Below, piece by piece: positions 1 to 64,000 of a stretch of DNA of 64,000 nt. Positions within the stretch are counted from its first letter, which is position 1. The number at the start of each line of letters is the position of its first letter. The position numbers and the translations under genes were made by a program. The notes under the pieces are model-generated. The model was not told the DNA's origin and searched no databases. It worked only from the letters and a program-made list of their open reading frames with translations. The DNA comes from Callorhinchus milii. Lineage: Eukaryota. Where the stretch lies: positions 7,502,001 to 7,566,000 of the forward strand of contig NW_024704749.1 of assembly GCF_018977255.1 (NCBI RefSeq). Direction: 5' to 3'.

Positions 1-800
1 TGGTCAGTCAAGGATTTGGACCCAGGCTGGGAGTTGGGATTAGGAGGTGTAAAGGGTTAGGGAGGGTAAGGGTAGGAGTATTTATATAATATAAATAACA
101 GTCAGAGTATTGGGTGAATTGACAAACGATTAGGCCGTAGCAAACAGATCTACTTGTGAAGGCGGAATATTACAGCCTGGATTCACTACAGGACGCAGTT
201 TAAAGACGTTACCGGATGGCTTTCCTCCTCTCCTGAGGATCGGCAGAGACGTACAACTTCATTTCATCGGCCGCTCGCTGGATCTGCCTCTCTGTAATCT
301 GGCGACAAGAGGCGGCAAACCGATCAGCCGACAACAAAAAAAAGTTTCACTCTCAGAGCGCCTGAGATGGCTAGTATTTTACAGGCGGGCACGGTTTCGT
401 GTTTACCTTTTTCATGCAGTTGATGTAATGGTACCGATTCTCCTCCTGTGCACATTCCTCTCGCAAACCCCTCACCTCCTGAAAAGAAGGGTAAAAACCA
501 CTTCACCGGGTAAAAACTTGAGCACAATGTCCCTTAAATTTTTTTCCCCCTATCTAAATGCAGGAATTTCAACCCCCAGAAAGTAAGTGAACAGAATGTT
601 ATATTTCCATATTGGATACAAGGGAGCCACGTGAACAGTGTACCATCCACCCAACAATCTTTACTTGTGTTGGTTCCTCATGAGAATTTTGATCCCAAGT
701 TTATCGTTGGAAAAAGTCCCCCAAAAAGCGTTGCATTGACTGCCATTGCGTTTTGTGTGTGCGGACACACGCCTACTGACACGCGTGACCTTTCCCTTAC

Positions 801-887
801 CTGTTCGAGCTTTGACCGGTTGCTCTCCAGGCCTGCCGCGCAGCTGTCGTAGAATGCCTTTTTTTCATCGTACTCTTGAGTCAATTC
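801..887 (-). CDS. IFT81: IFT81 coding exon 14 ([29 protein letters not shown])
   Basis: ttag acceptor, CAG|gtaagg donor, 87 nt. Confidence 0.95.
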
Positions 888-3800
888 CTAACCCGAGAGG
901 GCAAAACGTCAATGTAAATGGACCTGCGCAGTGAGAGAGCCGCACTTACACCGAGCAATGCGTGTCCTTGTCAACCACAGGTCAGGACCTTGTATTCGCA
1001 AATATATTTACACTTAGAGCTCATGTAACCAAACAGATGGCTTTGCACCCTCTGCATGTGGAGTGAGATGGCAATATGACATTATTGAAGGGCCTAACAG
1101 TTGACTTGCTATTGAATGCCAATAGCATGTGAACCTCATGTTTTGATAAGGCCGATTACTTCTGCTGATAACATTCCCTTAAGATCTTCTCTCTCCCCCC
1201 GTACGTTAGTGTTGCCTAACAGTCCGTGTGGACTGGGATTTACTGGCCCTAATGATGGAACTGAATTTGCTGCGTACAACCTATGATATTGCTCTGCAAG
1301 GTATTGGCCAAGGAGGGAAGGAAAGGCAATGACAACTTGCAACATGCGTTCACTCATACAGTGACCTTCACTCGTGATAGTGCCTTGGAACGTTTAAAGC
1401 AGCAGGAGCTCTGTTTGGGCTTTGATTGTCTCTGTCCTCCGTTATTCAAGCACCCACCACCCACCTGGCATCTCTGCCGCAGTGGCCGCAGCTCTTTGAT
1501 GACGGGAGCCAGGGCAGACTTCTTCTCAGCGATGAGGATGTTGAGCTTCTTTACCTGCGGACACGAAGCATACACCAAAGTCGTTACCCAACCGCCCATC
1601 CAAGTTCCTCATCACTTCAATCTCAGAGTGCTTTCCCCTCCTCCCCCTTTCCACTCCCCCCTCCCAAACTCCCACAAGTATATGTTTGGTCATGTTTGAA
1701 TGCTGATTCTCAAAGCGCGACTTGTTACAGATTTGTTCTGAATAACCCTCCTGCCAGCCGTTCCCTCTTTGTAAAGCTTACCCTGACGATGGTTCAAACG
1801 TATTGACATGGGCATCAGCTTAGGTCAGACGATGATGCACTGCAATTTCAAAGCTAGGAACGGGAACGTATCGTATTGTAGGTGAATTCTGGAACAACCG
1901 AGGCCTGTGCTCCACACACAAGCAGGCCGTTATTGTGACACTTGCCAATGATAACAGTGTAGAGCACACAGATTCCATTCCCATAAGCGGGAAAAAAGTT
2001 TTGCTCCTCCCAAAACACAATATTTCCCTCCCCCCCACCCCCCGGTTTTATTTATGAAGGGTACGGAAACCTCCACTGACAGTTGTAGAATGCAGAGGTA
2101 ATACACATGGGCTTTCTGTGGAACCGGGATGACAGCAAACATTAATTCCACTTGTTTGTTCCAGAATTCGATGCTTAAGGTGACAAACGCAGCCAGGAGA
2201 GAAGTTGCAAAGCTCACCATCTGTTGCAAAGCTTACTTATAGAAAATCACAAGCGCCCTATACATGTACATAAAACTGATGTGAACAGACTTATTTTACA
2301 CGGGACCTGATCTTATCCCAGCAATTTTTTTTTAAATAAGGACTTTAAAGCAAGTTCCTTGGGAATGCATTTCAGATCAAAATCAGCCAAGTATTTTCTG
2401 CTCTCTGGAAAAGTACAAGATGGCAAACCAGACTAGTCACTTTCTCTCCCGGGTCTCTCTCTCACGGAACTGTTCTCTCGGTGGTGAAACTGTGAGTGTT
2501 GAACAGCGAGTGCTATCCAAACACCCAAAGGCTCGTAAATGAATCCCCATCACTGGAGCTGAATTTGAATCTACTTAAGGAATAAATTGTCTCTGGTCTA
2601 ACGTTTTAAAAGGAGATTTGCAAATCACACTAATTACACAGAACAAATTTTCAGCCACTGCTGCTCAGTTTTCCGCCAGGGCTATTTAAAATAAGATTCT
2701 CAGTGGATATTTCCCATTTTCTCTGAGCAGCCGTGCGTTGCTATCAGTGGCGAAAATTGATTGTGTTCCCCTCCCCCCCTCCCCCAGTACATTTTTTATT
2801 TTTCAAAGGTCTTTTTGAAGAGAGTCACAGGGGTCACGTCAATAACCTACATCCCCATGGACGTGGCTTTTATACAGTCACTGAGACAACAAGACGGACA
2901 TTCACCGATATGATAGGATATTTGCGATGACAATCTCAATGTCTCAGCCACCCTGTTGTTATTCTACAAGGGTACTGTGATAGTAAACTGTCTCTTTAAG
3001 TGGTCATTTAAAAATACTGTTGCTCAGGTGAATAGAATATTGGGTAGGTTGTGCAAAGGCCTGCTTTTACTCTTGGTATATTTGTCCAAAGTGGAGAGGG
3101 GGGAGAGCTAACTATCCACCAATGATACACTGGGTTAAAATCGGGGGGGAAGGGTGTACTGCCCTACAACAACAACAACAAGATTCCATTTATAAAGCGC
3201 CTTTCACGTCAGGAGGACGTCCCAAGGCGCTGAAATATCAGGCCCTAATATCAGAATACACTAAACCTCACGAGTCGTATCAGCTGGGACCATGCATTTA
3301 ACATGACTTATGCAAAGTATGGGTTATGTCACTTGCATTGACTCTTAAACAGGACAGATGTACAAATTAGGCGATTATACGATTTATGCAAATCAGACTT
3401 TTGGGAGTTTTACTGTAGTTTGCAAAACTTTCTCAGACTCAGTGGTGTCATCCCTGCTAAACACACACTCAGCGGTCAAGCTTGGGTTAGTGAAGCTCCT
3501 GAAACAATGGATCACCATTTCAGACATCTCGTCCAGCGTTCTCCCCTTCACTTCATCGAGCTCGCTCTTCATTGCTGACACTCTTTCCAGCTCCTCCTGC
3601 GTGTCACTGTAGCCAGTGATGCCGTGCTTGGCTTCGATGGCTTGCTGCAGGGGACACATCAAAAAACAGGTTTGGGCAATAAAGTGGAGTCTTGTAGCAT
3701 ATTGGTTAGTGCACTCGCCTCGCAAGCGAGAGGACCTGGGTTTGATTCCTGGGCAGGATGAAACCTTAGGCAAGTTTCCTTACTCCACATGTCTGTTTAT

Positions 3801-6800
3801 CTAGCAGTAAATAGGAAACAGGTTGTTTGTTAATTGGCATTGCTTTTCTGGGGATAATAATCCCTGCAAAAAAAAATAATAATTTGGTCACTCAATCCAC
3901 AACTGCTTTTGGGACACTGCTGTGCCCAATTGGCTGTCGCATTTTGGCCACAAAATACAGTCAATTTTCTTTACAGTATATCCTGTGAAGCGCTTTGACA
4001 CGTCTTGAAGACGTGATAAGGCACTGTTTCAAATGCTATTATTATTATATTAAGACAAGGCAAGGTAATATAAGGATCCCCAGCTGCCCGCTGAGATCAT
4101 AAGTGTTTCTAACAATAAGTGTCGTCAGTTTGAGCTTAGGAGACCTTGGGCTCCTATTTATAGGATGCAGAAAACGCCAAACAATTTTGATATAGCTGGC
4201 ATATGCAGCATCTAAAATTAATTGTATTCTTCCATTCTTGTGAAAAGGCGCTCAGCTCTTAGGCAAGTTGGAAAGACAAGGCTCGAAATATGATTTGATG
4301 CGTCTGACAGCCCGACTCGACAATGGAGTGAAATGGGGAACGATTACCAGCTTTACAGAGACCTGTGCTGTGTGCTTTCACTCTCTCTCTCTCTCTCTCC
4401 CCCGCACGCCCCCCACACACACATCTACCTCTTCTCAACACCCCTGAGATGGACAGCAAGATGCTATATGGATCTCGGTACCCAGCCAAATGGAGACAAA
4501 GAGCCTTAGGGAAAATCAAGCGGGGCTCTTCTATTGCAGCTCGCACTTGTTTTCTCTGGCAGATGGGGCCTAGAGCAGCGAAGTGCTGTGGGAGATGTCG
4601 ATGTTTCTCAGTCGCCCCCTCATGTGCAGTTAAGTTAACAAAACCCAGTCGCGGGTAAAACGACAACGAGTCAGTGACAACCTCTTTTGTTGATTGCTAA
4701 GCTTGGTAATTAACGGCTGGTAGGGACGGTCACAGATGAGAACACGTCTGAAACGCAGCACTTCGCTGCTCTGGGACAGCATGAAATAAAATCCAGGGAA
4801 TTTATACCATTCAACAGAGCAGATAAACAGGACCTTTCTTGCAACCAAACGCAAAGAGAGGGGTTGTTCATTCTAGAAGCTCTGCACACAAAAGGACAGA
4901 CAACAGCAGCTGTGAGTGAGGTGAGGGGGGGAGGGATGGAGTTTGCTGATGGATTCCGGACTGGGACACACTGCTGTGACGTGGGTGATGTCGGCTCAGC
5001 TGGCTCCTTCGCGGCTGAGATTAGTGAGTTCTCGGCAGTGTTCATCGCTTAAGAACTTTTCTGGATTGTTTTTTCTCTCTCTTTTCCATATTTTAAAATA
5101 ATAATCCTTGCATTTGATACAGTGCCTGATCATCTTGTTGAGACATCTCAAAGCGCTTCACAGAATATACTGTAAAGTGTAGTTACTGTGTATTTTGTGG
5201 GCGGGAAAAAACCTGACAGAAATAAACAAAAGTTAACGCTAATTTGTTCGGCATCGCTTCACTTCAGTTTTCGAAAAGAAGCAGGAAATTCTCCAAGTTG
5301 AGGCATTCCTCTACCCAGACCAATTTTTCCCAAGCATTAGAATAGGCTTAAAAGCCCATGAAATGAATAAGGATTCCAGTTAGAACACTTAAAGTGGTTT
5401 CAGAAACATTCTACATGGCCATAGCATAAACACCAGCTGACACCATCATGTGCTTTTCTGGGTAATGGGTGTTGAGTAAAGCAAATGCGCGGTGAAGCCA
5501 AAAGGCGTGAAATGGGTTCGTGGAAAGTTATGTCATTTCGCGGTGATTATTGTGTGCGCTTTGTTCGGAAAGGTCCACGGCTGGCCAGCACGAGTGTGGA
5601 GGGAGGGAGAGCAAGCGAGCCTCTTGTGTTACCAGCTGCTGCTGTACGGTTTCGTGCCGTTGCTTGAGGATTTCTTCTGTCCTTTGCAGGACACCATATT
5701 CAGCTCTCAGCTCTGCCAGCTCCTGCCGCTTCTTCTTGTAGACTGTGCTCTTGCCACGGAGCTTGCTGACATAGCGCTTAAACTGGGGAATAATGGGAAA
5801 CAGAGGGCAAGAGGTGAGAACCAGGCAGTGCCTATAAATAACGTTACACAAAACAATTGATGCAGAGCGCTCATGTAAAAAGATGAGATTAGTTTCAGAA
5901 TTGACACCAATCTGGAGAGCTATAGGACAAAAGACAAAGACTGGTAAACCCGCATAGTCTCTCTCACTCCCTCTGGATACAAGACACATTCTATAAAAAG
6001 GGTTCTGGGCAGGGTGCCAGAAATAGCCCCAGCTATCTTGTCGCTACTCACTGCTGTGCGTTGGCCTCATGCGGAGATTTGGGGTTTTGGTTCATTCTGC
6101 CTCACCATTCTCCTGTGCTCTCTGTGGACCCGGGAACTCAGCACTGCAAACGTCTAAGTGAGATTAAACAAGCGCGTTGCTTTACTCTGCGAGCTGATGG
6201 TTAAAGCATGGAGGGTGCGTGTTTGCTTAGGACCGATGCCGCAACTTGGGTCAAGGGCAATCTAGGTCAGCCAAAAAACAGTGAAACATCCTGCAGGCTT
6301 CATTCTAAAATTCATTCCACAACTTATTTTAAGACCACTGGGTTCAACTCACGTTCGGTGTTGAAAAAGGGTAATTTACGGAACACTAAAGCAGACTAAA
6401 ATGACTAAACATGCAATATCCCGCATCACAGAGAGACACTCGCTGAATTGAAATATTAATCCTGAAAGGGATATTTTTTGTCCTGAAAGCCTTCACTTAT
6501 AAATAAATCGCTGCACTGCATTTTCCATAGTGCAAGGATACAACAGGTCAAACAAAGGGCATTTATATAAAGCATTAAATAAACGACTTACAGATGTATT
6601 TATACAGTTGTGGAACAATTGCAAAATGTGAATTTTAAGACTGCTTCTAAATGGGTTTCTGGTGGCCAGAACTATGCAGCTTTCACTATTAAAGCAGGGT
6701 TACTTTCTGATCGGTGGATCAAAGGTGACATTTAATCCCCCAAATGCAATGGAGTGTTTAAAACAACTTGCCTTAATTAGGTGCTCTGTGAGTGAACTAT

Positions 6801-9800
6801 TTCGCTCAATAATAAACCTTTCTGTTAAAGAGTGACTAAAAGTTAAAAAAAACCTCTTCCACAGTGTCTTTTGAGATGCTTCTAAAACTTGCAATGCATG
6901 AGGCCTCACTTTTAGACAATTGTGTAACATGAACCAAAACAATAATAATCCTTGCATTTGATATAGTGCCTTATCGAGTCTTTGAGATATCTCAAAGCGC
7001 AACACTGAATATACTGAAAAGTGAACTGTGGGCAAAATATTGCGCACAGCAGAGTCTCACAAACAGTCGTGGATTGAGTGACCAAATTATTATTTATTTA
7101 TTTTGAAGGGATTATTATCCCCGGAAAAGCAATCTGCTAACAGGCAGGTTCCTACTTACCGCTAGGTAAACAGAGGCTTGTGTAGTAAGGAAACTTGCCT
7201 AACATTTCGCCCTAGCCGGGAATTAAACCCAGGTCCTCTTGCTTGCTAGGTGAGCGCTCTAACAACTAAGCTACAGGACTCCAATAAATAGCGGATACCT
7301 ATGCTACAAAAAAAACTATACAAAGATTTAAAAAACGTCGTAGGCCTTCTTTATTCCTCGAATGAAGATCAGACGTCACAATGAGTTGGGATTTAACCTA
7401 CCAGCCACAAACACTCTGAGCATTAAGTGTTTTGGCCAGCTGCTTTGCACTCACTCCTCTGTACACAGAGCTTTGATGTGAACCAGTCCTTTAATCCTTT
7501 GACAGAGCAGGCCGCAGAGACCTCGACGACACCAATGTGAGCAACACAAAAACTAATAGAAGGGGGAGTAGCTGTGAGTAGAAAATACTCTCCCTCCCTC
7601 TGAACTTCTCAGGTTGAGGAATCAGGCTGGGCTGGAGCTCCTACAATGGAGGCTGGATGTCTTTCAAGAAATGCAGTCAGCCCACTGAAACAATAAGAAC
7701 TCCCTTCCCCCCCAAACCCCCAAGCAGTACAGACCAGACAGTGGGATTGCGATGGCTGAAGCACTCAGAGCATCTTACAGGGGCATTTGCAGGGGTCAAA
7801 GCACCCAGCATTCTGACTTGTGAGATCAACTGGGAAAAGCTTGGGAAAAATATACAAGTTTTTTCCAGGTCACACAAAAAAATCCACAACATATTGGCCT
7901 TTGCAGGGACAATAGCACAAGTAGAATAAATTCAAACCTCCCCTGGCTCCATTCACAGAGAGATTCACAAAACTTTTCTTTTTGCTAGTAGCCCGTTCAT
8001 TGATTATGTTCACAAAGGTTCACTCTGGATCTGAACAGCTAGCTCAACACAACCTGGGGAAACCTTACCCTAGACCTTCTAATTTCTGTGTAGCTCAGTT
8101 TTACGCCCAGTAGACAACTTTGGGGGTGGTGGGGGGGAGAGGGAGCATAGGGAGAAGGAATGATAGAGGGAGTAAATTATTGTTCAAAACTGGACTGAGC
8201 TGACCAATAAAGCGAATATTTCAAGGCTGACTGTTGTTGAATGTAGTGGAACCAGAGAATAACACTGACCTGTGAACAAGACTGATAACATATTTGAAGA
8301 GTGCTGAGCAGAAGTACATGTAGTGTTGACGTTCTGCCACGTTTTTGGCAACCGCAAAAAAAAAGACCTTCACGAGCGGTGTGTTACATGACAGAATGAA
8401 AAAACAATTAGCCATTCGGTTTGTCTCTCGTCGAGATCAGTAAAAGATTAAACAACAATTCAGAGTGAAAAGAACGACTTTGACTTGGCTTTTTTCAGCA
8501 GGCTTCATTATCAGACAATACACTTCCTAATATGGTGATTCTCTATCCACACTAAGAGTAGCACACACAACATCTTGTCACATTAAGTGCAACACTCTCA
8601 AGTTTCACCAGGCCATAATTTGGCTATCTTTCTGTGCTGGGAAGCGTCACGTGGCTCTGATCCAAAGAGAATGACAATTATATCTTTCTAAGAAACAGGC
8701 AGGCAACAAGCACATTGAGGCCCGGGCTGAGCGAGGAACAAAAAGGTGGCCTGGCGTCTCTTTTAAGGTGCTGAACAGGGCTCTTCCCGACACACACTTT
8801 AAACAAGTAGCTTCATATCAGAGCAAACTCTACAGTAAATTGTTGTGAATTCCAACCTGCTCCCTCTCCCCCTACAACCCCCCCCCCCACCCCACCCACT
8901 CTGGTGTAAAAACTTAGTGCTTCTGGCGAGATCTTTGACAGTCATGACACAAAGGGATATAAATATGTGTCTGCTCCCCGGCTGGAGTGTGTCTCTGTTC
9001 AGCCCCGGCTGTTTGCAGACAGGAAGATTGCAGTGTGGTTCCTTGGTTACCCCAGTCGCCATCTGCACTCCCTGAATGCCGAACAGGATTAGGAAAGCTC
9101 CGATGTCTGTGAACGTGGCACCAGTTGCCTCCAAATCAGAGATGGTTGGAACTTTGACTCAGGCTCCAGTTAGGGATCAAAGGTGACCACTTGTTAATGA
9201 GGAACACACAGAAACAGCGTTTTGTTTTAATTGATCAGTTCCTCTGAGTAATTAAATTCTTATTGTAAAGTAGGACTCAGGCTGCAACAAAGTCTGTGAG
9301 TAGTGTGAGCGTTCAAAAGTATGTGTGGGGAGGGTGGGGGGTGGGGAAGAGTGATAAATGTATTACCAGCAGTTAGAGGCCATACAACAGGTGTTTATGG
9401 ATTCCTATTCTCCTCCCCCCAATTCCCCCCCCCCCCCACACACATAGAATCATGAGGATATACCTGGCATCAACTCAGGGCTTCCCCACAGCAGGACCAG
9501 TTGATGGATCAACCTGCATCTTCTTGTTGTTGTTGCATCTCCCCTGCTGTGGTGTTTAGCCATCCTCATTCCTCCTTGTTCAACCCACTTGCTAGTTACA
9601 CCTGCCTCTGTAGGCTTACATTATAAACGCTCGGTCCACAGTTCTATCCACGAGGTGGGCAAAGAGATTTAAACCCAAGCGCTGATAACCATGACACGCT
9701 CATTTTACGTTTGTCCCGCATCGTTTAAACCCTAGATTGTTTGCGCACATTGCTTCTGCAGAACATTACTATGAAGAGTTTGAAAGCGAGAGACTTTTCA

Positions 9801-12800
9801 CTGTCTCCATGTAATGTTCTGTCTGTTCCAGTAAAAAAACAGATGAAAAGTTGGAAAACTGAAGTTGCTCTCAGTCGCAGGATCCTATTGTCTAACTTGG
9901 GGTGGAATGATGATTATGTTGATTACTTCACACCCAAACTGGTTCAAGTCTCAGTACTGGAAGATGTTTGAATTTGGTGATACATGTAGCTCCAGAGCCC
10001 CATCTATGTGTCAGCTGTTCATGGAGCCCTCTGCAAAACTCTGAAGGTCAAATGAAAAGCTTCTCTAATTCGCTGGTAAGAACACCACAACGCCCGTCAT
10101 GTAGGGCAGAGTGTCAGAACGCACATGCTTCAATCCCGCCAGTCCTCCCCAAATCCACATCAACTCAGAGACCAAATGGATTGTGATGCATCAATTTGCA
10201 ACTGTTTGCTGTCCAAGTGCTCGTTTGCTGACTATACATACGAATAGTAGAGTAAATGGTAAACCATTCCCTGGTCGCTTATCGTTGCTGTACACGTCAA
10301 CTGGTAAGAATAACTGCGGTCTTCGCCCATCTCAAGTCAAAAGCAAAATATCATAGACCGGAAAGTAATAAATCATTCAACTGCAGACTGCGAAATTCTG
10401 GTTTCACTAAAGCAAAGTTAACAGTCTTGAAACTTATCCCGAAAATTTAGATTTCATTCATTCATGTTTTATACTGTGGCTGAATAGCAAGAGAAGGCGA
10501 TTCTCTGCTGACAATAATAGAAGAAATATCAAAAAGTTACTCAAGAACTCTACTCTTGTGTAATATCCACCACCACACGCCTCCTTCTTGCGCACATTCC
10601 TCCTCTGTGCCAATGCTTTTGGGTGATGTGAAAGGGAGGTGAGAATGATTTAGAAATCATTCAGAAAGATGCAAATCATTTCATTCACTGCAATGTGAGT
10701 AGTTTATACCCCGACTTACTAATAGGAGACGAGTAAATGAAATAAAGAATCCCTTTCAAGATTAAGAGAATGTGTTTGATGAATGTCAACTGAATCGCAA
10801 AGACATTCTCAGGTCGTGTATATTATTACAAAGCCGAAAAACTGCGTACCATGGCTTGTTTCCCTGGTACCAGCCTGTAGTTGAACAAACAAAAAACACT
10901 GAGTAACATGGCAGGAATACAAGACAGGCCAAGATAAGGTGCTAATAGGTTGTCAAATCAAGGGATGGAGTAGAAATGCATTCACACATACTAAGTTTGA
11001 AGGGCCTTTTAAGTTTTGGATTAGGGGTGAGAGGGGTTAGTGGACTAGTTATGGCAGAGGAAAAAAAATGCTCTACATATATGCAAAATTCATCTAAAAA
11101 ATATAAAACACCGTTACTAAGCCTTACGCTTTAGCCTGAGAGAAATATGAGCTGGTATCAATTCTGATTGCCTGGGCCTAATAGCACATTAAGCACAATC
11201 ACATGCATGGGAGCAAAGGGCAGGGAGACAGGAATTTTTCAGCTTGGCAAAAGCCAGAGATAAACGGACAAGCTGAGCCTGAGCTGGGGGTGCAGATGTC
11301 AGGCATGTTTTTCGGTGGATTGCTCACCACTGATGTTCCTGAACAATATGAATAAGAATCCATAAGTTGCTGGCGGCTACAAACCAAGCTACAAGGCCAA
11401 GAGATTGGTGAAAGATCAATTGACAGCTCTCAAGAGAGGTCCAAACCCGAAACGTACCCGCATTCTGCTGAGACGCTCGGTTGCCATTAAACTTTTCTTT
11501 GATTTTCTGACTCCCGATATTAGAAACAGGAGTAGGCCATTCAGCCCCTCGAGCCTGTCCCGCCATTCTATTAGGTCATGGCTGATCTGTACCTCAACTC
11601 CAATGATCTCATATTGAACGAAATTAATCTTACTTTCATTAGTGAATTCCAAAAAACGTTAAGAACAGTTTTCATTTTCTTTTTGTATCTGCAAAATCCA
11701 ATTACGTCACAAATGTCTAGAAGACGTGAAAAGCGCTTTATCAAATGCAAGGATTATTATTATTATTATTAAACAAAAGGAAACACGCAAACTAAGTGGA
11801 AGAACCCACTTTCGATCTCTGTGCTGGAGTATTAGGTTCATCTTCTTCGTGCTGGTTTTGACAGACAGCAGAAAAATGTCGCACTCGTAAGGTTAAGTGT
11901 ACATTTAACTCTGATACAGTGCACTTATTGTGCAGCGCTGAGCCACACAATCGCTGAATCCTGCGCGCCACTCAGACTTTGATCCACACAAGGCTTTGTT
12001 GCCATTTGTGGATCAGATTCAAAAATTGTGCGAAGAATGTAAAACGTGTGTTGTATTTGTCAGAGGTCACAGCCACCTGTTTTGTGGCAAGCCGCAAATG
12101 ATAATCATAGTTTGGTAACCAGAGCTGGGACACTACGTACTTAGCTACTTATAAGCAAACTACCCTCCCATAGCCCCCCACCCCAACCCTGGGCCAACAC
12201 AGAGGTGGCACTTGCAATATGCAGCCTACACCTCACCCCAATGTGTTGCTACCTCCACCATGTGTAACTATATTAGACCAGGGGAAAAGAAGGGGTGGAG
12301 GCTCACATGGAACCTGTAGCCTGATTCCATGTCGTATTACTCCGTGTAACACTCTAGCTCGGTGAAATCTCCACCTCATCCCCAACTTGACTCCCTCCTG
12401 TTATCCGAGGGTCTGAACTGGCCCTCTAATGAGGTGTTTTATGATGGGGTCGCCTTGCAATGAGGGCACGATTTGTCAGGGGAGGCATCAGCCATGGTTT
12501 TAAACGCTTGGCTTCCGACAGCTGAACCTGCATATCCATTAGGGGATTCTGACTTCTGAGTTGGTTCCATCTCGGGTCAACATCCAAGCAACCGTTCCTC
12601 GGGGAACCTGGAGTTGCTGAATTCAAACAAGGCGGCTGATACCACACTAATTAGTGTTCATGCCTCACTCACTGTCTGTTCTGAGGTTGTGCTGCCCCCA
12701 AAGCTATGATTTTTCGTCTGCTCCTGTGACTGCTCATGTCCTATTTACATTGGCACTGAGATGGGTTTGGCACCAACAATAATCCAGGATGAAGTTAGCA

Positions 12801-15800
12801 GTGTAAACTTTGCACTCGTATCTCATAGCAGCATAGAATATACCCCTCCAAGGTAATGTCACACTGATGGGACTTCAGAGGCTCAGCGGTGTCAACAGAT
12901 GGTAGATCTCCAAGCCAGTTTCTTGATCATTGTATCATGTTGTACCTTCCTCCCTTCCACCCCCCTGAATTGTTTTCCTTAACAGTTTAGGACAATTGGG
13001 TATCAGCAGAAAATATAACAGCTGTAGGACACCATACAGGAGCCAGTTCATTCGTCACAGAACAGGCAGCAGAGACTGAAACTGAGGGAAATTTCAGCCT
13101 GTGGAAGTTATATTAAAAAAATCAAAATCCACATCAATGCATGGAATTCTTAGTTTGTTTTGGATACTCTTAAGCATGGGTTTCTGCACCTGGATGACTG
13201 AGAAAAAAAGATCTATAAAGATTAAACAACTCAATAAGCACTTGCTACAGGCATCATTAGTAGTGTATAGAGTTGAGGCTTCCTAGCCAGTTTACCTCGT
13301 CACCTTTGAGAACCTCTGTCCCATCGAAATCACGGGCTTGGTTCGATTTCTGTGCCAACTCTTTCTCCATGTTTAACAGCTCCTCTCTCGATTCCTGCAG
13401 CTCCTCCGCTTTGGCTTCTTTCTTACGGGAAATGATGGAGGCCTGTGTGCAAAATATATACGGTCATCGTTGGGGCCGCACAGTAAAAAGGGCCTAGTTT
13501 ACAAAACAAAATGCAGTGTTGATTTGACAGAGAGAAAAACAAAATAAAAAGCTGGTCAATAACGAACTTGGGGTGGGGATTTAAAGGCCTGTAGATTGCA
13601 GGAGAAGCGGAAGACTGAAAGACCCAAGGAGCTCCACAGTCTTCAAATATTAGGGAAGAATAGGAGATAGTTCAATGAGTCTTGCTGTTAAGATCATGCA
13701 GGTTGGATTAAGTATAAAGGATGGTATGTTTGAACCTTGGGAGGACGAGTGAAGCATGTTCAGAACAAGCAGGGAACAGCATTGAGAAACTAAAGACGTA
13801 CTGTTGCGTGCATGCCTGAGAGAAGGAAACTGGGGATCAGAGGAGAAGAAGAATCCTTTGTTATATTCTCTCCAGCGTGTGAGAGGTGCTAACCCCCCAC
13901 TCCATCACCTGGTCTTTGTAGAAGTGAAAAAAAATTAGGATTTCCATTGTACTCATTGAAATTTAACGATTCAGCCTCTGCTCTATGAGAGAAACAAAGG
14001 TCATATGTGCACATAAACTGTGGACTTGAAGGTTGACAATAAATGTGGTGTGAAACCACATAGACAGGATTTGGACGATGGGTGAACCACAAAGGAATTC
14101 ATTATCTTACATACAATACAGATGCTTACTCTGTGCATCCACACTTGATATGGGTTCAAGTGATATAAACTTCTTTGTTTCTGAGTTGGGCCAGTGCGAA
14201 GCCAAAGTACAAGACTGCTGCTGCAGTGATCTCACACACAAATTATACAGTCGATTCATTTTATGGTTATAGTCTGTGAAGCGCTTTGAGATGTCTCAAT
14301 GATGTGATAAAGTGCTGTATCAAATCCAAGGATTATTATAAAATAAATCTTTATTTGTGATAGATTGTCTATAACCTCAAGAAAGTCTCAAAACGCCTCA
14401 CAACGTTTCTGCAGTGTCTCCAATGAATGGGGAGGAACAGGCCGGAGATTCCATCCACACTTTTAAGATGTTTGAGCCCAGATGGATTCACTGGCAGAAG
14501 TTCGGCACACACACAACACACTCTGTGACCAAGGAAGGATCGAATAAAGAGCAAATGAAGAGGAAGAGACAGAGCCACACAAGCACCTGGCTGAATCCAG
14601 GCTTCGGTGTTATTTCTGGTAATGCAGAGATTCACAACATTGCCACTTGGTTAAAACTGCAACGATGACGTGAGTGCAGAGCACTATAGTAGTTCATCAA
14701 GATCATGACAACTAGGTCAATACGAGGCATCTGAAAACTAAAGAACAAACACTCCCTCTAAAGGGGCACAAAGTTCTAACCTGTTCTACTCCAAATTTGG
14801 GTGCACTCATTTCCATCTTCGCATTCGAACTTCACATGATTTTATATTTTAAACAATACTGGAAAAAAAACTAAAGATCTCAGTCTCTATCTACCACGAT
14901 GTGTGTTGCTGAATTTCTACAAGGTCATTTCCCGTTAGAGCCCAGCATTTTCAAATACATCAGTGGAGGAGAGGGAGGGGAATAGAAAAGCACACCAAAG
15001 ACTGAAATTCTTTCCAAATTGAAAGGATTGTCTGACAAACGCACAGGATCAGCGCAAAGAGTTCTGCCCAACAATCGTTTAATTCTGAACAAATCAAGCA
15101 TTGTGTATGGAAACATAAATCTCTGCAAAGTGGGCGTTAAATTGAATGAAAGATGAATTTTAAAATGTTCAATCGATTTCTGAGTTAAAAAATACAATAC
15201 TGTTTAGTATTGTTTAGTAATTACAGAAATGCAAATTTAAATACAGCTCACATGGCAATTTCACTCCAAGAGTGAGTCAGTGAAAGAAGACACAGCCTAG
15301 ATTCCTTCAAACACATTTTGCAGTGGAGTCAGGTCTCTCCTGGTTCAGTTAAAGCACTAGCCTTTTAGTACGTGAGCCTGTACTCGCCCTATTTGCCCTA
15401 GATTGCTTTGGCTGAGTTCGGGAAACCTGCTGTGATACCTATTCACTCCTTGGCACAATGGCTGCTCTGAACCTTCACCAGGTCACATGATAGTTGAAAG
15501 ATTACCGCTTTTTTGGTACAGGGCAGAGCCCATGGTGCAACCGCGTTTATATATGTACGGTGTGCACCGAAGCCACTCGGTCTGACTTCTCTACATTAAT
15601 TGAGTTCCTGCCCATGGCGTCATTTCCACTCCTCTTACCTGCTGGCGAAACAAGAAAAGCTTGTCGTCCATGGGATCTGTCCTCATCATTCTTTTCTCAA
15701 TCAACTGGTTAATCTGAGCATTGATCTCCTGGATCTGAAAACAAAATGGCAACAAGTAGTTTTTTTAAAAAAGGAACACTGCAGCGCCAACAAGTTTTAA

Positions 15801-18800
15801 AACAAAGAGGAATCATCCAATTGACGAGCAATTGGATGAAAACAATGTTAGGATCAACTTGTTAGGGGACTCCCCCTTCAAGAGGAACCCACAACCTTCT
15901 GCTACCACTGAGCCAGGCTGACATTGATCTGTCAAATAGATATTATAGTTTCCTTGCAACATTCTCGAAGGTGCAGGTCCGCCCGATGCCTGTTGGAGCA
16001 AATGTTGTTGCTTTCGGCTGGAAAAACATCGCACCGTCACTCCACGTGACTCCAATTACCTTTGAAGTGTCCAGAGATGTTCCGATTTGATAAGGCACTA
16101 CAAAAGTGCAAGCTTTATCTTTTCCCAAAGAAAGAATTTGCCATACCGAAAAACTGTGCCTGTTTCTTTGTGGCGAGTCTGTACATGCTAATTACAGCCT
16201 CAGCATTCTTGCTGTCTGGTTAAGTGCCATCCAGGTCATTGTGGAAACAATTCATTACCTTGCCTTGGTTTAATTTCATGCTATTCTCGTCTGTTTTCGG
16301 CCTTTTGCCTCAATTGGCATTTCATACTGCTACTGGGCCAAGTCCTCCCCCCACCCCCCGAACAATAACACTGGCCTCAATGGACTGATATGCTCAAAAA
16401 ATGAGGCCAACCATGGAATAATCAGCTTAAAGACTGAGCAGTAAGATGTTGCAACAATAACAACTTGCATTTATATCACGCCCCTCACACAGGGTAGCGT
16501 CTCAGAGCGCTTGACAGTGGCAGAGCTGGAGGGAAGGGGGAGGTTACCGTGAGCACGATCAAAGAAGAAGGTCTTCAGCAGCAAAAGTGCATTGGATGCA
16601 TCTAATTTGGCGAAAGTTTTACTTCTAGCAAACTTCTCAAGCAGGTTTGTTGCAGTGTATTCCCTGGGCATTGCCTGGTTCAGGTAATGTGGATCAATCT
16701 GCACGCAGTCTCTTTCATCTGGTTTGTGCAAGGCCATGAGGGAGCTGGCCTATTTCATGGGCTATTGTACCAATTTGATGCAGTGAGTTTTGGTTTATCT
16801 GTCAGGGTAAGTGGTAACTTTCTTACAAACGGTTCAACGACAGGACTGTAGGATGTCTGATAATAACATGTTGTACTCCAGGCACTAATTCTGCAGAAAC
16901 AAATCACTGCATCCATACAAGAACCTCCACCCAAGATTCTCTCTACCATTCTTTCACCATGTATGCGGTTGAGAGAACACAAATGGTGTATTCGTATTTC
17001 TGTAAACACAAGCAAGAATAATAATCTTTGTATTTGATATATTGCCCATCGTGGGACATAACCAGACTGTGCCTTCAGCTGAATTAACGTGTGTCTCAAC
17101 TTGGGTTTCATCTGATAGTCCTCTTCGACGTGAATTGTACCATCTCAGTATTTCCTCCTACTGAAGTATGCCAGTTCAACCAAGGCTACAATCTGTGTTT
17201 TGCACTGGCTCCAACTAATAACAACATGCACATAGTGCAGCTCTTCAGAAGCCTCATTGCTTTGAGTCTGTTTAGTAAGAACCAGGGAGGTGGGGGTGGT
17301 TCACCTTGTGCTGGGCAAGAACCCATACAATGGGTCAAATAGCCTCTTATTTCTAGGGGCTAATGGTGGTCCTCACCTGATTTACTGGTGAAGATTTTGC
17401 CGATTTTCGCGAGAACATGACCAGCAATACCCAAAAAAAACTACGAACACCTCAATCCATGAGCTTCAATTGTCACATTGGTACCAATGGGAAAATATCC
17501 CAATGATTACCAAACGGGAGTCTAACAAACACCTCTTCACCTGATCCCTTGTACGGCAATATTTTAATCAACTGTTTATACGTTTCCTGCGCTCCCTTGC
17601 GCGTTTGCATAAATCTTTATTCTGAATGCAGTATATACCATTGTTTTGCCACTGTACCTTGGTTTCAAGTTCGTTCAGGTCAGAATGTCCCATCGCGGGC
17701 TCCGCCACCACTTTCTGTAAGTACTGTACATTTTTCTTCTTACTCTCCAGCTCCTTAGGAAGTTTGTCCGTCACCATGTAGGTGTTGAACTTGATCTCCT
17801 CTTCCAGTCTCTTCACCAAACCTGAAAGACAATCAGTAACACCGCTGAGAACCAAATACATTTCCATCTCAAACAAGACAGAACTTTAAACAATAAACAT
17901 AACCTTATATATACTAAACTTCTGCTCAGTGTTGTGAGGGGTTGCGGAGTTGAAATCTTGACCGGCTGCTCGTGGGACACTGACTATATTTAAATCTACC
18001 AGGCATGTGGAAAGAGGTTAATAATTCTCAATCAGGCTCCTAGGTAGGTCACCTCAGTGTGTGAAAGAACAAAACGGAGGTGATTGAACTCCCTCGCTCA
18101 CCATGAAGCAAGTGTGCCTTCTGCTGGCTAAGCACAGAGCATCACTGACGTGAGGAGCTGCTGTATTGATAGCAAACTGGGATCTCTGTATCTGTTTGGA
18201 GGCGAGAGGGCAAACAAACAGGACAAGAAGAGGGAAGGGGAGAACAGTGATTAGCTTATAAATAGAAAGTGTTATTATGTGCGGCAGGAACTCAAGAGAA
18301 AATAATCAATTATAGACTGTGAACTTTCTATGGCGCTTTTTATTTCACGAGACTATCAGATTTTACACCTGATTCTGGCAGCAAATGTAAAAGGGAATTA
18401 GATTGTTATGTAGCAATGAAACGAATCGAGGGACACGGGAGATAGACGAATGCAAGACTTATCAACTTGGCTATGGCCAGATGGACTGCAATGGTCTTTT
18501 CTGACCATGTACATTCCCGGGCTGGGGGCTGGGAGGGAGAGTGGTGGGGTAAGATGAGGGGGTTTATAAACCAAAAAGCTAAAAGAATAAACGTGCAAGG
18601 AGTCAAACAAATGGTATGAAGAGAATTGCAGTTCATTACTTCAGCATCACACAATGGCTTACTTACTGTAAGCAATGTCGCTAAGCAATCAAGCTTGGCT
18701 CGGCTTGATGTGACAAGAAAGAAACCCAACAGTCTTAAAATAGCAGCTCAGATGGTCAAAAGGTCATATATGCACAAGTGCACAAGATGGATTAAACATT

Positions 18801-21800
18801 CTAATTTTGAACTGTTCCTCCCCCCCGCTCCCCATCAAAACTAACAAACACCTCTTCACCTGCTCCCTTCCTATTTCAGCATTAGCATCACATAGTAAAA
18901 CACTGAGAAACATTCATTGCTCCAGCTCTGCCCCCAACCTCTCAACATCCCTCCCACAGTACCAGCAAGGCATTCAGTTTCGCCTACCAGGTAACCTCCC
19001 ACATCTCGATAGCCAGCTTTGTGCCCTGAACCCATCTACACCCACACAATATGTAATAATAATCCTTGCATTTGATGTAGTGCCTTATCATGTCTTCGAG
19101 ACATCTCAAAGGGCTTCACGGAATATACTGTAAAGTGAATTGACTGTGTATTTTGTGGCTAAAATAAATAGGTTGACTCTACCCAATCTCATGTCACAAG
19201 TATTTTTAAGAGCTGGTGCTCGGCACTTCAGTGGAACCAAGATCAGAGATAAAAAGCATAGCTTGCCACTATTCCCTCCACCTCTCAATTCCTCTTCCAG
19301 AACAGCATACTTCACTGTCCAAAACAAAACAGTACATAGTTATACAAAAAAGGGAGGGATTTTCTCAGATAAAGTTAACCAGATGAGTTTTTTTTATGTC
19401 CTCGGCTCCATTCTGGGAACAATTAACTTTCCATTACACTTTGAGATTCTGTTAATTATACTGTCAAGATGTTTTGCCACCGGGCAGAAATGTTAGGAGA
19501 GAATAACACTGAACAGTACTTGGGAGAGACAGTGAGCCAGGAATCTGGCACTTAGTAAACTGATTTTTTAATGTTCAGTAGAATCTTTCTGGCAAAACAT
19601 ATTTCAACCAGTAAATTTACCCATCGTTACAGTTCAGCTTCTGTCCTTATTCACTCTAATGTCCTGTTGAAATGATATGTAAGCTTGTCGGGCATTCTTG
19701 CAGAATATGACACATAGGCTGCGAAGGTACATGACCCTAGGATATCAGTGGAGAGCAGTATCAGTGGATACCTAGGATATCAGTGGGATCATGCATGTAT
19801 GGGATATGCATATTTGGGACCTGGCTGTTTGCAAAATGGCTGCCACGTCTGCCAATAAATGTCACATTTCACAGCAATTCCCTGTAAATTGGTTTGAGTT
19901 ATATTAAATGCAAGGATTACCGTATTATTAAAACTGGATTGTAATTCATTTTTTAGATTACTGAAACGTAACCAGGAGCTGGCTGGTGTGATTTACAGAG
20001 CAACACATCTGGAGAACACGATCTTAAAAGTTATTTACGACTTCCAACTACAACAGTGTGGCTAAGTTTCAATCACACTCCCATTCTTATGGGTTTTACT
20101 TGCTTCCTATGGTATTTGTATCTTATCCATCCAATCTCAAACAACCAGCTCATACAAGAGAACAGAACTTAGAGGAATCACATCCATAGCAATAGTGATG
20201 TGATGGAGCAAGACGAGAAACATTAATAATAATAATAGCATTTGATATAACAACAACAACTTGGATTTATATAGAGTCCTCCACGCTGGACGGCGTCTCA
20301 GAGCACTTCACAGTAACGGATCCCGAGACCGAGCCAGGGGGATGGGGAGGAAGGTGACCATAGTGGCTGAAGGCACGGCTGCCGAGGGTGGAGCGGAGTA
20401 CCCAGGGGACGAGGAGGCCAGACCCGGAGGAACGAAGGCAACGAGTACTGTTTTGAGGAGAGAGGAGGTCAGAGAGGTAGGGGGGTGCAGAGGAGTGCAG
20501 GGACTTGAATACAAGGGTATTTAATAAATAAATTCAGTCCAGTCTACTACGACTCATGCTGGAGAAGCCTCTGTACACGGCAGCTCTTTATCTCTCTAAT
20601 CACATTCCCCCACCTCTACATAGGTCTCTGCCCTTGATCTGGGCTACCCTTGAGGACATGGGATAAAAGTAAAGTACCTCATCGACCTTGCCATTCTGTT
20701 CACTAATACACCAGTATCAATAAATCTATCCGCCCCTCTGGATTAGTCAAGCATTCATGAGATATATAGAGCATTTGTATACATCCCAGTAAATATTTCG
20801 TTGTCATGGAAAATTCCAATATCTTGGTTGCCGATTCTTTTACACAAACCCTGAAGAATAATATTGTGAAACAAACCAAAATGGCCACAGGCTGGAACAA
20901 TGCCTTGCCCTTTAATTAGATGCCAGAATTCATGATTTTGCATCTTCTATACTATAAATGAACAGCATGAATACACCTTGCTGCCATTGCCGGCTCTACT
21001 GAACATGTTGACCTTACAAACGGCTGGACAAACTTTAGATGTCACTGCCTTCAGCAAGACAAAAAAACAAATGAGGGTAAAATGGTTTCAAGAATGTGGC
21101 GCAAAACAGTTTTATTGCTTTAGAAAGGCAAACAGATAAATTATAGTTATAATCGTGATACTCAAGACCTTTCTACAGTTGGCATGGACACAAGCTACTC
21201 CAGGGTTATTAACAGAGTCCTGTTTAGACTGGGGTGCGCACAAACACAGCAGAAATTAAATCATCCACATTACACAGCGTTCTCTGGCAGCCCACAACTG
21301 TGGAAACCATCAGGCCCAGCATACCTGCGTTTGCTACTTGGGGCCAGGAACAAGAAGGCACAAGGGTTCGCTCGTAAAACACGAGGCGGCAGAGGAACAC
21401 ACACACAGGTAGCTGCCCGCAAATAGCTCAAAGTGTTGGAAAATAGTTTAATGATCGGCATTTTTAAACCATTTTGGGTATGCATCTCAGAATCGCACTT
21501 TTTCACCATTCACCATTCTGGCACAATTGCTGCCCCCACCACATACACAAATCTCTGCTATCTCCGACTTCGAAGCTTTGCACAACACTCACTCTCAGGT
21601 TTGGCGTCTGCTGAAGCCTGCCGAAGGTCCTTCAGCTGCTGCTGAGCTCTCTGTAGCCTTTGCTCCGCATGGAATAACTATGGAGAAACAGGAAACACAA
21701 GGAATCACTGCTGAAACGCTCCTCACTGTTTCAACCACTAAAGACCAGGCCACCTTGCTGCCATTGCCGGCTCAACGCTGTGCCGAGCGCAGGGTCTCTC

Positions 21801-24800
21801 ACGGGACTTGGCTTGGTAACAAGAGTGAGTTGGTGTATGCCAAGGTAGGAAGTTGGGTTGTAGTCAAAGAATGAAAAGAATCTCAAGAGAGACAAGATAA
21901 AGAAGGCTACAACCTAATCTGATCTCATCTTCCCACAACGACCACCCATTCAGCGCTCCCTTTGCAGCATCTGTCTGTTTCTTAAACAAGTCCCAGTATC
22001 CTGCCATCTTCCTACCTTCCTTTGTGGAAAAAAAACCTAGCCTCCCTGCTCTCCACCCCTCCTGATCCCAAACCCCAGCTTGAGTCCAAATTCTGACTGT
22101 CCAGCCCCTTGGGACATTCTCCAATGTGAAAGGCACTATACAAATGTAATTTGTCGTTGTTTGCTGTGGTTGTCAAAAAAACATCCTTCCCTGTTCCTGC
22201 CCTAAACTTTCTCTTTAGGGCAGGCATAGGGAAGTACGCTATAATGGAAGTCGCAGCTACAAACCTGTGCCTACTTGTCCTGTATCTTGGGATATCTAAA
22301 AGTCAATCACTGCCTGGACTTTCAACCGAAGAATGGAATATGGAAAAACAGCAGCTGTCTGTGTAGCTGACTTTAGTAAAACTCTGCACTTGAGTGGTGA
22401 ATATTGGCAATAAAATGTATACTCTTCCATACAAAACCATCCACCCACATAAACTGCCCCCATACAGGGTGCAGAGGATGAAACTGGCAATACAGTACCT
22501 GATTCTTCTGCTCCTGCTTTTGCTGTGCTAAAGATTCTTCTCTCTCCTTCTCCACACGGAGCTGTCTTGCCATCTCCAGCATTCGCTGGTGATTTGATAC
22601 CGTGTCGACCTAGTGCAAACATGTTATACCAGCTATTTACAATCAGAGCGTCTCAAGGAAATCTCCCCAAGCTCGTATTTCACACAAGTCAAAGAACACT
22701 TCCTTTTCCCATCAATGATTATCTGCAGATGACACCATGGAATTCATACCAGATACATCCAACATACACACATGTGGTGTGAGTAACTCCTTGTAGGTGT
22801 TGGCATCTCTCCTAGCACGTCTCCTTTTACTCAAATGTGTTACTTAATCCCTTTCTTAAGCAAACCACATGCCTCCCCTAAACTATATGCATTACGACTA
22901 GGCGTTTGGAGACTGGAAACTTGTCTGTATAACACAAGTGGAGTTCTGTAGCGCAGTGCTTAGAGCACTCACTTTGCAAGCGAGAGACCTGGGTTTGATT
23001 CCCGGCAGGGCAAACCTTGGGCAAGTTTCCTTACTCCACACGCCTGATAATAATCCCTCAAGAAAATAAACAATAATAAATTGGTCACTTCAATCACGAC
23101 TGTTTGTGGGACACTGCTGTGTGCAATTGGTTGCCCCATTTCGCGCATAAATATACAGTTAATTCACTTTACAGTCTATTCTGTGAAGCGCATTGAGACG
23201 TCTAGAAGACGTGAAAAGCACTATATCAAATGCAAGGATTATTATTATTATAAATGGATTGTACCCTTTTCTTCAGACGCTCCACCCGCTTAATGAGCTG
23301 ATCCTTCTCTTCCTCCATTGCATTGATGTCCTGCAAACAAGAGACCAAAACATTTTGCAGATCATCGCATATTGTGCATGTGCAATCTTCGCACAAAGGC
23401 TTCTGTAGCTGAAGCCAACTTTACAGTACAGACAGATTTGTGGAAAGTGCACTTCTGTAAGCAAGTTAGATGGAATCTACAACTTTATCCTGCTCCACTA
23501 ATGTAGGTGTAATAAAGCCACCAAATGAATTGCAAGTCTTTGTGTCTTTGGGATTTCCCTTGTCTCTTCCCCCCCAAACCCACACACTCACCCATGCACA
23601 CACAAAAGCAGACACACTCTTACCCGTCTGATTTCAGCTGTGGAAAACCCAGAGTTCTTCAGCTGCTCACACTCCTTGTGTAGGTTTTTGAACCCTTCAA
23701 CCAGCTCTTCGTACTACAAACAGAGATTGGAATCAGGCTCAGCTCAGTGCTTGGCAGATTTGGGTTTGAGTTAAATCTCCCACAAACCAGATTTCAGACC
23801 CATTGGAAAAAAAGCTATTACTAAGCTCTAATAACAACAAGGGCTATATGACAACTAGTTATATCAAAATACTCAAAACTATCACCAGAGGAAACTATTC
23901 TTAACTAGACACATACACTGAAAGCGATCGTCCACAGTACATGATAGAATAAAAGTGAACAGAGTGAAGTGTGTAATAAAAGTGTTGCTACTGAACCTGT
24001 TGATAAGTATCTGCTACCACATCATCCTGCAGAAACTCAGTGGGGACCTCAAGCTTGACCAGGAAGCGGGCCAGGTATGCTCTCTTCTTCAGCTCAACAG
24101 TCCGCTGCAGCAGCCAGTGGAGAATAGGGTGGATTACTGGTTTACTTCCCGTGACCAGGCCCTGTCGAAACACACTCCTAGGGAGGATGGGGGGGGAGGA
24201 AGGGGAGAGTAAGGGGAGAATAAGAGAGGAGAGAATGCACGTGTGAAAAAAACTGCAGAGCATGGCATCGGAAAGAAAAAATATTCTAAAAAAAAGGAAT
24301 AAACTGGAAAGTTACACGGAAAGCGGGGCTGAGGGACTGATGTGTTACATACATGTCCGATGCATTCCCGGGCGGTTTGTACTTCAGGATTCCAAGGAGG
24401 CTAAACATTCTTTTTGCCGTCTGATCTGGTGCCTCCTCACGGATGTCTATATTGTGCTGTGGAAAAAGAGAAGACGCCACTCAGCTTCCATGGGACAACG
24501 ACATTTAGGAGTGAAATCAGGAAGTGTGTTTTCACGCAAAGTGTAGTAGAAATCTGGAACTCTCTCCCTCCCCCAAAAGACTGTGGATGCTGGATCCACT
24601 CAAATTTTTAAGACTGAGGTGGATAGATGTTTGTTAGGTCAAGGTATCAAGGGATATGGGGCAAAGGTGGGTAAATGGAGTTGAGGTACAGATCAGCCAT
24701 GATGTAATAGAATAGCGCTTTGAAGCGCTCTGAGATGCCGTCTGGCTTGGAGGGTGCTATATATAAATCCAAGTTGTTGTTGTTGCTAGAATGGTGGAAC

Positions 24801-25158
24801 AGGCTTGAGGGGCTGAATGGCCTACTCCTGTTCCTATGTTTTTATGTAACAAGCAGAAGTTGTTACCTGAGAGACTTGGTTCGGATGAAGCCCAGATTTT
24901 TTAACAACCCAGACAGCTTTTGGTGACTAACACTCACTACAATTTAGCATCAATAAACTGTTAAGATCCCATGACCTTAGCACTTATCTTATGATAGCGC
25001 AGGCCATCGCATACCTTTGGGTCAATCTCGGCCAGGACCTCATTGAGCACTTGCAGCAACTGTAGTGGCTCCAAAGAGTCAAAGGTGATGAGGTTGAAAC
25101 TCTTCTTAAAGGGTTCCTTATTGAGTTGCTCAACAATGAACTTGATCTGGTCACTCAT
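801..25158 (-). CDS. IFT81: Intraflagellar transport protein 81, 3'-partial; join(25015-25158,24353-24456,23997-24177,23624-23713,23265-23330,22499-22609,21593-21677,17658-17821,15639-15734,13296-13442,5633-5782,3516-3644,1465-1554,801-887), 548 codons in window
   Basis: Translation [31 protein letters not shown]...[11 protein letters not shown] is recognisably IFT81; all 14 exons have GT/AG boundaries and the frame stays open across every junction; remaining C-terminal exons lie left of the window. Confidence 0.97.
1465..1554 (-). CDS. IFT81: IFT81 coding exon 13 ([30 protein letters not shown])
   Basis: ccgcag acceptor, CAG|gtgggt donor, 90 nt. Confidence 0.95.
3516..3644 (-). CDS. IFT81: IFT81 coding exon 12 ([43 protein letters not shown])
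   Basis: ctgcag acceptor, ATG|gtgatc donor, 129 nt. Confidence 0.95.
3686..4052 (+). mobile_element. tRNA-derived SINE, full length
   Basis: GGAGT head with Pol III A-box and GGTTTGATTCC B-box, shared body (GGCAAGTTTCCTTACTCCACA), 3' stem-loop and (ATT)n tail; same family recurs throughout the window. Confidence 0.85.
4440..5075 (+). ncRNA. Candidate structured non-coding RNA antisense to IFT81 (family unknown)
   Basis: Multiple helices including a 22-bp stem with a 17-bp perfect core; non-Watson-Crick positions are mostly G:U on the plus strand; no match recognised to known RNA families. Confidence 0.35.
5633..5782 (-). CDS. IFT81: IFT81 coding exon 11 ([50 protein letters not shown])
   Basis: cccag acceptor, gtaaca donor, 150 nt. 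Confidence 0.95.
6941..7282 (-). mobile_element. tRNA-derived SINE, full length
   Basis: Reverse-complement copy of the same family. Confidence 0.85.
13296..13442 (-). CDS. IFT81: IFT81 coding exon 10 ([17 protein letters not shown]...VLKGDE)
   Basis: cacag acceptor, GAG|gtaaac donor, 147 nt. Confidence 0.95.
15639..15734 (-). CDS. IFT81: IFT81 coding exon 9 ([32 protein letters not shown])
   Basis: tttcag acceptor, CAG|gtaaga donor, 96 nt. Confidence 0.95.
17658..17821 (-). CDS. IFT81: IFT81 coding exon 8 ([25 protein letters not shown]...ELETK)
   Basis: tttcag acceptor, AAG|gtacag donor, 164 nt. Confidence 0.95.
20250..20515 (-). mobile_element. L2-like LINE 3' fragment
   Basis: (GTT)n tail and 3' end resembling the 50160 element, followed by purine-rich L2-like sequence. 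Confidence 0.6.
21593..21677 (-). CDS. IFT81: IFT81 coding exon 7 ([28 protein letters not shown])
   Basis: ccatag acceptor, gtgagt donor, 85 nt. Confidence 0.95.
22499..22609 (-). CDS. IFT81: IFT81 coding exon 6 ([37 protein letters not shown])
   Basis: cactag acceptor, CAG|gtactg donor, 111 nt. Confidence 0.95.
22940..23251 (+). mobile_element. tRNA-derived SINE
   Basis: A/B boxes, body, GCAAGGATTATTATT tail. Confidence 0.85.
23265..23330 (-). CDS. IFT81: IFT81 coding exon 5 ([22 protein letters not shown])
   Basis: ttgcag acceptor, gtacaa donor, 66 nt. Confidence 0.94.
23624..23713 (-). CDS. IFT81: IFT81 coding exon 4 ([30 protein letters not shown])
   Basis: tgtag acceptor, gtaaga donor, 90 nt. 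Confidence 0.95.
23997..24177 (-). CDS. IFT81: IFT81 coding exon 3 ([23 protein letters not shown]...DTYQQ)
   Basis: cctag acceptor, CAG|gttcag donor, 181 nt. Confidence 0.95.
24353..24456 (-). CDS. IFT81: IFT81 coding exon 2 ([34 protein letters not shown])
   Basis: cacag acceptor, gtatgt donor, 104 nt, phase consistent. Confidence 0.95.
24495..24840 (+). mobile_element. CR1-like LINE 3' end with a nested short L2 end
   Basis: GTAGAAATCTGGAACTCTCTCCC...GAGGTACAGATCAGCCATG...GGGGCTGAATGGCCTACTCCTGTTCCT; related copies at about 11520-11600 (-), 27345-27420 and 30320-30975. Confidence 0.75.
25015..25158 (-). CDS. IFT81: IFT81 coding exon 1 (MSDQIKF...EIDPK); exon starts at 25164
   Basis: tttcag acceptor at 25165-25166, ATG at 25158, AAG|gtatgc donor; 144 nt. 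Confidence 0.95.
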
Positions 25159-25684
25159 TTTGTTCTGAAAACAGAGTTTCAAAAAAGGCTTTTTAATACT
25201 AATTCACGTAAAAAAAGAATCATCTCAAAGTGATATAAGACTGATTTGGATGAAGCACAACACTCCAGATTAACAACCCAGCCAGATTTTGGTAACACTC
25301 ACAAAAATTTAGCAAAAATAATAATAATAATTTGGTCACTCAATCCATGACTGTTTGTGGGACACTGCTGTGCGCAATTGGCTGCCGCGTTTCGTCCACA
25401 ATCAATTTGCTTCACAGTATATTTTGTGAAGCGCTTTGAGACGTCTCAACGACGTCTATACCGAGGTGCTATATCGAGTGCAAGGATTATTATAATATTA
25501 AACACAAACTGGAAATGGCGAAACATTTTCTCAGCCCGACAATCAACATTAGGAATTACGATGGGAGAGAGAGAGAAAGAGAGCGAGAGGCAAGACAATT
25601 TAAAGCAAATAAAAATGAATTGCCTAACGGGCAAATCAAGACCCGAGTTGCGCGCCATCGGCTGCCGCCCCAGATCGCTTCACG

Positions 25685-26240
25685 GTATATTCCATCCCCC
25701 AGTGCCTTCGCCTTACTTCCTCCCTTTCCTCCTTCAAAGGCTGGTCTCAAGACCTTTCTCTTCGACCGTGCCTTCAGCTCCCCTCTCGACTCTCTATCCC
25801 CTCCTCGCTCCCTCCCTTCCCTCCCCCTGACCATTTCCCCCCTCCTCACTCCCTCCCCACCCCTTGACCATTTCCCCCCCTCCTCGCTCCCTCCCTTCCC
25901 TCCCCTCTCCGACCATTCCCCCCCTCCTCGCTCCCTTCCCTCCCCTCCCCTGACCATTCCCCCCCTCCTCGCTCCCCCCCCTCCTCGCTCCCTTCCCTCC
26001 CCTCCCCCTGACCATTCCCCCCCTCCTCGCTCCCTCCCTTCCCGACCATTCCCCCCTCCTCGCTCCCTCCCTTCCCTCCCCTCCCCCTGACCATTCCCCC
26101 CTCCTCGCTCCCTCCCTTCCCTCCCCTCCCCTTGACCATTCCCCCCCTCCGCGCTCCCTCCCTCCCTCCCTCCTTTCCCCTCCCCCTGACCATTTCCCCC
26201 CCCCCCCCAATGCTCGGGTCCCGACCCAACTGTGAAAGGG
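25685..26240 (+). repeat. L2 3'-UTR fragment with an internal ~40-bp unit tandemly amplified about 9 times (C-rich minisatellite)
   Basis: Unit CCTCCTCGCTCCCTCCCTTCCCTCCCC(T)GACCATTCCCC; flanks match the single-copy L2 at 30520-30700 in reverse. Confidence 0.85.
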
Positions 26241-26334
26241 GCCGCGAGGGGGGGACGGGGTGGGGGGGGGGGGGGGAGGGAGGGAGGGAGGGGGAGGGTT
26301 ATGCTTATCCCCCCCACGATTTAACGGCGAACGC

Positions 26335-26348
26335 GTTTCCATGGCAAC
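26335..26348. promoter_or_regulatory. RFX X-box GTTTCCATGGCAAC
   Basis: Perfect match to the GTTNCCATGGNAAC X-box consensus, in the 5' region of a ciliary IFT-B gene. Confidence 0.8.
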
Positions 26349-27135
26349 GACCGGCGGAACGGACTCGGTTCGCCCGCGGAGGTAAAGGCGCTCTTTTTTT
26401 TCCTTCGCAAACGACAGAATAAGGGGGAACGCGGCGGCACGTCGTGCTTTCTCACTGAAGGGCGGGCGAGGGGGGGCGAGGGGGGCTCGTCGTTTTCTCC
26501 CAACCACCCACCCACCCATCCACACACAGGGCCCGAACAACCCCCAAACTGGAGGCCGAGGCTGCGCTTGCGGCCTTCACAACAGGGCCGCCGCCGTCAG
26601 TCAGTCAGTCAGTCAACCCAACCACCAACCAACACACACACACACAGCTCCCGGGGCTTACATTATCTTTATATTTAAGGTATATTTAAGGGTTTGGGGC
26701 GAAAGATATCGTCGAGCGAATAGAGGAAAATAGTCATAAAAGTCGCTCTCTCTTTTTTTTTTGTCTTTACCTGAAACGGTAACCGAAGGGGAGAGGGAGG
26801 GGAAAGAATTGAGGGTTTGGGCCGGAAAATACGACGACGGTTTGTAGCCCAAAAGTCGATCGAACAATAATAACTCACAACTCCCCCCCCCCCAAAAAAA
26901 AAAGAAATAGCCGAATACTATATATTAATGAGCGCAGCAGAAGTAAACTGATTTGAGGGTCAAAACTGGGTAAGAAGAGCCTCTTCCGTGGGGGGGGAGT
27001 GGGGAGGGGGGGAAACGGTATCTCAGGTTCAAATTAAATTCAAAATTTTAAACGCCCGAAAGCCGTTATTTTCACGCGCAGCGCCGCACTGACCGGACAA
27101 CACCCCCCACCGTCACACACCTGTCAACACTACTG

Positions 27136-27148
27136 GTAACCAGGCAAC
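27136..27148. promoter_or_regulatory. RFX X-box GTAACCAGGCAAC
   Basis: Matches GTNRCC-N-RGYAAC and lies next to the GC-box cluster at the likely IFT81 TSS. Confidence 0.7.
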
Positions 27149-28584
27149 GGGAGGCGATGGGGGCGGGGCCGCCGCGTGTGGGCGGGGCTCGCTGGGGCGG
27201 GGGGCGGGGCCGGCGCGTGTGGGCGGGGCTCGCTGGGGCGGGGGCGGGGCTCACTGGTGCGGGGTGAGGGTCTCTCAGGGTGGTGGTAATGGGGGGCTGG
27301 GGAGGGGGAGGGGGGAGTGGGGGGTGTCATTTATAATTGGATTTGAGGTACAGATCAGCCCTGATGTAATAGAATGGCGGAACGGGCTCGAGGGGCTGAA
27401 TGGCCTCTTCCGGTTTCCGATAATCCTATGGGTGGTGGTGGGGGGGGGGGGGGGGGCGGGAGGGCTCTCTGGCTGGGGGTGGGCTCATTGGCTGGGGAGG
27501 TGGGTGGCTCACTGGCCGGGGCGGTCGGGGGGGAGGGGTGCTCATTGGCTGGCGGGGTGTGGGGGGGGGGGCTCACTGGCTGGCGGGGTGGGGGGGGGGG
27601 GCTCACTGGCTGGGGGTGGACCACCTGCTTCCCCGATGTCAGCTGCCAGAGACCGAACCCAACAGAACCCATCCCCCCGATAGCGCTGTCACCCACCAAA
27701 CGCAAACAAAAGGGCAACGAGGCCGATCTCCAATCCTTGAGGGACAATCCAGGGAGAATAACTGGATATATTGGGTCTCTTCAGGCTCGAAAAGAGACAT
27801 CTGATGGGGCAACACTACAACAATAACTTGCATTTCTATAGAGCTCCTCAGGCAGGATAGCGCCCCAGAGCGCCTTGCCTTCGCTGGCAGAGAGACGCCT
27901 CGGGCAGGACAGAAGTTGGGGCAACAACAAATGTGGGCTTTCACGTCGGGAGGACGTCCCGAGGCGCTGATCGAGGGCAAGTGGCTCTGAAACACTGTGG
28001 TTGGGAGAAGATAGTTAGGGGCCATGTACTCCTCACCCGCGACCCAGCAACCACTGAACGCGTGGAGATGCTGTCCGAGGTTAGCATGAGGGCTTCAGCG
28101 TGCTACGTACCCCCTGCGGTCAAACAGCTTGACCACATTGTCGGTTGCAACGCGCCAACTGGGATCCTACTGATTGCACAATTTGTAGTCTGTGCCTAAT
28201 TTATCCTCGTCAGGCAACGTCTTCACGAACATCGAGTCTATCAAACTAGGCTCTCGCAGCAGCTTCACAAGTAATTGCTGCTGAGTGTAGTGACCGTGTG
28301 TTTGAAACAACTTGCCTGCGTCAGGTCAGTTTCTGCAAATACAGTGGTAAAGTTGTTTTTTTTGCAAAAGGTAATAATAAACTGACTTAAATAGATCAAT
28401 TATTTGGAATTTTGTGAAGCGCTCTGAGACGTCTCAACGACGTGATCCGGCGCTTTTTAAATGCAAGGATGATTATTATTATTATCTTTTTTTTTTGCTT
28501 GCCATCTGATCAATGTTGCATTCAGGGCGAGAGTTGTTGCGAAAACTTTCTTTGAGCGGGATACGATATTATCCGCTGTGCTGC

Positions 28585-28953
28585 GGATTCCTGTAGGGTA
28601 GAGGTTAGAGCCCTCGCCTCGTGAGCGAGCGAGAGGACCCGCGGTCGATTCCCGGGCGGGGCAAAGCCTTAGGTTATTACCACGACGCCTCTGTTTTCCC
28701 AGCAGTAAGTAGGAACCCCGTTTGTTAGTCGATTGGCGGATCACTTTCCCGGCAGTAGTAATCCCTTTAAAAGAATAATTTGATCACTCAATCCACGACT
28801 CTTTGTGGGACGTTGCTGGTGCACTTGACGGCCGCGTTTCGCCCACAAAATACAGTCCGTGTCGCTTTCCAGTATGTTCTGCGGAACGCTTCGAGGCGTC
28901 TCGACGACACGATATGGCGCTATATATATCAAAGTGCGAGGATTATTATTTTT
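28585..28953 (+). mobile_element. tRNA-derived SINE, CpG-rich copy between IFT81 and P2RX4
   Basis: Same family; CpGs largely retained. Confidence 0.8.
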
Positions 28954-29235
28954 ATGATAAATACACTCACCCCAATTTTAAACTGGTCATCACTGGTGTA
29001 TGATATCACAAAGAAGAAAAAACTAGAGATAAACCCCCATTTCTCTCTATCATTTGCTCGTAAATATATTTATATATATATAGAGAGAGAGAAACTTGCC
29101 AGAAATGTAAAGTTCGTTCATTCATTCATTCATTCGCACCTCCACAAATTAAGGTCGTGCAAAGCCCCCTCCCTCCAAAAAAAAACACCCAAACCCACCC
29201 AAACAAGCAAAATCTGAACACGATTTGATCTGTTA

Positions 29236-29247
29236 GAAAGTGAAACT
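29236..29247 (+). promoter_or_regulatory. ISRE/IRF element GAAAGTGAAACT upstream of P2RX4
   Basis: Exact GAAANNGAAACT match about 340 bp before the P2RX4 ATG. Confidence 0.55.
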
Positions 29248-29583
29248 GAACAAGAAAACTCCCAAATTGGGTTTATTTCAAACAGCTCCTGTTCTCCAGA
29301 CCTGCAGAGGCGCTGAAGGAAACCACACACATCTTTACAAAGCTCCTGGATTATGTGGACCAGTTCCCTTCTGCTTGGTCAACGACTGGGCTGAATGAAG
29401 TCTTGCTGTGGATCGTATAATTTTGCGGTGAAGACACCACACCACAAGGGAAAATCTGCGTTGGGGAGAGGAGAGGAGAGGAGAGAAGGTGAAGGGGGTT
29501 CCCCTCATCCAACTCCACTTCCACTTGCATTTCCACCCCTCTTTTTCCGTTGACTCCTCCAGCTCATACTCAGTGCAAACAAG

Positions 29584-29723
29584 ATGCCTCTTCGTGAAAC
29601 CTGCTGCTCTGTCTGTGATTTCATTCTGGAATACGACACCCCGAGGATTGTGCTCATCAAAAACAAGAAAGTTGGGCTCATTAATCGTCTGGTACAGTTG
29701 GTGATCCTTTCCTATATCATTGG
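29584..29723 (+). CDS. P2RX4: P2RX4 exon 1 ([47 protein letters not shown])
   Basis: aagATG start, GG|gtgagt donor, 140 nt. Confidence 0.92.
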
Positions 29724-32700
29724 GTGAGTGACAACTGTGAGATGCCTCTGTCTGTCTGTCTGTCTGTCTGTCTCTCCCTTCCTTCCATTTCATTTCATTT
29801 GACTGAAAAGGGATGGGATTTGTTTTAACACATGGATTTATTAAATTAACAAGCAAGATTTTTATGCTGTTGAAAAGATAAAAGCCATCTTGTCTATTTC
29901 TGCTCTCTCTCTCTCTCTTCCCCCACCCCCTCTCTCTCTCTCTCTCCTCTCCTCTCCCAGTTGATTTGGTGAAATGTATGACCCAATTTAAATTTTAATG
30001 CTAAACCTCCTTTAAATCACGGAAAGCTTTGCGTTTTTTCAGGGCTGTGTGTAAAAAAATCTCACACAATCTCTGTGAAATGTAATCTTAGACCCAATCG
30101 CTGATGAATTCAGTTTCAGTTTCAGTTCAAGGGCTCCAGTCAGGGTCTGGTGACCTGCCTTTAGTTGCCCTCTTTCCGGCAAGAGTTTGGGTTTTGGCCA
30201 AAATTCTTTTTTTCTTTTTGGTCAGCCGGGTGTCTGACACATCACCAGACTAAAGAGTCTCCAAACCAAACTAAGAATTCCACGCATCCCACCTACACGT
30301 GGAAATTACAGAGATAGATTGTTGGAATGGAATGCGCTCTCTCTCTCTCACTCCGAAAAGTATTCACATTTCCAAGACGGAGGCAGATAGATATTTGTTA
30401 GGTCAGGGTATTAAACGATATGGGGCAAGGGGTGGGGTGGGAGGGGAGGTAACAACAACAAGATTGCATTTACAGAGCGCCTTTCACGTCGGGAGGACGT
30501 CCCAAGGCGCTGGACAGTTGGGTCGGGACCCGAGCATTTGGTGGGGGAAATGGTCAGGGTGAGGCGAGGGAAGGGAGGGAGCGAGGAGGGGGTAGAGAGT
30601 CGAGAGGGGAGCTGAAGGCACGGTTGAAGAGAAAGGTCTTGAGACCGGCCTTGAAGGAGAAAAGGGAGGAGGCGGCGAAGGCACTGGGGGATAGAGTTCC
30701 AGAGCCTTGGGGCTGAGAGGCTGAAGGCCCGCCCACCTATGGTAGGGCGGTGAGGGCAGGGGATGTGGAGCAGACCGGAGCCAGAGGAACAGAGGGTACA
30801 GGCAGGTACTTGGGGGAATAGTAGGTCGGAGAGGTAGGAGGGAGCGAGGCCGTGAATGGCCTCGTAGGTGAGGATGAGGATCTTGAATTTGATCCTCTGG
30901 GGGATGGGGAGCCATTTGAGGCGAGCGAGGGTAGGAGTGATGTGGTCGCGTAGCCTGAGGTACAGATCAGCCACTGTGAGGGGATTATTCAATGATAATT
31001 AAATCAATAAATGTAATAATTCTATTATTAAATGATTGCCGCTGCATTGTGTTCCTAGGTGGGTGCTCATCTGGCGAAAAGGCTATCAGGATTTTGACTC
31101 CATCGTCAGCTCGGTCATCATCAAAGTGAAAGGTGTGGCATTTGTCAATTCGTCAGGTTTTGGAGAACGCTTATGGGACTCGGCCGATTACATTATTCCT
31201 CCAGAGGTAAATAATATAATAAATAATAATCCAATTGCGCACAGCAGTGTGTGTGGAGTAAGGAAACTTGCCTAAGGATTCGCCCTGTCCGGGAAACAAA
31301 TGGAACCTGTTCGTCTTGTTTGCGAGGCAAGCCTGCTAACCACAACGCTACGGTATAGATTTCAATGATAAAAAAGCATTTTGGTTTCTGGCTGAGAGCA
31401 CACAGATCCACACTCCCTGTTGGATATGTCAATATTTTCTCGATAAGTAAGGAACAGAGAGAAGGAAGCTGGTAGGAGAGAATGAACCAGAACTGGGAAT
31501 GTATTTGTCAGCTTCAGTGGTAACTAAGCAACTTTTATGCTTAGTTTAAAATAAAAGTATTTGAATTTTAACTAGTATTTGAATTTTTAGGAATGGTGAT
31601 CGTCACAATTGTTGAAACGTGTGCTTTTTTTTTAAATTCAAAAGCATTTACTCAAAGACAGTGACCAGACTGGGTATCACCTCCCACCCAATTTAAGTCG
31701 AAATCAATGTGTTTCAGTCCATCCACTGAAGCAGCCGATTATTGCTGTTAGGAATTTTAGCCCATTTTCTTCTCCTTTCTTTCGACAGCAAGAAAGCTCC
31801 TTCTTTGTTATGACCAACCTAATTCGCACTGAGAATCAGACCCAAGGTCACTGCCCTGAGGTAAGTCTACATAAATGCATAATAGAAGTAAGTCTGTATA
31901 AATACACAAATGAATGCGGCCAGGATATTGACGACACGATGATTTAAAGAGCCAATGACAAGTTAAGTCGGGGTCGAGTTATCAGGAGTTTACTGTACAA
32001 GGCAGCACAAATTGTGGAGTAGGAAGCCGTGTTAATCATAATAAGAACATAAAACGACAAGCGCATGATTCTGTCCAGGCACCAAAATGAATCATTAACG
32101 TTATCACATAAGTGATCACACTATGTCAGGGATGCGGTGGGAGGAGAAAACTCCAGTCTTAACATTTATGGCACTGTTAGTTCAAAGTTTTCTCAGGAGG
32201 TTCTATTGAAGATTACAGAAAGCATTTTTAATACACGCTGGGCATATGCCGACAGATGGGTGGGATGTGGTTTAATAATTGATCACTTTAGTGTCAGGAC
32301 TTACAAACGGTTTGATCTGTCTCTATTTGTAATAAATGCTAATTGGGTTATTATTATTTATCTTGATTTATTATTATTATTATCAATAAGGTCCTAACAG
32401 TGGTAATCATATGTACCACTGCTTGGCCTTGTTATAACTGTCAGGACCTTATTATTATTTAACATTTGATAAAACCCATTGTGTTCTTTCTAGTTGCCAA
32501 AAAATGGGTTTAATTGTACCTCAGACAGTAACTGCACGGCCGGACTCATTGATCCTCACAGCAGTGGTATGTACACCTGATTTTGTTATCACTGTTAGGA
32601 CTTTAATAATAATAATAATAATCCTTTCATTTGATAGCACATGAACTGATATACAACATGTCTCATGTTGTTGAGACATCTCAAAGGGCTTCACAGGGCA

Positions 32701-35700
32701 TATTGTAAAGTGGAGTGACTGTGAAATTTGTGGGAGAAACACAGCAGCCAATTGCGCAGAACATTGTCCCACAAACAGTCGAGGATTCAAGATTTTTTCG
32801 AGGGATTAATATCGACTAACAACTGGGTGCCCACTTACTGCTACGTAAACAAGAAACAAGTGTGTGTGTGTGTGGAGTAAGGAAACTTAGGGTTTCGCTC
32901 CACCCGAGAATAGAACCCGGTTCCTTTCGCTTGCGAGGCGAGCGCGGTAACCTCTACGCTATGCGGACGCTACACCTTGTGCACAATGAACCACTGATTC
33001 GAACTCCAGCATTGTCAGAGCTGGTTCCTTTTGGCTGAAACAATAAAGATAAACTTAAACGAAAACAGAAGTTGCTGAGTTTGGCATTTCTTTCAGAATA
33101 TACTTAGATAGTTGATTGAAGGATATGGGGAGCGAGCAAGAGAGTGTGATGAGGTTGCTTCACATGGAGAAAAACACCAATCGGCTGAGTGAACTCTTTC
33201 TGTGCTGTAACATAACATTCTGTCATTATGTTAAGCGCGTGACGACCTGAAATTTGTCATGCTTTGTTTTGGTTTTAGGCGTATTGACTGGAAAATGTGT
33301 CACCTTTAATGAAGGTGTGAAAACGTGTGAGGTTCTTGCCTGGTGTCCCCTTGAGAGTCAAACAGTTTTTCCCAAGTAAGTATCCGGTCGTTCAAGATAA
33401 TGATCAGTGAATTTGCTTCAACATTTCAAACGGGGCTACAGTCTAGGCTAGAACTCCAGTGCTGCACTGGGCAGAACAGCCTGCTCTCAGCTGCTGTACC
33501 TCGACGAGGTGTTAAATCGAGGTCCCGTTTGCCTGTTCATCTGACGGGCTTGCCTTTGAGAACAGTCACTACATTACACTCGATGGAAAACACCATGTAG
33601 CGTTTTGACGCAAGGGCGAACTATAAAAAACATGGAGTCCCAGAGCGTAGTGGATAGCGTGCTCACCTCGCAAGCAAGAGGACCTGGGTTCGATTCCCGG
33701 ACAAGGTGAACTTTAGGCAAGTTTCCTTACTCCACACGCCTCTGTTTACCTAACATTAAGTAGGAACTTGGTTGTTAGTCCATTGGCGGATCGCTTTCCG
33801 GGGGTAATAATTCCTCCAAAAAATAAATTAATTAACAATTTGGTCACTCAAACGTTTGTGGGAGACTTCTGTGCGCAATTGGTTGCCACCCACAAAATAC
33901 ATAGTCCATCCACTTAACAATATATTCTGTGTAGCACTTTTGAGATGTCTCCAAGATATGATAAGGTGCTATATCAAATGCAAGGATGATTATTATTATT
34001 ATAAGTTCTTATTTTCCCCAAATTCTCAAGAAGGATTTTAAATGCACTTTGTTTCAGTCCGGCGCTTCTTGGAGGAGCTGAAAACTTCACGGTGTTGATC
34101 AAGAACAACATCAGGTTCCCCCAGTTCAATTTCTCAAAGTAAGTGGAAGAACCCCAGTACAGTTCTACTAAGCTTCCCATTCGTGTTCCCGTGTTGCACG
34201 AAGCGGAGTAGAAAAAAACCGACTCCCCCTCTCTTTCTGTTTGCTGCAGGAGAAATATCTTGCCTAACATCAGCGCGAGTTACTTGAAAACATGCGTGTT
34301 CAATCGGACAAAGGAACCTTACTGCCCCATTTTCCGTCTGGGGGACATCGTGAGAGAAACGGGGGACAAATTTCAAGAACTGGCTCTTCAGGTGTGTTCC
34401 ATTGAATATTTCTCGATCAATGCCGTGAATCAAGAAATATTCAATCAAGAAAAAAAACCGAATACGCACCACCGATCGAACATGGACTGTGTGAATGTCG
34501 GTGGGCGAGGGCTTCTTGATGGCCCCATGGACTGGAAGGGCCACAGGTTGTTCACCATTGATCTAGACAGTGCAGGAGGCAGGTGAGTTTTCTTCCTGCC
34601 TCTAACTGTTGCCCTGGCCGGAAACTGAACCCGGAAAATAAGGCGCCGCTTTCAGGTGAACTGGTGAATTTCCACCTCTGCAGAAAATATCCATTTCTGC
34701 CTTGACCAGTGACCGCTTGCTCCCTCCTTCTCTTGCAGGGTGGAGTGATCGGGATTCTGATCAAGTGGAACTGCAACCTGGACCGATCTGCATCTGAGTG
34801 CGTCCCACAATACACATTTCAGCGACTGGACAACAGGAATGTTGATGAAACGGTGTCTCCTGGTTATAATTTTAGGTAAATTCACTGGACGATAACCGGT
34901 TCATAGATTTTCCGATCTATTTAAGTCACCTCCAGTACCCTCCCCTCCTCCCGGGTGAGTTGTTGGGCCTATGGCAGTCAGTGTAATCACTGTACCTCAC
35001 TTGAGTGTCCATCGGGTCAGGTTAACCCCATGCTCTCTCTCTCTCTCTCTCTCTCGTGCTTAAGGCTGACTCTTCCCTGTAGTGTCTGGCACAGTTGGCT
35101 TTCTTGCAGAAGCTGTGAATCTAACACAGGAGGCCAACCTCCTCCTTTCCTTGTGTTCCACCCGCTGGAACTCCATCCCAGTCCCTCCACCTCGCCCCAT
35201 CTCTTGACTCCTTCAAGACCTGTCTCAAGGCCCTCTACTTCGACCTTGTCTTCGGTCACCCTCCTACCCCCTACCCCTCCTGATTCCAACCACCAACTCG
35301 AGTGCGGATCACTGACTGTCCAGCACCTTGGGACATCCTCCTGATGTGAAAGGTGTTGTACAAATGTAACTTGTTGTCGTTGTCAGCGTTCTGCATCTCT
35401 CTCCGCAACATCACCCTTACCAATGCAGCCCCAATAGACTCATTTGCGAGGTGGGGGGAGGTTGTGCCAGCTTCCAATCCTACCCCAGAGTGAAATAGTA
35501 TAGTGAGGAGGGCAGAAGAGAATAAGGGTGACAGGAAGGGAACTGTGGTCAACACTCTATAATTACCTCCCACTCCCAACCTCGCTTGTCCCTTCAGCCA
35601 CAGGAGTGCTATCACTCTCCTATACGATGGGATCGTGGAAGCAGACTGTTGCATTAAGGGTGAAGATTGTAGATGCGGGAATCCCAAGATCAAAACTGAC

Positions 35701-37127
35701 TGAGAGAGACCACGCAAAGTTGCATAATTAAACAGGATTTTCTGATTAGATGGTGGCATTTCACTAATTATTCTTACATTATTGCATATTAAAAACACAG
35801 ATATGCCAAATACTATGAGAACTCAGCTGGAAAAGAGACACGAACATTGATCAAAGCATATGGAATACGATTTGAAGTTGAAGTTTTCGGAAAGGTGAGT
35901 AAAGCCTTATGGTTGTGAAATGTTTGCCAAGTGTGTGTTTTAAGGTGCCTGCGTTCACAATTCAGGGCAGCTTGGCTCAGGGAGTAGCAGATTGTGGGTT
36001 CAAGCTCCACATTGGAACTCGTGAGCTCACAGTCCGGGCTGACACTCTGATGCAGTGTTAGGGAAACGCTCCAATTTCAACGGTGCCATTGTTCGGATAA
36101 GACATCTAAATCTGCCCGTTCAAGTGGACGTTAAAGATCCTGTGGCACTATTGGAACAAAGATGGGAAACACTTCTCCAGGTGTTCTAGATAGTAATGGT
36201 TATTAACTTTGTGGCTGTTTGTGTTGACTTTGTTATATGGCTGCGAACTTTGCCAACAGACACGCTATGTCTGATAGCAATTACCTTTGAAGGGCTAGAT
36301 ATAAATGTGTAAAATGTATGTCCCGCTGGAAGACCTTGTGTAAAACATTTAATCCTTAAGTTAAACTAGTGCAAACTCTGTACATGATGCATATAAACAT
36401 TATTTATTTCAGTTAGTTACAAGGGAAATGGGTAAAGAGATGGAAAGTGTGATTAAATAATGAAGGGAGACAGCTCTAACACAGACAGCACAGGATGAGT
36501 GGCCTCCTTCTGCGCTGAAAATGTCTGTGTTTCAAACTGACTCTTTTTGGGAGACATCTGGATGCTCGAAGAGCATGACAAAAAAGGAATGAAAAATGTT
36601 TCCTGAACAAACCTAACAAAGGAGGAGGAAGGCAGAATGTTTGCTTCCAGAAGTTCATTATACTTTCTGCACAGGCTGGAAAATTTAACATTATCCCAAC
36701 AATGATAAGCATTGGATCTGGCATAGCCTTGCTTGGAATGGTAAGTCATTTTTTATTTTGCTTGTTTTCATTTGAACTATTTTGAGTTGTACCTCCTCTT
36801 CGACCGTACCTTGGGTCACCCTCCTACCCCCACCCTCCCTGCCCTCCACCCCTCCTGACTGTGAATGTAACTGAAACCTCTGCTCCAGGGAACAGTGCTG
36901 TGCGATATGATTATCCTGCATTTGTTAAAGAAGCGGAATTACTACAAAGAAAAGAAATACAAGTACGTGGAAGATTATGAACGGGTGAGTCCATAAGTCT
37001 TTGTCCGATTCTAATGAAACTGCATCATTTTTCAGTTGCTTGAAGGATATGAATGTTCTTGGTGATTAATTGGTATTAATTCAAATCTATTTCATTTAAG
37101 GGTATTGACGATGCTGACGATGACTGA
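29584..37127 (+). CDS. P2RX4: P2X purinoceptor 4, complete, 390 aa; join(29584-29723,31059-31206,31789-31860,32494-32566,33279-33375,34058-34138,34250-34391,34739-34875,35801-35894,36675-36740,36889-36984,37101-37127)
   Basis: N-terminal [13 protein letters not shown]-site residues ([23 protein letters not shown]), 10 ectodomain Cys, short C-tail [17 protein letters not shown] typical of P2X4 (no P2X7 ballast); exon lengths sum to 1173 nt with an open frame. Confidence 0.96.
30452..30956 (-). mobile_element. L2-clade LINE 3' fragment (ORF2 C-terminus, 3' UTR, (GTT)n tail)
   Basis: Translation [43 protein letters not shown]...[17 protein letters not shown] is the typical L2 ORF2 end; TSD GAGGTA. 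Confidence 0.9.
31059..31206 (+). CDS. P2RX4: P2RX4 exon 2 ([25 protein letters not shown]...DYIIPPE)
   Basis: cctag acceptor, GAG|gtaaat donor, 148 nt. Confidence 0.95.
31789..31860 (+). CDS. P2RX4: P2RX4 exon 3 ([24 protein letters not shown])
   Basis: gacag acceptor, GAG|gtaagt donor, 72 nt. Confidence 0.95.
32494..32566 (+). CDS. P2RX4: P2RX4 exon 4 ([25 protein letters not shown])
   Basis: ttctag acceptor, G|gtatgt donor, 73 nt. Confidence 0.94.
32605..32968 (-). mobile_element. tRNA-derived SINE
   Basis: Reverse copy with tail at the left end. Confidence 0.8.
33279..33375 (+). CDS. P2RX4: P2RX4 exon 5 ([31 protein letters not shown])
   Basis: ttttag acceptor, gtaagt donor, 97 nt. 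Confidence 0.95.
33634..34002 (+). mobile_element. tRNA-derived SINE, full length
   Basis: GGAGTCCCAGAGCGTAGTGG...GGTTCGATTCCCG head, body and tail. Confidence 0.88.
34058..34138 (+). CDS. P2RX4: P2RX4 exon 6 ([26 protein letters not shown])
   Basis: tttcag acceptor, gtaagt donor, 81 nt. Confidence 0.95.
34250..34391 (+). CDS. P2RX4: P2RX4 exon 7 ([34 protein letters not shown]...LALQ)
   Basis: ctgcag acceptor, CAG|gtgtgt donor, 142 nt. Confidence 0.95.
34739..34875 (+). CDS. P2RX4: P2RX4 exon 8 ([31 protein letters not shown]...SPGYNF)
   Basis: ttgcag acceptor, AG|gtaaat donor, 137 nt. Confidence 0.95.
35801..35894 (+). CDS. P2RX4: P2RX4 exon 9 ([31 protein letters not shown])
   Basis: acacag acceptor (pyrimidine-poor), AAG|gtgagt donor, 94 nt. 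Confidence 0.94.
35965..36185 (+). mobile_element. Old Deu-domain-type SINE relic (SacSINE1/AmnSINE-like)
   Basis: GGCTGACACTC...GCAGTG...GGTGCCAT...GTGGACGTTAAAGATCC...GGCACTATT motif string, recalled from shark SINEs; related fragments at about 33440-33545 and 60025-60130. Confidence 0.5.
36675..36740 (+). CDS. P2RX4: P2RX4 exon 10 ([24 protein letters not shown]2)
   Basis: gcacag acceptor, ATG|gtaagt donor, 66 nt. Confidence 0.95.
36889..36984 (+). CDS. P2RX4: P2RX4 exon 11 ([32 protein letters not shown])
   Basis: ctccag acceptor, CGG|gtgagt donor, 96 nt. Confidence 0.95.
37101..37127 (+). CDS. P2RX4: P2RX4 exon 12 coding part (GIDDADDD*)
   Basis: tttaag acceptor; completes the YxxG-hydrophobic endocytic motif (YERGI); TGA at 37125-37127. 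Confidence 0.85.
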   Translation, partial: GIDDADDD

Positions 37128-37964
37128 TCACAATGAATTTAAGGGACAATGGAATTCCTCACTCAATAACTATAAAATGCTGTCATCCTGTATATATTAA
37201 TTTTGGCAGCCACTGAACTGCATATCTTATACTTCAATTACAATGCCTTTCAGATAATAAGCAGAGGAACTCTTTATTTTACCAAAACAAAACTGCAAAA
37301 GGAATAATAGTGGAAGAAGTTCCACCTTTATAGCTCCTTGAATTGCTGCTCGGCACACTATAGTACTACGGTTCTATAGTCAAACACAGCAACCATTTGT
37401 GCCAGTAACTGCTGTGAATTGAACGACTGATTAATCTGGAGGCTTTTTGGCCAGGACAATGGGAGACATTCCCTTTTTTGTAGCAGTGTCATGGATCTCT
37501 TTATCTTCCTTTCTTTCCGACATAGGTAAAACCTGCATAGCTTTGGCAGGTGATCATCTAACAATGCCGAGGAAATGTGAATCCTGCCTGATTTACAGCT
37601 CCCTACCTGGGCACAAAAGCCAATTGTAACATCACATGTTATGTGATCCATGACACTCAGTGCTGCACAGACTGAGGCTCAAACCGTGTCACATCTGTAG
37701 GGTTCAGATATTCACTGAGCGATTAGTGTCTTAAAAATAATAATTTACTATAGCATCTTAATGTGATCAGGATTTTTTTGAACCACATTATTCTGTTTGA
37801 TTTTAAAAAAAACAAAATGGTACGAAAATATAATCTTTGTTCTAGGGAACAAAATGCTGTACTACAAAGATAAGCATTCAGGCGTGACTTAATGAATCAA
37901 CAAATGTTGTTGATCTCTGGATGAGATCTACTGTAGTAGATGGTATAAAGGTGATTGTTCCAAC

Positions 37965-37970
37965 AATAAA
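37965..37970 (+). terminator. Candidate P2RX4 polyadenylation signal AATAAA
   Basis: Canonical hexamer about 840 nt after the stop; further AATAAA copies lie near 38.85-39.07 kb. Confidence 0.4.
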
Positions 37971-38940
37971 TTGGGATTAAATCAAATCTAATTAATTTAA
38001 GGGGATTGGACTGGATTGTAGCAAATTTAAAGGATAACAAAAATCAATTCTAAATGACCAAAAATTATTTGAACACACAGCGAATATGAATGAACTGAAT
38101 GTTTTTTTCTTGTACTGACTGCACTGCAATCATCAAATTGTTTTTCTTAACAAAACAATAGCAGTAATATAGAAACTTAATGTTTAAATGTTTCAAAGCT
38201 CTTTAAAGTAATTACTGTCTAGTGTGGAGACTTTTTTTTAGGCATTTGGATCACGAAGGTCCCACAACAGTTGGTGAATGACCAATTCATCTGGGTGATT
38301 GCTCACCAGGAAACTCATTTTTTTAATTCTGTTGTGGGATCTTTAACATCTACCAGAACAAGTGAATTTGGTCCTTGATTAGAAATGTACAGGACAGTTA
38401 AAGACCCCTGCAGTCCAACAGGCCAGTCCCAAAGAAAACTTTTAATATAAATAACACTACTTTTGGAAAAAAGAGAAGTACATTTCTCCCAGTTTCCGGG
38501 ATAACAATCCTCCACGTACAATAATTCGATCAATTCATCTTATGGGCCTTGCTGATACAAATAGCTGCCATATTTGCCTACTGGCTACAATATTAGCCAG
38601 TGCACTTAACAGTAATTACTTGTGAGATGCTAATAGAGGAAAAACTGGAATAGATCAAACTTTATTACTATACAAAATACTCCGCATTTCTGCCAGATCA
38701 TTCGTGTCCCAAGTCAGTCAATAACATTACATATTCTCACCATTCTTCATAACATCGTAAACTAGATGAAGAACAAGTGGGTATGTTTAAAAGGGAGGAT
38801 GTTTAGATGGAGTGTTAAGGGGTATAAGGCAGATAAATGAGAGTAAAAGATCTAATAAAATGGCAGAACAGGCTCAAATGGCTAAATGGGCTCCGTTTCT
38901 AAGAAATAAACAGACTTCGCTATATATCAACTTTATACAA

Positions 38941-38946
38941 TTTATT
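38941..38946 (-). terminator. Candidate CAMKK2 polyadenylation signal (AATAAA on minus)
   Basis: tttatt on plus at the end of a ~2.3-kb AU-rich, repeat-poor stretch following the CAMKK2 stop; alternatives at 38987 and 38661. Confidence 0.5.
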
Positions 38947-41210
38947 TAAAATCAAATACACTGATGTTCATGAATAAATTCATGTGTTTATTAATGAAAT
39001 CATCTTGCTCAATGCATATAAATAGCTTTTTACAATTGCCTTGTGTGTCTGTAAATTCAGCACATCAATAAAACCTCAAGACTTGAATGACTTAAAAACA
39101 TTCTTTGATTGCATTTTTTTGTAGGCCCTCATACGTTTTCGCATTGTTTTCAAATCAAGTTTATCACAATCTAAATTAAAAGGGTGACCATATTCTTAAC
39201 TGCAGCACATCCACCTTCAAGGTAATAATGCATCGGCTAAATCCCAGACATGAAATGTTTTTAATTCACTTAATCTATTCATTCATAGAAAACGATTGGT
39301 AACGAAAGATCAGGTCAAAGTTTCACCTCGAAAAATCCAAAGCACAGTGGTCACGTTATCAAGAAATAGATTAGTGCATGTTAGGGAGCACTCAATTTAA
39401 CTGTGCACTAACTGATCCCAACAATAGCAATTACAAGTTTCACACGTGTACAAATGTTGACAAATACTTGTCTGTTCTATAAAACTGTCAGTAGCAGCAT
39501 ATTTTAAGTTAAGTGCCAGGCCAAATGACATTTTGCAATGTCTAAAATTTGGTATATCCACAGCTTTGATTTCACGAACTGGAAAACTTGTCTATCTTTC
39601 CTTCACTCCCTCCCTCCATCCCAACACCCCAGAAGAAAAAGGCCACCTTTGTCTTTGAAGTGTGAACAGAGAATTCACACCCAAACACAGATTTTTACGT
39701 AGTTATACAGCAATGTATTCTGAATAGGTAATAATATTTCAATAATAATACTGAACAATAGCAATAATATTTCTGTCTAGGTTATACATTTACTACTTTT
39801 TTTTAAATAGGATTAATAACTTCCTATGCAAGTACAATACCCAAGTATATGAGAATCCACAACAGCTTATAGGGAAGTATCATTTTTCTCTAAGTAGAAA
39901 ATGTTCAACAAATGGCTCCAATTTTAGTCACTGTCAGACTACTTTACATTAATGACAGATCAGTATTCCTAGCACCAATGCTGTACAGTACTCTGAATCC
40001 AATTCACATGGTGGTGGTGGTGGGGGGGAAGAGGGGAGTTCATATGAAAAGGCCGACATGTCCTGTTCTAAAAGCAACTCATTAACAAACTAAATCCCAG
40101 TGAGTACCTTAGAGTTTCTACTTGCCTCATAGAAAAAACATCGTCCATTTTCATTTAAGAAATGTTTGCATGTCTAGATTTTTTTTTGCACTTGGAATTT
40201 TGTGAACAAATCTAACAGTTTATCGTGTAACAAAAAAAAGAATGCCCGATAGAATATAGGAAATTTACCCATAAAATCAGGCGACTAACCAAAATCTCCT
40301 AATATGTCTGTATGCGACCACCTGAAGAACTACGGCATATTGATCCGGGTTACAGCAATGAATATTTAGATTGCAGATTGTGTGCTCTATAAGCATCAAG
40401 CAAAGGTAGTTAAGTAATCCAGCTCTCCAACCCATAGCTTGGAGGGTTAGCACTTTTGCAGAAAAAGGTGGACTTTTTATGGCAATTATTAAGAACAAAA
40501 AGACTAAGTACAGCGTTCAAATACTTTGGCTAGTCACGTTAAAGCTTAAAGGATACTTTTTAAACCAAGCAAAATAAACAAAACACAACTACACACTCTA
40601 TGCAAACCAGACTGCTGATATAATACATTATTTCCTTCCTGATATTGCAATTGTTTTGTTTAAATATTAAAAGACTATTTATCAAATTATAAATCTAGAC
40701 AGCATTTTACCTTGATTAAGCAGACCTTAATGTAATGTAGCATTGTAAACATTTTAGAATATGCATCTTAAGTGATGTTATGGCATTAAAACCACTTTTT
40801 CAAGTATCTAAATGTTCCTAAGTCTCCCAAGAGGATATTTCAGGACATCAGAACAGCTATAACTAATGACACCGATACTGCAATTAAATGCACCACAACA
40901 CAAGATTGTTAAAAAATGCATTTCTCATACTTAAAATGTTAAAAGTGATTGAATACTTGTAGATGTGTGTTAAATATTTCAATACCTTAAGCCTGCGTTA
41001 CCTGCAACACAGTTATTAATGAAATGTTTCAAAGCGTTTTTCATGCAAAATTCACAAAGGCCATATACTTTGCTACGAGTCCACTGCCCCCTCCTGGCCT
41101 CGGAAAGCCTTCACCTCCTGATCGCTGGTGGGTCGGCCAATGGCCACAGCCGATTCAGCCTTGTTGGGGAGTGCAAAGAACATGCATAAACTCCATTACC
41201 ACAGATAGCT

Positions 41211-59325
<18,115 letters not shown>

Positions 59326-59705
59326 GGTGCTTTTCACCGCTTCATCCAAATGGATTGCTCACGTGTCTAAGAACTGCCTATGGAGATGTTTTTTTTTAAA
59401 AAAAGGCACTGGTTAGAAAAAGATTTAATTTATTATTTTAATCACATTCATTTTATTGACAAATTACCTCAAAACAGAATACTGCTGTGACAACGAATAT
59501 TCTCGAATTGAATTCACCACTGAAATGCAACATGCATTTGAAAAGAGTTGAATCCATAAATTCTCCTGGTATTTGTCCACTGAAGCTGATGGAAGTTTGA
59601 GCTAATTACAAAACAGCATTGCACATTGGGAACTTGGCCGTACACCTAGAATAGCACTTTCCAACATATGTTCGATACACAGTCCCAAGTCAGGATTTAT
59701 AAATA

Positions 59706-60016
59706 TAATAATAATCCTTGCATTTGATATAGCGCTTTTCATGTCTTCTAGACATCTCAAAGCGCTTCACAGGATATACTGTAAAGTGAATTGACTGTAT
59801 CTTTGTGGGTGAAACACGGCAACCATTTGTGCACAGCAGTGTCCCACAAACAGTTGCGGGATCGAGTGACCACATTATTATTGTTCTTTTTACTTCAGGG
59901 ATTATTATCAGGCGTGTGGAGCAAAGAAAATTGCCCAAGGTTTCGCCCTGCCAGGATTTGAACCCAGGTCTCCCATTTGCGAGGCAAGCGCTCTAACCAC
60001 TGAGCTACAAGACTCC
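59706..60016 (-). mobile_element. tRNA-derived SINE
   Basis: Reverse copy with head at 60016. Confidence 0.85.
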
Positions 60017-61533
60017 AAAGCCCAAATTTGAGCCCAAAGTCTAGGCTAACACTCTGGCACAATACTGAAGCAATTCTCCATTGATGGAGATGCCATCCTG
60101 TGGACAAGATGTTAAACCAAAGTCCAGTTTATCCAGTTAGGTGTAAGTTCAGGTTCGACAATTATGGAAGAGACGGCAAGTGCAACTTAAACTGTAACCA
60201 AAAAACAGCTCAAAATGGCGTTGGGAACATGAGGACTTGATATATATATATATATGTATTGCACATAGCAACAACAACAAAATTACATTTGTATTGCACC
60301 TTTCACGTCGGGAGGACCTCCCAAGGCATTGGACAGGCAGAGTTACATAAGTGGTGTTATTATCCCCAAAGGGCAATGCCCCTTCAACTAATCTCTTTGC
60401 TTGTCTCCATTGAATCCTAAATGTTCTCCTAGATTCAATCAGCACATCTCGATTCTCTTAAGATTTTATCACATTCATCAACACTTTCAGAACCAATTAT
60501 GAAGAATTTTAACATCATCAGGAAAGAATGTAACCTTCCAGGTGTACAATAGGTTCTTCGTAATATGTTCCCTTTCCTCAGCTGATAACTAGCAGTAGCC
60601 ATATATCTAATAATTCTTGGCTCCTACTCAAGCTTTTCATGTCAGCTCACAAGTTGCAAGCTGCTACCGGCGCGGCAAAAGCAATCTAGACAGGCCTGCA
60701 TGCCAGAGAGAGACTTATCTGAACAACAGATGAGACGTGAAGCGGTTCATGTACAGACAAGACACAACTCAGCTCAAATACAAACACAACATGACCTGGA
60801 CCAAGCACAGACACAAGACGGCTAAGCTCCATATGAGAAAGCATTTAGGCTTGCATCCATCGACCAGACCATTTTCATCCCAGTAACTCCACAAGCCCAT
60901 TGGCTTAATGACAAGATCATAAGACATGCGTTCAGCTCAGAATACCCACACTGCCATCTTCCTATTATATTATCAACTTATTTCTTAAATGACTCCAGAA
61001 GCCTGGCCTGTCTCCATCCTGAAATTGCCCTTCATGAACCCACATGCTCTTGTTTGGACGGACTGCCTTGGAATAGCTTGAAGCATCGTTCTGGATTTAT
61101 TTTCTCAGCCTATTTTGGAAGCTTTGCTGTGGAAATGTTTTCTAGGCGTCCCAAAGCGCTTTCACAGAATACACTGCAAAGCGAATTGACCGTATATTTG
61201 TGGGCGATAACTGCATCAATTGGGAATGACTGACCCCATTGCGGTTATGAAAAAAACAGCCCGGATGGTCGGAATTGAAGTACAGCTTTAAACCAAAATG
61301 TTCTCGCAACCCCTTGACCCGATACAAACGATTATAGTTACGTGCGCAATTGGCTGCAGTGTTTCTCCCACAGAAATACACGGCCGATCCACCTTACGGT
61401 GTACTGGGTAGTCCGTGAAGCGCTTTCGGACGCCTCCACAATGCGACAAGGCGCTATATCAAATGCAAGGATTATTATAATTATTATTATAGCCGATGTC
61501 CAGAGTGTCCAGCCAAGGGGGGGGGGGGGGGGG

Positions 61534-61570
<37 letters not shown>

Positions 61571-61809
61571 TACAACATTGAAACCAGGAAATTAGGATCA
61601 AATTGCAGATTTTCTCTCTCTCTCTCTCTCTTCTTCCCCTCCAAAAAAAAATCTGGGTTTGTTTACAAAACAGTCAACTCCACATGACAGCAGCTCCATG
61701 TCAGGAGCTTTGAGGCGTTTGCTCCTAACGTGTATCATTATATATATAATATATATACATATATATATATAAAAGCTGCATCCAATACATCATTATTATT
61801 GATGAAAAA

Positions 61810-62490
61810 AAAGACTCGGGTCAGAGAGCAGAGGCCGCCCTCAGAGCCGCTCACAGCCCCCATTCCGCCGCTTGCAACCCCGACGTCAACTGCAAACCGA
61901 CTCCGGCGCTTCAGGGCCGAGGAGGAGGAGGAGGAGGCGGCGGCGGCGGTATAACTGCCGCGGGAACCGGGTGTCAAACCCGGGCTGAGGCGCCGGTTTT
62001 TATCCCCCTTTCCCTCCCCACCGGAGCCGCCGTTGTCCGGCCGCGGGCTTCCCTCTCGCCTCGCCGCCCCCCCGCCCGGAGGCTTGTGGAAGCTTCTGGA
62101 AGCCGCCAAAACCCACCCGCACCGCACCGCCCGCAACACCCCCCCCCCACCTCCTCCGTCAAAAAAAAATATAAAGTACCTTCATGACAGTCGTTCGCCG
62201 ACCGCGTCCCCAAAGCGCGCGGACATGACAGGAGCCGCCGGCGGAGGCGGCGGCGGCGAGAGGCGGCGGAGGCTCCCGAGCACCGGACACACCGCGCTCT
62301 CGGCCCCGTCCCGCCTGTCAATCACCGCTCACAGGGGGCGGGGGAGACGCGCGAGAGCCGCCCACCCATTGGTTAGCCCGGCTGCCAATCACCCCGCAAG
62401 CGGGCGTGAGCGCAAGCGGATTGGTGAGCGGATCGTCATGGCAATCACTGCCGCTCCTCCCCATTGGTCAATGCACGTGCCAATCAATCA
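61810..62490 (-). promoter_or_regulatory. CAMKK2: CpG-island promoter and non-coding first exon of CAMKK2
   Basis: Very high CpG/GC content; GC-box at 62334-62344; five CCAAT/ATTGG boxes (62368, 62385, 62420, 62463, 62480); E-box CACGTG at 62474; candidate donor AAG|gtactt at 62179. Confidence 0.75.
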
Positions 62491-62552
62491 ATCAATCAGT
62501 CAGTCAGTCAATCAATCAATCAATCAATCAGTCAGTCAGTCAGTCAGTCAGT
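62481..62552. repeat. (CAAT)n/(CAGT)n tetranucleotide microsatellite
   Basis: Directly visible tandem array. Confidence 0.9.
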
Positions 62553-62970
62553 CGCTGGTGGAGCCCAACCCTCACTGTGTGCTGGAGCCCAAGTGGTCTG
62601 AGTGCCACTCCGAGTCTTCGTGGCCACAGGTGGTGGAGCAGTGCCTGTTTGGCAGCACGTCTTGTGGCACTGCAGCGTAGGCAGTGGCTTCGGGAAAATT
62701 TGTTTACCCGGTGTTCATTCGAATAATCCTTCCATGTGAAACAGCACTTCATCCCGTTGCCCGGTAGCCTGAAAGCGATTCACGGTATGCGCACGCGGTA
62801 TTGCAGCAAAGTGGTGCGACTGTGTAATTTTGTGAGCTCCCAATTGCTTAAGAGCCTTCCCGAAAGGAAGCCAGAAAGGGACGCGAGAAAGGGTTAGAAA
62901 CCCAGGACCATCCTCGGCAAGTTCCCAATGACAGCGGTAGGCAAAAACGGGAGTGTGTTCTTTGTATATA

Positions 62971-62976
62971 TTTATT
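62971..62976 (-). terminator. ANAPC5: ANAPC5 polyadenylation signal AATAAA
   Basis: Canonical hexamer about 180 nt after the ANAPC5 stop on the minus strand. Confidence 0.65.
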
Positions 62977-63156
62977 TAGACTCTTAACCTCAGTGTAAAT
63001 AAAACCAAAGTCCGACGATTGACTTAAACATCAATCTGTTGTGTTCGCTGTTTCCAGGAGTCAGTGATGCTCAATCAGCAAGGTTGCCGATGATCAACTG
63101 ATTTTACTGGATGAAAATTCCACATTGTACAGGTTGTTGTATTCAATGCACTGACG

Positions 63157-63362
63157 CTAGGACAGAAGGGGCACTCCGTAGGTCGGCAGCTCCTGGTGCA
63201 GTTGCCGAAACATCATAGCGCACTTGTTCCTCTCTTGCGTCTTGTTGAGGCTGTTGAACAGTCTGGCCTGCATGTAAAGGACTTCCCGTATTCGCTCTTT
63301 GCAGTCGGCCTTCTCAAAATAGATCTTGGCTTCGTTTAGGTTTTGAATGGCGGATTCCAAAG
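63157..63362 (-). CDS. ANAPC5: Anaphase-promoting complex subunit 5, last exon (LESAIQNLNEAKIYFEKADCKERIRE...ELPTYGVPLLS*)
   Basis: Recognisable APC5 C-terminus; ttgaag acceptor, TAG at 63157-63159. Confidence 0.93.
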
Positions 63363-63449
63363 CTTCAAAACGAGAGGAAAAAAAATACATCATACTATTA
63401 AAAAAATGTGGCATTCATTGTACAGATTGGATGCTGTATTTAATAATGT

Positions 63450-63805
63450 GGAGTGCTGCAGCGTATTGATTAGAGCACTCGCCTCGCAAGCGAGAGGACC
63501 TGGGTTTGATTCCCTGGGCAGCGCGAAACATTAGGCAAGTTTCCTTACTCCACACGCCTCGCTTTACCTAGCAGTAAGTAGGAACACGGTTGTTAGTCAA
63601 ATTGCGGATTGCTTTTCCGGGGGTAATAAAAATCGCCCCAAGAAATAAACAACTGTTTGTGGGACACTGCTGTGCACAATTAGCTGCTGCATTTCGCCCA
63701 GAAAATATAGTCAAATCGCTTTACAGTATATCCTGTGAAGTGTTTTGAGATATCTCCACAACATAAGGCATTATCAAATACAAGGAATATTATTTTTATT
63801 ATTAT
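63450..63805 (+). mobile_element. tRNA-derived SINE in the ANAPC5 last intron
   Basis: A/B boxes, body and tail. Confidence 0.85.
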
Positions 63806-63870
63806 AAGTTTGCTGCTGTAGAATTAAAAGTACACGGACCACAGCAGAGACTAAAGTTCAAAAACCTTAC

Positions 63871-64000
63871 CCTCTGTTTTTTGTTGAGGGGAGTAGGAGG
63901 CCGCAGACGCAACTTGACACTTGGCCAACAGCAGCATAGCACGGCCTCTGTCCAAGACATTGCCATGAGCCAGGATAGGTTCTATGGCCATGTGCAGCAC
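63871..64000 (-). CDS. ANAPC5: ANAPC5 penultimate exon, 5'-truncated by the window (VLHMAIEPILAHGNVLDRGRAMLLLAKCQVASAASYSPQQKTE)
   Basis: APC5-like translation, G|gtaagg donor, phase matches the last exon. Confidence 0.93.

Follow-up and report, generated by a model that had tools for sequence, protein, structure and literature searches.

A single-copy 22-bp inverted repeat in an IFT81 intron of Callorhinchus milii, on balance a likely neutral copying scar

Within the window, by which we mean the whole stretch of 64,000 nt that was analysed, the gene that hosts the region of interest is IFT81, lying on the minus strand, with the IFT81_CH family matching three exons at 24048-25152. A first-pass annotation had placed a structured RNA-like element of about 600 nt (4440-5075) in an intron of this gene, with its plus strand antisense to the host. 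Both the host gene and its strand are borne out by the IFT81_CH exons, a PDB match and a contig. The coding exon upstream of the intron (5633-5784, minus strand) has IFT81 as its best PDB match (E 0.033 over 50 aa) and is covered by a contig of sequencing run X8. The intron itself (3645-5632, minus strand) is 1988 nt long and bounded by GT..AG, as read from the sequence and from one X8 contig that joins 3644 to 5633. The coding exon downstream of it (3514-3644, minus strand) is placed by the X8 contig and by comparison of exons with a metagenome locus, L122.

The element is surrounded by about 1 kb of unique sequence, flanked by two mutually inverted SINE copies. The left copy (3678-4063, plus strand) has a tRNA-like head at 3688-3761 and up to 15 local matches, and the right flank carries a tail fragment (5085-5207, minus strand) that is inverted relative to the left copy, with 77% identity over 115 nt. 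Two abundant SINE families of the elephant shark are described in the portion of PMC5499810 available to us. A (CT)n plus (CA)n simple repeat lies at the border of the element (4369-4424), seen in the sequence and in the comparison of contigs. The four open frames over the element gave no Pfam match below E 0.3. Downstream of IFT81 is a P-type ATPase gene, whose E1-E2 ATPase exons, also on minus, are some 43 kb away from the element; from its synteny we take this to be ATP2A2.

The clearest feature of the region is an inverted repeat, whose left arm (4569-4590) and right arm (4754-4775) were defined by a pairing check, by the fold ensemble and by counting 17-mers. The helix of 22 bp between them is as it had been described, with 20 Watson-Crick and two G:U pairs, and includes a perfect 17-bp core at 4572-4588/4756-4772. 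Its pair probability is 1.00 on the plus strand, and on the minus strand it is 0.99 for the 17-bp core. The stretch 4569-4775 folds with z = -6.1 on plus and -3.6 on minus, and no shuffle of 200 on either strand did as well. Simple repeats and SINE pairs excepted, this is the longest perfect inverted repeat of the window, and the exact 17-mer has two copies genome-wide, which are its own two arms. The 22-bp helix is more than chance. A possible older decayed fold-back (4550-4791) is suggested around it by a loose alignment of 4550-4641 with the reverse complement of 4703-4791, in which 66 of 100 columns match, the core counted in; the inner part alone gives only p 0.06 against shuffles, which is weak.

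The extent of about 600 nt that had been proposed does not survive comparison with shuffled sequences. The whole region of 636 nt scores z = -1.92 on plus and -2.48 on minus, with none of 20 shuffles as good on each strand, and at this scale the folding is thus equal on both strands, which the first-pass annotation had named as an outcome that would refute it. The two outer domains fold at chance level: the 5' part (4440-4568) has z = -0.9 on both strands, and the 3' part (4900-5075), which is G-rich on plus, has z = +1.1 on plus and -0.7 on minus. The loop interior alone (4591-4753) is not above chance either, at -0.6 on plus and +0.8 on minus, while 4560-4895 gives -4.9 on plus and -2.8 on minus. 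The folding signal is thus limited to about 320 nt, 4569-4890.

All the motifs named in the first-pass annotation, with its T-runs, are present where it placed them, and the pairings 4815-4820/4879-4884, 4968-4976/5033-5041 and 4995-5002/5012-5019 are possible as it described them. Three further stems fared less evenly. The pairing 4833-4842/4851-4861 exists, but sets 10 nt against 11 nt and requires a bulge. That of 4633-4643 with 4685-4695 can indeed form 11 bp with two G:U, and the GTCGC/GTGAC motif is there, but for neither does the ensemble pair probability rise above 0.15. Both are outcompeted by two stems that had gone unlisted, 4687-4699/4704-4716 and 4674-4678/4729-4733.

The first of these stems forms a hairpin (4687-4716) of 13 bp with five G:U, predicted on the plus strand only with a pair probability of 0.95. 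Against 1000 shuffles per strand, the segment 4670-4740 that holds it has a plus z of -3.35 and a minus z of +0.99. Stems of 13 pairs like this one number 58 in 1.52 million unmasked strand-bases, or about 1% for a loop of this size. A second, interrupted hairpin of 70 nt (4815-4884) is single copy and predicted on both strands, with z = -3.96 on plus (1/1000 shuffles) and -2.87 on minus (11/1000). Among 44 random unique stretches of 600 nt, two held something as strong as hairpin 4815-4884 and four something as strong as hairpin 4687-4716. Neither is more than 120 nt from an arm, and their borders were set once the folds had been seen. Chance alone would not easily supply these two further hairpins in 4569-4890, though the excess is small.

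We asked how much of the stability depends on the arms by holding them fixed and replacing what lies between. Of 600 shuffled fillings, 18.5% then folded on plus with an energy as low (p 0.19), and 24% of 500 random genomic fillings did so on their better strand. The helices around the 22-bp repeat are probably chance folds for the most part, helped by the plus-strand excess of G.

The argument for selection had rested on strand bias, in that nearly all imperfect positions in the listed helices are G:U on plus and would be A:C mismatches on the IFT81-sense strand. That argument is not supported. G outnumbers C on the plus strand of the region by 180 to 136, and the strand bias of the whole region follows this excess, most of the energy gap being reproduced by shuffles: the observed energy gap between strands is -34.9 kcal/mol, against -27.1 +/- 6.5 for shuffles, three of 25 being as extreme. 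The G:U pairs were visible only on plus because the helices were picked by eye on that strand with G:U allowed. A strand-neutral alignment of the arms has 66 matches, nine transversions, five G:U-on-plus and one A:C-on-plus, and the ratio of 5:1 has a one-sided binomial p of about 0.11. Other repeats lean either way. A comparable inverted repeat in the next IFT81 intron (1884-2169) folds better on minus (-101.7, against -81.1 on plus), and 23 other sampled repeats have G:U/A:C excesses in both directions, such as 7:23 and 13:4. That strand asymmetry in folding tracks GU content is reported in the accessible part of PMC4858847.

Some preference for plus does stand inside 4569-4890, where for the whole 600-nt region it does not. 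The raw strand gap of the core lies beyond 150 shuffles, although the borders of the core were chosen on the plus fold. With the arms fixed the gap is reached in 1.8% (one-sided) or 4.2% (two-sided) of shuffles, and in 11% of genomic fillings. The strand bias is mostly compositional, with a small residue left. The case serves as a caution: where helices are picked by hand, a strand bias in G:U pairs tracks base skew and does not amount to evidence of selection.

How often the genome produces such repeats was estimated from 104 ten-kb stretches together with the window, a sample of 1,104,000 bases of which 758,921 are unmasked. Complex perfect inverted repeats of at least 17 bp within 500 nt occur nine times in it, the present one included, and five of the nine have a spacer of at least 50 nt, again counting the present one. 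In 2.2 Mb of shuffled genome sequence no perfect repeat exceeds 15 bp, and we conclude that the genome itself makes such repeats, since there are nine in the sample and none in the shuffles. The four other wide repeats have 24, 9, 253 and 3 exact genome matches, compared with two for the present one. Nearly unique wide repeats would on this small sample occur about once per megabase, which would amount to hundreds genome-wide with a wide error.

On balance we think it probable that the 22-bp repeat is a neutral scar of template switching or fold-back repair in a single-copy IFT81 intron. One arm may be a backward copy of the other, made 165 nt away by a replication fork that briefly switched template; alternatively, a hairpin could have been used to perfect part of the decayed palindrome 4550-4791. 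The copying event is one that we infer. What is observed is that, in unique DNA, two nearby arms are perfect reverse complements of one another over 17 bp. Template switching makes perfect stems in one event and without selection, according to the sections of PMC8794818 and PMC5453318 at hand, and the template-switch and quasi-palindrome mutations treated there share with the element a single-copy perfect repeat in unique sequence, looser complementarity around it and a hairpin that is usable on both strands. Against this reading, the spacer of 165 nt is longer than in the short-range events of PMC5453318, so far as that source was available, and the raw count overstates how frequent single-copy wide repeats are, with one other in the sample. 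The 17-bp core would also form in IFT81 pre-mRNA, where it would put 167 nt into a loop well away from either splice site; there is no sign that this has any effect. A scar of this kind has little significance, being one more local inverted repeat. A small inverted triplication was considered from part of PMC13334657 and set aside, as the three 7-nt direct repeats in 4540-4920 are about the number expected by chance.

What counts against a scar is that the long helix, hairpin 4687-4716 and hairpin 4815-4884 all fall within 320 nt and all fold better on plus. This three-fold cluster exceeds expectation, and it keeps alive an unlikely alternative, in which selection would maintain a structured RNA (4569-4891, about 320 nt) transcribed antisense to IFT81 and putatively stabilised by dyskerin. 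The proposed layout runs from a large branched 5' domain on the 22-bp helix through an H box and a 3' hairpin to a terminal ACA, as in the 3' half of telomerase RNA or in long H/ACA RNAs. The residual strand gap of the core (p 0.02-0.04 against shuffles) and the 5:1 ratio of G:U to A:C in the arms point the same way. So does the position of the boxes. An H-box-like ANANNA, ACAGCA, lies directly behind the long helix (4776-4781, plus strand), and an ACA directly behind hairpin 4815-4884 (4886-4888, plus strand). Such boxes are individually common, however, with a chance of 0.24 for the first within 9 nt and of 0.09 for the second within 4 nt, and ANANNA occurs 23 times on plus in 4380-5100. The total stability, given the arms, is ordinary.

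The dimensions are also at odds with a standard H/ACA RNA of two simple hairpins, usually 60-170 nt, as the 5' domain here is 207 nt and branched and the total about 320 nt; the canonical dimensions are those given in the part of PMC4914119 available, which the first domain exceeds by far. Those H/ACA RNAs whose 5' hairpin is enlarged, among them the vertebrate telomerase RNA 3' domain and AluACA RNAs, are covered in the same portion of that source and have the same plus-strand order of domain, ANANNA, hairpin and ACA. Compared with them (PMC4914119, as far as available), the element is antisense to its host gene, has no template, no CAB box in the loop and no credible guide pocket, has a hinge of 39 nt and matches nothing in Rfam. 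Four pockets were set against the rDNA unit of the genome, and the best match has 11 pairs with five G:U and was equalled by seven of 60 shuffled pockets. A guide pocket of an H/ACA RNA lies 14-16 nt from a box, and the best match here lies 25 nt from the ACA. The uridine at this match we take to be human 18S pseudouridine 1360, and a guide for it was rejected on geometry and on the shuffle control, with no literature entry found.

The first-pass annotation had found no signature of a known family, and in this we agree: Rfam gave no match at the gathering score, RNase P, RNase MRP, 7SK, SRP, vault and Y RNAs included. A relaxed search gave none at E up to 1, and five at E 1.3-4.6 that are all far below their cut-offs. 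A telomerase template of the CUAACCCUAA type is absent from both strands of 4380-5100. The only RF00024 match of the genome (G000:C11:8013640-8014185) is on another contig; it reaches 40 bits against a cut-off of 70 and carries a template. The element was accordingly rejected as a telomerase RNA, having no template where the genome has its candidate elsewhere. For a C/D snoRNA, with RUGAUGA and a box D near paired ends, no RTGATGA was found on either strand.

Two other identities were tried and set aside. A polymerase III transcript was rejected, there being no A or B box, TATA or octamer on plus and internal TTTT at 4550 and 4685. A type I hammerhead of Penelope-like elements was considered since plus 4733-4772 reads CAGATGAG, GAAAC, a 5-bp stem and TC. 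The core CTGANGA is absent, stem II is impossible and stem III has an extra base; with the CUGANGA/GAAA-UH core failing, the stretch locked in the 22-bp helix and no Rfam hammerhead match, it was discarded.

Sequencing runs do not single the element out. Six of the 12 runs listed contain the stretch, all of organism A, and two of these (X1 and X2) are presumed to be RNA. Their contigs, which as run data carry no strand, transcript ends or level, cover the element in pieces (4546-4847, 4866-5120 and 4429-4692). This cover does not mark a separate transcript, because most of the surrounding intron is covered too, the X1 and X2 contigs touching 29 and 24 of 30 bins across 1400-7400. In X8 and X7 (organism B) the element is uncovered, X7 being uninformative as the IFT81 exons are uncovered there as well. 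Four runs of DNA size over the element have one variant, 4645 C>T, which would leave a G:U pair on plus, although a single site has no statistical weight. In the flanking 50 kb, 34 plus-strand frames, a subset of those listed, were scanned and none matched Pfam. The literature gave no antisense RNA of an IFT81 intron among the matches listed, and nothing was found there on a conserved structured RNA with IFT81 or on Penelope hammerheads in Callorhinchus. The term 'ift81' does not occur in the one supplementary file of PMC3964593 that the analysis covered.

Metagenome loci were searched for a counterpart, and 19 have the upstream IFT81 exon. One of them, L122 (84% identity), has introns at both positions and comes from a distant animal in which a missing counterpart says nothing on cartilaginous fishes. 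Its intron at the same position has no significant similarity to the element (p 0.11 from 23,791 genomic windows, 0.19 and 0.31), perfect inverted repeats in the locus do not exceed 10 bp, and the candidate stretch there fails to fold (z = +1.3 and +1.4). Colinear short motif matches between the two reached p 0.01 against 200 base shuffles and were lost against the genomic background. Six of the seven other loci with an intron of more than 100 nt gave p 0.07 or more on comparison with the element. Matches of the covariance model in metagenome loci were discarded as unrelated hairpins on both strands.

Should the selected antisense RNA exist, it would add a new, large and structured RNA to those of vertebrates, one overlooked by Rfam and with a testable link to the dyskerin machinery; introns would then be shown to conceal such RNAs on their opposite strand. 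Its strongest form we regard as very doubtful. This would make 4569-4891 an independent antisense 320-nt RNA of cartilaginous fishes, the slowest-evolving vertebrates, and a second large dyskerin-bound RNA, resembling the H/ACA half of telomerase RNA, with a branched domain of 200 nt on the 22-bp stem and without template or modification target.

It is rather improbable that the unit of about 200 nt is the worn last copy of a MITE with the arms as its terminal inverted repeats. The size and layout fit, the inverted ends being 17-22 bp as in MITEs; three of the four other wide sampled repeats are multicopy, and the loose extension outwards and inwards recalls a decayed palindromic element. In contrast to MITEs, the element has no other copies found and no target-site duplication. 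Genome searches with the region and with its parts gave one match only, as expected if the region does not belong to a multicopy MITE family, with the caveat that absence of a match does not prove rarity. Six other sites match the 17-mer with one mismatch and none shares its flanks, and in viral contigs six exact 17-mer matches do not extend past 19 nt. No relatives were found in 1.10 Mb with nhmmer and blastn or in 1.02 Mb with the covariance model, although strongly diverged copies may lie outside this sample. For arm starts from 4560 to 4579 there is no target-site duplication, one 2-mer excepted. Perfect arms, moreover, suit a young element, for which copies would be expected.

Less probable still is a function of the structure in the IFT81 pre-mRNA, in which the 17-bp helix and the hairpin 4884-4815 on the minus strand would mask a cryptic 3' splice site (4883-4882) together with a short exon that contains a stop, or would form a small editing substrate. 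Minus is the transcribed strand and the core pairs there at 0.99; hairpin 4815-4884 keeps its score of -2.87, and its first arm holds an AG behind a pyrimidine-rich stretch. Yet the one junction-spanning contig listed joins both coding exons directly, acceptor-like strings are common and the folds are weaker on minus; for an editing substrate, 17 bp is short.

We regard as highly improbable a DNA regulatory element, such as an enhancer of the downstream P-type ATPase gene with the repeat incidental to it, for which the unique, slightly GC-rich sequence and the neighbouring E1-E2 ATPase exons speak. Conservation with L122 is lacking, the repeat would be left unexplained, and the variants in the four runs, one in the 636 nt of the element and seven in some 2 kb of flanking sequence, are too few for a test of density.

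On the minus strand of the folded element in the IFT81 intron (4569-4890), the strand of IFT81 itself, an acceptor-like AG at 4883-4882 follows a pyrimidine-rich stretch and lies within the 4815-4884 hairpin, with a donor-like GT at 4808, 74 nt beyond it. The putative exon between the two would contain a stop. On the plus strand there is a hammerhead-like string at 4733-4772, which has a broken core and overlaps the right arm of the inverted repeat, and an AATAAA at 4785-4790 lies between the two folded domains of the element.

The element is flanked by SINE tails, one on each side, at 3949-4063 and 5083-5197. These are mutually inverted, matching at 77% over 115 nt, and could pair with each other in the IFT81 pre-mRNA. 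Positions 4064-4368 are uncovered in sequencing run X3, yet the 1688-nt contig of that run continues beyond 4425; the gap may result from a cut made by the alignment tool at the simple repeat, or from a different allele. Both X1 and X2, runs that may be of RNA, carry 5 additional letters after 3479, just beyond the exon.

A second inverted repeat is found in the neighboring IFT81 intron (1884-1902 and 2151-2169), with 14 bp perfectly matched and 19 bp at 89%, and this folds better on the IFT81-sense strand. Within our sample of 104 ten-kb genome stretches and the window (1.10 Mb), the closest parallel to the IFT81-intron element is a nearly unique set of nested inverted repeats, one of 18 bp and two of 14 bp, at L081:75-212 (G000:C4:10000075-10000212). 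A perfect inverted repeat of 55 bp lies near IFT81 exons in an animal contig (L125:1773-1921), but its sequence is unrelated to that of the element.

Elsewhere in the genome, a telomerase RNA candidate of ~546 nt at G000:C11:8013640-8014185 (L021:1501-2046) matches RF00024 with 40 bits, below the cut-off. Its template reads CTAACCCTAA, and it includes pseudoknot-like and P6.1-like strings. Contig G000:C328 carries a compact rDNA unit (L143:2234-8816) in which 18S, 5.8S and 28S lie inside 6.6 kb, with spacers of only ~310 nt; units are spaced at ~11-13 kb.
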